Shown in pieces: positions 1-64,000 of a stretch of DNA of 64,000 nucleotides; position 1 is the first letter of the stretch, and every line of letters begins with the position of its first letter. Source of the DNA: Acidimicrobiia bacterium (GTDB lineage: Bacteria > Actinomycetota > Acidimicrobiia > Spongiisociales > Spongiisociaceae); assembly GCA_041576165.1 (NCBI GenBank), contig JBFGLM010000018.1, positions 1 to 64,000 on the forward strand, given 5' to 3'. The position numbers and the translations under genes are program-made. The notes beneath the pieces are model-generated. The model searched no databases. It was not told the origin of the DNA and worked only from the letters and a program-made list of their open reading frames with translations.

Positions 1-1
1 C

Positions 2-232
2 GAGCAGCTCAACGCCATGAGCAAGCGGGGAGAGTGGGCGGCCATGGCAGACGTAATCACCGACGACATCGTCGAAGAGGTGGCCGTGGTGGCCCCTATC
101 GATGAGTTGGGCGGAGCGGTCCGCAAGAAGTACGACGGCGTACTCGGGCGCATGTCGTACTACGTGATGGGTGACCTCATGACCGGACTCGCCGATGAGG
201 ATTGGGCGGCCCTGGTGGCAGCCACCAAGTAG
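2..232 (+). CDS. LLM-class (probably F420-dependent) oxidoreductase, C-terminal fragment cut by the window edge
   Basis: EQLNAMSKRGEWAAMADVITDDIVEEVAVVAP resembles the C-terminus of the TIGR03617-like LLM family; frame is open from the window start. Confidence 0.65.
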   Translation, partial: EQLNAMSKRGEWAAMADVITDDIVEEVAVVAPIDELGGAVRKKYDGVLGRMSYYVMGDLMTGLADEDWAALVAATK

Positions 233-259
233 CCGCGGCGGGCGGCCACCGCTCGGGCG

Positions 260-925
260 TCAAGCCTCCAGGAATCGCAGCCGGGCGTCGGTGGTCAGGG
301 GCCCGAGGTGCCCAACGTCGTTGACGCTGCCGATACGCCGGGACGGGAGCAGCAGTGTCGACACCGAAGCGTTCCTGAGCGGGGCAAACGGGCCTCGGAA
401 GATGGCTCCGTCGATGGTGATGCCGAGCGCCCACATCAGGATCGCCATCGAAGTTCCGCCGTGGGACGACACGGCCACCACGTCGCCATCGGCGGCGGTG
501 GCCGCATCCGCCGCTATCGCAGCAACCGCACGAGTCTGGACATCGATCCACCGTTCGCCCCCCGGGCGCGGCACATCCTCCCCACTCCGGTAACGTTCCC
601 ACATCTCGGGCCAGCCCGCCTGGATCTCTTCCGGTGATTTGCCGCCCCATTCTCCATTGTTGATCTCCCGCAGCCGATCATCGAGTCGGAGGGGGACCCC
701 GGTCGCGGCCAGCGGCGCAACTGTGTCCGTGGCGCGGGAAAGATCGCTCGAGATGATACGGGTCACGCCCGCCTCTGCGAGACGCTGGGAGACGAGCCCG
801 GCCTGACGGCGACCAAACTCCGACAGGGGGACGTTGAGCTGGCCTATGAATCGATGCTCCCGGTTCCCTTCTGCCTCGCCGTGACGGACCAGGACATATG
901 TGACGCTGCGCGGCTCCGTTGTCAT
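260..925 (-). CDS. Histidine phosphatase family protein
   Basis: LVRHGE, SSDLSRA, LREINNGEW and SHGG motifs; ATG at 925 overlaps the upstream gene's stop (ATGA). Confidence 0.9.
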   Translation of the reverse strand: MTTEPRSVTYVLVRHGEAEGNREHRFIGQLNVPLSEFGRRQAGLVSQRLAEAGVTRIISSDLSRATDTVAPLAATGVPLRLDDRLREINNGEWGGKSPEEIQAGWPEMWERYRSGEDVPRPGGERWIDVQTRAVAAIAADAATAADGDVVAVSSHGGTSMAILMWALGITIDGAIFRGPFAPLRNASVSTLLLPSRRIGSVNDVGHLGPLTTDARLRFLEA

Positions 926-2511
926 CGAGCTGCCGCCAGGGCCGTATCCACCCGTGGATCGGCCGCCGCCGTTCGGAGCCCATCCGCCCGCACCGCAATC
1001 ATCGAAATCGGTCCGTTGGCCGCCGGCCAATCCGGGCCGATCGACACGATGTGGCCCCGTTCGGCAAGTTCGGCCGCGACCACATTCCGTACCCGGCCTT
1101 CCAACTGGACGTCTGATCGGTCTCCGTCCAGGTGTTCGGTTGTCCAGCGTGGGTAGGCCTGGGCGTCGGCCGGCTCCAGCCCCGCATAGAGGTGGAGAGC
1201 GGCCGCGGTGGCCAGGAGCTGGGGCTGTTGGTGACCGCCCCGAGTGCCCAGCAGCAGCCGCAGATCTTCGCCCTCGGTCCACAGGGTGGGCGCCAGCGTG
1301 TGCAATGGCCGCCGGCCGGGGGTGAGCTCATTGGCGTGTCCCGGCCGCAGGTTGAATCCGCCCCCTCGGTTGTGCAGCAGCACCCCGGTGTCGCCGGCGC
1401 CGATGCCCGCCCCGATTCCGTGGAAGTTCGACTGGATGAGCGAGATGGCGAGGCCGTCATCGTCGATGGCGCACATGTAGGCGGTGCCACCAGATGCCCG
1501 GGGATGCGCAGGCCAGACCCCGGTGGATGCGGGATCGATGGCGCCGGCCCGGGCCGCCAGCCGCTGCTCGGCCACCAGATCCTCCGGCGCCAGCGGTGCG
1601 GTGTCCGGGTCGGCGACGAGGTCGTCTCTTTCCCACGAGCTCGACCTGTACGCCTCGATGAGCAGATGCCAGAAGTCCGGGTTGTCGGGGTCGATCGGCG
1701 GATCGGTGAGCTCGAAGGTGCGAGCCGTCGCCAGCGTCAGATATCCCTGGGTGTTGGGTGGGGAAGTCCAGGCGGTGAGGCCAAAGACGTGGCGCCCGAG
1801 CGGATCCATCCAGTCGGCCAGCGGTCGCGAGCAATCGGTAGCCGTGATCGTGCCTCCGGTTGCCTCGGTCAGGGCGGCGCCGAACTCGCCCTCGTAGAAA
1901 CCCGCCCGGTCGCCCGCTGCCACCGTCCGCAGCGTCCGAGCTAGATCCAGGCGCACGATCCGCGCCCCCGGGACCGGGTTGCGGCCCTCCGGGTACATCG
2001 CTCGCGCAGAAGCCACGTTGGCCAACTCATCTGCGCGGCGGGTGAATGAGTCGGCGAGCTCGACAGAGGCGGGGAACCCACCGGCTGCCAGCCGGATCGC
2101 GGGTTCGAGCACGTCGGCGAAGGGCCGGGTGCCGTAGCGCTCGTGCAACGCCAGCCACCCGTCCACGCACCCCGGGACGGTGATCGCGGCGGGGTGAAAG
2201 AGCGGCATCACGTCATGCCCTGCCTCCCGCAGGGCGGCGGCGGACGCGCCGCTGCCGGCCCGTCCCGATGCGTTGAGATAAGTGGGAGTGGCGAGGCCCG
2301 GCCGGTGAATGAGTGCAAACAGATCACCACCGATGCCACACGTCTCGGGGGCCACCACCCCTTGCACCGCGTTGGTGGCGATGGCCGCATCGACGGAGTT
2401 TCCGCCGGCGGCCATGATCTCGAGCCCGGCAGCCGTGGCGAGTTCGTGTGGCGACACCACCGCTGATCCGTAGGTGGTTGAGCTGCGTGCCGGTGTCAGG
2501 ACGGTCATCAC
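922..2511 (-). CDS. ggt: Gamma-glutamyltransferase family protein
   Basis: GGNSVDAAIA, CGIGGDLF, nucleophile Thr in GGTAYMC, RPLHTLAP and terminal AADPR. Confidence 0.9.
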   Translation of the reverse strand: MMTVLTPARSSTTYGSAVVSPHELATAAGLEIMAAGGNSVDAAIATNAVQGVVAPETCGIGGDLFALIHRPGLATPTYLNASGRAGSGASAAALREAGHDVMPLFHPAAITVPGCVDGWLALHERYGTRPFADVLEPAIRLAAGGFPASVELADSFTRRADELANVASARAMYPEGRNPVPGARIVRLDLARTLRTVAAGDRAGFYEGEFGAALTEATGGTITATDCSRPLADWMDPLGRHVFGLTAWTSPPNTQGYLTLATARTFELTDPPIDPDNPDFWHLLIEAYRSSSWERDDLVADPDTAPLAPEDLVAEQRLAARAGAIDPASTGVWPAHPRASGGTAYMCAIDDDGLAISLIQSNFHGIGAGIGAGDTGVLLHNRGGGFNLRPGHANELTPGRRPLHTLAPTLWTEGEDLRLLLGTRGGHQQPQLLATAAALHLYAGLEPADAQAYPRWTTEHLDGDRSDVQLEGRVRNVVAAELAERGHIVSIGPDWPAANGPISMIAVRADGLRTAAADPRVDTALAAAR

Positions 2512-2568
2512 CGAACGGTAGCCGGTACACGGCGAGAAGAATCGCGACTCCGGCTACCGTGAACTGGC

Positions 2569-3090
2569 ATGTCGCATCCAGAACGTACTGCGAGCCCGAC
2601 CACGATCTCGGACAAGACATTCTTGGAGGTCATGGGCAACGTCGCCGCCAGTGTGACAGTGGTCACGACCTCCTACGACGGTGTCCATTACGGGCTCACC
2701 GTGTCGGCTTTCTCGTCAGTCTCGCGGACCCCCCCGCTGGTGCTCGTGTGCATCGACAAGTCGGCCAATACCCTCGAACCACTCCGGGCCGCCGGAGGAT
2801 TCACCGTGAACTTCCTGGCAGAAGGCCGAGAAGACACCGCGATGGTCTTCGCGTCACGCGACGACGACAAGTTCGATCAGGTGGTCCATGAGAGTTCCAC
2901 ACTCGAGGGAGCCGGACCGTGGTTGCCCGAGGATGCGATGGCATATTTCGAGTGTTCGATCTATTCAGAAATGGAGGCCGGTGACCACTGGGTGTTCATC
3001 GGGCGGGTCCACCACGGATACCGGATTGATTCGGCTGCTCCTCTGGTGTATTGCCGGCGGCAGTTTGTGCCGGTGCCGCTAGACGGCTGA
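2569..3090 (+). CDS. Flavin reductase family protein
   Basis: VTVVTT, GLTVSAFSSVS..PPLVLVC, GDHWVFIG and PLVY motifs. Confidence 0.9.
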   Translation: MSHPERTASPTTISDKTFLEVMGNVAASVTVVTTSYDGVHYGLTVSAFSSVSRTPPLVLVCIDKSANTLEPLRAAGGFTVNFLAEGREDTAMVFASRDDDKFDQVVHESSTLEGAGPWLPEDAMAYFECSIYSEMEAGDHWVFIGRVHHGYRIDSAAPLVYCRRQFVPVPLDG

Positions 3091-3098
3091 CGGCGCGT

Positions 3099-3716
3099 TC
3101 ACCGCTTCAGCTGGGGAATCTGGCGGTTGAGGGCATCCAGCACAGCCCGTACCGCCGCTTGGCCGGGGTCGGTTGCTACGAGGGCGGAGCCGATCAGGCT
3201 GCGTTCCTCCCCGTTGGCGACCATCACCACGACTGCCACCATGACCAGCCGCGGACCAATCGAGAGCTGGTCTATGTTCGACAGCGCAAAGGCGACGTCC
3301 CCGCCGATCGCCTGTTCCAGCGCCTTCAGTGTTGCTTCACCCACCAAACGTGGTCGCGTCTCGTGTGCCGCCGGGCCGGTGGAGGAGCCGACGAAGATCT
3401 CGTTGCGCCATCCCAGCTTCACTTGGCGCTCGACGCGGGAACCGGCTGGGATCTCGACGATTTCCTCGATCGAGGGCCGCTCGGCCGGGACGAGTTGGTC
3501 GCTTTCGAGCTGAACGACCGAAACCGTACGCCGGTCGACCGCAACCCCAAACGCAGCCATTGCCAACGACTGGATGTCGCGAACGATCTGCTTGGGAGGC
3601 TTGCCCGGCGTGGCCAGGACGTGGACTTCCGTGACGTGCCCGTTCGACTCGACCACGCGGATGGCCTCGACCGACGGAAGTCGCTCGAGAGTCTCTTGCA
3701 GCTCCCGGTATCTCAC
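3099..3716 (-). CDS. Conserved hypothetical protein
   Basis: Protein-like ORF (EVHVLA..PKQIVRDIQS, AAVRAVLDALNR) divergent from the HD-GYP-like pair. Confidence 0.75.
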   Translation of the reverse strand: MRYRELQETLERLPSVEAIRVVESNGHVTEVHVLATPGKPPKQIVRDIQSLAMAAFGVAVDRRTVSVVQLESDQLVPAERPSIEEIVEIPAGSRVERQVKLGWRNEIFVGSSTGPAAHETRPRLVGEATLKALEQAIGGDVAFALSNIDQLSIGPRLVMVAVVVMVANGEERSLIGSALVATDPGQAAVRAVLDALNRQIPQLKR

Positions 3717-3737
3717 CCAACGGTGAGCGTAACGGTC

Positions 3738-3765
3738 TCAGATCACGCTGAAAAGCGTGATCTGA
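3738..3765. promoter_or_regulatory. Perfect 12-bp inverted repeat (operator or hairpin)
   Basis: TCAGATCACGCT-gaaa-AGCGTGATCTGA, about 20 nt upstream of the 3716 start. Confidence 0.5.
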
Positions 3766-4121
3766 ATAGCATTTTGAAATCTCCAGGTGGTCGTCTCGCC
3801 GCTGTTCGTGTTCAGAATCCCCTTGGCAAGCGGCTCACTGCCGCTACGATGCCGCCCGGCTGCCGTTCCGAGCAGACCAGGCGGGTGCCGTGGCGGGTAC
3901 GGATCCTCGATTGGTGTCGGCTTTTGCACGGGCGTTGCGGCTGTTGAGAACTCAAGGTCGTCGGACGTGATGCCGATGATCCGCGCATCGGGCCGCAACG
4001 TTTCAAGGCCAAGCGGAGCGGATTCGTCTCCTCGTTCTCGGAGCGGGGAAACACACCCCTGATGGAGGGTGATACCGATACACGCTGAGGACGGATACTT
4101 GCTCAAAAGTCTGAAGGTGGG

Positions 4122-5471
4122 TTGAGCAAGCCCAGGTCCGATGCGCAGAGTTCTCTCGCCGGGGCCGCAGTGCAACGACTAGGCAGACAGAAACAAGCAC
4201 TCGGGGCCGGCTACCTGCTCGTGGCGGCGGGTGGCCTCACGTTTCTGTTCAAGACGGCGTCGCTGCCGCCGCTGAGCCAGCTCCTGTGGTTCGTTGCCCT
4301 CGCCGGTCTCGTGGATTGGCGTTCCGTCGAGATCAGCCCCAAGTTGCGGGCGAGTTCCACGGTCATGGTCATCCTGGCCGCCGGCGTCGCGTTCCGGGAC
4401 TATGGATCCGGGCTGGCGATGGCGCTCGTGGCCGCCGGGGGCGCAGTAGGGCCGGTGGATATCCGGGAACGGCGCGTGTTCTTTCCTGCGGTCAACCTGG
4501 GACAGCTGATCGTGTCGGCGGTGGCGGGGGGCGTGACACTGGATTGGCTGTTCGACGCCATGGCTGAGTCGGGTGGACTGTCTGCAGTGGCCGTTGCCGC
4601 CGGCCTAGCGGGAGTGGTCCAGGCGACGGTGAACTTCGCCCAGGTTTCCATCATTCGCAGGCTGGTGATGGGCACCGGCGAGCAGCGCCCATGGAGCGGG
4701 ATGAATCAGGTACTGGCCGCCTACGCGCTGCTGTCGGCCGTAGGCGGGCTCTTCGGCGCCACGTACAACCTGGTCGGGCCCGAGGTCACCCCCTTCATCG
4801 TGATCATGGTTCTGATGGCGCACTTCGCCGCCACCTCCTATGCCGCCGAACGAGAGGCACGAGAGTCGACCATGCGCGGGTTCATCAAAGCGCTCGAAGC
4901 GAGGGACCTCTACGCCAAGGGTCACACCGAGCGGGTCGCACACTTTGCGACACTCATCGCAGAGGAACTAGGGCTGCGGGCCGCCAGGATCGAGCGGCTC
5001 AGATGGGCGGCCCTCTTGAGCGACGTCAGTTCCCTGGCTGTGCCGCGCGATCTGCTCGAGCATCAGGATCACCTGACAGCCGAGGAGCAACTCCAGATCG
5101 ATACCTACACGGGCACGGTGGACGACATGCTGGCCCGTGTCGCTTTCCTCGAATCTGCGATGGAGATTGTCCGTCGTCGAGATTTCTCACGGATTCCGGA
5201 GGTTGTCGACGATGACGTGACCGACGCCCACGTACTGGGAGTCGCCAAGCGATTCGATCAACTGACCTTCGCCGGTCGCTATCAGGCGCGCACGCAGCAA
5301 CAGGCGTTCGCTGCGCTGCGGGATGTCCGCGACCGCCGGTTCCTGCCGCATGTCGTAGACGCATTGGAGCGCAGCGTCGAGAACTCGGGGATGACGTACG
5401 GCGCAATCGAGTTGTCGAACCCCGTAACGCTGGACGACCTGGCCAAACGGCGGATCTATGAACGTCGTTGA
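4122..5471 (+). CDS. Membrane protein with degenerate HD-GYP domain (start may be GTG 4170)
   Basis: Multi-TM N-terminus, then KALEARDLYAKGHTERVA; HD is replaced by SD (LLSDV); HHE and GYP are absent. Confidence 0.85.
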   Translation: MSKPRSDAQSSLAGAAVQRLGRQKQALGAGYLLVAAGGLTFLFKTASLPPLSQLLWFVALAGLVDWRSVEISPKLRASSTVMVILAAGVAFRDYGSGLAMALVAAGGAVGPVDIRERRVFFPAVNLGQLIVSAVAGGVTLDWLFDAMAESGGLSAVAVAAGLAGVVQATVNFAQVSIIRRLVMGTGEQRPWSGMNQVLAAYALLSAVGGLFGATYNLVGPEVTPFIVIMVLMAHFAATSYAAEREARESTMRGFIKALEARDLYAKGHTERVAHFATLIAEELGLRAARIERLRWAALLSDVSSLAVPRDLLEHQDHLTAEEQLQIDTYTGTVDDMLARVAFLESAMEIVRRRDFSRIPEVVDDDVTDAHVLGVAKRFDQLTFAGRYQARTQQQAFAALRDVRDRRFLPHVVDALERSVENSGMTYGAIELSNPVTLDDLAKRRIYERR

Positions 5472-6693
5472 TCTGTTGGGACGCTCCCGGGCACTGTGCG
5501 GTCTGGCCGCATCCGCTGCCGTCGGGCTGGTCGCGGGGGCCATGATGCTCGGTGATCCACAGTCGGCAATAGTGGTGGTCATATCGGTGGCAGGGGCCGC
5601 TGCTTCGATGGTGACGCTGCCGACCGCCACTGGGCGGCGGTACAACGTGTCGGTCGCAGTGGCGATCGCGGCGCCGTCCCTTCTCGCGGCGGACGGTTTC
5701 GCGATGAGATTGCGCCCGGCGGCAGTGGCGGTGTTGCTGGGGGTGGTCGGTTCTCACATCGCCCCGCTGCTGCGGGGAGGCCGCCTCGGCCGGATCATGT
5801 GGTCGATCATGCGCTTCGGTGTCCTCAGTTCGGTCCATTTCTGGGTGTATGGATGGGTGGCGGCCGTGGTGTGGCCGGCGGTTGCCCCCGACCGCGGACG
5901 AGCCGCCCTGATCGGCTCGGCCGTCGGCGCCGTCGCTTGGCTGGCGGCACACGTGGCCGCCCCCTCGATCGGAGACCCACGGGCCAAATCGCTCCGATCG
6001 CGAATATTGGATCGGGTGGCGGAATGGCCGCCGCTCGTCACGTTGCTGGCAACCGGTGCCTTCTTCGGTGTCGTCTGGCAAGAGATGCCATGGTGGTGGG
6101 CCCTGGTGGTGGCGCTGGTCCCGTACCTGTTCGCCCACTTGGGATTCTCGCTTTCCGCCCGCACAGCCGGCACCTACCGCTCCACCATCCACGCCCTGTC
6201 GCGGGTACCGGAAGTGGCCGGATTGACGCCGGACGGGCACGGCGGCCGTACGGCCGAACTGTCGCTTGCAATCGCCGGGGAGATCGGGATGCCGGCGACG
6301 GAGCGGGCGGAGCTGGAAAGGGCAGCCCTCCTGCATGACATCGGCCGTCTTACTCTCAGCCAGCCAACGATCCTTCGTCGGGGATTCTCAGATGAGGATG
6401 TCGCCCGCTGGGGTGCAGACATGATCCGGGAGGCGCCCACGCTGCAACACGTGGCTGACATCGTGGCGCACCAGCACGAGCCGTATCGCCGTCCCGGGGA
6501 ACGGCTCGACCCCAACCTGCCGCTCGGTTCGAAGATCATACGGGTGGCGAGCGCGTACGATCACGCCACCACCGAGCTGGGTTTCCTGCCGCTGGAGGCG
6601 CTGGAGTTGCTCCACCGCGGCGCGGCATATGACTTCGATCCCGATGTGGTGGACGCGACGAGGGCGGTGCTGGAGCAGCGTGGCGCAGTGTGA
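5458..6693 (+). CDS. Membrane protein with HD-GYP-like domain
   Basis: TM region, then GHGGRTA, ALLHDIG, HQHEPY, IIRVASAYD and FDPDVV; overlaps the upstream gene by 14 nt. Confidence 0.85.
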   Translation: MNVVDLLGRSRALCGLAASAAVGLVAGAMMLGDPQSAIVVVISVAGAAASMVTLPTATGRRYNVSVAVAIAAPSLLAADGFAMRLRPAAVAVLLGVVGSHIAPLLRGGRLGRIMWSIMRFGVLSSVHFWVYGWVAAVVWPAVAPDRGRAALIGSAVGAVAWLAAHVAAPSIGDPRAKSLRSRILDRVAEWPPLVTLLATGAFFGVVWQEMPWWWALVVALVPYLFAHLGFSLSARTAGTYRSTIHALSRVPEVAGLTPDGHGGRTAELSLAIAGEIGMPATERAELERAALLHDIGRLTLSQPTILRRGFSDEDVARWGADMIREAPTLQHVADIVAHQHEPYRRPGERLDPNLPLGSKIIRVASAYDHATTELGFLPLEALELLHRGAAYDFDPDVVDATRAVLEQRGAV

Positions 6694-6695
6694 GC

Positions 6696-7289
6696 TCAGA
6701 GCCCGCCTGCAGCAGAACCGGCCTTCGCCTGTGCGCCGTACTTGAACCAGCGCACCGGCTTGCGCAACTCGGACTCGAGAAACCTCCCGAGTCCCACGGC
6801 CAGGAATACATCGCCGAGAGAAATCACCTGTCCCTGGCCGAAGATTCGCAGCGGGATCACGTCGGCGAGGAACGTGAGGCGTGACGAACTGTCGAGGATC
6901 ACGTGTTTGTAGACGTCGCGAATGGCGATCTCGTCGGCGAACCCTCCGGCCACCTGGGCGGCTTCGCGGAGGACGGGCATCCCGCCGTTAAGGGCGATCA
7001 CGGTGACGTTCATCAGAATCCCGACCCCGACCAGCCACATCCCCGCACTTTCGCGGTTCAGGAGGACCACCACGATCAGCGGCAGGTAGGACACCAGGAC
7101 CATCGCCACGCCGACGGTCCGCCCCCAGCTCTGGTCGGCCGGCAGGAACGCAGTGCCCGCCTGCAGCAGGAACCCAATCGGCAGCAACCACCAGAACCGC
7201 AATCGGATATCAGCGAGATTGCTCAAGCGGCCACCGCGCACCACCGCAACGGCCACTGCCACGAACAAGACCAGCCCCAACCAGACCAT
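6696..7289 (-). CDS. DUF5317-family membrane protein
   Basis: RGGRLSNL, NGGMPV, FLADVIP and VISLGDV motifs; hydrophobic; ATG at 7289. Confidence 0.8.
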   Translation of the reverse strand: MVWLGLVLFVAVAVAVVRGGRLSNLADIRLRFWWLLPIGFLLQAGTAFLPADQSWGRTVGVAMVLVSYLPLIVVVLLNRESAGMWLVGVGILMNVTVIALNGGMPVLREAAQVAGGFADEIAIRDVYKHVILDSSSRLTFLADVIPLRIFGQGQVISLGDVFLAVGLGRFLESELRKPVRWFKYGAQAKAGSAAGGL

Positions 7290-7372
7290 GGGGCACCGTA
7301 CCACCGACTGCAGGGCATCAGGAGCGGAACCGGCCGCCTCGCCGGTATGGTGCATGTCGGCAAGGAGATGGA

Positions 7373-8143
7373 GTGCTTCGTTACGACGTTGATCCGCCCC
7401 GGGCGACGATCACGCTCGACGACCCCGAGCGGCGCAACCCCCTGTCGGGCGCCGCCATGGCGAAGATGGCCCACGCGCTCGAACGAGCGATCGCCGACGA
7501 CGAGGTACGGGTCATCGTCTTCACCGGCGCAGGCGACAAGGCATTCTCGGCCGGCGGTGACCTGGCCAGTGGTTTCTTCGACGACCCGGTCGGGCTCCAT
7601 CAAACCCGGGGGTTGATCTCCGACGTGTTTCGCATGATGCGGCGCGGCGGCAAACCCACGATCGCCCGCGTCAACGGGCATGCGCTGGCCGGTGGCTTCG
7701 GGCTGGCGGCCGCCTGCGATATCGTCGTCGCAGTCCGTCACGCCAGGATGGGGACGACCGAGATCAAAGTCGGCCTGTGGCCCATGCAGATCTCGGCGAT
7801 CCTGCAACGACTCATGCCCGCCCGTCGGGCCCTCGAGCTCTTCATGACCGGACGGATCTTCGACGCAGCTGAAGCAGTAGAGCTAGGGATCGTGACCGAG
7901 GCGGTACCCGACCTCGAAGCGCTGGACGCAGTGGTCGACCGCTACATCGACGCATTGGCTGGCACACCCCGCGCCGCCATGACATTCGGCCGTGACGCCT
8001 TCTACCTCGTCCAAGACCTGGGCCTCGATGCGGCCTTCGATCACCTCCAGGTAGGATTGACCGCCACGACGATGAGCGAGGATGCCAGGGAAGGCGTGGC
8101 AGCCTTTGTCGAGAAGCGGGGTCCGAATTGGTCGGGCCGCTGA
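7373..8143 (+). CDS. Enoyl-CoA hydratase/isomerase family protein
   Basis: AFSAGGDL, ALAGGFGLAAACD and EDAREGVAAFVEKR. Confidence 0.92.
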   Translation: MLRYDVDPPRATITLDDPERRNPLSGAAMAKMAHALERAIADDEVRVIVFTGAGDKAFSAGGDLASGFFDDPVGLHQTRGLISDVFRMMRRGGKPTIARVNGHALAGGFGLAAACDIVVAVRHARMGTTEIKVGLWPMQISAILQRLMPARRALELFMTGRIFDAAEAVELGIVTEAVPDLEALDAVVDRYIDALAGTPRAAMTFGRDAFYLVQDLGLDAAFDHLQVGLTATTMSEDAREGVAAFVEKRGPNWSGR

Positions 8144-8258
8144 GGTTCCGAGCGGGGTTCAGGCTGCCGCCCCCGGAGCCGAAACTTTCGAGAACAGTCA
8201 ACAGGACGACGCTCTGCGCGATCTAGGATCGCGCCCCCTCTAACGTCGACGGATCGGG

Positions 8259-8990
8259 ATGAAGGCAATCAAGGCAATCGGTTGGAGCATGATCACAGCA
8301 GGGACGCTGATCCTGCTGTTCCTCGGCTATCAGCTGGTATTCACCAACTTCGTCACTTCGCGGGCCCAGGACGCGGCCGCCGTCAAGCTATCCGAGCGCT
8401 TCGAGACGATGCGCCAGGCGCTACCAGAGCCCGAAGAGGTCGAGGTCATCCCGCCGGACTCAACTCCTGAAAACAGCGACAACGCGACCGCAACCGATGA
8501 GGAGCAGGTGTCACTCTTCTCGGAACCGGCGCCGGAGATGGGCGACGAGTTCGGTCGGATCCAGATCCCCCGACTCGAGCTCGAACACATCATCTTCGAG
8601 GGTGTCGACCGGGAGACCTTGAAGAACGGCCCCGGCCATATGCCATGGACGCCGCTTCCCGGCCAGCCCGGCAATGCCGTCCTCTCCGGCCACCGCACTA
8701 CCTATGGCGCGCCGTTCTACGACCTGGACCTGTTGACTCCGGGTGACGAGATCATGGTCGAGACCCTGGTGGGAACGCACATCTACGTCGTCCGCGAGTC
8801 GCTGATCGTCCAGCCGACCGACGTGTGGGTCACCGACTCCCGGCCGGGCGCTTGGCTGACGCTGACGACATGTAATCCTCGCTTCTCGGCGCGTGAGCGC
8901 CTGGTGGTGTTCGCGGAGCTCGTCGATGGTCCGAATCACGCATATGCTCGCGCGGCCAAGGATGGTTTGATCGAGCTGGTGAGCGCCTGA
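8259..8990 (+). CDS. Class E sortase
   Basis: N-terminal TM; GNAVLSGHRTTYG and LTLTTCNP..R give the His-Cys-Arg triad. Confidence 0.92.
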   Translation: MKAIKAIGWSMITAGTLILLFLGYQLVFTNFVTSRAQDAAAVKLSERFETMRQALPEPEEVEVIPPDSTPENSDNATATDEEQVSLFSEPAPEMGDEFGRIQIPRLELEHIIFEGVDRETLKNGPGHMPWTPLPGQPGNAVLSGHRTTYGAPFYDLDLLTPGDEIMVETLVGTHIYVVRESLIVQPTDVWVTDSRPGAWLTLTTCNPRFSARERLVVFAELVDGPNHAYARAAKDGLIELVSA

Positions 8991-9139
8991 TGCGAAAGGT
9001 CTTCGATGCCCTCCCCGGGCCGGTGGCCGTGAAGCTCCTGATCGCAGTCGTCGTAGTCGTCGTGGTATTGATCCTGCTCGGGTTCGTGTTTGAAGCCGCG
9101 GGGGACTTTCTCGACGACGGCGGCACGATCGGCGCCTGA
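8990..9139 (+). CDS. Small single-TM protein (49 aa; not in the ORF track)
   Basis: MRKVFDALPGPVAVKLLIAVVVVVVVLILLGFVFEAAGDFLDDGGTIGA; TGATG-coupled to the sortase and ends just before the next gene. Confidence 0.7.
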   Translation: MRKVFDALPGPVAVKLLIAVVVVVVVLILLGFVFEAAGDFLDDGGTIGA

Positions 9140-9140
9140 T

Positions 9141-9353
9141 GTGACGGCTATCAGGTCCGAGATGGTGGCCAACGTCTGGAAGGTCAGGGTGGCCGTCGGC
9201 CAGTCGGTCGACACCGGCGAAGAACTCGTGATCCTCGAGTCGATGAAAATGGAGATACCGGTCGAGGCGCCCCACGCCGGGACCGTGACAGCGCTCCACG
9301 TCGATACCGATCAGGTGGTCAACGAAGGCGATTTGATCGCCGAGGTCGAGTGA
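9141..9353 (+). CDS. Biotin/lipoyl carrier protein
   Basis: ILESMKMEIPV biotinylation motif; about 70-aa stand-alone domain. Confidence 0.9.
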   Translation: MTAIRSEMVANVWKVRVAVGQSVDTGEELVILESMKMEIPVEAPHAGTVTALHVDTDQVVNEGDLIAEVE

Positions 9354-9374
9354 CCTGCGCCCGGGAAGGCCGGA

Positions 9375-10034
9375 TTACCCGAAGTCGAATTCGATCATTG
9401 CTTCCAGGAGCCGGCCGTTGAGCTGGCCCTGGACTTGGCGGGCCACGGTCCCGTTTCCGTTGATCAGATACGTCGTCGGCAACCCGACATGCGGGTAGGC
9501 CTGCGAGATCGCCCCTGACTCATCGATGCCCAATGGGTATGAAACCTGGATCTCCTCGGCGAACTCGCGGGCAGGCCCAACCGCGTCCTCGACCGCGATT
9601 CCAAGGAATTGCACCTCGGGATGTGCCCGAGCGACGTCATCGAATTCCGGCATCTCGGTGCGGCATGGGAAACACCAGGACGCCCAGAAGTTGAGCACGA
9701 TCGGCCGGCCATCCTTCGCAACGTGCTCGGCCAGATCGAACGTTGCCCCGTCGAACATCACGAGTCGAATAGTCGGTGCCGGCTCACCGGCCAGTGCCCC
9801 ACGAGGCATCTCCGCCGGGCTGATTCCCAACTCGGCGGAATCCGCTGGAGGCTCAGCAGCCGGTTCCTCAGGCCCCAACAAGACCGCGTTCAGCCCGAGG
9901 GCAACCACGACGGCGCCGGCCACGATGATCGCCAGCCGCCCGATGCGGCGGGAGAGCGGAGCGACGTCGGGTGGGCCGTCCGGGTCCACCGGCTCGGACG
10001 GGTCTGGTGGGGTGCTGTTGGTGCGATCGTCCAT
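9375..10034 (-). CDS. TlpA-family disulfide reductase
   Basis: TM anchor, LNFWASWCFPCRTEMP and GLPTT. Confidence 0.9.
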   Translation of the reverse strand: MDDRTNSTPPDPSEPVDPDGPPDVAPLSRRIGRLAIIVAGAVVVALGLNAVLLGPEEPAAEPPADSAELGISPAEMPRGALAGEPAPTIRLVMFDGATFDLAEHVAKDGRPIVLNFWASWCFPCRTEMPEFDDVARAHPEVQFLGIAVEDAVGPAREFAEEIQVSYPLGIDESGAISQAYPHVGLPTTYLINGNGTVARQVQGQLNGRLLEAMIEFDFG

Positions 10035-10083
10035 GACTTGCGCGGAATAGGCTACTGCTGGACCCAGACTGTGCGAGGGAGGT

Positions 10084-10671
10084 ATGGCGACCAGCGAAGC
10101 CACCCACGATTCGACCCGGATACCTCCCGGGCAATATTTCACCGAGAGATTCCCAGTACTGCACGCCGGAGTCACACCCAGCATCGATCTCGACGCTTGG
10201 AGCTTGCAGATCGACGGGCTCGTATCGACCCCGGTCACGTATTCCTACGACGCCATTCGGGCGATGCCGGTCACGTCTTTGACCGCGGACATCCACTGCG
10301 TGACGAAGTGGACCAAACTCGACACCGTTTGGGAAGGCGTTGCAGTCCGGGAGCTGGTGGCGGAGGCGGGCGTGGACTCTGATGCGTCGCATGTGCTGGT
10401 GTCGGCGGAACATGGCTTTACGGCCAACCTGCCGGTGCATGATTTCATGCACGAGGAGAATTTGTTTGCCTACCGCTTCGGGGGCGAACAGTTGGAGCTG
10501 GAGCACGGATGGCCGTTGCGCCTCGTCGTGCCGCATCTCTACTTTTGGAAGTCGGTCAAGTGGGTGAGGGGTGTGACCTTCATGCATCACGACGAGCCCG
10601 GCTTCTGGGAGCGCAACGGGTACCACATGTACGGTGACCCATGGAGGGAGCAGCGATACTGGGGCGACTGA
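10084..10671 (+). CDS. Sulfite oxidase-like molybdopterin oxidoreductase
   Basis: IPPGQ, DIHCVTKW, EHGWPLRLVVPHLYFWKSVKW and GFWERNGYH. Confidence 0.92.
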   Translation: MATSEATHDSTRIPPGQYFTERFPVLHAGVTPSIDLDAWSLQIDGLVSTPVTYSYDAIRAMPVTSLTADIHCVTKWTKLDTVWEGVAVRELVAEAGVDSDASHVLVSAEHGFTANLPVHDFMHEENLFAYRFGGEQLELEHGWPLRLVVPHLYFWKSVKWVRGVTFMHHDEPGFWERNGYHMYGDPWREQRYWGD

Positions 10672-10687
10672 TGCCCGGTCGACCGGC

Positions 10688-11803
10688 TCAAGCGTCGTCG
10701 AACTGCTCCCGCACGATCCCGGCGATCATCGCGCGATGATCGTTGCTCAGGACTGACCCCGACGGTAGGCACAAGCCGTGATCGAACAGGCGGTCGCTCA
10801 CCCCGCCGCCGATCATCGCGCAGTCGGCAAAGAACGGTTGTAGGTGCATGGGCTTCCACACCGGGCGCGCCTCGATGTTGTGCCCCTCCAGCGCCGTTCG
10901 GATCGTTTCGCGATCCACTCCTGCAACAGCGGGATCGATCGTGAGGGTGGTGAGCCAGAACGAGGAGCGCCCCCCAGGGATCTCTGGCATGAACTCCACC
11001 CCCGGCAGCCCGGAAAGCGCCGCGCGGTAGAACCGGTTGTGGTCGCGGCGTCGCTCGACCCGCCGCTCGAGATCGGCCAGCTGGGAACGGCCAAAAGCCG
11101 CCAGCAGATTCGACAGCCGGTAGTTGAACCCGAGCTCGGAGTGCTGATAGTGGGGGGCCTGATCGCGGGCCTGGGTGGCCATATGCAACGTCCGGGCTGC
11201 CCAGTCGCCATCGTCGGTCACGAGCGCCCCGCCGCCGCTGGTGGTGATGATCTTGTTGCCGTTGAACGACAGCGCAGCCGCGTGCCCGAAACTGCCACCC
11301 GGCCGGCCGTCCAGTGTGGCGCCCAGAGCTTCGGCCGCGTCCTCGATGACGGTGACGCCGTGGGTTTCGCATACGGGCTCGATGCGACGGTAATCAGCGC
11401 ATTGACCGTAGAGGTCCACGGGGATCACCGCTTTCACGGCATGGCTCGCCAGCGCCTCGGAGAGCAAATCCGGATCCATGTTCCAGCTGGAGGGCTCCGA
11501 GTCGACGAACACCGGCTCGGCCCCCGTGTAGACCACGGCGTTCGCAGTGGCCGAGAAGGTGAGCGACTGGACCAGCACCTTGTCGCCGCTCCCCACTCCG
11601 GCGTTGCGGAGCGCCAGGTGGAGGGCGGCCGTGCCGGACGACAGCGCAACAGAATGCGCCCGTCCGGTCGCCGCCGCGAGTTCGGCTTCCAGGCCCTGGA
11701 TCTCGGGGCCGAGCGGCGCGATCCAGCCGCTGTCGAAGGCGCGGAGGAGCGCTTCCCGGTCGGCCGAGCCCACATCAGGCGGCGACAGATAGATGCGCTC
11801 CAT
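10688..11803 (-). CDS. DegT/DnrJ/EryC1/StrS aminotransferase
   Basis: SSGTAALHL, EDAAEALG, SFNGNKIITTSGGG (PLP Lys) and LCLPSG. Confidence 0.92.
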   Translation of the reverse strand: MERIYLSPPDVGSADREALLRAFDSGWIAPLGPEIQGLEAELAAATGRAHSVALSSGTAALHLALRNAGVGSGDKVLVQSLTFSATANAVVYTGAEPVFVDSEPSSWNMDPDLLSEALASHAVKAVIPVDLYGQCADYRRIEPVCETHGVTVIEDAAEALGATLDGRPGGSFGHAAALSFNGNKIITTSGGGALVTDDGDWAARTLHMATQARDQAPHYQHSELGFNYRLSNLLAAFGRSQLADLERRVERRRDHNRFYRAALSGLPGVEFMPEIPGGRSSFWLTTLTIDPAVAGVDRETIRTALEGHNIEARPVWKPMHLQPFFADCAMIGGGVSDRLFDHGLCLPSGSVLSNDHRAMIAGIVREQFDDA

Positions 11804-11922
11804 GGCGGCACGGTACCGCCCGCCCTGCAGCTAGTTGCGAATCGGTGCCCGGGCAACCGGACTGAGTTTGCCAGCACCCGCTCCAAAATCCTGCTACGGT
11901 CGGTTGCGTCGAAAGGAGACGA

Positions 11923-12507
11923 ATGGCGAGCAGAATTGCTCCTGTCGCTCCGGGAGAAAGCCCCGATCCGGAGGTCAACGAAATCCTCCAGGACGGGCGT
12001 GATGCGTGGTGGGCAGACGCAGCGATGTTCGGCGTTATCGGTCGGAATCCTGAGCAGCTCAAAGCGATCATCCCGGTGTTCGTTTCGTTCTTCGGCATGG
12101 GCAAGGTGGAGCCGCACATCCACGAGCTGATGCGGCTCAAGACGGGGCAGATCAACGACTGCGCTTACTGAATGACGGTACGCGTCACCGCCGTGCGCGG
12201 TGAAGTATCGGAAAGAGAAGAAGCGTGCAGCGCTCATCAGCCCCAGCCGGGTGGCGTGCTGAACGAACGGGAAGCGTTGGCCGTGTCATTTGCTGAGAGG
12301 ATCGCGCTCGACCCTCACACCGTGACCGACGACTTCTTTGCCAAGCTCAAGGAGGTCTTCACGGAAGAAGAGATCGTCGAGATGGCGTATGCCTGCGGCA
12401 TCTACAACTGGGGCAACAAGTTCAACATCACGATGCAGTTGGACGCCGAGCCCTGGAGCGAGTACGACATGGGCATGGAATACCGTCAGGAGGAATTGGC
12501 GTTGTGA
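11923..12507 (+). CDS. AhpD/carboxymuconolactone decarboxylase-like protein, probable selenoprotein (Sec at TGA 12169-12171)
   Basis: ORFs 11923-12171 and 12172-12507 are in frame. Joined they read ELMRLKTGQINDCAY-U-MTVR..LNEREALAVSFAE..FTEEEIVEM, one AhpD fold with CxxU. The internal ATG has no SD; a hairpin follows the TGA. Confidence 0.8.
12176..12210 (+). promoter_or_regulatory. Candidate bacterial SECIS element
   Basis: CGGTAC-gcg-TCACCGC-cgtgc-GCGGTGA-a-GTATCG: two-part stem, 5-nt G-containing loop starting about 21 nt after the UGA. Confidence 0.6.
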
Positions 12508-12824
12508 GCGCAATCGCCGAAGTCGACCAGCAGGGACTGGCCGAGGTGCTGCATTCAGAGGACCGGGCGGTACTGGTCGATTTCTGGTCGCAGTGGTGTG
12601 CGCCGTGCCTCCGACTGCGTCCCCATCTGGAGAAGCTGGCGGAGAACTACGCCGACCGCGTGCGGATGGTGGCGATTGACATCGAGCGGCATGAGGAAGC
12701 GAAGGGCGAGTACGACGTCATGTCGCTCCCCACGCTGCTGTTGATGAAGGGAGGGGAAACGATCCATCGCTTCGTTGGACCGACGCTTCCCGGAGCCGTG
12801 GAGGAGCAACTCCAGGCACTTTGA
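12504..12824 (+). CDS. Thioredoxin
   Basis: LVDFWSQWCAPC and SLPTL; GTGA overlap with the upstream gene. Confidence 0.92.
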   Translation: MSAIAEVDQQGLAEVLHSEDRAVLVDFWSQWCAPCLRLRPHLEKLAENYADRVRMVAIDIERHEEAKGEYDVMSLPTLLLMKGGETIHRFVGPTLPGAVEEQLQAL

Positions 12825-12837
12825 ACGACCCACGTCC

Positions 12838-12870
12838 CGAAACAGCCCGGCCGCACGCCGGGCTGTTTCG
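12838..12870 (+). terminator. Intrinsic terminator-like hairpin
   Basis: 14-bp perfect stem CGAAACAGCCCGGC/GCCGGGCTGTTTCG just after thioredoxin. Confidence 0.7.
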
Positions 12871-12910
12871 CGTTCAGGCGCCTCAACCAGACGCCGATAG
12901 CTAACGCACT

Positions 12911-14584
12911 GTGCAGGAGGAGATTCCGGCCGGGGCGCGGCTGCGGGAGCTCGGATCGAACACGCCGGTCACGGCGGTGGTTGGCGCCGGGCCGGCTGGT
13001 CTGCTCTTCTGCCTGGTGTCTCGGTTGCGCTGGATCGTCGATGGGCGCGATGTGGCCCAATGGCCCCTCTACCTGTTCGATAAGCGGGAGCGCTACGAGC
13101 GTTCCCACCGACTGCGGATCGACCCCGCGCCGTTCGCGGAGATCCAGCGCGGGCTCCGCCACCCACGATTCGACGAACTGATGCGGTTCCTCCACGAGCA
13201 CGGTTTCCGGCCCGAAGTGAACCGGCTGGAGGAGAAGTTGGCGTCACTGGTGCGACAAGTCGGAATCGAGCGGGAAATCACCGCCGTCGGCGCCGGCCCC
13301 GGGGAGGCAGATCTGGCGACGTTGCGCTCGAGACTCGAAGCGGCCGGACGTCTCCACCGCAATGGGCACCTGTCGATCGTTGCGGCCGACTCCGTTCACA
13401 GCGCGACGAGGGAGCTGGCTCGAGGAGCGGATCCAGCCGTTGAGCGGTTGCACCACGTGGTCGCGCGGCTGCAGATCGCCGGCCCCGGCCTGCCGGAGCA
13501 TCTGACGTACGTCGAACGATTCAAGCTCGCCAAGGTGCTGGGCTCGGCGCTCGATTATCGGGTCAACTCCAACGGCTACGCCGAAGTGGATCTATTCCTC
13601 ACGCCTGCAGAGCACGTGCACGTCGAGGAGCTAGGAGCCACACCGCGCAGGCCGGTGCACGTCACTGCGGATTCGGTCCCGGCCGCTCCGTTCTTCTCGG
13701 CGATCGTACGGAGCTTCGAAGCGGGTTTCGGAGCTGGCCACTGCGAGGTGTCCGTTCACAGCACTTTCCGGCTCGAACATCGCTATCAGTCGCGGGCGGC
13801 ATTCGATCTGCACGACCTGAATGTCTCGGTGTTCCTGGTGGGCGATGCTGCCATATCGCTTCCGTTCTTTCGGGGAATGGCCGCCCTGGCGGCATCCGTC
13901 GACGCCCTCGTCGACGCTCAGACGCAGTGGGCGGCCGCCACGCTGACGGGCGAGCGCCGGTTCGCGGGACCCGCCTATCAGGCCCGGATGGTCGAGATCC
14001 GGGAAAGGGAAATACGCACGGTCGAGGCCCGGTCCGAGCTGCTGAACATCGCCCGGGAGTTCGTCCGGCTCAGCTCACAGGTGCCATTCCCGATTCAGCA
14101 ATGGTTCCTGTCCAACGACCGGCCGCCGGTGCGCGGCGGCCGGTTCACCGGAGGGGTCGCCGCCAATCTCTTGTTCGCAATCGCCGCGCTGGTCGTTGCG
14201 CTGGGTGCCCCGCTGGCCGGCGGCCTGATCTGGCCACCGCTGGGATGGTTGTGGCTATTGGCCATGCCGCTCCAGCTGCTCGGGGGCGGCATGTACCAGG
14301 CCACCCAGTCGCACGAACCGAGTGACAACCCATTGCTGGCCGCCGTGTGGCGAATCCAGATCGCAGCGCTGCTGATCGGCGGCGTGCCCATCACCCTGCT
14401 CAGCAGCTGGGTGCAGGGCCGGCCCGCCCAGCTGTTCGGACTGTTCGGCTGGCTGCTGCTCGGCGGCGCTTTCGCCGCCGGCATGCGCACGTATGAGCGG
14501 ATCGAGCACCGCCGCTGGGTGAGCGGCGGACTCGACACCTCGGCACCGGGTCCGGCGCCGCCCGGCTTGCGACGCTCGGGGTAG
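12911..14584 (+). CDS. FAD-dependent oxidoreductase-like protein with C-terminal membrane domain
   Basis: VVGAGPAG, AADSVHS and LVGDAA flavoprotein motifs; about four TM helices at the C-terminus; start uncertain. Confidence 0.65.
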   Translation: MQEEIPAGARLRELGSNTPVTAVVGAGPAGLLFCLVSRLRWIVDGRDVAQWPLYLFDKRERYERSHRLRIDPAPFAEIQRGLRHPRFDELMRFLHEHGFRPEVNRLEEKLASLVRQVGIEREITAVGAGPGEADLATLRSRLEAAGRLHRNGHLSIVAADSVHSATRELARGADPAVERLHHVVARLQIAGPGLPEHLTYVERFKLAKVLGSALDYRVNSNGYAEVDLFLTPAEHVHVEELGATPRRPVHVTADSVPAAPFFSAIVRSFEAGFGAGHCEVSVHSTFRLEHRYQSRAAFDLHDLNVSVFLVGDAAISLPFFRGMAALAASVDALVDAQTQWAAATLTGERRFAGPAYQARMVEIREREIRTVEARSELLNIAREFVRLSSQVPFPIQQWFLSNDRPPVRGGRFTGGVAANLLFAIAALVVALGAPLAGGLIWPPLGWLWLLAMPLQLLGGGMYQATQSHEPSDNPLLAAVWRIQIAALLIGGVPITLLSSWVQGRPAQLFGLFGWLLLGGAFAAGMRTYERIEHRRWVSGGLDTSAPGPAPPGLRRSG

Positions 14585-14595
14585 TCTCGGTCCGG

Positions 14596-15492
14596 ATGAA
14601 GCATCCGCCGGTGCTGGTGGGCACCAAGAGCGGCTTTCACGCCATCGGGACCAGCGCCCCGCCAATCGAAGCTGCGATCGATCATGCAGTCTTGACAGCC
14701 GGCGGCGTCTGGTTCGTCGCCGACGCCCGCAGGCTTGAGTACTCCGGGAGCGCACGCGCGTCCGCCGAGCTGACCGAGGCCCGCGCCAATTGTCTGCTCG
14801 TGCTCGACGGGGGGCGCCGGGTGCTGATCGGAGCCGCCGACGCCGCGCTCTTCGAGCTGCGAGGATCGGACCTCGGGCGAGTGCGTACATTCGATGCTGC
14901 CCCCGGGCGCGACAGCTGGTATACGCCGTGGGGCGGTGCCCCCGACGTGCGCTCAATGGCCCAGGGGGTGGAGGGAAACATCTACGTCAACGTCCACGTC
15001 GGGGGTGTGGTGCGCTCCACCGACGACGGCTTGACCTGGACCGACACGATCGACATAGACGCAGATGTCCATCAGGTCGTCGACGATCCCACGCTGGCCG
15101 GTCGTGCGTACGCGGCCACTGCGTGGGGCCTGGCGGCGACCACGTCGGGCGGGGACCGATGGCACTTCATCGACACCGGGCTGCACGGCACATACTGTCG
15201 GGCTGTCGCCGTTTCGGAGACGTCCGTCTTCGTGTCCGCCTCGCTGGGGTCCGCCGGCCGTCAGGCCGCGCTGTACCGCATGGAGCACGATGCGGACAGC
15301 TTCGAACGGTGCACGGCCGGGCTGCCAGACTGGTTCAGCACGAACCTCGATACGTTCTGCCTCGCCGCTCGAGACAAGTTTGTGGTGGCGGCCGATCGTG
15401 CGGGTGTGGTGTACACGTCGGTTGACGACGGCCGGACCTGGTCGGTCGCCGCCACGGGTTTGGCCGAAATACGCTGTGTAGCGATCGGCTGA
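14596..15492 (+). CDS. BNR/Asp-box beta-propeller protein
   Basis: SxDxGxTW repeats (STDDGLTW, SVDDGRTW). Confidence 0.75.
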   Translation: MKHPPVLVGTKSGFHAIGTSAPPIEAAIDHAVLTAGGVWFVADARRLEYSGSARASAELTEARANCLLVLDGGRRVLIGAADAALFELRGSDLGRVRTFDAAPGRDSWYTPWGGAPDVRSMAQGVEGNIYVNVHVGGVVRSTDDGLTWTDTIDIDADVHQVVDDPTLAGRAYAATAWGLAATTSGGDRWHFIDTGLHGTYCRAVAVSETSVFVSASLGSAGRQAALYRMEHDADSFERCTAGLPDWFSTNLDTFCLAARDKFVVAADRAGVVYTSVDDGRTWSVAATGLAEIRCVAIG

Positions 15493-15541
15493 CCCGATCG
15501 AACGCGACCGAGGCGGGGTCCGCTCCGGGGAGGGACGCCGG

Positions 15542-16402
15542 ATGAATCGTGCCCGGGCAAGGTGGTGGCGAATGCTGGTGTGGCTGGCGAGCTTGACGGC
15601 GGTGCTGGTCGGCGGACTGTGGTTGCTCCAGCGACACCTGATCTACTTCCCGGCGCAAGCGGTTGCGCCGCTCTCCGAGGTGCTCCCGGCATGGTCCGAA
15701 GTGCGAGTCACCGCAGAAGACGGCATCACCCTCAACGGTTGGTACAGCCCACCGCTCGCCGACCAGCCGACCTTCGTTGTTTTCAACGGCAACGGCGGCA
15801 ACCGCCACGATCGGGCGCCGCTGGGGTCGGCGCTGGCGAACGAAGGCTGGGGGGTGCTGCTCTTCGACTACCGGGGCTATGGCGGCAACGACGGCCGTCC
15901 CAGTGAGGAGGGCCTTGCCCGGGATGCGCGCGCCGCGGCGGACCATGTAGAGCGCCTCGCCCCTCGCCAACCTGTCATCTACTACGGTGAATCGCTCGGA
16001 GCAGCCGTGGCGATCCGGCTCGCGACCGAGCAGCCCCCGGCCGCGTTGATTCTGCGATCTCCTTTCGCTTCGCTCAGTGAAGTGGCGGCCGTGCACTATC
16101 CACTCCTGCCGGCCCGTGTGCTCCTGCGTGATCGGTACGAGGCCGCCGACCGGATAGTGCGGCTGGACACGCCGGTCACGGTGATCGCCGGCACCCACGA
16201 TTCGATCGTCCCGATCGACCAGAGCCGGGAGATCTACGATCGGGCGCCCGGGCCTAAGCGGTGGGTGGCCATCGAAGGCGCTGATCACAACGACTTCGCA
16301 CTGCTGGCCGGTCCCGAGCTGCTGGACGCGATCCGCCAGACTGTGCGTGACGTCATGGAGGCAGACACCGCTGTTGGACCGGACGGCTCAGACGACGGGT
16401 GA
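15542..16402 (+). CDS. Membrane-anchored alpha/beta hydrolase
   Basis: QRHLIYFP, FNGNGG, DYRGYG, GESLG nucleophile, D in HDSIVP and H in GADHND. Confidence 0.9.
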   Translation: MNRARARWWRMLVWLASLTAVLVGGLWLLQRHLIYFPAQAVAPLSEVLPAWSEVRVTAEDGITLNGWYSPPLADQPTFVVFNGNGGNRHDRAPLGSALANEGWGVLLFDYRGYGGNDGRPSEEGLARDARAAADHVERLAPRQPVIYYGESLGAAVAIRLATEQPPAALILRSPFASLSEVAAVHYPLLPARVLLRDRYEAADRIVRLDTPVTVIAGTHDSIVPIDQSREIYDRAPGPKRWVAIEGADHNDFALLAGPELLDAIRQTVRDVMEADTAVGPDGSDDG

Positions 16403-17533
16403 GGGTCGAGGGGTGGCGAGCAGGCTCAGAGAGACGAAGACCAGCAACGCGGCTGCCAGGTAGGGCAGACCGATCGCCACCCCGAACAACCAACCACCCA
16501 CCAACGGGCCGAGCACCCGGGCGAGGCCTCCTGCCGACTGTTGCCAGCCCAGCAAGAGTCCCGTCTCGGTGGCCGCCTCTTCGGCGATGGCGGACGACAG
16601 CGTCGGCCCGACTAGGCCGTAACCGGTCCCTACCGCCACGAGCGCGGCGCCGAGAACCGGCCAGGGGGTGGCGAAGGACAGGACCACGAACCCGACGCCC
16701 ATCGCCAGCAAACCGGATCTGATCAGAGTCAGCTCGCCGTGTCGTCGGGCCAGAGGACCCACCAAGCCTGCCTGGACTCCGACCAGCAAAACGCCGGCGC
16801 CCGCAAACACCAGAGCCACCTCGGTATCGGAGAGCCCCGCCCTGATGCTGGCCAGGAGGGCGAACGTCGCCTCGAATGCGCTGAACCCGGTGATCACCAC
16901 AAACGTCAAGATGACGAGGCGCAACGCCAGCCCGGTGGGCTTTCCCGCGGCGGGTTCGTCAGCGCCGATGGCGGGCCGACGGCCGAGGGTTTCCGAAACT
17001 CGGAACCACGTTGCGACGAAATTCGCAACCGATAGCCCGGCTGCCACGTAGAACGGGGCGGATCGCCCGGCGAAGGATGCAATTGCCCCGATCGAGGGTC
17101 CCACCACGAACCCCACCCCGAACGCAGCGCCCAACATCCCCATCAACCGTGGGCGTTCTTGGTCGGGCGCTACATCCGCCACCGTCGCCCGGGCGACTGC
17201 GATGCTGGCACCCGAGGTGCCGTCGACGAAGCGCCCGAGGAAGAGAAGGGGGAGTGCGCCCGCCATGCCCGTGAGCAGGCTGCCGACGGCCGAACCGGCG
17301 ATGGTGACGAGCAGGACGGGTCGGCGCCCCCAACGGTCCGACACCCGGCCCCAGAGGGGGGAGAATACGAATTGGGCCAGTGAGTACGTCGCAAACAGCG
17401 CGCCGATCGCGGCCGGGCTGGCACCGAACTCGTCGGCGTAGAGAGGCAGTAGCGGAATCAGAATCCCGAACCCGATCAGGTCGATTGCAACCGTCGTCCA
17501 GACGGCCCAGAAGCCGATTGGTGTGCGGTTCAT
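16388..17533 (-). CDS. MFS transporter (TetA/DHA1-like)
   Basis: GRVSDRWGRRPVLL motif A and GFVVGPSIG; start overlaps the hemY stop. Confidence 0.9.
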   Translation of the reverse strand: MNRTPIGFWAVWTTVAIDLIGFGILIPLLPLYADEFGASPAAIGALFATYSLAQFVFSPLWGRVSDRWGRRPVLLVTIAGSAVGSLLTGMAGALPLLFLGRFVDGTSGASIAVARATVADVAPDQERPRLMGMLGAAFGVGFVVGPSIGAIASFAGRSAPFYVAAGLSVANFVATWFRVSETLGRRPAIGADEPAAGKPTGLALRLVILTFVVITGFSAFEATFALLASIRAGLSDTEVALVFAGAGVLLVGVQAGLVGPLARRHGELTLIRSGLLAMGVGFVVLSFATPWPVLGAALVAVGTGYGLVGPTLSSAIAEEAATETGLLLGWQQSAGGLARVLGPLVGGWLFGVAIGLPYLAAALLVFVSLSLLATPRPSPVV

Positions 17534-18813
17534 TCCGTGTTCCACTGCTCGCTGTGCCGGGCGATTCTGCCAGCATCGGCGGCCAACGAGCTGATACCAA
17601 TTCCTCGTTGGTGCCAGCCGCCGACCGCGATCCGGTCCGGCAGCGAGGTCGAGGCCACTCGCGCAATGTGTCCCGGCGGATACTGCGGGATCTGCCGCCG
17701 TATGACATGCTGGAATGTCGGCCGGATCGAAGCTCCCAGGAGCCGCCCGGTGTCGTCGATCGTGCGACCGAGGATGTCTCTGTCGGACCATGTGGCGATC
17801 GATCGCTCCCGCGCACCACCCACGATCACCTTGGCCAGCTGGTGACCTTCGGGGGCGCGGCCGGGTGCGTTCGACTCCACCAGCAAACCGAGGATTGGGG
17901 TACCGGCTTCAGCAGTGGTGAGCACTCCGAACGCGGCGGGAAGGTGCATGTCACCGGCCGGCCCTCCCAAGAACACGACTGCTACGTCGACAGTGGGCGT
18001 CTCGACGAGGGTCAGCGGACGACCCCCAACGGTCGGGGCTGAGGCCGGAGCCGTCGCCACGACCGCGCCGTCGGCCCGGTCGCCGTCGACCAGCACGTGA
18101 TCGCGTCGCAGCTCGATGTTCCGGACCGGAGCCTCGAGCTCGACGCCGCCGACGTAGGCCGCGAGATCTGTCGCGAATGATCGCATCCCGGCGGCGGGCG
18201 CGCACAGCGCCGGTTGCAGGCCGCCAGTCTGGCGCGCCACACGGCGTCGGGCCCACAACCCCCGCAGCAGCGAGCCGTGGGATGATTCCAGAGCGACGAG
18301 CGGACCGAACGCTGCGGCGTCGAGGCCAGCGGGGTCTCCTCCGAACACACCGGCAGCCGCCATGTCTGCCAGGATCGTTCCCGCCCCCCGTCCCAGGCGG
18401 CGCGTAAGGAACTCGGCTAGCGATTCGCCTGGGAAGGTCCGGGAGCGGATCAGCGGTTCCGCCAGCAATCGCAGCTTGTCGCCGGGATCCAGCAGCGAGC
18501 TGCGGGCGGCGGAGGCGGGTCCGCCCGGCAACTCGCGGTAGCCGTCCCCCTGGGAGATCAGCCGCCGCGCTCCGCCTGCCGGCTGCACCAGAGGGGTGCC
18601 GGCGGCCGCAACGAGCGGGCTCAGCGCCGGGTGCGGGAGGGCAAAGGAGCCGGCGGCGGGTTCGAGCAGGTAACCGTCGACGGTTTCGGTCTGGGCGACA
18701 CCTCCGACCCGCCTACCCGCTTCGAGCACCGCCGTGTCGAAGCCTCGGGCGCGGACTTCGGCAGCTGCCAGCAGCCCGGCTAGGCCGCCTCCGACGAAGA
18801 TGACCCGCATCAT
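17530..18813 (-). CDS. hemY: Protoporphyrinogen/coproporphyrinogen oxidase (HemY family)
   Basis: GGGLAGL, RVGGVAQT..GYLLE, GVFGGDP, FGVL and IPQY; inside the hem operon. Confidence 0.85.
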   Translation of the reverse strand: MMRVIFVGGGLAGLLAAAEVRARGFDTAVLEAGRRVGGVAQTETVDGYLLEPAAGSFALPHPALSPLVAAAGTPLVQPAGGARRLISQGDGYRELPGGPASAARSSLLDPGDKLRLLAEPLIRSRTFPGESLAEFLTRRLGRGAGTILADMAAAGVFGGDPAGLDAAAFGPLVALESSHGSLLRGLWARRRVARQTGGLQPALCAPAAGMRSFATDLAAYVGGVELEAPVRNIELRRDHVLVDGDRADGAVVATAPASAPTVGGRPLTLVETPTVDVAVVFLGGPAGDMHLPAAFGVLTTAEAGTPILGLLVESNAPGRAPEGHQLAKVIVGGARERSIATWSDRDILGRTIDDTGRLLGASIRPTFQHVIRRQIPQYPPGHIARVASTSLPDRIAVGGWHQRGIGISSLAADAGRIARHSEQWNTE

Positions 18814-18820
18814 CGCCTCC

Positions 18821-19810
18821 TCACGCTCGGGCGGCCGCCACGAAAGCTGCAACGGTTTCGGGGGAGGTACGACGGTCGATCCCGTGCCCGAGGTTCAGGA
18901 CATGCCCGGGCCGTCCCCCGACCGAGTCCAACAGATCCTCGGTGGCTCGGGCGACTGTCTCGGGGTCAGACAGCATGACGGCCGGGTCCAGGTTCCCCTG
19001 CACGGCCACGTCACCCAGAACGGGCCAGGCATCGACCAGCGGGATCCTCCAGTCGAGCCCGTATCCGTCCGCTTGGACTGCCGGCTGCAGGTCGAGGGCG
19101 TGGTTGGCTCCCGGGGCGAAATAGATACGCGGGACGGAATGGCTCTGCAACGACTGGCGGGCGGGCTCGGCGGCATGGATCGGGTAGGTGGCCCGGTCCA
19201 ATAACCCCGCCCAGGTGTCGAACAGCTGCACCACGTCGGCACCGGCTTCGATCTGAAGAGAGAGGTATTGCCGCATGGCCTCTGCCAGATGGGCGAGCGC
19301 GGCGCCGGCGGCCGGCGGATCGGCTCGTAGTGCTCCGCGCAGAGCCATGAAGTCCTTCGAGCCTCCGCCTTCGACGAGGTAGGCCAGCAGCGTCAGGGGT
19401 GCCCCGGCGAACCCGATCACCGCTACTTCCTCCGGCAGTTCGAGCTTGACGCGGCGGATTGTCTCGGCCACGAAACCGACCCGATCGGGAGTCAGCTCCC
19501 CCAGGGCCGCCACCTCGGCCAGCGTGTGCGGCCGGAGCTGGGGCCCCGGATCGAAGGTCATATCGACGCCCATCGCTTCGAGCGGAGTCATGATGTCGGC
19601 GAAGATCACCGCTGCATCCATGCAGTAGCGCCTGATCGGTTGCAGGGTCAGCTCCGCGGCCACCGCCGGAGTTGAAACGGCCTCCTGAAACGAATGCCGC
19701 CGCCGCAGGTCCCGGTACTCGGGCAGGTGACGGCCGGCCTGGCGCATGACCCAGACCGGGGGGCGGGGAAGCGGCTGTCGGGCCAGCGCGGCCAGGAGCG
19801 GTTTGGTCAT
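18821..19810 (-). CDS. hemE: Uroporphyrinogen decarboxylase
   Basis: PVWVMRQAGR, IFADI, GFAGAP, QGNLDP and NLGHGI. Confidence 0.95.
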   Translation of the reverse strand: MTKPLLAALARQPLPRPPVWVMRQAGRHLPEYRDLRRRHSFQEAVSTPAVAAELTLQPIRRYCMDAAVIFADIMTPLEAMGVDMTFDPGPQLRPHTLAEVAALGELTPDRVGFVAETIRRVKLELPEEVAVIGFAGAPLTLLAYLVEGGGSKDFMALRGALRADPPAAGAALAHLAEAMRQYLSLQIEAGADVVQLFDTWAGLLDRATYPIHAAEPARQSLQSHSVPRIYFAPGANHALDLQPAVQADGYGLDWRIPLVDAWPVLGDVAVQGNLDPAVMLSDPETVARATEDLLDSVGGRPGHVLNLGHGIDRRTSPETVAAFVAAARA

Positions 19811-21072
19811 GCGCTCGACTCGACGGCGTCCACCAGCGCCCCGATGGCCTCGTCAAGCACGTCGCGATGAGCGTCCATCAAGAACAGCGCTTCGAACGGC
19901 GACGGAGGCAACAAGACCCCGGCATCGAACGCAGCCCGGAAGAACCGGCCGAACCGGTCTCGATCGACGGTCGCTGCATCGTCCCAGCTGGTGACCCGGG
20001 TCGGCCCAAAGAACACGGTCAGCATGGCGCCGACCCGCTGCACACAGCCGCCGTCGCCGACGGCCCCGATCAGGGCCTTCTCGATCGACGAGCCGGCCTG
20101 CTCGAGCGAGTCGTAGATGTCCGGATGGTCCACGACATACCGCAGGCAGGCCGCGCCGGCAGCTGTCGCCAACGGATTGCCGGCCAGAGTGCCGGCCTGG
20201 TAGACCGGTCCGTCGGGGGCCACCAGCCGCATGAGGTCGGCGCGACCGCCGTAGGCAGCGGCCGGGGTGCCGCCTGCTACCACCTTGCCCAAACAGGTGA
20301 GGTCCGGCATCACGCCGTAGCGCTCCTGGGCTCCCCCCCGCCCCACCCGGAAACCCGTCATCACCTCGTCGAAGATCAGAAGCGCGCCTGTTTCGTCGCA
20401 CAGGCGGCGCAAACCCGCCAGGAATCCCGGCTCGGGTGGGACGACCCCCATGTTGCCGGCGACCGGCTCGACGATGATGCCGGCGATGTCGGCGCCCGTC
20501 ATCGCCTCGCGCACCGACCCCAGGTCGTTGAATCGCGCCACGCGGGTGTCGGCGACCGTGGCGGCCGGCACCCCCGGGCTGTCGGGTTGGCCGAACGTCA
20601 CGGCTCCCGATCCGGCCTTGACCAAGAACGGGTCGGCGTGACCGTGGTAGCAGCCCTCGAACTTGAGGATACCGTGACGGCCCGTGGCGGCCCGGGCGAT
20701 CCTGATGGCCGACGCGGTTGCTTCGGTTCCCGAATTGACCATGCGAACCACGTCCACCGACGGCACGAGCTCAACGATCAGCTCGGCCAGCTCCACCTCC
20801 CGTCCGGTCGGCGCGCCGAAAGAAGTTCCGTCGACCGCTGCTTCGGTTACCGCCCGCACGATGGCGGGGTGGGCGTGACCGAGCAGCAGCGCACCCCAGG
20901 ACGCGATGAAGTCGATCAGGCTGTCCCCGTCGACCGTGCGCAGCGATGCGCCGAGGCCTGACGCCACGAACGGAGGGGTGCCGCCCACGGCCTTGAAGGC
21001 TCGGACCGGGGAGTTGACCCCGCCCGGCATGACCTCGATCGCACGCTGGTACCACTCGGCTGAGGTGGTCAT
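19807..21072 (-). CDS. hemL: Glutamate-1-semialdehyde 2,1-aminomutase
   Basis: PGGVNSPVRAF, NSGTEAT, GCYHGH, FDEVMTGFR and LGKV. Confidence 0.95.
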   Translation of the reverse strand: MTTSAEWYQRAIEVMPGGVNSPVRAFKAVGGTPPFVASGLGASLRTVDGDSLIDFIASWGALLLGHAHPAIVRAVTEAAVDGTSFGAPTGREVELAELIVELVPSVDVVRMVNSGTEATASAIRIARAATGRHGILKFEGCYHGHADPFLVKAGSGAVTFGQPDSPGVPAATVADTRVARFNDLGSVREAMTGADIAGIIVEPVAGNMGVVPPEPGFLAGLRRLCDETGALLIFDEVMTGFRVGRGGAQERYGVMPDLTCLGKVVAGGTPAAAYGGRADLMRLVAPDGPVYQAGTLAGNPLATAAGAACLRYVVDHPDIYDSLEQAGSSIEKALIGAVGDGGCVQRVGAMLTVFFGPTRVTSWDDAATVDRDRFGRFFRAAFDAGVLLPPSPFEALFLMDAHRDVLDEAIGALVDAVESSA

Positions 21073-22049
21073 CACGCCACCGCCAGCAACCGGGCGGCCC
21101 GGGTGGCGAAATAGGTGAGGATGATGTCCGCTCCCGCCCGGGCAATCCCGGTCAGGGATTCGATCATCACCCGCTCGCCGTCGATCCAGCCATTCGCCGC
21201 CGCTGCTTCGATCATCGAGAACTCGCCCGAGACCTGATAGGCGGCCACCGGGGAGGTGACCGCATCCCGTACCCGCCGCACCACGTCGAGATACGGCCCG
21301 GCCGGTTTGACCATGACCATGTCGGCTCCCTCGGCGAGATCGATCGTCACCTCCGCCAGTGCCTCCCGCCCGTTGGCCGGATCCATCTGGTGCGTGCGCC
21401 GATCCCCGAACGCCGGCGCCGACTCGGCCGCGTCGCGAAATGGGCCGTAGTAGGCGCTGGCGTACTTCGCAGCATATGAACAGATCGCCAGTTCTGCGTG
21501 CCCGCTCTCGTCGAGTGCTGCCCGGATTGCCGCCACCCGGCCGTCCATCATGTCTGAGGGCGCGATCATGTCGGCCCCGGCATCGGCATAGGTCACGGCG
21601 GCTCGGGCCAGCAGTGGCAGGGTTTCGTCGTTGTAGACGGTCCCGTGCCGGACGACACCGCAATGTCCGTGGTCGGTGTATTCACACAGGCACACGTCGG
21701 CCCAAACCGTGAGATCCGGCTCGGTGTCCTTGATGGCACGAATGCCCTGCGGAACCGGCCCGGCGGGGTCCCACGCGCTCGACCCGTGTACGTCCTTGGT
21801 CGCCGGAATCCCGAACAGCATCACGCCGCCGACACCAGCGGCAAATGCTTCCTTCGCTACCGGTATGAGCTCGTCTACGGAGAGCTGGTAGTTGCCCGGC
21901 ATCGAACGGATCGGGCTGCGGATGCCTTCTCCGGTGGTGACGAACAGGGGCAGCACAAAACCGGCCGGATGGAGGCGGGTCTCTGCCACCATGCGTCGGA
22001 GTGCGGGGGAGCGCCGCAACCGGCGCGTCCGCGTGAATGAAGCAGTCAT
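21072..22049 (-). CDS. hemB: Porphobilinogen synthase (Zn type)
   Basis: [26 protein letters not shown] and AYQVSGE. Confidence 0.96.
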
Positions 22050-22723
22050 GTTGGGTTCCTCTCTACGAGGGCTTCGGCGAGCGAACTGAGGTGTGGTTCT
22101 GGCGCTACGGCGTCGGGAGGGCGACCGCGGCGTTCCAGCTCGGCCGCGGTGGTGGGGCCGATCGCAGCCACGCGGATCCCGTAGAGATCCCGGGCGAGCA
22201 ACCAGCCGCGTACGGCAGACGGGCTGGCGAATACCACGGCGTCAACCGGGTCCGGCGGTGGGGGGCACGGCCGGGACCGGTAGACCGTCACGGCCTTTAC
22301 GGCGGCGCCGGCCCGTTCGAGCCTCCGCACGACCTCCGGGTCGGCGCCCGCGGCATGGGGGTACGCCACGGACTTGCCGCGTATCCGCTGGGCGAGAATG
22401 TCCGTCAATGCGTGCGATCCCGAATCACCAACCTCGAGAACGTGGCCGCCGGCGTTGCGGACAGCCGCAGCCGTAGCGGGTCCTACCGCAGCCACCGGGG
22501 TGTCGGGCATGCCGCCGTGGGGCCACAGGTGGGTGATGGACCGAGCGGACGTGACGAACATCAGGTCGGCGGTTGCCGCATGATTGCGCGCCGCTGCCGC
22601 ATTTCGCTCGCCGGTGGTTTCAATGGCGATGCAGGGCAGTGACATCGGCTGCAGACTGCAGGCAAGGAAGGCTGGGGCGAAGCGTTCGTATGCGTCGGCC
22701 GCGGTGGTGATCCCCACCCTCAC
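22046..22723 (-). CDS. hemD: Uroporphyrinogen-III synthase
   Basis: [23 protein letters not shown] and AIGPTTA; lies between hemC and hemB. Confidence 0.88.
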
Positions 22724-23583
22724 GGCACGATCTCCAGCGCATCACACAGTGCGCGGCCGACCGATAGGGGATCCACGCCGGTGGCCGCCTCCCGCCGGGG
22801 TCCCCGATCGTCCGCAACGAACCCGGTGGCCGTCACCTCCGAGCCGCCGACGACGGCCAGCACCCCGAGCGCCGCCCGACAACCGGCGCCCGAAAGCCGG
22901 AGGACCGTCCGCTCGGTTTCGACGGCAGTGCGGGTCGGACCGTGATCGATCGCTTTGAGCAGCGTACGTGCCTCGGACGCCGCTCGGGCTTCCACTGTCA
23001 ACGCTCCCTGGGCGGCGGCCGGGACCATGTCGCGCAGGGCAAAGCGGTGGCCGATTCGATTCTCGAGGCCCATCCTGGCCAGCCCGGCCTCCGCCAGCAC
23101 GATCGCGTCGTACCGGCCGGTGTCGACTGCCGCGAGGCGGGTGTCGACGTTACCGCGGATTTCCTGGACTTCGACGTCCGGCCGCAACAGCCGGAGCTGC
23201 GCCGCCCGACGGGGACTCCCGGTGCCGATGACGGCTCCCGGACCCAGATCGTGCAGCGACGCTCCGCACAGCACGTCCCACGGGGCGGCTCGTTCGGGAT
23301 GAACCGCTTCGAGACCATCCGGACCAACCACCGGTAAGTCCTTGCCGGAATGGACGGCGATGTCGGCCGCGCCATCGAGAACCGCGTACTGGACGGCGCG
23401 CACGAAAGCGCCGACCTCGGTCAGAGCGGCAACTGGTGTTTTCCGGTCCCGGTCGCCGGTTGTGCTGATCGTCACCAGCTCGACCGCAAGACCGGGATGG
23501 GCGGCCGCGAGGGCGCGTCCCACCAGCTTCGACTGTGCGAGGGCCAGTTGGGATGCCCTAGTGGCAATCCGGATATCAGCCAC
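22720..23583 (-). CDS. hemC: Hydroxymethylbilane synthase
   Basis: ATRASQLALAQ, VHSGKDLP, GTGSPRRAAQL and RGNVDTRL. Confidence 0.95.
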   Translation of the reverse strand: MADIRIATRASQLALAQSKLVGRALAAAHPGLAVELVTISTTGDRDRKTPVAALTEVGAFVRAVQYAVLDGAADIAVHSGKDLPVVGPDGLEAVHPERAAPWDVLCGASLHDLGPGAVIGTGSPRRAAQLRLLRPDVEVQEIRGNVDTRLAAVDTGRYDAIVLAEAGLARMGLENRIGHRFALRDMVPAAAQGALTVEARAASEARTLLKAIDHGPTRTAVETERTVLRLSGAGCRAALGVLAVVGGSEVTATGFVADDRGPRREAATGVDPLSVGRALCDALEIVP

Positions 23584-24724
23584 GAGCCGGGCGGAACGCC
23601 TCCGCGATGGCCTCGACCACGCCGGCGTCGACGTCCGCGTTGTTGAGGTGTGACACCGGCCGGGCCATGATCGTGCGCGCCACCGTATGCGCGACCTGGC
23701 GCAGGATCGCTCGATCTTCCGGAGAATTCAGCTTCGATCCGAAACGGGCGACGGCCGACTCGACGATCTCGTCTGCGTCACTCATCAGGCGGCTGATGAG
23801 CGGCCCGACCTCGTTGTGACCGACGAAGCGGCGGTATGCCTTGGCGGCCGCTTCGCTTACGGCCACATCGGCCACGGCGGAGCGAGGCCCGGCGCCGGCC
23901 AAGCGGGCCAGGTCGTCGACGTCGTAGTGCGTCACGGCAGCATCTTGGGGAGGCTCGAAGTCGGGCGGCATAGCCATGTCGATCAACTTGAGAGGATTCG
24001 AGCGGACGCGTAGGACCTCGTCGAGGTGGTCTTCGCAGAGAAGCCGGCTGGTGGCACTGGTTGCCGAGATGACAGTTGGATGTGCGGCCATCACCTCTTC
24101 CAGCCGGTCGAACGACCACACCTCTGCAGATTTCACCGAAACAAACTCCGGGCGCCGGGCCAGCAGAATCGTCGGCGGCGGCGCCGGCCGGGTGGCCAGG
24201 CTCCGGAGTATCGCCATCGCCATTTCACCGGCCCCCAGGATCGTCACCCGGTCGTCGCCGGCGACGAGATCGGCGGCTATGGCTCCCATGGAGTCGTGAG
24301 GCAGGCGTGGCAGCAGGTCCCGCGCCCGCCGTCCGCTGCCGATGGCGGCCTGCAGGAGCCGGGTGAACTGGCCGTTGATTGCTCCGGCGTCGGCCGCCTC
24401 TGTGAGCGCGGTCCGGAACTGGGACAGGATCTCCCGCTCACCCACGATGGGCGACTCGAGGCCGGCCGCGACGCGGAAGAGGTGCAGGACTGCGTCCTGT
24501 CCGGATCGGACCTCCGGCTCGGGGGCGGTGCCTGGCTCGAACAGGCTGCGCAGGTCCCGGAGCAGTGAATCCGGAGGCAGCGGCGCAGCGATTTCGATTC
24601 GTACGCAGGTCGACAGGACGAACAATCCCGCGACCGGTGCCAGCTCGGCCAGTTGGGCAGCGAGCACGCCCCGCTGGGCGGTGTTGAGACGCGGGTATGC
24701 ATATGTGGCGCACGTCACCGCCAT
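23576..24724 (-). CDS. hemA: Glutamyl-tRNA reductase
   Basis: LSTCVRIE, HLFRVAAGLESPIVGEREILSQ, GAGEMA and DMAMP. Confidence 0.92.
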   Translation of the reverse strand: MAVTCATYAYPRLNTAQRGVLAAQLAELAPVAGLFVLSTCVRIEIAAPLPPDSLLRDLRSLFEPGTAPEPEVRSGQDAVLHLFRVAAGLESPIVGEREILSQFRTALTEAADAGAINGQFTRLLQAAIGSGRRARDLLPRLPHDSMGAIAADLVAGDDRVTILGAGEMAMAILRSLATRPAPPPTILLARRPEFVSVKSAEVWSFDRLEEVMAAHPTVISATSATSRLLCEDHLDEVLRVRSNPLKLIDMAMPPDFEPPQDAAVTHYDVDDLARLAGAGPRSAVADVAVSEAAAKAYRRFVGHNEVGPLISRLMSDADEIVESAVARFGSKLNSPEDRAILRQVAHTVARTIMARPVSHLNNADVDAGVVEAIAEAFRPARG

Positions 24725-24817
24725 CGGCGCGATCCTGTCTTGTCCGTCAGCTCCTGCAATGGAGGGTATTGCGTCGCGTCCAGACAGCCAGTCGGAATGA
24801 ATCCGACACTGTGTCGG

Positions 24818-25699
24818 TCAGGTCCAGTCGCGCGCTCGACCTCGCAGCAGCGCCAGCAACTCTGCCTCGGGCGATCCCGCCGGTGGCTCGGCGAGTGGCT
24901 CCCACCGCACGTATGGCGGAAGGGAAGCCAGGATCGAGTCCGCCCGGCCACCGGTTTCGAGACCAAACCGGGTCCCACGGTCCCAGGCGAGATTGAACTC
25001 GACGTAGCGGCCACGCCGGTGGTGGTGCCACCGCTCCTGATCCGGCCCGTATTCTGTAGAGATCCGTCGCTCCAGGATCGGGCGGTAGGCGGGTTCTAGC
25101 GCGTCGGCCAGATCGCGCTGGAATGCCCATACGTCCGACGGTTCCCGGTCGAGGTGATCGAAAAAGATCCCGCCGATGCCCCGAGCCTCGCCCCGGTGGG
25201 GGAGGAAGAAGTATTCGTCGCATGCCTGCTTCCAGGCGCCATAGTCGGCTATGGGATGCCGGCCACACACGTCGCGAATGGTGCGGTGGAAATGCTCTGC
25301 GTCGGATTCGTTGAGATACCAGGGCGTGAGGTCGGTCCCCCCGCCGAACCAGCCGCCCGGTCCCGCTTCGAAGTACCGCACGTTGGCGTGGAAGGTGGGC
25401 GCGAACGGATTCTTCGGATGGACGATGATCGAAACCCCGGTCGCAAAAAAGGAGTCGGCATCAACGCGTGCTCGGAGCGACGAGGGAGTGTCGCCCCACA
25501 CGGCGGAGAGGTTGACGGCCGCCTTCTCGATGATTGGCCCGATCAAGATACGGGTGTCGCCCCCTCCGCCGCCGGGGCGCTGCCACACGTCGCGGTGCAA
25601 TTCGGTCCGAGGATCTACCTCCGCCAGAAAGGCACAGAACCGCTCCTGGAAATCGCGGTACCAGGCCTCGACCTCGTCACGATCGGGACCGCCGGCCAT
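24818..25699 (-). CDS. hemF: Oxygen-dependent coproporphyrinogen III oxidase
   Basis: FFATGVS..HPKNP..PTFHANVRYF, WFGGGTDLTP, RGIGGIFFD and RRGRYVEFNL.WDRGTRFGL. Confidence 0.95.
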   Translation of the reverse strand: MAGGPDRDEVEAWYRDFQERFCAFLAEVDPRTELHRDVWQRPGGGGGDTRILIGPIIEKAAVNLSAVWGDTPSSLRARVDADSFFATGVSIIVHPKNPFAPTFHANVRYFEAGPGGWFGGGTDLTPWYLNESDAEHFHRTIRDVCGRHPIADYGAWKQACDEYFFLPHRGEARGIGGIFFDHLDREPSDVWAFQRDLADALEPAYRPILERRISTEYGPDQERWHHHRRGRYVEFNLAWDRGTRFGLETGGRADSILASLPPYVRWEPLAEPPAGSPEAELLALLRGRARDWT

Positions 25700-25720
25700 C
25701 AGCCGGTAGCCTCGCGGGCC

Positions 25721-26110
25721 ATGGCGCGCACACCAGGCGATCTCACCGACACCGACATCGGTTTCTTGACCGACCGGCATCTCGGCACGCTCACCACCCT
25801 GCGCGGCGACGGTTCCCCCCATGTCGTGGCCATTGCCTTCACCTTCGACCCAGGCGCAGCGATGGTGCGAATGATCTCCAATGAGGGTGGGCAGAAGATC
25901 CGCAACATCGAGCGCGACGACCGCGCCACGGTATGCCAGGTTGATGGCCGCAGGTGGCTGGCGCTCGAGGGGCGTGCCCGGGTGGTGCGCGACGCGGACC
26001 GGATCGCAGCGGCGGTGGCGGCGTTCGAGTCCCGGTATCGCCCGGTCCGTGAGAATCCGCATCGCATTGCGATTGAACTCACGGTCGAGCGTGTTCTGGG
26101 TCGCTCCTGA
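25721..26110 (+). CDS. PPOX-class (F420-dependent) oxidoreductase
   Basis: LTTLRGDGSPHV, QKIRNI and WLALEGRA. Confidence 0.85.
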   Translation: MARTPGDLTDTDIGFLTDRHLGTLTTLRGDGSPHVVAIAFTFDPGAAMVRMISNEGGQKIRNIERDDRATVCQVDGRRWLALEGRARVVRDADRIAAAVAAFESRYRPVRENPHRIAIELTVERVLGRS

Positions 26111-27140
26111 CGCCGGCCCGCCCCCGGATCAGATTGGCCACGGCGGTCGCCCACAGATCGCTGTCGTTCACACACGGCAACAGGAGGAGCTCCTCGCCGC
26201 CCAGCTCCATCCACTGGTTCCGTCCTCGGATCCCGATCTCCTCCAGGGTCTCCAGGCAGTCGGCGGCGAAGGACGGGGTGAGGACCGCTAGGCGCCTGAC
26301 CCCGCCGGCATAGAGCTGGGGGAGAACCTTGTCGGTATACGGCTTGATCCATTTTTGGCCGGTCAGCCGGCTCTGAAACGTCGTGTGATACGAACCCTCT
26401 TCGATGCCTAGTTCGGCGACCAGCCCCCGGGTGGTGGCGAAGCTGTGGGCCCGGTAGCAGAACCGGTTGGCCTCGTTGATCGCCTCGCAGCAATCCTGGT
26501 TGGCGAGGCACCACTGGCCGGTGGGATCAGATTTGCGGATCTGTTTCGCTGGCAGCCCGTGGTAGCTGAACACAACGTGATCCGGCCGGAATTCGTCCAG
26601 GGCCGGCCGGGCCGCAGCGGCGACCGCGTGAAGGAAGCCAGGGTTGTCATAGAACGGGCCAATCGTCGACACGTCGAGCACGTTCCAGCGATCCGCCACC
26701 ACCGCGAGCGTCTTCGCAACGGCCGAGCCGCCGGAGGCCGATGCGTACTGGGGGAAGAGCGGGAAGACGATCAGGCGATCGCACCCGGCGCCGGTCAGCT
26801 TCGCAATGGCCGAGGCGATGGAAGGGCTCTGGTAGCGCATGCCGTAGGCCACCCGGTAGCCATCTCCCAGGCGCCGGCCGACCTTGCGGGCCAGGCGCTC
26901 GGTATGGATGATCAGCGGCGAACCTTCGTCGGTCCATATCTGGCGGTAGGCGTGAGCGGATCGCCCGGGCCGCAAGGGCAAGATCACCCCGTTGAGGAGC
27001 AGGTGGCGCGCCGCCGCCGGCATGTCCAGCACCCGCGGGTCGGACAAGAACTCCCGCAAATACGTGCGCACATCGGAGGTTTTTGGCGAATCCGGCGTGC
27101 CCAGCTGCAACAGCAGGACGCCGATGGGTCGGTCGGTCAC
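26079..27140 (-). CDS. hemH: Ferrochelatase with internal Cys cluster
   Basis: LGTPDSP, YLREFLSDPRV, PLFPQYA, FSYHGLP, FQSR..WIKPYT and ADCLETLEE; C-x5-CC-x9-C insert. Confidence 0.95.
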   Translation of the reverse strand: MTDRPIGVLLLQLGTPDSPKTSDVRTYLREFLSDPRVLDMPAAARHLLLNGVILPLRPGRSAHAYRQIWTDEGSPLIIHTERLARKVGRRLGDGYRVAYGMRYQSPSIASAIAKLTGAGCDRLIVFPLFPQYASASGGSAVAKTLAVVADRWNVLDVSTIGPFYDNPGFLHAVAAAARPALDEFRPDHVVFSYHGLPAKQIRKSDPTGQWCLANQDCCEAINEANRFCYRAHSFATTRGLVAELGIEEGSYHTTFQSRLTGQKWIKPYTDKVLPQLYAGGVRRLAVLTPSFAADCLETLEEIGIRGRNQWMELGGEELLLLPCVNDSDLWATAVANLIRGRAGVRSDPEHARP

Positions 27141-27217
27141 CGCGCGAGAGTATGCCCGGCGGCTGCCGACAGGGAGTCGGAACATCCTCGATCCTTGGAG
27201 TCGCCCCGCAGCAGCGC

Positions 27218-28435
27218 TCAGAAATAGGCCTGGCCGGCTTCCACCGGGAACTCCCATTCGCACGGCCCGAACGGCCCGTCACCTTGGGAGGCCGCGTAGG
27301 CCACTCGATCCGCGCTGGTTTCGCCCTCGACGAGGGCCCGCCTCAGCCAGTCCATCACATACTGATGACAGTCGAGGCCGCCGACATTGTCGAGGTGCCA
27401 CAGCGGGTGGAACTGGTTCTCGAAGACCCACATCTCCTTGCGGCAGGTGAGGTCGTGATAGACCTCGATCGCGTCCTCGAGCGGGCACAGCGGGTCAAAC
27501 TCTCCGGTGACGAGCAGCGTGGGGCACTGGATCTTGTCGGCGTGGCCCTTGACGGTCATGCCCCGAGCCATCTCGTCGAACTCGTCCTCGTCATCCATAC
27601 CGGCCATGTACATGAACACCTGTTTGAACCGGGGCGACGACTGCGTGAAGATCGTGTTGTTGGGGTTGAAACACGCCACCGCGCTCACCAGGGCGGCCGG
27701 CCGGTGGTCGTAGCTGGCCAGGCGGAGCGACCAATAACTCCCCATCGACACCCCGTAGATGCCGATTCGATCTGCATCCACTTCCGGCCGCGTGAGCAAA
27801 TAGTCGATGACGGCGGCTCCCGCTCGCTCGTAGGTGTCCCCTACCGCACGGATCTTCTGTATGTTGGACGAGCCCTGCCCGGGCCCGTCCATAGAGATCA
27901 TGTGCATCCCCCGCTCGATGGCGAGGTTCTTGGCCGCCTTGGGCAGCACCTCTTTGGTCTGATCCATGCCCGGCACGTAGATCACGACCGGTGCGCGGCG
28001 GCGATCTGGGAGCAGGTGGAACAGACAGGAGATCGTGGTGGCGTCGTCAAACGGCACCTCGACCCGCTCGATCGGATAGTCGGCGACCTCTGACCGGGCG
28101 TCGACCATCTCGCACAGCTTCCCGTACAGGTGCAGCTTGATGGGGTTGTCGTCGTAGAAGATCGGGTGCTGCGCCATCCGGTAGGCCTCGATCGCCCGGT
28201 CGTAGTGCTCAGTAGCGGTCTGGCGGTGGCCCTGGTCGTGGGCGGTGCGGGCTAGACGCTCGTGATGGTCCGCACTCTCACGCCACATCTTCGGCAGCAT
28301 CCGGTAGTTGTGGGCGCGGGCCGGTGTCTCCCATTCGTCCCGTTCGAAGTTCTGAACACGGCCCCGCATGTTGAGTGCCAGGTCGAGCATCCACTGCTGG
28401 TTGTCACGTTCCGTACGCAGTTTGCGGATCGTCAT
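27218..28435 (-). CDS. Alpha/beta hydrolase (FrsA / dihydroxypseudooxynicotine hydrolase-like)
   Basis: PGMDQTKE, DGPGQG, GVSMGSY and GEFDPL. Confidence 0.8.
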   Translation of the reverse strand: MTIRKLRTERDNQQWMLDLALNMRGRVQNFERDEWETPARAHNYRMLPKMWRESADHHERLARTAHDQGHRQTATEHYDRAIEAYRMAQHPIFYDDNPIKLHLYGKLCEMVDARSEVADYPIERVEVPFDDATTISCLFHLLPDRRRAPVVIYVPGMDQTKEVLPKAAKNLAIERGMHMISMDGPGQGSSNIQKIRAVGDTYERAGAAVIDYLLTRPEVDADRIGIYGVSMGSYWSLRLASYDHRPAALVSAVACFNPNNTIFTQSSPRFKQVFMYMAGMDDEDEFDEMARGMTVKGHADKIQCPTLLVTGEFDPLCPLEDAIEVYHDLTCRKEMWVFENQFHPLWHLDNVGGLDCHQYVMDWLRRALVEGETSADRVAYAASQGDGPFGPCEWEFPVEAGQAYF

Positions 28436-28634
28436 GACGGTCCCTCCCTTCCGAGTTCGTCCGAGCGTAAAGCCCACTCTCCGGCGGCGCCCTCGTCGTG
28501 GCCGTGTGCAGAGGTCAACCGTTCGGGCCGAACCGCATCGTCCGCGAGGACGAGGCAAGAAGGGGCCTTCGGACGATGCGCGACGATACGCAGTGAACGA
28601 GGATTGCGGCTGGGACAACGTGACGGAGGGATGA

Positions 28635-29579
28635 ATGAGCGGACAGCGGGTGCTCGAGGTCAGCGACCTTCACAAACGATTCGAAGACATTCAGGCGGTT
28701 GCGGGCGTGTCGTTCTCTATCGAGCCGGGCGAGACATACGGCCTGCTCGGGCCGAACGGCGCTGGCAAAACAACATCGATCTCCCTGGTTGCGGGGCTGC
28801 TCGATGCGGACCAGGGCACGGTCCGCGTGTGTGGTCAGGAAATGAGTCCCGCCACGCTGCCGCCCAAGGCGGCCATCGGGCTCGTCCCGCAAGAACTCGC
28901 CATCTATCCGGACCTGACGGCTCGCGAGAACCTCCACTTCTTCGGCCGGCTGTACGGCATGGACAAAGCCACCCTGTTGCGGAGAACGAACGAGGTGTTG
29001 GAAGTCATAGGGCTGACGGACCGGGCGGACGATCGCGCTGACGAGTTCTCCGGTGGTATGAAACGGAGACTGAACATCGGGATCGGTTTGCTGCACCGGC
29101 CCCAACTACTGATACTGGACGAGCCAACCGTGGGCGTCGATCCGCAGTCACGTCACGCCATTCTCGAGAGCGTCGAGCACCTTTCGGGCGAGGGGCTGGC
29201 GGTGCTGTACACGACCCACTACATGGAAGAAGCCGAGCGGTTGTGCGACCGGGTGGGGATCATCGACCAGGGCGAGATCAAGGCCGAAGGGACCAGGCGC
29301 GACCTCGTGCGGATGGTCGGCGAACGCGACCGGATCAGCATTTCGGTCACCGGCTCTTCTGACGGCGCGGTCGCCGCGTTGCGAAACCTGCACGGTGTCA
29401 GCGATGCCACAGGAGCGGACGGCTCGATCGAGCTGCTGGTCGACGACGCCGGTGCGGTGCTGGCCGACGCGTTGCGCACAGTGACCGAGACCGGTGTGTC
29501 GGTGACGTCGGTTGCGGTGGAAGAGCCCGATCTCGAAGCGGTTTTCCTCCACCTGACCGGCAAGGCACTGAGGGATTGA
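28635..29579 (+). CDS. ABC exporter ATP-binding subunit
   Basis: GPNGAGKTT, FSGGMKRR, LILDEPT and TTHYMEE. Confidence 0.95.
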   Translation: MSGQRVLEVSDLHKRFEDIQAVAGVSFSIEPGETYGLLGPNGAGKTTSISLVAGLLDADQGTVRVCGQEMSPATLPPKAAIGLVPQELAIYPDLTARENLHFFGRLYGMDKATLLRRTNEVLEVIGLTDRADDRADEFSGGMKRRLNIGIGLLHRPQLLILDEPTVGVDPQSRHAILESVEHLSGEGLAVLYTTHYMEEAERLCDRVGIIDQGEIKAEGTRRDLVRMVGERDRISISVTGSSDGAVAALRNLHGVSDATGADGSIELLVDDAGAVLADALRTVTETGVSVTSVAVEEPDLEAVFLHLTGKALRD

Positions 29580-29580
29580 C

Positions 29581-30759
29581 ATGGCCGCCGTGCTCAACAT
29601 CGCTCGCAAGGACCTGTCCCAGCGGGTCCGCGACCGCTCGGTGTTCATCATTGGAGTCGTGGCCCCGTTGGCGCTGGCGTTCATCTTCAACGTCGTCTTC
29701 GGCGGTGGGTTCTCCGACGTCGGCGAGAACATCACGTTGGACCTGGGAGTCGTCGATCAGGACGCCGGTCCGATTTCAGATGCGTTCATGGGGGTGCTGG
29801 GTGAGATCGAATCGGATGGATTGATCACTCTGGCGACCTACCCGACCGAGTCCGACGCCCGCCGGGCGGCGGAAGAGGGTGAGGTGGGGGCCGTGTTCAT
29901 GCTGGGTGACAGCCTCTCGGAAAGCATCCTGGCCGGGTCGGATGCCTCGATAGAGGTGGTCGGCAACGTCGATGCTCCCACCACCACGCAGATAGCTTCG
30001 TCCATCGCCGAACAGTTCTCGTTGGGAGTCCGGCGCGGCACCCTGGCGGCCGTAGCCTCGCTCATGACCGGCCTCATCGAACCCTCCGAGCTGGAGATGG
30101 TGGCCGAGGAAGCCGGCCGGACCGAACCGGCGATCTCACTCGGGGCGGCTGAGGCTGCTACCCGCCAGCTCGACGCATCCACCTATTTCGTGGGCGGCCT
30201 CTCGGTGTTCTTCTTGTTCTTCATCGCCGGGTTGTCGGTGACCTCGATGCTGGATGAGCGCCGGGAGGGCACGCTGGCCCGCTTGTTGGCCGCGCCGATC
30301 TCGCCGAGCTCCATCGTCGCCGGCAAGTCGCTCACGAGCGTGGTGATCGGTTTGGTGGCGATGCTCATCCTGGTCATCTCCTCCAGGTTTCTGATGGACG
30401 CTGATTGGGGGCCACCAGCCGGCGTGGCGCTGTTAGTGGTTGCGGTTGTGCTGGCGGTGGTGGCGATCATGACCATGGTGGGCGGCGCAGCCCATACCTC
30501 CGAGCAGGCAGGCAATCTCCAGTCGATCGTGGCGGTCACCCTGGGGATGCTGGGAGGCACGTTCGTACCCATCTCCAACGACGGGTTCCTGGCGCAGCTT
30601 GCCTTGATCACCCCGAACGCTTGGTTTCTGCGGGGTCTGGGCGACATGGCCGGCGGGACCGCAGCGGACGCTGTGCCGGCGGCGGGGGTGCTGCTCGGCA
30701 TGGCGGTCGTCACAGGCCTGATCGGCCTGTCACTGGTGCGAAAGCAGGTGAGAGTATGA
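29581..30759 (+). CDS. ABC-2 permease
   Basis: N-terminal TM, extracellular loop, ERREGTLARL and LGGTFVP. Confidence 0.9.
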   Translation: MAAVLNIARKDLSQRVRDRSVFIIGVVAPLALAFIFNVVFGGGFSDVGENITLDLGVVDQDAGPISDAFMGVLGEIESDGLITLATYPTESDARRAAEEGEVGAVFMLGDSLSESILAGSDASIEVVGNVDAPTTTQIASSIAEQFSLGVRRGTLAAVASLMTGLIEPSELEMVAEEAGRTEPAISLGAAEAATRQLDASTYFVGGLSVFFLFFIAGLSVTSMLDERREGTLARLLAAPISPSSIVAGKSLTSVVIGLVAMLILVISSRFLMDADWGPPAGVALLVVAVVLAVVAIMTMVGGAAHTSEQAGNLQSIVAVTLGMLGGTFVPISNDGFLAQLALITPNAWFLRGLGDMAGGTAADAVPAAGVLLGMAVVTGLIGLSLVRKQVRV

Positions 30760-31913
30760 AAGCTGCAACCATCGCAGGCGCGAATCTGCGCCGGTTCTTG
30801 CGCGACCGCTCCAACGTGTTTTTCGTTTTCATCCTCCCAATCGGCATCGTGCTGCTGATCGGAGCGCAGTTCGGGGGCGATTTCTCACCCAGGATCGGCG
30901 TGGTCGCATCCGCTGACGCGCTCGGGTCGTCAATCAGGGCCGCACTCGAACAGCAACCCGATATCGCAGTCGTGTCGTATGACGATGAAGCAGACCTGAC
31001 CCGGGCAGTCGAGAGGGGCGGTCTTTCGGCGGGTGTGGTCGTGCCGGCCGAGCTGGATGCCACGATCGAAGCCGGCGGCACGGGGGAGGTCAAGTTCCTC
31101 TCGCGACCCGACGGCTTCGGCCCCCAGATGCAGGCCGTGGTGGCGGAGGCGGTGGCGCTCACAGCTGCGGAGATCGACGCAGCCCGTTATGTCGAGGCAC
31201 GGGGAGTTGGTCGACCGGCCGCCGCCGCCGCTGCCCAGGAAGCGGCTGCCGCAGTGCCCGACATCGAGGTTGGTGTGACCACCGCGGGCGAGTCCCTTTT
31301 CCCGACGTCGCTCGGGCAGTTTGATCTTGGCGCTTCGAGCCAGCTGGTTCTCTTCATGTTCCTCACCGGTCTGGCCGGCTCGGCCGCCGTCATACAGACC
31401 CGCAAACTCGGAGTCACCACCCGGATGATGAGCACCCCGACATCGGTGGGTACGATCGTCGGGGGTGAGGCACTCGGACGCTTTGCGATCGTTCTGGTCC
31501 AGGGGCTCTACATCATGGCGGCCACGATCCTCTTGTTCCGGGTCGATTGGGGTGACCCGCTCGGTGCGGCCACGATCCTGATCGTGTTTGCCGTGGTCGG
31601 CGCCGGGGCTGCCCTGCTGTTCGGAACCCTTTTCGCCAACGATCAACAAGCTGGCGGAGTTGGTGTGGTCGCCGGCCTCGGTCTGGCGGCCCTGGGCGGA
31701 TCGATGCTGCCGCTGGAACTGTTCAGCGACTCCATGCAAACCGTGGCTAGGTTCACACCGCACGCGTGGGCCAACGAGGCATTCGCCGAGCTGGTGCGCC
31801 GCGATGGCAACGTGGTTGACATCCTGCCGGAGCTGGGAGTTCTGCTGGCATTTGGAGCGGTGTTTCTGGCGCTGGCGGCCTGGCGAATGAGAGCCATCAT
31901 CACCCGCTATTAG
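30756..31913 (+). CDS. ABC-2 permease
   Basis: ATG at 30756 overlaps the upstream stop; LRDRSNVFF, LGGSMLP and RFTPHAW. Confidence 0.9.
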   Translation: MKAATIAGANLRRFLRDRSNVFFVFILPIGIVLLIGAQFGGDFSPRIGVVASADALGSSIRAALEQQPDIAVVSYDDEADLTRAVERGGLSAGVVVPAELDATIEAGGTGEVKFLSRPDGFGPQMQAVVAEAVALTAAEIDAARYVEARGVGRPAAAAAAQEAAAAVPDIEVGVTTAGESLFPTSLGQFDLGASSQLVLFMFLTGLAGSAAVIQTRKLGVTTRMMSTPTSVGTIVGGEALGRFAIVLVQGLYIMAATILLFRVDWGDPLGAATILIVFAVVGAGAALLFGTLFANDQQAGGVGVVAGLGLAALGGSMLPLELFSDSMQTVARFTPHAWANEAFAELVRRDGNVVDILPELGVLLAFGAVFLALAAWRMRAIITRY

Positions 31914-32153
31914 GCCGAGCTCAGATCTGCGGCCGGCCGGATCCCACCCGCATCCCTATCTCGACCAGCGGATGAGGCGGCGCCGGCCACGTCAGAGGGG
32001 ACTCCTGCCGGACGGCGCCCCCGGCGGGAAGCCGATCCGAGCAGGCCGGCCATGCACCCGGGCGCCGGGCCGCGGCTTCAGGATCAGCGCGATCACCCAG
32101 GCCCCGAAACCGAGCTCGGCCACCTCGGGCCGGGAAGTGGAGCGTTGCGAGCC

Positions 32154-34826
32154 TCAACCGTTTGCCATGTTCTTCAGCACCGTGTGCAGAATCCCGCCGT
32201 TGCGGTAGTACTCCACTTCCACCGGCGTGTCGATGCGGCAGGTGGTTTCGAACTGCACGCGGGATCCGTCCGACCGGGTGGCGGTCACCATGACCGGTTG
32301 ACGCGGTTGGATAGTGTCGTCGATGGGGATGTCGAACGTCTCGGTCCCGTCGAGGCCGAGCGATTCGGCATCCTGGCCCTTTTCGAACTGGAGGGGGAGC
32401 ACGCCCATACCGATCAGGTTCGATCGGTGGATCCGCTCGAAGCTCTTGGCGATGACCGCTCTGACTCCGAGCAGGAATGAGCCCTTTGCAGCCCAGTCCC
32501 GGCTGGATCCCATTCCGTAATCGATGCCGGCCAGCACGATCGTCGGGATTCCGGCCGCCCGGTAATTGAGTGCTGCGGCGTAGACACTCTTCACCTCGCC
32601 GTCGGTGAAATCGGTCGTCCAGCCTCCCTCGGTGCCCGGGGCGAGCTCGTTCTTGACGCGAACATTGGCGAATGTGCCCCGTGTCATCACCCGGTCGTTC
32701 CCGCGACGCGATCCGTAGCTGTTGAACTGCAGCACCGGCACGCCTTGCTCCTTCAGGTACTCGGCGGCCGGAGTGCCGTCGGCAATGGAACCGGCGGGAC
32801 TGATGTGATCGGTGGTGATCGAGTCGCCCAGCTTGAGCAGAACCCGGGCCCGGCTGATGGGGCGGATCGTCCCCGGATCAGTGGTCAGCCCCTCGAAGAA
32901 GGGTGGCTCCTGGATGTAGGTGCTGTCAGGGTTCCACTGGTAGAGCGGCGATTCCACCGCGGGTATAGCCTGCCACTCTTCCGAGCCGTCAAAAACGGTG
33001 GCGTACTGCTCGCGGAATTGCTCCTGAGAGATGGACTGCGCGACGATCTGATCGATCTCGCTCTGGCTCGGCCAGATGTCGCGTAGGTACACCTCGTTGC
33101 CGGATTGATCCTCCCCGAGCGGTTGGGTGGTGAGGTCGATGTCAACGGTGCCTGCCAGCGCATAGGCAACCACCAGCGGGGGCGACGCCAGGTAGTTGGC
33201 GCGCACGTCGCCGCTGATCCGTCCCTCGAAATTGCGGTTGCCCGACAGCACGGACGCGACGACCAGATCGTTCTGGTTGATGGCTCGGCTGATCGGCTCG
33301 GGCAGTGGACCCGAATTGCCGATGCAGGTCGTGCATCCATAGCCGACGAGGTAGAACCCGGTCGCTTCGAGGTCTTCGGTCAGCCCGGCCCTGTCCAGGT
33401 ACTCGGTCACGACCTTCGAGCCGGGGGCCAGCGATGTCTTCACCCAGGGTTTGCGGGTCAAACCCCTTTCCCGGGCTTTGCGCGCGACCAGCCCGGCAGC
33501 GACCATCACGTCCGGATTGGACGTGTTGGTGCAGCTGGTGATTGCTGCGATCACAACTGCACCGTCCAGCAGCGTGAAGGTGGCGTCGTCGAACGTGACG
33601 CTCTCGACACCACCGGGTTTGCCATGGTCGCCGAACGTGGTTGTCAGATCCTGCTGCCACTGCGATTTCATATTCGACAGGGAGATTCGATCTTGGGGGC
33701 GGCGGGGACCGGCGAGCGAGGGCCCCACCGTCGACATATCGAGTTCCAGGTGCGACGAGTACACGATGTCGTGGGTGTCGTCTCGCCACAGGCCTTGTTC
33801 CCTGTAGTACTGCTCAACGGTGTCGATCAGGGCTTCATCTCGTCCAGACAGGCGCAGGTAGGCCAGAGTCTGGTCGTCCACCGGGAAGAAACCGCACGTG
33901 GCCCCGTATTCGGGCGCCATGTTGGCGATCGTCGCCCGGTTGGCCAGCGGCATGTCGGCCAGTCCCGGCCCGTAGAACTCCACGAACTTGCCAACGACGC
34001 CGTGCTGGCGCAGCATCTCGGTTACCCGCAGCACGAGGTCGGTGGCGGTGGCTCCGTCCGTCAGTTTGCCGGTGAGCCGAAAACCCACCACCTCGGGGAT
34101 CAGCATGTAAATGGGCTGGCCCACCATGGCCGCCTCGGCCTCGATTCCCCCGACCCCCCAACCCAGGACCCCAAGGCCGTTGATCATCGTCGTGTGGCTG
34201 TCGGTCCCGACCAGGCTGTCCGGATAGAGCTCCGTGCCGTTGTCCCACACGACCTTGGCCAGATACTCGAGATTCACCTGGTGGACGATCCCGGTCGCGG
34301 GCGGCACGACCCGAAAGTTGTCGAAGGCGGACTGGCCCCACTTCAGAAATTCATATCGCTCGCGATTGCGTTCGAACTCTTTTTGCGAATTGATCTGAAG
34401 GGCCATCGCCGTGTTGAACGCGTCCACCTGCACCGAGTGATCGATCACGAGATCCACCGCCACGCGCGGGTTGACTTTCTGCGCGTCTGCATCGTCGCCG
34501 GTCATGCGGACGATCGCCGAACGCATCGCGGCAAGATCGACGACAGCCGGCACCCCGGTGAAGTCCTGCAGCACCACGCGTCCGGGCGAGAAGGGGATCT
34601 CGGTCTCACCCACCTTGCGGGCGTCGTAGCCGGCCAGGTGGAGGATCGCCTCGTCGGTCACCGTGCGCCCGTCGTAGTTTCGCAGGGCAGCTTCGAGCAG
34701 AACCCGGATCGAGTACGGGATGCTTTCGATGTCGCCGTGGTCGCGCAGTACCTCGAGCCGGTACATCGATCGTTCGCCGAGGGGCGTGGTCAGTGTTTGG
34801 CGGGCACTGAAGGGGTCATTCGGCAT
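32154..34826 (-). CDS. acnA: Aconitate hydratase A
   Basis: [34 protein letters not shown] and [10 protein letters not shown]. Confidence 0.97.
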
Positions 34827-34934
34827 GACTGCCCCCTTTCTGTGGGTTCGTGCGGGCGCCCGAGTCTAGCTCTGGCCCGCGGGGGCCTCCGTGAGACGGG
34901 CGCTCCAGGGATCGGCACACCGGACGGGCACGGT

Positions 34935-35579
34935 TCAGTCGGCGAAGTGGAACCGAACGGACAGCACGAGCGAAACCTCGGCCTCGCCCGGCTCGACGGG
35001 TACCGCCGCCATCTCGGACGCAGCCAACCTCGCCATCGGCGCCGGTGGCGTCCCCGGCTGGGTTTCAACGACTGCGGCTGCCCGGCCCAGCGGACGGCCG
35101 GCCAGCCGCGCCAACTCGGTGGCTTTGTGGACGGCGTCGGCCCAGGCTTGGGTCCGGGCCTGATCCATGCGTTGGGTGGTGGGGTCGAGCGCCAGTCGCA
35201 GCGAGTGGACCTCGGCGGCATCGCCGGCGACCCGGGTTGCTGCCTCCAGTATGGAACCTGTCCGCTCCAGTTCCCGCAGCGTGACCGACAGGACATGTTC
35301 GGCCACATATCCGCGGGGCGGTCCCCCATCGGGCCGGCGGTCGGGGTGCACGTGATAGCGGCTGCTGGCGACGTCGACCGACTGTGCAGCCTGCTCGCGG
35401 ATAGCGGAGATGACAGCTTCGATCAGACTTGCGGCGGCGTCGGTGGCGCCGCGAACGCTCGAGTCACGGGCGGCGACGCCGAGCTCTATGTGGGCCAGGT
35501 CGGCGGGTTCGGAGACAGTGCCAATCCCGATTACAGCGATGCCCTCGTCGACCGTCAGGTCGCGACCTCCGTCACGCAT
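34935..35579 (-). CDS. SIMPL/DUF541-family protein (start uncertain)
   Basis: V.G.GTV..PADLA.I.LGV, ARTQAWADA..KA..LA and VEPGEAEV. Confidence 0.8.
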   Translation of the reverse strand: MRDGGRDLTVDEGIAVIGIGTVSEPADLAHIELGVAARDSSVRGATDAAASLIEAVISAIREQAAQSVDVASSRYHVHPDRRPDGGPPRGYVAEHVLSVTLRELERTGSILEAATRVAGDAAEVHSLRLALDPTTQRMDQARTQAWADAVHKATELARLAGRPLGRAAAVVETQPGTPPAPMARLAASEMAAVPVEPGEAEVSLVLSVRFHFAD

Positions 35580-36256
35580 ACGTCGGCACTGTTCGTGTGG
35601 GGTATCACGACGGGCTCCCAGGTGCGGTCGATCGACCCGAGCAGCCCGGAGACCAGACCTTGATCCAGCGAACAGACGATCTCGGGGTGCTCCACGGCGA
35701 TATCGCCGAAGGGGCATTGCGATGTCAGGAGCTTGTGGGGATCCACGTCCGGCCGCATGTCGAAGCCGATCCCGGTCATGGCCCGCGCCACCGCAGTGAC
35801 CGCGTTCGCGAACCCGGCATCGCTGGGCAAGCCGATTTCGGCCGCCAGCCGGCTTCCGTATTCGTACCCCACATCGTGCGCGACCTGGGATGCCGCCCCG
35901 GCATCGAGCCGGCCGATCACCTGGAGCAGTAGGTCGGTGAGCAGGTCCAGGCGCCGGGTGGGATAGTGCACGTCGATCGGCTTCGAGGTTGCGCGGTAAT
36001 GCTTGGCCGGCCGTCCGGCGCCGGGGCCCGAGCGCCCCTCCGCTCGGCGGGTCGTCACCTCTAGGTATCCGTCCTGCGCGAGCCGGTCGAGGTGGTGACG
36101 CGCCACGTTGGGATGGATGTCGAACGCCTGGGCGATGTGTGAGGACGTCAACGGCTCGGGCGATTCGCGGACCGTGATGTAGATGCCGCGGCGGGTCGGG
36201 TCGCCTAATGCTCCGGTGAGGTCCCCGACGGATTGATCGAACTGTGTGGCGTCCAT
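35555..36256 (-). CDS. ArsR/SufR-like HTH regulator with C-terminal cysteines
   Basis: LGDPTRRGIY, IHPNVARHHLDRL, GRPAKHY, QCPF..HPEIVC and a distal Cys. Confidence 0.88.
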   Translation of the reverse strand: MDATQFDQSVGDLTGALGDPTRRGIYITVRESPEPLTSSHIAQAFDIHPNVARHHLDRLAQDGYLEVTTRRAEGRSGPGAGRPAKHYRATSKPIDVHYPTRRLDLLTDLLLQVIGRLDAGAASQVAHDVGYEYGSRLAAEIGLPSDAGFANAVTAVARAMTGIGFDMRPDVDPHKLLTSQCPFGDIAVEHPEIVCSLDQGLVSGLLGSIDRTWEPVVIPHTNSADVCVTEVAT

Positions 36257-36339
36257 GGGCCACCCCCAAAATGCTTGGGATGCAGGCTCACTATAGTTTC
36301 GAATCTCTTCTAAACACTACGGCGATCGGGTGAATTCAA

Positions 36340-37425
36340 ATGGTTGACCAAGCGGCGGTCTCCGCGGCAATCGAACAAACGGTAGATCCGCTGCTGGGCA
36401 GAACCGTGGGTGAGCTGGGCTACGTGGAGTCCGTCAGAACCAAGCTGGGGGGAACCGTCTCCGCGGGTCTCCGCGTACCGGTCCCCGGGGCGGAGAAGGA
36501 CGCTCTGGTCGAGGCCGTGACCGAGTCGGCTCGCGGTGTCGAGGGTGTGCGGTCGGTTCGGGTGGATTCCGAGCTGATGACAGACGCAGAGCGCGAATCG
36601 CTCATGTCCCGTCTGCGAGGGGATCGCCGCCAGGTAGGCGGCCAAGGCTCCCGCACCCGGATCATCACGATCGCCAGCGGTAAGGGTGGCGTCGGTAAGT
36701 CGTCGGTGACCTCGAATCTGGCGGTGGCGCTGGTGCGCAACGGCCGATCGGTGGGCGTGATCGATGCGGACGTGTGGGGTTTCTCGATCCCCAGGATGCT
36801 CGGGGCCGTTGGCGCCCCGGCGATCGTGGCAGAGAACATCATCCCCTTGCGCGCCCACGGTGTGAAGGTCATGTCGATGGATTACTTCGTGCCCGAGGAT
36901 CAAGCCGTCATCTGGCGCGGTCCGATGCTGCACAAGGCGTTGGAGCAGTTCCTCAACGACGTCTTCTGGGATGAGCCGGACTTCCTCCTCATCGACATGC
37001 CGCCGGGCACGGGGGACATTGCGATCTCGATCTCACAGTTCCTGCCACGGGCCGAACTGCTGTTGGTCACAACGCCCCAGCCCACCGCCCAGCGGGTGGC
37101 GAAACGGGCCGCCCTCATGGCGGAAAAGGTGAACCAGACGGTGATGGGCGTCGTCGAGAACATGGCCTGGTTCACGGGCGACGACGGCAAGCAATACCCG
37201 ATCTTTGGGGAGGGCGGAGGTGCGCTGCTGGCCGAGGAGCTGGGTGTTGACTTGTTGGCCCAGGTGCCGCTGCTCCCCGCGATGCGCGAGGGCGCCGACG
37301 TGGGTGTGCCGGTGGTGCTGGCAGCGCCGGGATCCGACGCCGAAGCCGCGTTCGATCAACTCGCCCATGCTGTCATTGCTAAACGACCGAAGCTACGGGC
37401 GCATCCCGAACTGGTGATCAGATAA
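36340..37425 (+). CDS. mrp: Mrp/NBP35 (ApbC-like) ATP-binding protein
   Basis: SGKGGVGKSS, DADVWG, WRGPMLHKAL, DMPPGTGD and VVENM. Confidence 0.93.
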   Translation: MVDQAAVSAAIEQTVDPLLGRTVGELGYVESVRTKLGGTVSAGLRVPVPGAEKDALVEAVTESARGVEGVRSVRVDSELMTDAERESLMSRLRGDRRQVGGQGSRTRIITIASGKGGVGKSSVTSNLAVALVRNGRSVGVIDADVWGFSIPRMLGAVGAPAIVAENIIPLRAHGVKVMSMDYFVPEDQAVIWRGPMLHKALEQFLNDVFWDEPDFLLIDMPPGTGDIAISISQFLPRAELLLVTTPQPTAQRVAKRAALMAEKVNQTVMGVVENMAWFTGDDGKQYPIFGEGGGALLAEELGVDLLAQVPLLPAMREGADVGVPVVLAAPGSDAEAAFDQLAHAVIAKRPKLRAHPELVIR

Positions 37426-37431
37426 CGCGGA

Positions 37432-38193
37432 TCACAACATCACGATGGCGGCGAAGCCGACCAGCCAGCAGTAGTAGGCGAACGGCTTGAGGCCCCACCT
37501 GGTCAATCCTCTTACCAGAAACGCTATGGCCAGGTATCCGGAGATGCCGGCAACCAGGACACCCACCGCCAGCTGGGGTCGCAGCCCGTCGGTGCCGGCC
37601 AGGTCAACTGCCTGAAGCAACCCGCCACCCAGGATGACCGGCAGGGCGAGCAGGAAAGCGAACCGGGCTGCTTGTTCACGGCTCAGACCACGGGCAAAAC
37701 CCGCCGCGATCGTCATACCGGACCGGGATATTCCCGGTATGAGTGCCAGCGCCTGGGCTGCGCCGATCGTTACCGCATCCTGGCTCGACGCCTTCTCGAG
37801 TTCACTGGCCCCGGTCCGGATCCTCCCCGCCACGAACAGCACGACCCCGGTTGCCACCAGGGCCACCCCAACCGCCGTGGGAGATTGCTGGAAACGGTCG
37901 ATTGCGCCCTCGAAGATCAGGCCGGCCACCACTGCCGGGATCGTGCCGACCGCAAGCAAGGTGAGGACCCGCCGGGCCAGCGGATCCCGGGGAAACTTCA
38001 TGAGCCAGGCCACGTCCCGGCGATAGTAAGCCACCACTGCTCCCAGTGTTCCAAGGTGCAGCACGGCCGTCGTCGCCAGATCGGGAGGCTCGAGACCCAG
38101 GAAAGCGGGGACCAAGACGAGGTGCCCGCTGGACGAAACGGGCAGGAATTCGGTCAGCCCCTGCACGAGCCCCCACAAAATCGCTTCGAACAC
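37432..38193 (-). CDS. uppP: Undecaprenyl-diphosphate phosphatase
   Basis: QGLTEFLPVSSSGHL and PGISRSG. Confidence 0.95.
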   Translation of the reverse strand: MFEAILWGLVQGLTEFLPVSSSGHLVLVPAFLGLEPPDLATTAVLHLGTLGAVVAYYRRDVAWLMKFPRDPLARRVLTLLAVGTIPAVVAGLIFEGAIDRFQQSPTAVGVALVATGVVLFVAGRIRTGASELEKASSQDAVTIGAAQALALIPGISRSGMTIAAGFARGLSREQAARFAFLLALPVILGGGLLQAVDLAGTDGLRPQLAVGVLVAGISGYLAIAFLVRGLTRWGLKPFAYYCWLVGFAAIVML

Positions 38194-38258
38194 GTTGCCT
38201 TCTCACTGTGTCGCAATGGCCGGGCAGGCCTGCGGGCGAGCCTATAACGCTCACTGCA

Positions 38259-38804
38259 CTATCCAGGGCTCCCGAGCAGCACCGTCACCCGGTTCTCGGC
38301 GACCGCGGTGGCGGCGGTGGCTGCCAGCTCCGGCGGTACTGCAATGCGGCCCTCCGAGCCGGTTGCGAGCGGGCCGGTTTCGGGACTTCCGGCAGAAACC
38401 ACCACCGCCGGGATCGGGTCGGGCGGCTCGATCCCCTGGCTGGGCAGGACCACCAGGCGGACCTGTTGGCCGGGCACGACGTCGGAGGGCAGATCGAGTT
38501 CCAGCGACCACCAGCCGTCGGGAGGGTCGAGGTCGGTGGTGCTGAAGTCCGAAGGTCGAAGCGGCTCGCCCGCCCGCACCGGCCGGGCGAGCGCGCCGTC
38601 AAGCGAAGGGGCCTCCAAGAACCCGGCAGGCAGGTCGCGCCATGCGATGTCGCTCGGTGAAAGCGCAGATCCTGCGGCCAGGTCTGCCCGTGCAAATGGA
38701 TACCGTTCGGTTGGGTGAGGTCGAAGCTCCAACCAGAGGGCGGCCAGGACCAGGCATAGGACCAGCGCATAGCGCATATAGGGAGGCCGGGGAAACCAGT
38801 ACAC
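38259..38804 (-). CDS. SAF-domain membrane-anchored protein
   Basis: TM, then ARADLAAG..L...D and RPVRAGEPL. Confidence 0.7.
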   Translation of the reverse strand: MYWFPRPPYMRYALVLCLVLAALWLELRPHPTERYPFARADLAAGSALSPSDIAWRDLPAGFLEAPSLDGALARPVRAGEPLRPSDFSTTDLDPPDGWWSLELDLPSDVVPGQQVRLVVLPSQGIEPPDPIPAVVVSAGSPETGPLATGSEGRIAVPPELAATAATAVAENRVTVLLGSPG

Positions 38805-38850
38805 CTTCGACGGTACCGAGCGACGCCGGGGTATGGAAGATGGTTGGCCG

Positions 38851-39438
38851 TCAGCTCAAATCGACCCGGAATCTCCGCTCTGCCTCCAGGATGGCTTCCT
38901 CGGTGTCGAGGCTGAACCAGGAACGGCCGTCTTCTCCCCACCGCGGCCATTCATCGTCAGGCACTGCGAGATGTTCATTCCGCGCTACGAGGTCCCGCAA
39001 CGATCCGCCCCACCGGTCGACCTCTGTCGCACTCTGCAGCCATTCGGCCGGATACCGCGCGCAGGTCACCTGCGGGATGCCACCTTCGTACGGAATCAGA
39101 GCATCGTGCACGTTTCCCGTAGCGACCAGGCGGCGCACTGTTTCCGGCCGCAGCAGGGGCTGATCAACGGCCACCAGCACGATCGGTCGGCGGAAATGCC
39201 GCAGTGCGGTCACGAGGCCGGCCAGCGGGCCGCGCCGTCCCCGTCCCTCGTCGGGTATCGATGCGAGCCCGGCCAGCCCTCCTTTCCGACCGACCACGAC
39301 CAGGTCGGGAAGGGCGGGTCGTAGGGCATCGATGACCCATTCGATCATCGGCCGGCCGGCCAGCAGAAGGCCGGCTTTGTCGGTTCCCATCCGGCGGCTG
39401 GCCCCGCCGGCCAGGATGACGCCCATCGGATTACTCAC
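38851..39438 (-). CDS. mobA: Molybdenum cofactor guanylyltransferase
   Basis: GVILAGGASRRMGTDKA, GPLAGL and AVDQP. Confidence 0.9.
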   Translation of the reverse strand: MSNPMGVILAGGASRRMGTDKAGLLLAGRPMIEWVIDALRPALPDLVVVGRKGGLAGLASIPDEGRGRRGPLAGLVTALRHFRRPIVLVAVDQPLLRPETVRRLVATGNVHDALIPYEGGIPQVTCARYPAEWLQSATEVDRWGGSLRDLVARNEHLAVPDDEWPRWGEDGRSWFSLDTEEAILEAERRFRVDLS

Positions 39439-39507
39439 GATCTGTGAGAATATGGCACCCGGCTTCGGTGGGCGACGGTATTCGAGGGGGACGTCGGAAG
39501 GCGCGCG

Positions 39508-40170
39508 ATGGATCGAGGACTCTGGCTGGCAGACAAACGGGACGAGATTCGGACGTTGTACGACCGGGTCTTCGCGGTGGATTATGACCAGCGGTTTCCG
39601 ACGATCTCTCCGACGCATCAGACCTTCGTAAAACACGTCCTCAACCAGCTGAATTCAGATGCGTGGATCCTCGACGCCGGGTGCGGCACCGGTAAATACT
39701 GGCCGGAGATCTTCGACCTGGGTCTCGGAGTAGTGGGGATCGATCAGTCAGACCAGATGCTGTGGCGGGCACGGGAGAAGTTCCCCCCAATTCGCACGGT
39801 CGTGTCCGGGGTGCAGGACTACCAGGAACTGAATGCATACGAGGCGGTTCTCTGCATCGACGTTCTCGGTTTGGTGTCCCCGGAGGACTGGCAGTTCGCG
39901 CTGGCGAATTTTCTGGGCGCGTTGAAGCCCGGGGGACTTTTGTACATGACCGTCGAAAACGCCGATCCCGCCGAGATTGACTACGCCTACGCAGAGGCCG
40001 TGAAGCTGAAGCTCCCGGTGGTCCGGGGCGAGATCGCTCATTCGGGCTACTACCACTACCACCCGCCGGATGAACAGGTGATTGCGTTCCTACAGCAAGC
40101 CGGGTTCACTGCCACCCACCATGGTCTGGGTGGTGGGTACACCCACTACCTCGCGACCAAACCCGTGTGA
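39508..40170 (+). CDS. Class I SAM-dependent methyltransferase
   Basis: ILDAGCGTG, GIDQSDQML and LKPGG. Confidence 0.88.
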   Translation: MDRGLWLADKRDEIRTLYDRVFAVDYDQRFPTISPTHQTFVKHVLNQLNSDAWILDAGCGTGKYWPEIFDLGLGVVGIDQSDQMLWRAREKFPPIRTVVSGVQDYQELNAYEAVLCIDVLGLVSPEDWQFALANFLGALKPGGLLYMTVENADPAEIDYAYAEAVKLKLPVVRGEIAHSGYYHYHPPDEQVIAFLQQAGFTATHHGLGGGYTHYLATKPV

Positions 40171-40186
40171 CCTGACAGCAGACCGA

Positions 40187-41404
40187 TCAGAAGACTTCGC
40201 CGCAGAATGGAGCCCGGGCGGTGCGCAGCAGCGCATCGAGGTGACGAACCGCGTCGTCGCGACCGTCCAGGCGTTGTGCCCGCCGGCGCTGGATGGCCGA
40301 CCCGCCGCCCAAGTAGAGGGCACCCAAATCGGCGAGTCCCACGCGGATGTCCGGCGGCGCGTCGCTGGGCCGGCAGCTGGCGGTGCCATCTTTGACGTCT
40401 AGTTCCCACGTGCCGCCACGGGACATGAACTCGTCAATCACTTCGAGCACCAGCCGGCCGTCCTGTTCGTAGCGTCGCTCCTCGAGTGCGCGCGGTACGT
40501 CGAGCACGCGCAGCCACAGCGTGTCGAGACGCCGGGCCGTGATTCGTCTGGGGTCGCTCGCCTCGGCCTCGATCGGATCGTCGACCGGGGCGTTCCACCA
40601 GTGAACGGTCGGGTAGAGATCGATGTTGGTGATGAAATGCCACAGCGCCCGACGGGCGTCATCGTCAAGGGCCACCAGCTCCACGATCTCGACCTTTCCC
40701 ATCGGCAGGCCGCGTTTCCACCTCTCCTTCTGCCGGTATATCAGATACCCGCAGGGGCGGTCACCGTCTGAGGCGGTGACGATCCGTTGGGCGCTGGCAC
40801 CCTGGCGTCGCTGCTCGGGATCGCGTAGGCGCCGGTGCTCCCACCACGCGGGGCTGCGGGACAGGAACCCGGGCGTTGCCGGCTGCACCTGCGCATACAC
40901 CTCGGGCAACACATCCATCGCCGCCTGCGCGTCGATGGTTCGGATGGACAGCCCGTCCGGCCCGGGTGGGAGCGTCACCCGATCGGCCGGCACCGTCAGG
41001 TCGTGGCCGTAGCACGCCGGCCCGTAGCCGAAGCGGCCGTAGATCGGCGTTTCGGAGGCCCACAAGCCTGCCAGGGGTTGGCCGCGTTCAATCGCTTGTT
41101 CCAGGTGCATCCTCATCATCCGGGTGAGGAGACCCTGGCGACGGTGGGTGGGCTGGACGGTCACGATGGTGGTGCCGGCCAGTGGCAGGACGCCACCAGG
41201 AATCGTCAGGTCGAAGTCGAATGAGCCGAAGGTCGCCACGACCCGGCCGTGGTCGAAGGCGCCGATAGTCGTTTCGAGCGGGAACAGCTCTAGGAAGCGC
41301 TCGTCGGCACCCTCCTCCTCGAGTGTGTCGCCGCCGAATCCGCGCGCCACCGCCCGACGCACCTCGGGTACTTCGTCCTTGGTGATGAACCGGATTTCGC
41401 TCAC
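40187..41404 (-). CDS. Eis-family GNAT acetyltransferase
   Basis: VTVQPTHRRQG, LWASETPIYGRFGYG, LWLRVLDV and C-terminal F. Confidence 0.9.
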   Translation of the reverse strand: MSEIRFITKDEVPEVRRAVARGFGGDTLEEEGADERFLELFPLETTIGAFDHGRVVATFGSFDFDLTIPGGVLPLAGTTIVTVQPTHRRQGLLTRMMRMHLEQAIERGQPLAGLWASETPIYGRFGYGPACYGHDLTVPADRVTLPPGPDGLSIRTIDAQAAMDVLPEVYAQVQPATPGFLSRSPAWWEHRRLRDPEQRRQGASAQRIVTASDGDRPCGYLIYRQKERWKRGLPMGKVEIVELVALDDDARRALWHFITNIDLYPTVHWWNAPVDDPIEAEASDPRRITARRLDTLWLRVLDVPRALEERRYEQDGRLVLEVIDEFMSRGGTWELDVKDGTASCRPSDAPPDIRVGLADLGALYLGGGSAIQRRRAQRLDGRDDAVRHLDALLRTARAPFCGEVF

Positions 41405-41495
41405 CGCCGCGATTGTACGTGGCGGCACAATGCACGCCGCCCGAATATCGGACGGTCGGTTCTCGCCTCGTCGAAGTCGGAAACCGCGGTGGGCT

Positions 41496-42263
41496 CTACT
41501 CCGCGAACTCCATGAGGTTGAATTTGGCCCCGTGCGGATCGGCCGCCACGGCGAACCTGCCTATGCCGATGTCGGTGGTAAGACGCAGTACCTCGCCCCC
41601 GAGCGCCACGACCTTCTTCTCGGCGGCGGCGCAATCATCCACTGCGAAGTAGACCGACCAGTGAGCCGGTGCCGCGGCCGGGACCTCGTCGGGCATCATC
41701 ATCATGCCGGCGACATCGTCGTCGTCGAGCTTGAACATCGTGTAGGCAGTCCCATCGGTGAGGCTGGTCACGGCTGTCCAGCCCAACACGGCGCCGTAGA
41801 AGGCCTCGGCTGAATCGGTGTCGCGGGTGAGCAACTCGATCCAGCACGGCGCTCCGTGGTTGCGGGAGAAGTAGATCCCGTGTGGCCTGGGCCCGCTGAT
41901 GATGGCGAACATGCCTCCGGTTGGATCGGCAATCACCGCGACCTTGGCGTCCCCGGGAATGTCGAAAGGAGGCTCGAGGATCTGGCCGCCCGCGTCTTTG
42001 ACCTTTCCGACCGTGTCGTCGATGTCGGCTACGTAGAAGAACGTCGTCCACGCGGCTGGGCTGCCCGGCTGCTCGGCTCCCGGCTCCATCATGCCGGCGA
42101 TCTCCTTGCCGCCGATCTCCGCAGTGAAATACTCGCCCATGGACGTCGTTATACCGACGACGTCCCAACCGAACAGTTGCTGGTAGAAGGCCTGAGAGCC
42201 GTCGACATCGGGGGTCGTCAGGTCGACCCAGTTCGCTGCTCCGTGGGTGCCCGCGTCGATCAT
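41496..42263 (-). CDS. VOC/glyoxalase-family protein (two domains)
   Basis: WVDLTTPD..FY..LFGW and WIELLTRD..FY..VLGW; DPTGG and DPHGA. Confidence 0.9.
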   Translation of the reverse strand: MIDAGTHGAANWVDLTTPDVDGSQAFYQQLFGWDVVGITTSMGEYFTAEIGGKEIAGMMEPGAEQPGSPAAWTTFFYVADIDDTVGKVKDAGGQILEPPFDIPGDAKVAVIADPTGGMFAIISGPRPHGIYFSRNHGAPCWIELLTRDTDSAEAFYGAVLGWTAVTSLTDGTAYTMFKLDDDDVAGMMMMPDEVPAAAPAHWSVYFAVDDCAAAEKKVVALGGEVLRLTTDIGIGRFAVAADPHGAKFNLMEFAE

Positions 42264-42450
42264 CGTGTCACCTCCTGGTTCCACTTTCAGGCTCGATCTC
42301 ACGTCGCCGTAGTGCTAGTGCCATTCGGCATCTCTGGGCCGAGCGCGTGTGCCGCCCGCTCCTGCGGTGGCGGAACCTGCCTGGATAGGCACACGGTGGC
42401 GGCAGCGCCCGTGCCGGCCGGCTGGCGCAGGCTGATGGCGGATGTGGCGC

Positions 42451-42648
42451 CTAGCGGAGCTGTTCCCCAGCGGTGCCGCCCACCAGGAACAGCTCGTCGT
42501 TGTCGGTATGCGCGTGCGCGACGAACTCTCCCTCGACGCTGACGACCTTGAGCTCCATGTTGTCGACCCGGGGCGCGATCCTGGATGACCAGTGGTCGTC
42601 GAACGAGGAGAAAGCCTGGTCGAGGTTGAGGGGTGCGTGTTCGGTCAT
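42451..42648 (-). pseudogene. Truncated cupin-domain gene
   Basis: DHWSSRI..EGEFVAHAHTDNDELFLV is cupin motif 1; the ORF stops at 65 aa with no motif 2. Confidence 0.7.
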
Positions 42649-43388
42649 TCGCGCAGGCCGGCAATCTTCGGTATGAGGTGGTGTACCACCTGTCGGAGCA
42701 AGCCCAGGGACGCGTTGAAACGCTCCAGCACCATGGCGTGGGTCACCGGTTCGATCTCCCCTTCCACCCCAACGTCGTAGTCGGTCACCACCGCGATGTT
42801 CACGTACTCGAGCCCCAGCTCGCGAAAGAGCGGCACCTCGGGAATTTGCGTCATGTTCACGAGGTGGAATCCCGATTCGGCAAACCAGCGACTCTCGGCC
42901 CGGGTCGAGAAGCGGGGTCCCTGGATGATCACGTTGGTGCCACCCTCGTGCACCGTCACACCGGCGGCGTGGCAGGCTTCGACGGCCAGGCTCCGGTGCG
43001 GCTCGGAAAACGGGTCTGCAAACGACATGTGCTGCACGTCAGGGCCCTCGACAAAGGTGTGGTCACGACCCCAGGTTCGATCCACCAACTGGTCGGGCAC
43101 CACGAAGTGCCCCGGAGCGTATTCGCGAGTGAGCGACCCGACTGCGCATGGGCCGATGACATCGGTGACGCCAACCTCTTTCATCGCCCAGGCGTTGGCC
43201 CGGTAGGGGATGCGGTGAGGCGGAAGCTGATGGCGGCGGCCATGCCGGGGAAGGAACGCAATGTCCATGCCGGCGACCGTGCCCAGCCGGAGTGGCGCCG
43301 ATGGATCGCCATAGGGGGTCTCGACGTCTACGTCGTGGGCGTTGTCGAGAAAGTCGTAAAAACCCGTTCCCCCAATGACCCCGATCAT
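42645..43388 (-). CDS. mtnP: S-methyl-5'-thioadenosine phosphorylase
   Basis: GVIGGTG, RHGRRH, GPRFSTRAES, VNMT..PE and VTDYD. Confidence 0.92.
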   Translation of the reverse strand: MIGVIGGTGFYDFLDNAHDVDVETPYGDPSAPLRLGTVAGMDIAFLPRHGRRHQLPPHRIPYRANAWAMKEVGVTDVIGPCAVGSLTREYAPGHFVVPDQLVDRTWGRDHTFVEGPDVQHMSFADPFSEPHRSLAVEACHAAGVTVHEGGTNVIIQGPRFSTRAESRWFAESGFHLVNMTQIPEVPLFRELGLEYVNIAVVTDYDVGVEGEIEPVTHAMVLERFNASLGLLRQVVHHLIPKIAGLRE

Positions 43389-43390
43389 GC

Positions 43391-43681
43391 TCAGTCGTCG
43401 CTGGTGACCTTGGTCGATTTCTTCTCAGGGTCCGACTTCTCGCGCTTCGCCGTCTTTTCCGAGCTGCTGTCCGCCGAACCCGATTTCTTGGACGGCGGTT
43501 TGGTCTTCGAGTCCGTCACGTAGAAGCCGCTGCCCTTGAAAACGACGCCGGTGGGAAAGATGACCTTCTGCAGGGACTTCTGGCCGCACTCGGGGCAGGT
43601 CCTGAGCGGCTTTGCCGAAAAGCTCTGCCGCTTCTCGAACCGGTGGTCGCATGACCGGCAGACGTACTCGTAGGTAGGCAT
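43391..43681 (-). CDS. FmdB-family zinc ribbon protein
   Basis: MPTYEYVCRSC..CPECG..FKGSGFYVTDS. Confidence 0.92.
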   Translation of the reverse strand: MPTYEYVCRSCDHRFEKRQSFSAKPLRTCPECGQKSLQKVIFPTGVVFKGSGFYVTDSKTKPPSKKSGSADSSSEKTAKREKSDPEKKSTKVTSDD

Positions 43682-43835
43682 GACCGCATTCCTCGGAGAG
43701 TTGGAGCGGCCGATCCCGGATCGGCCGAGCCGGATGTTACCAACCGTACGGACGCACTGAGCCGGGCCGGGCCGGGCGCGGTCAGGCATCCGGCCGGGTT
43801 AGCGATGCGCAGGGCCGGGCGTAGACTCGTGCGAG

Positions 43836-44423
43836 ATGAGCTTCTGGGTGGTTCTCTTGGCCGTTGCGGCCTATCTGGTTGGCAGCGTGAACGCCGCGGT
43901 GTTGGTGGCGAGCACGCGTGGTGTGGACATCTATTCCGCCGGGAGTGGGAACCCGGGTGCCTCCAATGTGCTGCGGACTATGGGCAAGGGCCCGGCGGCG
44001 CTGGTGTACGTCGGTGACCTTGCGAAAGGTCTCATCCCGGCGCTGGTAGCGAACCTGGTGTGGGGGTCTCCAGAGGCATTCGCAGTTGGTTTCTTTGCCG
44101 TGATCGGTCATTGCTATCCGCTGTATCACGGCTTCCGGGGCGGCAAGGGTGTCGCAACTGCGGGCGGAGTGCTGCTCGCTGCCGTGCCGCTGGTGGTCGT
44201 GACCTTGGCTGCCATCTACGGGTTGATCGTCGGGATAACGAAGATCTCATCGGCGGGTTCGCTGTCGATGGCCGGCCTGGCCCTGCCGGCCGTTGTCGTG
44301 GCGGGAGTGCGCGGATGGGCCTTGGGCTGGTGGGCGCTGACGATCGCTGTGATCGTGTGGCGCCATCGCGGCAACATCGCCCGGCTAATGAGCGGAACCG
44401 AGAACAAGGTAGTGACTGAATGA
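43836..44423 (+). CDS. plsY: Glycerol-3-phosphate acyltransferase PlsY
   Basis: GSGNPGASN, GHCYP..FRGGKGVAT and HRGNIARL..GTE. Confidence 0.95.
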   Translation: MSFWVVLLAVAAYLVGSVNAAVLVASTRGVDIYSAGSGNPGASNVLRTMGKGPAALVYVGDLAKGLIPALVANLVWGSPEAFAVGFFAVIGHCYPLYHGFRGGKGVATAGGVLLAAVPLVVVTLAAIYGLIVGITKISSAGSLSMAGLALPAVVVAGVRGWALGWWALTIAVIVWRHRGNIARLMSGTENKVVTE

Positions 44424-45238
44424 AGATTGACGTAGCAGTGATTCCGGCTGCCGGCATGGGTACACGGATGCGCCCTGCCACCCGGGTAGTGCCCAAGGCC
44501 CTGATCACGGTCGTGGATCGTCCCGCGATTCAGTACGTGGTCGAGGAGGCCGCGCGGGGGGGCGCGACCAGCGTGATCCTGGTCGTAGATCCCGGTGTCG
44601 GTGAACTGACCGAACGGCATTTCTATGAGCTCGGTCCGCTCCCCGGTTTGGAGGACGTGCAGGTGCGGGCCGTCATTCAGAAGGAGCCGCTCGGGCTGGG
44701 CCACGCTGTGTGGTCGGCCCGCAATGCGGTGGGCGAGCGCCCCTTCTTCTGTCTGCTGGCCGACAACATCGTCCCGCCCGGGCGAGACGTCCTCCCGGCG
44801 CTGGCGGCCGCCTCCGATGGCCGCTCAGTGATGTGTGTACGTGAGCTGGGACCCGAGTTCCTCCACCGCTACGGGGTCGTGGTTCCCGGTGCGTGGCGCA
44901 GCGACACGGTATTGGAGATCACCGGAGCGATTGAGAAGCCCGGGGTGGAGCGGGCTCCATCGAATCTGGGTCTCATCGGGAGATACGTCTTCACCCCCGA
45001 AGTCTTCGACCTGCTGGAGGGCCAGGAGGCGGGCCACGGCGGGGAGATCCAGCTAACCGACGCCATCGAAACGCTGGCATCCACGGACCGGGCGCTGGCG
45101 TCGGTCGCTCCTGGCGACCTGCTGGATGTCGGAACCCCGCCCGGCCTACTGCACGCAACTGCCGTACTCGGTGCAGCTCACGAGGAATACGGCCCCGACT
45201 TCAAAGTGATCATGAAAGCGCTGACGGAGGAAGGGTGA
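44420..45238 (+). CDS. galU: UTP-glucose-1-phosphate uridylyltransferase
   Basis: AVIPAAGMGTR, Q..PLGLGHA, EKP and GEIQLTDAI. Confidence 0.9.
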   Translation: MKIDVAVIPAAGMGTRMRPATRVVPKALITVVDRPAIQYVVEEAARGGATSVILVVDPGVGELTERHFYELGPLPGLEDVQVRAVIQKEPLGLGHAVWSARNAVGERPFFCLLADNIVPPGRDVLPALAAASDGRSVMCVRELGPEFLHRYGVVVPGAWRSDTVLEITGAIEKPGVERAPSNLGLIGRYVFTPEVFDLLEGQEAGHGGEIQLTDAIETLASTDRALASVAPGDLLDVGTPPGLLHATAVLGAAHEEYGPDFKVIMKALTEEG

Positions 45239-46470
45239 GACCGCTGGCCGACGCCCAGCGCGATGTGCTGGCGACAGTGCCCGCCACCGAGAGTGTGACA
45301 GTGGCGTTGGAGCACGCGGCGGGACTGGCCCTGGCCGGGCCGGTGACCGCCCCCCACGACGTCCCGCCTTTCACCAACTCAGCCATGGACGGGTATGCGG
45401 TGCGTGCATCAGATGTAGCGGATGCGCCGGTCGAGCTGAAGGTGCTCGAGGATGTTGCGGCCGGCCACGTTGCCGCCACGGTCGTCGAACCGGGCACCGC
45501 CATCAAGATCATGACCGGCGCTCCGATTCCTAACGGCGCGGACGCCGTCGTCCGGGTGGAAGACACCGAGCCGGGCGAGGGGTTCGTGCGCATCATCACC
45601 GGGGCGGAAACCGGCACCGCAATTCGGCCGGCCGGTGGCGACCTGGCCGCCGGGTCGCCCGTGTTCGATGCCGGCACCCGGCTCACCGCCCGTCATGTTG
45701 CGGTGTTGGCGTCCCTCGGGATTGCGAATCCTGCAGTGCGGCGCCGACCACGAGTGGCGGTGATGTCGACTGGGGACGAGGTGTTGCCGCCTGATACACC
45801 GGAGCTGGCCCCCGGCCAGATCCGCGACACCAACCGTCCGCTGCTGCGCAGACTGCTGAAGGAGCTGGACGTTGCGGTCCTGGATCTCGGGATCATCCGC
45901 GACGACGAAGACCTGCTCCGCTCCACGGTGGAGCGGGCCGCCGCAGAGGCGGACGCGATCTTCACATCGGGCGGGGTGTCGATGGGCGAGTACGACCTGG
46001 TGAAGGCGGTGCTGGCCAAGCTGGGCGATATCGAGTTCTGGCAGGTGGCCATGCAGCCCGCCAAGCCCTTTGCCTTCGGCATGATCGAGGGGACGCCGCT
46101 ATTCGGACTACCCGGGAATCCGGTGTCGGTGATGGTCGCCTACGAGCAATTTGCGCGCCCGGCTTTGCTTCACATGATGGGCGCAACTCGGATATTCCGA
46201 CCGCAAATCCGCGGCATCATCGATGAACGGCTGGTGACCGATCCTCAGAAGACAGTGTTCAGTCGCGTCGAGCTGGAGGAACGCGATGGTGTTTTTCACG
46301 CCCGCGCCTCGGGAGGCCAGAGCTCGAACGTACTATCGGCGCTGGCGGCCGCAGATGCTTTCGGGGTGGTGCCGGTGGCGACCGGCACGCTCGAGGAGGG
46401 CGACCCGATCACGCTGGAGATGTTCACTTGGCCGGAGCGGCGGACGGCAGCCGAGGTGGTCGGTGGCTGA
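45235..46470 (+). CDS. moeA: Molybdopterin molybdotransferase
   Basis: [28 protein letters not shown] and LPGNPVS. Confidence 0.95.
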
Positions 46471-46939
46471 CGAGGCCCGACTCACGCACCTCGACGAACA
46501 GGGGCGGGCGCAGATGGTCGACGTGAGCGACAAAGACGTCACTGATCGAGCCGCGGTGGCCGAAGCGGTGGTGTTGATGGCGAACGACACGGCTGCGCTG
46601 TTGTTCGGTGGTGAGCTGCCAAAGGGCGATGCGGTCGCTGCAGCCCGGATCGCCGGGATCATGGCCGCCAAACGCACGTCTGAGCTGATTCCTTTGTGCC
46701 ATCCGCTGATGCTCAGCTCGGTCAAGGTTGAGATCGTGCAGATCGACGGTGGCGCTCGGGTCGTAGCGAGCGTCCGGACCAGCGAGCGGACCGGGGTCGA
46801 GATGGAAGCTATGACTGCTGTCAGCGTCGCCGCGTTGACGATCTATGACATGGTCAAGGGAGTCGAGCGGGGAGCGCAGATCGGTGCCGTCCGCCTGTTG
46901 GAGAAGTCGGGAGGCCGCTCTGGAACCTGGAGGGCTTGA
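46463..46939 (+). CDS. moaC: Cyclic pyranopterin monophosphate synthase
   Basis: [27 protein letters not shown] and YDMVK. Confidence 0.95.
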
Positions 46940-47116
46940 CCAGCGGTCGCGCACCCGCATCTCGAATGATCACCGGCCGTCAGGCGAGGATTGGATCGTT
47001 CCAGACTTCGCTGGAACGTTCCACGCTCTCTGGCATGAATTCCCAGGATGGTATTTGGTTCGGAATGTCATTCGGTTTAGTGTTCCGCGCGACTTGTACG
47101 GGCGGAGAGCGTTCAA

Positions 47117-47551
47117 GTGAATGCAATATTCATATTTCTCCTGATTGCTGGTGTCTGGGGCGCGTTTCTTCTTCCCCCTGTGTTCCGTTCCCGGAGAGAC
47201 ACCCCGATCAGCACGACCCAGGAATTCACCCGACTGACCGCGCGGCTGGCGGCAGTACACGGCCCGGCGGCGCAGACTGCGCTGATGCACCGGCGTCAGG
47301 TGCTTGCACGGCGGCGGCGGATGCTGATCGCACTTGCCGTCACGGTCGCGGTATCGCTGCTGGCGGCGGTCGCCCTCGGGTCACTTCCCCTCCTATTGGT
47401 GCATGTCATCGCCGACGCCGCACTGATCTGGTACGTAGCCATGCTCCTCCAGATCAAGCAGCGCCAGCAGACGATCAGCAATGTCGTCGACATCACCCCG
47501 GTGAACAGCAGCCAGGAGCAGAGCGAGACCCACATCCTCGCGTCGAGCTGA
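47117..47551 (+). CDS. Membrane protein, SepX/GlpR-like
   Basis: N-terminal TM (W.AFLLP), RRRR followed by two TMs; sits between moaC and tRNA-Ala as sepX does in actinomycetes. Confidence 0.6.
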   Translation: MNAIFIFLLIAGVWGAFLLPPVFRSRRDTPISTTQEFTRLTARLAAVHGPAAQTALMHRRQVLARRRRMLIALAVTVAVSLLAAVALGSLPLLLVHVIADAALIWYVAMLLQIKQRQQTISNVVDITPVNSSQEQSETHILASS

Positions 47552-47555
47552 TCAC

Positions 47556-48179
47556 ATGCCGGCGCCCGACTTCTCGGATATCGAGTCGATCGCCCGCGGC
47601 GAGCTCGATCCGAAGTTCAAGACTCGCGAGCTGGCAATCAACAACGGACGCAACATCATCCGCGCGTCCGCCAACGCGATCAGGTCGATCCATCGAGGCG
47701 AGTACGAGCAAGCTCGGGCGTTGATGGACGAGGTACACGAGCTGGTGGCCGCCGCCACCGCCGCGGTCGACGAGCATCCGGACATAAACACCGGCATCCT
47801 GAACGACGCCGCCAAGGAGTACGCCGAGGCTCGGACGTTCATGGCGTTCGCGCTGGGCGAGCCACTGCCCAAGCCGATCGATCTCGGCATGCGGGTCACG
47901 CCCTACCTACACGGGCTGGGAGAGGCAGTCGGTGAGCTGCGCCGGCGGATGCTCGATCAACTGCGGGCGGGAGAGCTGGACCAAGCGGAGGGTCTGCTGG
48001 CGATGATGGACGAAGTGGTCGACCTGCTGGCAAGCCTCGATTATCCCGACGGCATGACCGGTGGTCTGCGGCGCACCACCGACGTGTCCCGCTCACTGGT
48101 CGAACGCAGCCGGGCCGACCTCACCACGACGATGATCCAGGAGCGCCTTCGGGCCGACCTGGAGAAGCACTCGTCATAA
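47556..48179 (+). CDS. Translin/TRAX-family protein
   Basis: RE..R.I.R.S..AI..IH, KEYAEA, YLHGLGEAVGELRR and LRRTTD motifs. Confidence 0.85.
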   Translation: MPAPDFSDIESIARGELDPKFKTRELAINNGRNIIRASANAIRSIHRGEYEQARALMDEVHELVAAATAAVDEHPDINTGILNDAAKEYAEARTFMAFALGEPLPKPIDLGMRVTPYLHGLGEAVGELRRRMLDQLRAGELDQAEGLLAMMDEVVDLLASLDYPDGMTGGLRRTTDVSRSLVERSRADLTTTMIQERLRADLEKHSS

Positions 48180-48249
48180 GCGTCTGGTACCCCGTCGGGC
48201 TGCTGGTACCATGCAGACCCGCACCCGCCGTTTCCGGCGGCTTTGTGTT

Positions 48250-48323
48250 GGGGCTGTAGCTCAGTTCGGCAGAGCACCTCGTTCGCAACGAGGGGGTCAG
48301 GGGTTCAAATCCCCTCAGCTCCA
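48250..48323 (+). tRNA. tRNA-Ala (anticodon CGC)
   Basis: GGGGCTG/CAGCTCC acceptor stem with G3:U70, anticodon arm CCTCG-TTCGCAA-CGAGG and TTCAAAT T-loop; CCA not encoded. Confidence 0.96.
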
Positions 48324-48442
48324 CGGCACCGATATCAGAAGCCGCTGCCCAGCGCCGGTCAGTTGGAGATGAATTCATCGTCCCACGCCGGGAGGAGTTG
48401 CGCGGTAGCCTGCACGATTGCCCCGGGTCGGAGGAGGATGAG

Positions 48443-48817
48443 GTGACCAACACCATGCTGGCTGAAGCGCTGTTCGCGGCCTTCGAGGCCGGCGATGCCG
48501 AGGCAGTCCGGGGCCTCTGCGCGTCAGATTTCGTCGCCCGCCAGAACAACAGCCCGCGGATGGATCTCGACACGGTCCTCGGGTTCTCTGCCGCAGTCCT
48601 CGGCGTCGTCGAGCATTTCCGCTATGAAGATGCCGTCAGGTCGGAGACGTCATCCGGGTTCGTGGAAGAGCATCGGGTGCGTGGCACGTTGCCGGACGGC
48701 ACCGAGCTAGATCTGGCAGTGTGCGTCGTGGCCGACGTCCGCAACGGGAAGGTCAGCCATCTCCGCGAATACGTCGACGGCGTTGCGGCCGCGCCGCTCC
48801 TCGATGCCCTGCAGTAG
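48443..48817 (+). CDS. NTF2/SnoaL-like protein
   Basis: LFAAFEAGD, GFVEEH and GKVSHLREYVD. Confidence 0.85.
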   Translation: MTNTMLAEALFAAFEAGDAEAVRGLCASDFVARQNNSPRMDLDTVLGFSAAVLGVVEHFRYEDAVRSETSSGFVEEHRVRGTLPDGTELDLAVCVVADVRNGKVSHLREYVDGVAAAPLLDALQ

Positions 48818-49235
48818 ACGGCGTCGATAATCGCGGTCAGCACGATCTGGATCTCGTGGCGTTGGCACGGTCACGCATGGTACAAAGCCCGCCGTTGCCC
48901 TGACCGGGGCTCCTGCCCGAAACCGGCGGTGATGCCAGGCTGGAGACCGCGCGCTCACCGGACGGAGCGGATCAAGCGAGAGGCCGTGCCTCCTCGCCAC
49001 CGTGTTGCTCCGCCTACTCGACACCTCTATGAACGGCTGACAACGACCCCGATCACCCAATCTGGATCGAGAACACACATTCCGTAGCGTGCCCGTGATC
49101 GGCACGTCGGCGGGCGGTTATTCGAAGACATACTCTGGTGGGCTGGGAACGCAGGGGGTGATCTGGTGTTCAGTGACGCCGGAATGCGAGGATCGCCCAG
49201 AACCGCCGGTTCGGGGCGGAACGGAGTGCTCGTTG

Positions 49236-49649
49236 TCACTCTTCGGCCGGAGCGTTATGGGTTGTCGGTGGTTGGATCCGTTCGGTGAGCCATTTGGCTA
49301 CCTCGGTCTCACCGACGTCGCCGGCGGCGATGGCGATCATGAGGTCGACTGCGTCGTCGGTGGGAACCTCGAGTGTGTATCCGTTGAGGATGCAGAACAT
49401 GGTGAGTGATTGCCAAGCCAGTCGTTTGTTGCCGTCGGGAGAGGATGGTTCTTGGCGATCCGGACCGTCAGTAGGGCGGCCTTGTCGGCATAGTCGGGAT
49501 AGAACTCGACCTCACCGAACCCGGCCTGTGGCGCATGGAGTGCCGAGTCCAGCTGAATCCAACCGAGATGCCCGGGCCAGCACCGCCGCACGGGTACCGG
49601 TGACGGCTTCGGCGATCGTGAGCGCCTCGGCGAGGGTGAGGTACCTCAC
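49236..49649 (-). pseudogene. Doc/Fic toxin, frameshifted
   Basis: MRYLTLAEAL start, LDSALHAPQA..YPD..DKAA and KNHPL-P-DGNKR lie in different frames; breaks near 49560 and 49435. Confidence 0.85.
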
Positions 49650-49858
49650 TCAGCGAGACGATCCAGGATCTCCTTGTCCCGCTCGGTCAGCTCGCGGAGG
49701 CGCGCCATGAACTCCTCGTCATTGCGCACCCGGTCGATTTCGGCTTCGAGGGCTTCGAGCATCAGGGCGTTGACGCTGATGCCGCGTCCGCGGGCGATCA
49801 CGTCGGCCTTCTCGGCGAGTTCTTCGGGCATGCGGACGGTGGTAGCGCGTTTCTCCAT
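49646..49858 (-). CDS. Ribbon-helix-helix antitoxin
   Basis: TTVRMPEEL..A..RGISVNAL and EILDRLAE; GTGA-coupled to the doc remnant. Confidence 0.8.
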   Translation of the reverse strand: MEKRATTVRMPEELAEKADVIARGRGISVNALMLEALEAEIDRVRNDEEFMARLRELTERDKEILDRLAE

Positions 49859-50109
49859 GCCGTCATGATAGCACGACGTCATCATGTGGAGGAAGGGGCT
49901 GGACTGCTCAATCCGAGCCAGCCTTGGCGCCGATCACCCACTACGAGCGATAACACGCCAACGCCGGAACCACGCCCATCGGCACTTCGTGTGTGCGAGT
50001 TTGCCACCACTCGGCGCGGGGAAGGCAGATCGACACCGACGTGTTCTATCCGCGCCACGTACGACGAAGCCCGACACGACAATCAGTTTGGGTGACTCGA
50101 AAGCGCCGC

Positions 50110-50500
50110 GGGTGAGTGCCGGAGTGGCCATGTCGAGTGCTTTGTGGGGACGCCGGTAGTTGTACTTCTCGACCCAGTCGTCGATCGCCGCCTGTGCCTC
50201 CTCCATGTCGGCGAAGGTGCGTCTGCGGAGCAGTTACGGTGCGCATCCTTTTGTGGAACCGCTCTACCTGGCCGGTGGTGGTGGGAGAGCGGGGGGCGGT
50301 GAGCCGCTGGGTGATCCCGTTCTCACGACAGATCCGTTCGAACAGCACTTCACCGGGCCGGGCTCGCCGCCGCCCGGTAAACACGGTGCCGTTGTCGGTG
50401 AGGACTTCGTCGGGGAGGCCCCAGCGTCGCATCGCTTCCCCAAACGCTCCGGCTACTGCTCGGGCGGATTCGGAGACCACTACCGCGGCCAGGACGCAGA
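50110..50500 (-). mobile_element. IS481-like transposase remnant
   Basis: GLPDEVLTDNG, RSPTTTGQVERFH and, in another frame, YNYRRPHKALDMATPA; N-terminus is missing. Confidence 0.8.
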
Positions 50501-51156
50501 ATACAGAGCCGATCCTCGACCCGTTCAGAGACATTGCCGGAGGCTCGGTGCGCTTGCTATCGGCTGGTGTGCCGGTCCGGTCTTGGCCGTTGATGCACTG
50601 GGAGCCTTCCGTCACGGTCCATCGCGTCCCGGCGACGACCGCCACCTGCCTGATCAGAGCCTTTTGCCCCTGACCAACGATCGCCGCGCCCCATACGCTC
50701 GTAAAGACTATGCGGGCTAGGTCGGGACGCCGATGCCAATGAGCGGGGGATCTCCAGATTCCGCACCGAGGGGGCGTCCTAGCGGTGCGGGTTGCCATCG
50801 ATGCGGCACTTCGGCGATCGCCGGTCGCGATCAGTTGCTCGCTCACGACGCGCAGGAATCACCCTTTCCAACGAGGATCCCTGCGCGTGGAGTTTCTCCG
50901 TGCATCACACCCCGAAGGAGGCCGATGCCACAACCACGTCTGCACTCTAATCCACATCGCTCCCTTCCGACTCGGTCGCGTCGGACGACGGACGATGACG
51001 GCTCGCCTGGACACGTCACGTGCGCACGGTTATTGCGTCGTCGCGTGGCCGGCCTGATTCGTCGTTCGGATCTCATAATCGGGATGCAGTAGAAGACCGC
51101 TCTTCTTCTCAGCCTCCGCTCGCACTCGAGCGCGACGACTAGAGAGAGGATCAAAC

Positions 51157-52974
51157 ATGAAAAGGCGTGCGCATTTACCGATGCTCATCGCGCTGGCGTT
51201 GACCATGGCCACGATTGCCACGGTCCCGGCCGCAGCGCAACACGCGACTGACCCGAATACCGTGCTCCTGGACGATTTCGACGGCGTCACACAGGGCGAG
51301 GAGCACGGAACCATCAGCTATGCACCGTCGCTTCCAGCGCTTGGTCAGGCCGTCGACTTGGAGCCCGGCGACTGGTTGAAGTACGCCGTGCCGCCTTGGG
51401 CCGGGCAACAAGGCACGATCGAGGCGTGGATCTACCCGGCCACCTATGGCTACAGCATCGCGCTGCTCCAGTGGATCAACACCAACACCAACCCCCCGGC
51501 CGGCTACATCGGGCACTTGAACATCAATCCCGACGGGCACCTGCAGTGGGGTTCCTGGGGTCCACCGTGGTGCTCGCCACCGACGCTGACTGGAAGCAGC
51601 GTCATTCCTCTCGAGGAATGGACACACGTCGCCGCCACCTGGAGCCCGGACGATACCCGCTTGTACGTCAACGGCGTGCTCGACTTCGTGAGCACATGTA
51701 ACCGGGCGCCGGCCCTTTGGACCGATCCGACCTACGTCTACGTCAACGGCTGGGGCGACTTCGATCACGGTCTCATGGACGAGTTCCGTATCTCCAGCGT
51801 GCCGAGGAGCGAGGAGGAGATCAGGGCTTACGTGATCGAGATTCTTAACTCGCCGCCGGTCAGCGACCCGAACGGGCCGTACCTGGGCGCGATGGACGTG
51901 GATGTCGGCTTCGACGGCACCGCATCCTCCGACCCCGACGGCGACCCCCTCGTGTACGACTGGGACTGGGGCGACACCACGGCCTCCTCTAACGCGGGGG
52001 CGATGCCGACCCACACCTATGACGCTGCGGGGATCTACGACATATGCCTGACGGTGACCGACGCCTTTGGGGAGTCGAACACCGCGTGTACCTACATCGT
52101 GGTGTACGACTCCGACGGGGGATTCGTCACCGGCGGCGGCTGGATCGAATCGCCCGCGAACGCCTACTACCCGGCGGATATGCCGTTCTTTGATGGCAGC
52201 TACTACGACATCTTCTTCTCGGAAGAGCCGCTGGATTTCTTCGATGCGCGTGACCTAGTGGCCGGGATGAGTTGTGATCGGTGTGAGAGCGCCCATCTCG
52301 CCACGGTTACTTCCCAAGGCGAGTACGACACGGTCCTTGAGTTGTTCGACGAGTTCGGTGGTGCGGTGTTGGGTGGCTTCCAAGAAGAGGGGGTGTCCCC
52401 GCCCTATGCCGGTTGGCAGTGGGTCACCGGTGAGTCGTTCGACTTCGAGGCCACGCTCGATTGGTGGCTCCCAGGCGAACCAAACGACTGCGGCCCCTCG
52501 AACACAGACGAATGTGTTCCTGGCTCCGAGCAGGTCCTAGAAATGTACTCGGACCCGGAAGGCTGGAACGATGTCCCCTTCTACGAGCCGAGGAATGTCT
52601 TCATGGTCGAGTACGAGGACTGTGATTTTGGACCCACCGGCAAGGCGACATTCGCGTTTGTCTCCAAGTACAAGAAGGGTGCGTCGGCGCCGACCGGCAA
52701 CACCGAGTTCCGGTTCAACGCTGGAGACCTTAACTTCCATTCGACCAGCTACGACTGGCTGGTGGTGACGGGTTCCGACTACGCCAAGTTCAAGGGCACG
52801 GGAACCATCAACGGTGAGGGTGAGTACAAGTTCCAGATATGGGCTGGAGACGGTGACCCCGACACCTTCCGTATCAAGATCTGGTACGAAGACGGCGGAG
52901 AGGTTGTCGTCTACGACAATGGAATGAACCAACCAATCGGCGGCGGCAGCATCATTGTTCATGCAAGGAAATAG
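51157..52974 (+). CDS. Secreted protein: LamG + PKD + C-type-lectin-like insert + C-terminal beta domain
   Basis: Signal peptide; WTHVAATW..LYVNG..DEFRIS; FDGTASSDPDG..WDWGD; HLATVTS..WQWVTGE..PGEPND..WND. Confidence 0.85.
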   Translation: MKRRAHLPMLIALALTMATIATVPAAAQHATDPNTVLLDDFDGVTQGEEHGTISYAPSLPALGQAVDLEPGDWLKYAVPPWAGQQGTIEAWIYPATYGYSIALLQWINTNTNPPAGYIGHLNINPDGHLQWGSWGPPWCSPPTLTGSSVIPLEEWTHVAATWSPDDTRLYVNGVLDFVSTCNRAPALWTDPTYVYVNGWGDFDHGLMDEFRISSVPRSEEEIRAYVIEILNSPPVSDPNGPYLGAMDVDVGFDGTASSDPDGDPLVYDWDWGDTTASSNAGAMPTHTYDAAGIYDICLTVTDAFGESNTACTYIVVYDSDGGFVTGGGWIESPANAYYPADMPFFDGSYYDIFFSEEPLDFFDARDLVAGMSCDRCESAHLATVTSQGEYDTVLELFDEFGGAVLGGFQEEGVSPPYAGWQWVTGESFDFEATLDWWLPGEPNDCGPSNTDECVPGSEQVLEMYSDPEGWNDVPFYEPRNVFMVEYEDCDFGPTGKATFAFVSKYKKGASAPTGNTEFRFNAGDLNFHSTSYDWLVVTGSDYAKFKGTGTINGEGEYKFQIWAGDGDPDTFRIKIWYEDGGEVVVYDNGMNQPIGGGSIIVHARK

Positions 52975-52993
52975 CCCCACCAACGCACGTCTA

Positions 52994-53023
52994 CGGGGAG
53001 CGACCACACCGGGTGGCTCCCCG
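52994..53023 (+). terminator. Terminator-like hairpin
   Basis: CGGGGAGC..CCAC/GTGG-CTCCCCG bulged stem about 20 nt after the stop. Confidence 0.45.
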
Positions 53024-53274
53024 TTCCCGCGGATCATCTCTCCGTTTCAGCGCGGCCCTCCCCGCAGCAAGCTCACCTGCACGGTGACCGCTGATAGCGC
53101 ACCTGTATGGCGTTCCTAGCCATGGACTGACACGTGGGTCAGGCCGCCAGCACCATCGACGGCCGTCCTGCGCTGGTGGCGGAACGGTGGGGCCGACAGT
53201 CGATGGCGAAGCGTGACCTGCATCGCCTATCGTCTCCCTAGCGGGCACTCATCGCAAAGTGGGGGGTTGAGCCA

Positions 53275-54960
53275 ATGGCCTATGCGAGCAGACGGAGCCT
53301 CGTCGTCCCCTTCGTCGTCGCCCTCGTCGGATCCGTAATGCTCGCCATCGCCTCCGATCGGCCAGCGCTGGCGGCCGGATCCGAGATCAGTACGATCTCC
53401 AACCCGAGCGCGCTGGAGGGTGGTGACTCCGGGACCACCAACGTCACGTTCGTGGTCACCGCCACCTGCACGGAGGCGCTCAATGTCATCATCGACTGGC
53501 GTATCGACGACGGCACGGCCACCACCGCCGACAACGACTACGACGACGCCACCGGACAGCTCGACGACGTGTGCCAGGCAGCCGGCACCGAGACGTTTAA
53601 CATCACGGTGTCGGTCAACGGCGACACCAACTTCGAGGCCAACGAGACGTTCGACCTGGTGCTGGTCAACCCGTCGATCGGCACACCGAGCTTCGCGCTG
53701 ACCGCCGACACCGGCACCGCCACGATCCTCAACGACGACGCAGCCAACCAGCCGCCCGCCGTCACCGTCGACCAAGCAGCGGTGACGGTCGGCGAGGGGA
53801 GCACCGCCCTCAACGGCGGCACCGTCGCGGACCCGGACGGCGACCAGGTGACGATCTCGGCGTCGGTCGGTTCGGTGACGAACAACGGCGACGGCACATG
53901 GAGCTGGTCGTACCCGACCACCGACGGTCCCGACGAGTCCCAGACCGTGACCATCACCGCCGACGACGGCAGCCTGACCACCTCTACCGCGTTCCAGGTT
54001 GTCGTGATGAACGTGGCGCCGAGCGTCGCTGCCGACAACGCCTCGGTCGTCGTGGCCGAGGGCGCGACTGCGGCGAACACGGGGACGTTCTCCGACCCGG
54101 GCGCCGACACCGTGACGATCGGGGCGTCGGTGGGCACGGTGACCCAGGGCGCCGGCACCTGGAGTTGGTCGTACCCGACCACCGACGGTTTCGGCGACTC
54201 CCAGACCGCGACCATCACTGCCACCGACAGCGACGGCGCCTCGTCCGCCACCACGTTCGACCTCGGCGTCACCAACGTGGCGCCGACCGCAGATGCCGGC
54301 CCCCACCAGACGGTGTTCCGCTTCGACCCGGTGACGGTCACCGGCACGTGGACGGACCCGGCCGGCAGCGCCGACGACGACTATTCGTGGAGCTGGGACC
54401 TCGACGGAGATGCCGTCGTCGACGACTCCGGCACGGCGGGCTCCGGCTCGACGATCACCAGGGCAACGTCGTTCGCCCTCGAGGGCGTCTACACCCTGAC
54501 CTTCGGCGTCACCGATAAGGACGGGGCGAGCGACAGCGACACGGTCGAGATCGAGGTGCTCAACCAGCCCCCGGTGTGCACGGCCGCCCGACCGAGCGTC
54601 GGCACCCTGTGGCCGCCCAACCACCGCCTGGTCGACGTAGCGGTCCTCGCGGTAACCGACCCCGAAGGCGATCCGATCGTCGTCACCATCGACTCGATCT
54701 TCCAGGACGAGCCCGTGGGAGGCCTGGGCGACGGAAACACGGCACCTGACGGTTTCGGCGTTGGCACGTCGACGGCGTCCGTCCGGGCAGAGCGCGACGG
54801 CGCCGGCAATGGGCGCGTGTACCACGTCGCCTTCACCGCGGGCGACGGCCATGGGGGCTCGTGCTCATCGGTGATCCAGGTGAGCGTGCCCGTCAGTCAG
54901 CGCATGGGCGGCGCTTTCGTCGACGACGGAGCCCTGTTCGACTCGACGGCCGCTCCGTAG
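53275..54960 (+). CDS. Secreted Calx-beta / Ig-like repeat / PKD protein
   Basis: Signal peptide; EGGDSG..NGDTNFEANETF Calx-beta; two TWSWSYPTTDG repeats; WDLDGD; LWPPNH..RAERDG.GNGRVY domain. Confidence 0.85.
   Translation: MAYASRRSLVVPFVVALVGSVMLAIASDRPALAAGSEISTISNPSALEGGDSGTTNVTFVVTATCTEALNVIIDWRIDDGTATTADNDYDDATGQLDDVCQAAGTETFNITVSVNGDTNFEANETFDLVLVNPSIGTPSFALTADTGTATILNDDAANQPPAVTVDQAAVTVGEGSTALNGGTVADPDGDQVTISASVGSVTNNGDGTWSWSYPTTDGPDESQTVTITADDGSLTTSTAFQVVVMNVAPSVAADNASVVVAEGATAANTGTFSDPGADTVTIGASVGTVTQGAGTWSWSYPTTDGFGDSQTATITATDSDGASSATTFDLGVTNVAPTADAGPHQTVFRFDPVTVTGTWTDPAGSADDDYSWSWDLDGDAVVDDSGTAGSGSTITRATSFALEGVYTLTFGVTDKDGASDSDTVEIEVLNQPPVCTAARPSVGTLWPPNHRLVDVAVLAVTDPEGDPIVVTIDSIFQDEPVGGLGDGNTAPDGFGVGTSTASVRAERDGAGNGRVYHVAFTAGDGHGGSCSSVIQVSVPVSQRMGGAFVDDGALFDSTAAP
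53746..54273 (+). repeat. Two tandem intragenic Ig-like repeats of 88 codons
   Basis: Units begin at 53746 and 54010; both contain GCGTCGGT and TGGTCGTACCCGACCACCGACGGT. Confidence 0.8.
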
Positions 54961-55059
54961 GTCCGCCGGTCGCTGCCGACCCGTTCCACGAAGCGTCGGG
55001 CAGGCTCACGGCTGGCACCAACGCCATCGCCCAGGCCGGCATCACTTCGGATGCGGAAG

Positions 55060-55290
55060 CAATGTCGACTGCCCCAAGCAGCTCATAGCCCGAGTGGAGC
55101 ATGGCGTCATAGAGGTCGTTCTTGGTGGCGAAGTATTGATACAGCGAGGGAGCCTTCATCCCAACGCTGGCCGCTACGTGGCGCATGGAGAAGCCCTCGA
55201 TCCCTTCCGCTCGAGCAAGCTCCCAAGCGGCTTCAACGATCTCGGCCCTGGACTCAAGGTGTCGTCTCGTTCTTCGGTCGAGCTCTTGAC
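55060..55290 (-). pseudogene. TetR-family regulator fragment
   Basis: RAEIVEAAWELARAEGIEGFSMRHVAASVGMKAPSLYQYFATKNDLYD HTH; no standard start codon upstream of the first helix and no recognisable C-domain. Confidence 0.7.
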
Positions 55291-55315
55291 TCGGAGATCG
55301 CTGGGTGATGCCCAG

Positions 55316-55624
55316 TCACCGCGAGGGCTGACCGCAATCCAGAGCGACCTTGCCGGTCTCATCGATGCTGACACCCTCGCGACGCAGCAGTGGTTCCTGT
55401 GTCGGGCGGTGGGTCCGGTACAGGCGGCCCGACGAAGGTATGACTCGCCACCAGGGCAGATCGGGGAACCGTCGCAAGACATTCGCCACTGCCTGCGCAG
55501 ATCCCGGATGTCCTGCCTCCGCTGCCACCTCCGCATACGTGGCGACGTCGCCAGGTCGCAGCGACGCGACGATGGCTGTCACTGCCCGCTGGAAGTCTGT
55601 CGGTTGCTGAGGCGGGTTCGGCAT
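55316..55624 (-). CDS. MGMT-family alkyltransferase-like protein (ATL)
   Basis: GDVATYAEVA and PWWRVI (Trp replaces the active Cys); start may be 55645. Confidence 0.85.
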   Translation of the reverse strand: MPNPPQQPTDFQRAVTAIVASLRPGDVATYAEVAAEAGHPGSAQAVANVLRRFPDLPWWRVIPSSGRLYRTHRPTQEPLLRREGVSIDETGKVALDCGQPSR

Positions 55625-55857
55625 CCCACCGGGCGGCATAGTCATGACGTCCAGGATGACATCTCCCCGAGGTTCGATGTTCGACCGGCTGGACCGTTTG
55701 AACGTCGCCGGCCTGGTTGGGCTACTCAAACGTATAGACACATTTCGGATAATTCTCATGGAAAGACCGTCCACCTTTGCGCCAGACAACGATAGGGTGC
55801 GAACGACGGCCAGTCAGGACCGCGTGCCAGGCGCGGGGCCGCAGTGGGGAGGGGCAC

Positions 55858-58800
55858 ATGACGGGATCTCGGTACGCTCGAATGCGAGGGGCAGCGGCCG
55901 ACAGGCTTGCACTGCTGTTGGTGCTGAGCTTAGTTGCGTCCCTCGCAATGGTTGGTTCGCCCGAGGAAGCCGCGGGCTCTGAGCCACCGGTGCCGTCGCT
56001 GTGGCTTGTTGACGACGGCACTGACATGACGTACAACGTCACACCCGACGGCGACCTCAACTTCTCGTTTGCCACTCCCAGGAATGCCGTCTCGTCCGTT
56101 GCGCTCGACCCAACTGATCAGTCGTTGTGGGGCGCGAATGACGGGGCCACGAGCCGGCTCGTCAACTACACCTACGAGGTCGTCGACGGGCAAGCGGTGG
56201 CAGTCGTCCTGCAGGAGATTCTCGGGTCGGAATTCGGGGCTGTGAGCGGCGAGGGTGTAGCCGTCACATTCAACCCCGGGAACGACACCCTGTGGGTGGT
56301 CGATGATCCCCTCATCTCTTCTGAACTCGAGCCAACCGTATTCAATATCACCCAGGACGGAACGCTGATCTCGTCATTCCCTACGAGCACGTTCGATCCT
56401 GCATCGCGTAGCCCACAGGCCATTGCGTTCGACCAGTACACCGACACGCTGTGGATCACCGACAATTCCGCAGACAAGATCTACAACGTGACGTTCAATG
56501 GGACCTTGATCAGCACCATCCCGCTGAACGTGGAGCCGTTTTCGATACGCAACGTGCAGGGCGTCTCGGTCGAATCCGCCAACGTCCTATGGTTGACCGC
56601 CCGAGATACCGATCTGGTCTACCGGATCTCGACCGACGGGACGATATTGTCGACGTTCTCGATCAGCCACGTCGACGCCAACGCCGGCAATCCGACCGGC
56701 GTTGCGTATGACCCCGGTTCGGCAGCCTTGCGGCTGGGGGAGGCGGGATCATTCGCGATGCTGGGGCTTGCGGGCGCCAAGCTCAAACTGGAGGATGTCG
56801 CGCAGGCGTCCGGTGTCGTTGGCGACGTTGGCCTCTCGGCCGGGGCGAAGCAGGAGTTCAATGACGGCTTGCTGACCGGAAGCTATATCGTCGATCCGGA
56901 TGCCGACAATGACCAGTCCCACGATGTGGTGATCTCCGGCGAAACTCTGACAGCCGATCTCTCCCAAGCCGTCACCGACGCACTGGATCTCGCGTCGACT
57001 TCGGCGGCGCTGCCATCCGATTTCACGTTCGACGAAATCAAAACCAACACGGTCGTGGTCGGGGCGCCGGGCATCAACGTCATAGATACAAACAAGATCG
57101 AGCTGGACGGCGAAACACTTCGACTTGAGGGCTTCCCGACGTCCGTCTTCATCATCAACGTCGGACAATCGTTCAAACTCAAGAACGGCAGCTCGATGCA
57201 ACTGACCGGAGGCGTCGATCCAACCAACGTGCTGGTCAACATCACCGGCGGATCGGACTCTGCGATCGAGGGTGGAAGTGTGGCCGCCGGCACGATCCTG
57301 GCCCCGGCCGCCAAGATGAAGATCAAGGACCAGGGCTCGTTCTTGCTTGGTTCGATCATCGGCGGCGAAGAAATCAAGCTAGAGAGTGGTGGGCGTTTGC
57401 GCTCATTCAGCGAGGCCATCACTCCTGGAACTGCCCTGGCTCCACCGGGCGTCGCCGTCGTGGCTTTGCCTGGGACGAAAGCGAAGCTGAAGGACCCGAA
57501 CTCGCTCGTATCAGGTGATGTCCTCCTGGGGCCGGCCTCTGAGCAGGACTTTGACAGCGGTGTTATCGCGGGGACGCTGCAGCTGGACCCAACGGCCAAC
57601 GCTTCCAGCAATCACGCAGTCGAGATCAGCGGCGGCACCGTCGAGATGGATCTCTCGCGCGTCGTCGCCGACCTGGTCGACGCGTCGACAGCCTATGCGA
57701 ACATGACTCCTGCGCAGAGTTTCGACGAGATAGAGAGCACGACGACGATCGCCGGAGTGACTGGACTCAACGTCATCCACGCCGAGAAGATCGAGCTCGA
57801 CAACGGCGAGCAGCTGATCCTGACCGGTGATGCCACCGCCAAGTTCGTATTCAACCTGTCGGACAAGTTCAAGCTCAAAGAGGGGAGCGCGATCGTGCTC
57901 TCAGAGGACCTACCCGCCGAAAACGTGGTCTTCAACGTGCGCGGCAATTCCGACTCCGCGGTGGAGGGCAGCAGCGTTGGTCGGGGCACCATCCTCGCTC
58001 CATATGCAAACAAAGTGAAGGTCAAGGATGCCGGATCGGCGGTGTTCGGTGCATTGATCGGTTCCGGTGAGGTCATCATCGAATCAGGAGGTGCGGTAGA
58101 TCATGGCCTTCCACCAACTCCTTCGCTCGCACAAACGAGCTTTCGTGTTCGGGACGACTCCACGGCGCTGGCCGCTGATAGCGGGTGGCTGGGCTTGCTC
58201 AACGAAGCCGTGACCGTCGCCGCGGAGACGACATTCCGGCTACGACTGGAGATCGAAGAGACAAATGGTGCACGGGCGGAGGCCGCCTTCCTGCTCCAGT
58301 ACCGCCAAAACGGCGGGGCGTGGACAGATGTCCACACCAGCCGCCCAATAGACGAACGCGATCGTTCCGCTACCCACGGAGTCGAATCGTGGCCCACCAC
58401 GCACTACGCGACGGGTGATCCCACCGACGATCTGCTGGCCGGGTCAGGTCGTGATTTCGTTGGCGGCATCGCCAGCGCCGCCCCATCCAACGGCACGGCG
58501 TCGGTGGTGTTGGAGGGGGAGCACACCGAGCTGGAATGGGCCATACGGATCCACAAGTTCTACGACGGCAGATCGATCAACCAGGTGGGAGACACCTTCG
58601 AGTTCCGGGTGGTCCTCGCCGACGGTACACCGCTCGACAGCTACGCAGCCACCCCGGTGCTCAGCCTCGATTGGCCCGATGGGCTCGTCGGCGGGACCTA
58701 TGTCGAGAGTCCCCACCGTCTCGGACCATTCCGCGACGGCAACGGCAATCTGTATTTCCCCGTCGAGTATGCCGAAACCGATGCCGAGTGGGTGATGTTG

Positions 58801-59841
58801 AAATCTCCGGATGGCGGCGTCACCTGGACGCCGGTGGATGAGGCCGGGGCGCCGGGGAGCGGCGACCTCGAGAGCGTGGATATCCACCAGGTCGGAGACA
58901 CTCTTCATATCCTGCACACCGGCGGTTCGACGGCCTCACTCCATCTCCGCTACTACACGTTCTCGATGTCGGACCATCCTTCGACGCCCGATGCATGGGG
59001 CGTGGATGAGCTGGTGACGAGCGGTTTCGCAGCCGGTGACCAGTCTTCTGCGCTCGGCGTGCTCGACGATGGGCGAGTCCGTGCGTTCTTCCGCTACGAC
59101 CGTGGCGGATCGGATCGGATCGGCTACCGGACCCGGGCGGTCGATGGCAGCTGGGATGCCACCACGACCGAGATCGACAGTGAGGCGGTGGATTTCACCG
59201 ATGTGGTCGTCGCCCGGTCCGCTGCTGAGGGGGATCTGGTCCATGTCTTTTACAACGACAACAGCAATGGCGTGTTCTATCACCGCGCCCTGGATGGTGA
59301 CGGCGCATTGTCGCCTCGGTCATTGATCGCCTCCGGCACCGGGACGCAGAGCGCCGACGAGCAGCCGCTCGTCCCGGCCGTGGTCTGGGACGACGGCAAC
59401 GATATGGTGATGGTTGGTTACTGGAGCGAGACGTCCGGGAGGCGGCTGCGGGCGGCAGTGCTGAAGAACGGTGGCGTCGTCTCGGACCGCCGCTGGTCGG
59501 ATGACGTGCCGGCCCAGGATCGGGGAACATCGTCGCAACCCGTGGCGGACCTGGCGAATGACGGCAGCACCGTGTACGGGTTGTTTGCCGATACCGGTTC
59601 CCCAGATCAGCTCTACGCCGATGTGAATGTCGACGATACGAGCTGGGGCCCCGACATACCTCAGTTTGCGAATCCTAACGATGATTTTGGCTGGATCCGT
59701 GGCAGGATCTTCACACACGCGGCATCCAACGGCGGTGCGAAGGTGTACGGCTTCGTCTACGACATCGGTAACGAGGCGGACCGGGTGGGCTACGGCACCG
59801 GGTACGTCTACTACGGAGAGCTGGCCGTCCCCTTCGGATGA
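55858..59841 (+). CDS. Large secreted modular protein: beta-propeller, two ice-binding-like/choice-of-anchor-A solenoid domains, BNR-containing C-module
   Basis: Signal peptide; repeated LWxxD blades; two GDV.L..DLS..V.D..F.IN..NV.N..GTILAP units; SPDGGVTW. Confidence 0.8.
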   Translation: MTGSRYARMRGAAADRLALLLVLSLVASLAMVGSPEEAAGSEPPVPSLWLVDDGTDMTYNVTPDGDLNFSFATPRNAVSSVALDPTDQSLWGANDGATSRLVNYTYEVVDGQAVAVVLQEILGSEFGAVSGEGVAVTFNPGNDTLWVVDDPLISSELEPTVFNITQDGTLISSFPTSTFDPASRSPQAIAFDQYTDTLWITDNSADKIYNVTFNGTLISTIPLNVEPFSIRNVQGVSVESANVLWLTARDTDLVYRISTDGTILSTFSISHVDANAGNPTGVAYDPGSAALRLGEAGSFAMLGLAGAKLKLEDVAQASGVVGDVGLSAGAKQEFNDGLLTGSYIVDPDADNDQSHDVVISGETLTADLSQAVTDALDLASTSAALPSDFTFDEIKTNTVVVGAPGINVIDTNKIELDGETLRLEGFPTSVFIINVGQSFKLKNGSSMQLTGGVDPTNVLVNITGGSDSAIEGGSVAAGTILAPAAKMKIKDQGSFLLGSIIGGEEIKLESGGRLRSFSEAITPGTALAPPGVAVVALPGTKAKLKDPNSLVSGDVLLGPASEQDFDSGVIAGTLQLDPTANASSNHAVEISGGTVEMDLSRVVADLVDASTAYANMTPAQSFDEIESTTTIAGVTGLNVIHAEKIELDNGEQLILTGDATAKFVFNLSDKFKLKEGSAIVLSEDLPAENVVFNVRGNSDSAVEGSSVGRGTILAPYANKVKVKDAGSAVFGALIGSGEVIIESGGAVDHGLPPTPSLAQTSFRVRDDSTALAADSGWLGLLNEAVTVAAETTFRLRLEIEETNGARAEAAFLLQYRQNGGAWTDVHTSRPIDERDRSATHGVESWPTTHYATGDPTDDLLAGSGRDFVGGIASAAPSNGTASVVLEGEHTELEWAIRIHKFYDGRSINQVGDTFEFRVVLADGTPLDSYAATPVLSLDWPDGLVGGTYVESPHRLGPFRDGNGNLYFPVEYAETDAEWVMLKSPDGGVTWTPVDEAGAPGSGDLESVDIHQVGDTLHILHTGGSTASLHLRYYTFSMSDHPSTPDAWGVDELVTSGFAAGDQSSALGVLDDGRVRAFFRYDRGGSDRIGYRTRAVDGSWDATTTEIDSEAVDFTDVVVARSAAEGDLVHVFYNDNSNGVFYHRALDGDGALSPRSLIASGTGTQSADEQPLVPAVVWDDGNDMVMVGYWSETSGRRLRAAVLKNGGVVSDRRWSDDVPAQDRGTSSQPVADLANDGSTVYGLFADTGSPDQLYADVNVDDTSWGPDIPQFANPNDDFGWIRGRIFTHAASNGGAKVYGFVYDIGNEADRVGYGTGYVYYGELAVPFG
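58141..59838 (+). repeat. Duplicated module, copy 1 (1698 nt)
   Basis: FRVRDDS...PFG is colinear with 60893-62590. Confidence 0.9.
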
Positions 59842-59948
59842 GCCGGCCTGGAGGCGTGCGATAGCCGGGACCGCTCTCCAGGCTGTCCGGCCGCGCAGCG
59901 AGAATCGTTCTCGGCTGTGTTCGGGCATCGTTGTGCTTGAGTGATCCG

Positions 59949-60536
59949 GTGACTGAATCGGAACGCGATCGCTGGGATGGCCGGTACGCGTCAGGCGTGT
60001 ACCAACCGAAGACCGAACCGTCGGAGTTCCTGGTTGACGCGATCAGGTTGATGCCGCCGGGACCCGCGCTCGTGCTCGCCTGCGGTGCCGGGCGCAATGC
60101 AATCCGACTGGCGGAGGCGGGCTTCGACGTGAAGGCAGTAGACATATCTTCGATCGCCATCGACGTGGCGCGGGCCGAGGCCGACCGGCGCGGTGTCTCT
60201 GTTGATTTCACGGTGGCCGACCTCGACGCCACCGAGCTTGAGCCCGGCATCTATCGACTCGTGACGATGATCCGGTACGTGAACCGCGATTTGTGGCCGC
60301 GAGCGGTGAAGGCGCTTGCTCCGCATGGCTGGATGGTGATGGAACAACACCTCCGGACGCATCAGCAAGCGAATGGGCCTCAGGATGACGCCTTTCGGGT
60401 CGGGCCCGGTGAGCTGCTCACGGCACTCTCGATGTTGCGGACCGTGCATTATTCGGAACGGTTGGAGGTGGCCGACGGTGATCGGCGGTGGGTGCTCGCC
60501 CGCTATCTCGGCTGCAACGGTGACCCGGGCTGGTGA
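59949..60536 (+). CDS. Class I SAM methyltransferase (TehB-like)
   Basis: RWDGRY, LVLACGAGRNA, AVDIS and GELL. Confidence 0.85.
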   Translation: MTESERDRWDGRYASGVYQPKTEPSEFLVDAIRLMPPGPALVLACGAGRNAIRLAEAGFDVKAVDISSIAIDVARAEADRRGVSVDFTVADLDATELEPGIYRLVTMIRYVNRDLWPRAVKALAPHGWMVMEQHLRTHQQANGPQDDAFRVGPGELLTALSMLRTVHYSERLEVADGDRRWVLARYLGCNGDPGW

Positions 60537-60634
60537 CCAGCGGCCCTGTTACGCGCAAAAGGCACGGTACGTTGAATGCCTGTGTACACCAGAGTCCAGG
60601 GTTCGACAGGGGCTGGGCGCAACGGAGGCTCCCC

Positions 60635-62599
60635 GTGACGGTGAGGCAGCCAATTCGATCACAACTTCGGTCGTCATCCGGGTGGGTGGGGCTGGCCGGC
60701 CTGGTGGCCGTCGCGCTGATGGTCACCTCGTGCGGTCAGCGAGCCGAAACCGAGCCCGCGCCGGTATCCCTCGTCGCCGAGCCCACCACCACCGCAGTAT
60801 CCAGTCCCAGCACGTCGGCCAACGCCGGCGGCACGGGCGCCACCGTTACCGGCGTGCAGGCTTCTTCGACACCATCTCTGGTCCAGGTGGCGTTCCGGAT
60901 CCGCGACGACTCGTTCGAGCTCGGAGCTGATGCCGGATGGCTGGGGGCGCTCAACCAGGATGTGACCGTCCCGGCGGAGACCACATTCCGGATCCGGGTC
61001 GAGATCGAGGAGGCGAATGGTGCCGGTATCGAATCGGCCTTTCTCTTGCAGTACCGGCACAGCGGTGGCGTATGGACCGATCTGCCCACCACCCGCCCGC
61101 TCGACGAGCGCGATCGGTCGGAGACACAGGGGGTCGAGTCGTGGCCGACGTCTGAGTTTGCAGTTGGTGCTCCGACCGATGATCTGCTGGCCGGGTCCGA
61201 TCGCGCGTTCGTGCCGGGCAGCGCAACGGCCGCACCATCCAACACCGCGGAAAGCGTGTTCCTGCAGGGCCAGCACACCGAGCTCGAGTGGTCGGTCCGG
61301 ATCCACAAGTTCTTCGACGGCCCAGCCAGCAACCACGAAGGGGCGAGCTTCGAGTTTCGGGTGGTGCGGGCTGACGGCACGCCCCTCGACGCGTACGCCG
61401 CCGCGCCGATGCTGACGCTCGACTGGCCTGACGGGCTCGTCGGCGGGACCTATGTAGAAAGCCCCCACCGACTCGGACCGTTTCGCGACACCAACGGCAA
61501 TCTGTATTTCCCTGTCGAATACACAGAGACTGATGCAGAGTGGGCGATGCTCAAATCGGAAGACGGCGGCAAGACCTGGACGCCGGTCGATGAAATCGGG
61601 GCGCCGAGCAGCGGCGATCTGGAAAGCGTCGACATCCAGCAGGTCGGAGACACACTTCACATCCTCCACACCGGCGGATCCACGGCCTCCCTTGACGTCC
61701 ACTACTACACGTTCGCGATGTCGGATCACCCGGCTGCGCCCGACGCATGGGGGCTCGACGAGCTGGTGGCCGGTGACTTCGCCGCCGGTGATCAGTCATC
61801 GTCGCTCGTTGTGCTGGCCGATGGCCGGGTGCGAGCATTCTTCCGCTATGAAGACCGCGGCACGGATCGGATCGGCTATCGCACCCGGACGGTCGACGGG
61901 AGCTGGGAAACGATCACGACCGAGATCGACTCCGTGGCGGCCGACTTCACCGACGTGGTTGCGGTGCCGTCGGCGGCCCGGCGGGACCTCGTGCACGTGT
62001 TCTACAACGACAACGCCAACGGCATGCTCTACCACCGGACGTTGGACGGCGAAGGAAGACTCACAGACCGGGTGCTGATCGCCTCCGGCACCGGTACGGA
62101 GGGCGAAGACGAGCAGCCGATCGTCCCGCCGGTCACCTGGAACGATGGCGCCGACATGGTGCTGGTCGGGTACTGGAGCGAATCATCCGGGAGGCGGCTG
62201 CGGGCTGCGGTCCTGCGCGATGGCGTCGTGGTTTCGGACCGGCGGTGGTCGGATGTGGTCCCTGCGCAGGATCGAGGCACGTCATCCCAGCCCGTTGCAG
62301 ACCTGGCCGGCGACGGCGGCACCGTCTACGGCCTGTTTGCCGATGCCGGTCAGCCCGACCAGGTCTACGCCGACCTGAACGCCGGCGACACGAGCTGGGG
62401 GACCGACGTAGCGCAGTTCACAAACCCGTATGACGATTATGGCTGGATTCGCGGGAACGTCTTCACCCATGCAGAACGCAACGGCGGCGCCCGGGTCTAC
62501 GGCTTCGTATATGACACCGGGAACGAGGCCGCCCGGGTGGGCTACGGCACCGGCTACATCCATTACCGGGAACTGACCCTCCCATTCGGGACGGGATAG
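60635..62599 (+). CDS. Probable lipoprotein carrying the duplicated BNR-containing module
   Basis: Hydrophobic signal ending LMVTSC, Pro/Thr/Ser linker, then a module paralogous to 58141-59838; start uncertain. Confidence 0.8.
   Translation: MTVRQPIRSQLRSSSGWVGLAGLVAVALMVTSCGQRAETEPAPVSLVAEPTTTAVSSPSTSANAGGTGATVTGVQASSTPSLVQVAFRIRDDSFELGADAGWLGALNQDVTVPAETTFRIRVEIEEANGAGIESAFLLQYRHSGGVWTDLPTTRPLDERDRSETQGVESWPTSEFAVGAPTDDLLAGSDRAFVPGSATAAPSNTAESVFLQGQHTELEWSVRIHKFFDGPASNHEGASFEFRVVRADGTPLDAYAAAPMLTLDWPDGLVGGTYVESPHRLGPFRDTNGNLYFPVEYTETDAEWAMLKSEDGGKTWTPVDEIGAPSSGDLESVDIQQVGDTLHILHTGGSTASLDVHYYTFAMSDHPAAPDAWGLDELVAGDFAAGDQSSSLVVLADGRVRAFFRYEDRGTDRIGYRTRTVDGSWETITTEIDSVAADFTDVVAVPSAARRDLVHVFYNDNANGMLYHRTLDGEGRLTDRVLIASGTGTEGEDEQPIVPPVTWNDGADMVLVGYWSESSGRRLRAAVLRDGVVVSDRRWSDVVPAQDRGTSSQPVADLAGDGGTVYGLFADAGQPDQVYADLNAGDTSWGTDVAQFTNPYDDYGWIRGNVFTHAERNGGARVYGFVYDTGNEAARVGYGTGYIHYRELTLPFGTG
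60893..62590 (+). repeat. Duplicated module, copy 2 (1698 nt)
   Basis: Same length as copy 1; shares long identical peptides such as LDWPDGLVGGTYVESPHRLGPFRD. Confidence 0.9.
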
Positions 62600-62798
62600 A
62601 GACACGAGTGAAAGAGCGCCGAATGGTTCGCCAGCCGGCGCTTGCCCGAGGGATCTCTCTCCGCCCCGGCGCCCCGCTGGCGGCCCGCAATCTCTCATGG
62701 ACCCGTTACCTGACCGAGAAGTCTCGCTTCGGCGGCCCGGCCCTGATTAAGGCATTGACCTTCGCTGGGAATGGTGATGTACTGTCGCTTCACAACGC

Positions 62799-62879
62799 GC
62801 TCATCAAGAGCGGTGGAGGGACAGGCCCTGTGAAGCCGCGGCAACCGGACGAGTACGGTGCCAATGCCTGTCGATGAGT
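62799..62879 (+). ncRNA. SAM-I riboswitch, compact variant without P4
   Basis: CTCATCAAGAG..GGAGGGA..GAAG..GGCAACC..GGTGCCAA..GATGAG; P1 CTCATC/GATGAG; pseudoknot ACAGGC/GCCTGT. Confidence 0.92.
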
Positions 62880-62944
62880 TCTAGCTGACGGCGGTTTTCC
62901 GCTCGCAGCGCTCGGAGAGCGCGTACAAGCGATTAGGAGCCAAC

Positions 62945-63034
62945 GTGGAATCGTCGTTGATCGTACACCGCACGCCTCCTAGCCGGGCGCCCTGTCGGTG
63001 CTCTCGGGTGGTCGTTCATCGGGCGGGCCGCTGA
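62945..63034 (+). CDS. Putative 29-aa leader peptide with CRC motif
   Basis: AGGAG SD before GTG; MESSLIVHRTPPSRAPCRCSRVVVHRAGR; lies between the riboswitch and the OsmC-like gene. Confidence 0.45.
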   Translation: MESSLIVHRTPPSRAPCRCSRVVVHRAGR

Positions 63035-63149
63035 CGCCTGCGACACAACGCCAGCCACCCGAGAGGCTTCGGGCCATCCCGCCTGATCCCGGCGTTCCCG
63101 CACGCGGACTGCGGTTCGCAGCAAATCGGTCAAGGAAGAAGGAGAGGTA

Positions 63150-63710
63150 ATGACCACAACCCAACAACCTGTCAACAACGGCGTCAACGTGCAAGCCCTG
63201 CTCGAGGCACGCCAAGCCCTCACCGATGCGCCCGAGGCGGCGCAATTCACGTGGAGGGCGACCACCGAGTGGGCGGGCGGTACGCACAGCCAGTCCACCG
63301 TGGAGGGCTTCCACGGCCTGGGAGAGGAGCAGGCACACAAGACAACGTTCACCTTCTCGGCCGATCATCCAGAGATCTTCGCCTCGGAGGATTTGGGTGC
63401 CACTCCCGTCGAGCTCGTGCTGGTCGGCCTGGCCAGCTGCCTCACTGCCGGTGTTGCGTCGGTGGCGCAGAATCGTGAGATTCAGCTGAACTCGGTCAAG
63501 GCGACGATCGAGGGCGACATGGACATCCTTGGCATCCTCGGGGCCGATCCCGAGGTCAGGAACGGTTTCAGCGGAATCCGCGTCAACTACGAAATCGACG
63601 CTGACGCGACCCAGCAGGAGATCGAAGCGCTGGTGGCGCAATCCCAGAAGCGCTCGGCGGTGTTCGACGTGGTCACCAACCCGACCAACGTCACCGTCAG
63701 CGTCAACTGA
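63150..63710 (+). CDS. OsmC-family protein
   Basis: NGVNV, ADHPE..D.GATPVE..L.GLASCL and RSAVFD; strong SD. Confidence 0.88.
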   Translation: MTTTQQPVNNGVNVQALLEARQALTDAPEAAQFTWRATTEWAGGTHSQSTVEGFHGLGEEQAHKTTFTFSADHPEIFASEDLGATPVELVLVGLASCLTAGVASVAQNREIQLNSVKATIEGDMDILGILGADPEVRNGFSGIRVNYEIDADATQQEIEALVAQSQKRSAVFDVVTNPTNVTVSVN

Positions 63711-63726
63711 GTCCAGTCCCGGCATC

Positions 63727-64000
63727 GTGTACATCCCGGCGGTAGTCATCGGGGCCGGCCATGCCGGCCTGGCGATCAGCCATGGTCTGACCGAGCGGTC
63801 GGTGGACCATGTCGTGCTCGAACGCGGCGAGGTGGCCCAGACGTGGCGGAGCGAACGGTGGGACTCTCTCCGCTTGCTCACGCCCAACTGGCAAAGCCGC
63901 CTCCCCGGCTTCGCGTATGACGGTGATGACCCCGATGGGTTCATGACGATGCCCGACGTGGTCCACTTCATCGAAAGCTATGCCAAAGCAATCGACGCGC
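63727..64000 (+). CDS. Flavin-containing monooxygenase-like protein, partial
   Basis: VVIGAGHAGLA and LERGEVAQTWRSERWDSLRLLTPNW; runs off the window. Confidence 0.85.
   Translation, partial: MYIPAVVIGAGHAGLAISHGLTERSVDHVVLERGEVAQTWRSERWDSLRLLTPNWQSRLPGFAYDGDDPDGFMTMPDVVHFIESYAKAIDA

Follow-up and report, generated by a model that had tools for sequence, protein, structure and literature searches.

Selenoproteins in which an AhpD-like domain carries a CxxU redox motif have been known since 2005, when 27 such sequences of COG2128 were reported from the Sargasso Sea (PMC1088965). The GOS survey contributed 299 and 70 AhpD-like sequences, including those named "AhpD-like 1", and with 299 members in GOS the AhpD-like proteins ranked among the most abundant selenoprotein families that ocean metagenomes contain (PMC2398784). 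A 2026 review has several AhpD-like entries, with a listing under TIGR01926, and describes the precise functions of those linked in operons as unknown; in the portion available, its operon section names only Prx-like together with AhpD-like (PMC13188914). The AhpD-like protein PA0269 of Pseudomonas aeruginosa operates a five-residue proton relay, in which His55 is termed invariant and essential in AhpD-like proteins, and PA0269 itself is a weak peroxidase (PMC3141380). A precedent for gene clustering comes from a Deinococcus peraridilitoris plasmid, where ahpD genes lie beside trx and trxR; the available text does not describe these ahpD genes as selenoproteins (PMC8945050).

The locus described here lies in a window of 64,000 nucleotides, by which we mean the whole stretch of Acidimicrobiia DNA that was analyzed (contig JBFGLM010000018.1, positions 1 to 64,000). 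Its AhpD-like gene shares with the published CxxU selenoproteins the AhpD-like domain, the CxxU motif, a downstream bSECIS element, widespread Cys homologues, and a best NCBIfam match to TIGR01926. The kind itself is established, as a first-pass annotation of the sequence had correctly stated. The gene differs from the published descriptions in two features that their available texts do not mention, an arginine in place of the relay histidine and an operon with thioredoxin. We found no description of this Arg-type, thioredoxin-linked subfamily in the literature searched, which had most subscription journals outside its coverage. The subfamily is set apart from the Sargasso, GOS, and BSepDB AhpD-like sets by descriptions only, and those surveys could already count members of it. 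BSepDB may list them under its general AhpD-like heading (PMC13326102); the portion of its supplement examined, a genome list, held no AhpD entries.

Gene structure and product

On the forward strand, a ribosome-binding site (AAAGGAG, 11912–11918) stands 4 nt upstream of an ATG at 11923. The open reading frame that begins here (11923–12171) stops at a TGA (12169–12171) right behind the residues NDCAY, and the same frame then stays open for 111 codons, up to a second TGA at 12505–12507. When the first TGA is taken as selenocysteine (Sec), the read-through translation of 11923–12507 yields one 194-residue product with the motif C80-A-Y-U83, in which Sec83 occupies the second position of CxxU. 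The other active-site residues considered below are Glu68, Cys80, Tyr82, and Arg87.

Profile searches of Pfam and NCBIfam gave no match to the N-terminal half by itself. The read-through protein matched TIGR01926 over residues 17–173 (E 1.8e-15) at 57.2 bits, below the cutoff of 81.8, and a Pfam CMD match, also under its cutoff (E 0.0021), spans the TGA junction. NF053654 (YciW-related) matched nearly the whole read-through protein at 55.5 bits vs. a cutoff of 310, NF041238 (AhpD_rel_CFYUT) scored 18.1 bits vs. 175, and TIGR04030 scored 36.3 vs. 233, while NF041047 and NF041537 (ArsM/AhpD) gave no match at E 0.01. NF053654, NF041238, NF041047, and NF041537 also represent AhpD-related (seleno)proteins, and the protein from the window is far under their cutoffs or unmatched by them; no NCBIfam curated cutoff was passed. 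The two open reading frame halves are almost certainly one selenoprotein gene, within a two-gene operon.

Selenocysteine and cysteine at codon 83

A protein search gave 266 matches, of which 120 were listed, 113 of them full-length. Cys is present at both positions 80 and 83 in all 113, and among the matches listed these full-length Cys homologues reach 66% identity across 99% of the length. Seven of the 120 listed proteins are pieces of 110–111 aa that start at Met84, just past the TGA position, and are 81–99% identical to the window sequence. In addition, 9 of 150 representative proteins are short pieces that end in C-x-Y. The expectation of the first-pass annotation that standard pipelines would split this gene in two is borne out by these fragments.

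Species genomes were scanned as well, with 115 relatives confirmed; the best 80 of the 115 form the locus set used here. Codon 83 is TGA in 68 of these 80 loci and TGC or TGT in the other 12, in a sample that favours Sec forms because it was ranked by similarity to the Sec-form query, and in which two of the 68 TGA loci share one assembly. Protein databases misreport the family: they offer Cys forms and fragments only, although Sec is the form at 68 of the nearest 80 loci in genomes. A full-length open frame flanks the TGA on both sides in 65 of the 68 loci, and the remaining three are cut by contig ends. The alignment of homologues proposed in the first-pass annotation shows Cys or TGA at this site, with TGA exactly at the second Cys of CxxC, as had been claimed. 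Since TGA is common to loci from seven named phyla (with four further unassigned records among the 68), it is not a sequencing error for TGC or TGT. The same annotation had described the use of Sec in actinobacteria as patchy, a description that does not fit this gene in the Acidimicrobiia, where TGA is present in all 30 loci found. Cys occupies codon 83 in the three loci from Pseudonocardia, Microbacterium, and Rhodococcus.

In a FastTree phylogeny rooted on six distant proteins, which took in 10 of the 113 database proteins, the Cys forms branch first; a quick tree showed two changes. One gain of Sec with later returns to Cys would fit, but the direction is uncertain, given the long-branch warnings on the rooted tree and the fact that protein sets do not show Sec forms.

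The SECIS element

Downstream of the TGA lies a hairpin with an upper stem of 6 bp and the apical loop CGUGC (12186–12202, forward strand; loop at 12192–12196). The 5-nt loop begins 20 nt after the TGA, and the folding energy is −18.6 kcal/mol. The published bSECIS model has a loop of 3–9 nt, a stem of 4–16 bp, a G in the first two loop positions, a distance of 16–37 nt after the UGA, and an energy of at most −7.5 kcal/mol (PMC13188914). We applied a hand-coded version of this model instead of bSECISearch, and the window hairpin agreed with it in loop size, G position, spacing, and energy. A stem-loop of this description had been noted in the first-pass annotation and is indeed present. The simple model also fits 306 of the 1608 TGA triplets of the window (19%), and the folding z-scores of the hairpin (−2.07 for 54 nt, −1.05 for 62 nt, and −0.60 for 100 nt) are barely above chance. 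The hairpin is weak alone, so its reality rests on covariation in the homologues.

In the 69 TGA rows of the alignment (68 distinct), 97.8% of the upper-stem cells are paired, and four of the six pairs show compensatory two-sided changes. Cells with two-sided changes number 58 vs. 18.6 in shuffled alignments and the covariation score was reached by 0 of 500 shuffles, figures that are counted per sequence rather than per independent event and are inflated by related clades. In the 12 Cys rows the same columns are 40.3% paired, in line with shuffles. Specifically, at least five of the six pairs form in all 68 TGA loci and at most four in all 12 Cys loci, and GU occupies loop positions 2–3 in every one of the 68. 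At the silent third positions of codons 90 and 91, conservation is 94%; 71 other four-fold sites have a median of 52% and reach 81% at most. This points to a constraint on the RNA and not on the protein alone. A lower stem drawn by hand (about 12176–12210) was rejected; its register is not conserved, it is 42.5% paired in the TGA rows, and the RNAalifold consensus retains the upper six pairs only.

Selenocysteine machinery

Searches of the 64-kb window gave no selA, selB, or tRNA-Sec. Genes for tRNA-Sec and selB were found within about 5 kb of the AhpD-like gene in three relatives, namely L038 (Haloechinothrix halophila), L040, and L047; L040 has selA as well, and L047 has it in pieces. The machinery adjoins the gene in only these three of the 68 TGA loci. 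The tRNAs beside the relatives score as tRNA-Sec with 71–81 bits against a cutoff of 47 (ARAGORN was run for all 80 loci and Rfam for six). L040 and L047 also contain an ArsM-like gene that has a stop in frame, beyond which the frame is open again. Sec machinery has been reported in Actinomarina, another lineage of the Acidimicrobiia (bioRxiv 10.64898/2026.04.03.716425), and the Actinomarina selenoprotein lists could include the subfamily described here. The present locus adds to the sparse evidence for the use of Sec in Acidimicrobiia; it represents no new kind of system.

Judged by comparison of the homologous loci, the TGA at 12169–12171 is almost certainly decoded as selenocysteine. The SelB of the host would bind the GU-loop hairpin 20 nt past the UGA and bring the Sec-tRNA, so producing a 194-aa C80-x-x-U83 protein. 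SelB- and SECIS-driven insertion of Sec into an AhpD-fold protein of this length is the part of our reading that we hold with the greatest confidence, short of certainty.

Fold and active site

The AlphaFold model, in which Sec was folded as Cys, is all-helical with the CxxC(U) motif in a helical hairpin (pLDDT 95.2, pTM 0.90). Together with the TIGR01926 match on both sides of the TGA, the model agrees with the earlier claim that the downstream frame completes the AhpD fold. The top structural matches are AhpD-like proteins (Z 16.0–17.7, rmsd 2.6–2.8 Å over 171–176 residues), and those from Streptococcus, Ralstonia, and Deinococcus are tied within about 1 Z unit with one another and with the debrominase Bmp8 (Z 16.6–17.7 over 172–176 residues for this group). 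PA0269 and the solved AhpD-like structures (2O4D, 6K40, 6E8L, 3LVY, 2PRR, and 2OYO) share the fold at Z 15–18 and the relay positions Glu, Cys, Tyr, and Cys/Sec. They differ from the present protein in having His55 where it has Arg87 and a second Cys where it has Sec, and their identity to it is 14–27%. Mycobacterium tuberculosis AhpD has a CxxC helical hairpin and a related fold (Z about 10), but it differs in topology, in its His-based relay, in being reduced by lipoyl proteins, and in serving AhpC; no recurrent ahpC neighbor was seen among the AhpD-like loci.

E68, C80, and Y82 are kept in all 80 loci, and residue 83 is Sec or Cys. Arg87 (codon 12181–12183), which aligns to His55 of PA0269, is likewise present in all 80 loci (the best 80 of 115) and in all 113 listed full-length proteins. 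The identification as AhpD-like made in the first-pass annotation stands for the fold and for the Glu, Cys, Tyr, and Sec positions, but the proton-relay His is replaced by Arg, a change that annotation had missed, and in this the protein departs from a canonical AhpD. The peroxidase activity of AhpD-like proteins is also not transferable to it, since the equivalent of His55 is missing. Among the CxxC domains compared, Arg was found at this site in 18 of the 20 ranked highest and in 28 of 76 that are more distant. Its frequency in the more distant relatives indicates that, as far as the alignments go, Arg87 marks a branch wider than the subfamily and probably predates Sec. We considered whether Arg87 evolved because of Sec; the idea finds no support, as Arg is present in all Cys forms and in distant CxxC domains.

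Thioredoxin and gene neighborhood

The 3′ end of the AhpD-like gene contains a ribosome-binding site (AGGAGG, 12488–12493) for a thioredoxin of 106 aa (12504–12824, forward strand), whose start overlaps the upstream stop as GTGA. The translational coupling described in the first-pass annotation is therefore present as stated. The thioredoxin carries the motif WCAPC with C32 and C35 and matches PF00085 (E 1.7e-22, 79.8 bits vs. a cutoff of 23.5), and it falls slightly below the cutoff of TIGR01068 (89.6 vs. 96.8). C32, C35, and the cis-proline P75 are invariant among 58 aligned thioredoxins. The two genes lie in different frames, which excludes read-through from the final TGA into the thioredoxin. 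Behind the thioredoxin, a perfect 14-bp hairpin (12838–12870, forward strand) folds with a z-score of −4.95 on a 56-nt stretch, and 0 of 200 shuffles were as good. The hairpin had been taken as the terminator that closes the unit, and it is likely to be one, although it lacks a canonical U-tract and is absent from the output of the terminator scan. The search for a sigma-70-like promoter gave none. The flanking 557-aa and DegT-like genes were ruled out as members of the unit, as they are kept in 0 of the 80 loci.

Of the 62 Sec loci with sufficient flank, 47 have a downstream thioredoxin, as do all 12 Cys loci; the 15 Sec loci without one are mostly Acidobacteriota and Chloroflexota. The extraction of these thioredoxins looked for CxxC and recovered 57 of 59, missing those of L060 and L074, and no Sec-containing thioredoxin was seen among the 57. 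On a Halorientalis marina plasmid, the gene has a thioredoxin on either side. Two haloarchaeal homologues that are more distant (two of the three plasmid hits inspected, of eight) have none. Thioredoxin reductase is encoded within 3.5 kb of the gene in 7 of the 12 Cys loci, from two clades, and nearby in 0 of the 68 Sec loci, 45 of which had enough flank. When two copies of the Cys homologue from Pseudonocardia were modelled in complex with the cognate thioredoxin, the score was 0.30 against a mark of 0.32, a value that we count neither for nor against the pairing.

A TetR gene lies near the AhpD-like gene in 24 of the 80 loci; three that were scanned contain TetR_C_13, and a G-C-L/F motif is present in 14 of 14 examined. 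DsbA-like genes are near in 7 of 80 loci. Neither TetR nor DsbA-like genes lie beside the AhpD-like gene in the window. Among 264 adjacent ORFs, no metabolic gene recurs as immediate neighbor in more than four loci, and the 76 adjacent ORFs scanned against Pfam suggested no pathway.

Proposed mechanism and alternatives

In the AhpD motif, the second Cys is the attacking one. By analogy with AhpD-like chemistry, the Sec83 selenolate would attack the oxidized substrate and Cys80 would resolve the intermediate to a selenenyl-sulfide, with Arg87 probably stabilizing the anionic nucleophile or leaving group. The same analogy leads us to lean, by a small measure, toward a hydroperoxide, or else a reactive oxidant or electrophile of similar kind, as the substrate class. 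The translationally coupled thioredoxin would reduce the selenenyl-sulfide and would in turn be recharged by thioredoxin reductase and NADPH; for the Sec forms, the reductase is presumably encoded elsewhere in the genome. We infer such an NADPH–thioredoxin reductase–thioredoxin–AhpD relay, with thioredoxin as the reductant, from gene order and regard it as likely. The conservation of thioredoxin as a partner and the presence of thioredoxin reductase at 7 of the 12 Cys loci support the relay, and the Cys loci that hold all three genes together suggest that electrons flow toward the AhpD-like protein. The first-pass annotation had proposed a Sec-dependent relay, of which the thioredoxin part stands; the Cys forms retain the same thioredoxin, so the relay is not Sec-specific. 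The unit may act as a small stress-defense cassette, often accompanied in relatives, and not in the window, by a Cys-bearing TetR-family regulator. Characterized AhpD is reduced by lipoyl systems and not by thioredoxin (PMC8945050), an observation that counts against thioredoxin as the donor here.

Defense against peroxides or other oxidants is the most likely function of the protein, and the main rival to it is a role as a disulfide-reductase adaptor. The adaptor would either hand electrons on to a target protein, in the way that M. tuberculosis AhpD serves AhpC, or carry them from lipoyl groups through the AhpD-like protein to the neighboring thioredoxin. Adaptor activity is the characterized role of AhpD (PMC3141380, PMC8945050), and both the recurrent DsbA-like genes and the lack of an adjacent thioredoxin reductase at the Sec loci would agree with it. 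However, neither peroxiredoxins nor lipoamide enzymes recur among the neighbors, a Prx-like gene being seen in the selenium clusters of L040 and L047 only, and the Cys loci with thioredoxin reductase, thioredoxin, and AhpD suggest the flow toward the AhpD-like protein noted above. We consider the adaptor role unlikely on balance.

Vertebrate deiodinases employ Sec for dehalogenation chemistry, and a selenium counterpart of Bmp8 with similar chemistry, still recycled by thioredoxin, comes next, with a slightly poorer chance than the adaptor. The protein would be a widespread AhpD-fold selenoenzyme with Arg for the relay His, using Sec and a dedicated thioredoxin for a non-peroxide reaction, in the boldest version reductive dehalogenation or the quenching of halogenating oxidants. 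The TetR proteins beside the AhpD-like gene, which may be related to NemR, carry a conserved Cys. NemR itself is a TetR-family repressor that senses HOCl through Cys (PMC7464077). The two distant haloarchaeal homologues that adjoin crcB fluoride exporters point in the same direction. Bmp8, a tetrabromopyrrole debrominase proposed to act through oxidation of its own cysteines to a disulfide (PMC5577590), resembles the protein in length (195 aa), fold (Z up to 16.7), and CxxC position, and its structures are among the tied top matches (Z 16.6–16.7, rmsd 2.6–2.7 Å, 174–175 aligned residues). Identity to Bmp8, however, is 17–18%, no higher than to uncharacterized peroxidase-related proteins. The Bmp8 His three residues past CxxC, presumably catalytic, is replaced by Val86 here. 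Furthermore, no halogenase or organohalide-pathway gene was seen in the 76 scanned neighbor proteins or in recurrent neighbor clusters, and the locus has no bromopyrrole gene cluster. If dehalogenation were nonetheless the function, Acidimicrobiia, Entotheonella, Acidobacteriota, and others would possess a bacterial selenium analogue of Bmp8 and the deiodinases.

Readings in which the TGA does not encode Sec are less probable still. As a true stop, it would leave a pseudogene, a relic after loss of Sec, or a split gene that re-initiates at the ATG behind the TGA. Such a reading could draw on that ATG, which follows the TGA directly in the window, and on selA, selB, and tRNA-Sec, which were not found within the 64-kb window. 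An ATG follows the TGA in just 18 of the 68 loci, however, and a stop would remove the second redox residue. The two halves, neither of them damaged, are 84–85% identical to the closest TGA-bearing relatives, which are Acidimicrobiia MAGs, and the SECIS element is kept; a true stop is accordingly very improbable. Least probable of all is decoding as another residue, either Cys through a special UCA-anticodon tRNA, a rare mechanism that sequence comparison would not distinguish from Sec insertion in the host, or Trp or Gly through an altered code, since TGA ends most long ORFs of the window (the AhpD-like gene and the thioredoxin included), which argues against global reassignment, the homologues show Cys and never Trp or Gly at the site (113 listed proteins), and the tRNAs adjoining the relatives score as tRNA-Sec.

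The preferred reading, a thioredoxin-reduced selenoenzyme of oxidant defense, is likely when taken as a whole and concerns a function that can be tested, as the proposed electron donor is encoded in the same operon and natural Sec and Cys versions are up to 66% identical. Haloechinothrix halophila is a cultured carrier of the Sec form with selB and tRNA-Sec adjoining the gene, and Pseudonocardia sulfidoxydans, Duganella aceris, and Methylibium sp. are cultured carriers of the Cys form with the full set of thioredoxin reductase, thioredoxin, and AhpD genes. Away from the CxxU motif, a further cysteine, Cys102, occurs in 32 of the 69 Sec rows and 0 of the 12 Cys loci, and the position is hydrophobic in the others.

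Selenium gene clusters beside the AhpD-like gene

In two betaproteobacterial MAGs, the related loci L040 (1111-8409) and L047 (4361-10911), the AhpD-like gene and its thioredoxin were found at the end of a selenium cluster, preceded by a SelL-related redox gene, a Prx-like gene, tRNA-Sec, selB, selA, and a gene for an ArsM-like methyltransferase that itself contained an in-frame stop. The Haloechinothrix halophila locus (L038:5191-10911) encoded selB, tRNA-Sec, TetR, the AhpD-like protein, and thioredoxin, followed ~0.6 kb beyond by an IS256 transposase, which may hint that these genes were acquired as a block. selA was not found in the 20 kb of this locus searched.

Active-site variants and additional cysteines

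Two related loci, L053 (3603-3608) and L061 (4101-4106), carried a Cys codon directly 3' of the TGA, giving the motif C-x-x-U-C. Both belonged to a set of five loci (with L056, L059, and L063) in which the thioredoxin downstream of the AhpD-like gene was divergent, with a CVIC or CVVC active site that lacked the preceding Trp. These thioredoxins accompanied the alphaproteobacterial Sec clade, the SECIS stem of which contained one mismatch. An extra cysteine, Cys102 (codon at 12226-12228 on the plus strand of the window), was present in 32 of the 69 Sec rows vs. 0 of the 12 Cys loci. Among the full-length Cys-form proteins in the database matches listed, 22 of 113 had a Cys at position 100 instead of 102.

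Genomic neighborhoods

Two distant haloarchaeal homologues (L082:7001-8502 and L083:7001-8423; 37-40% identity) had no adjacent thioredoxin; instead, crcB fluoride exporters adjoined them and formamidase genes were close by. A cyanase was encoded close to the AhpD-like gene in another relative, L045.

Within the window, two genes were located 1.3-2.5 kb upstream of the operon, one for a TlpA-like thioredoxin-fold protein on the minus strand (9375-10238) and one for a molybdopterin oxidoreductase on the plus strand (10084-10671). Neither was kept beside the operon in the best 80 of the 115 relatives. Downstream, a plus-strand ORF of 557 aa (12911-14584) had no match in Pfam and NCBIfam profile searches and no counterpart in the same loci (0/80). 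It contained a GAGPAG motif near the N-terminus and a hydrophobic C-terminus, and its Atlas look-alikes were FAD-binding oxidoreductases (score 0.95).

Further along the window, after a tRNA-Ala (at 48250), the plus strand (51157-59841) encoded large proteins that look secreted and carry Laminin G, PKD, Ig, Calx-beta, and ice-binding-like domains. This stretch is possibly an island. A SAM-I riboswitch (62798-62880, plus strand; RF00162, 71.3 bits) preceded an OsmC-like gene (63150-63710, plus strand). The related locus L005 likewise contained an OsmC-like gene, 2 kb away from the AhpD-like gene and adjoining an MSMEG_0569-like flavin oxidoreductase.
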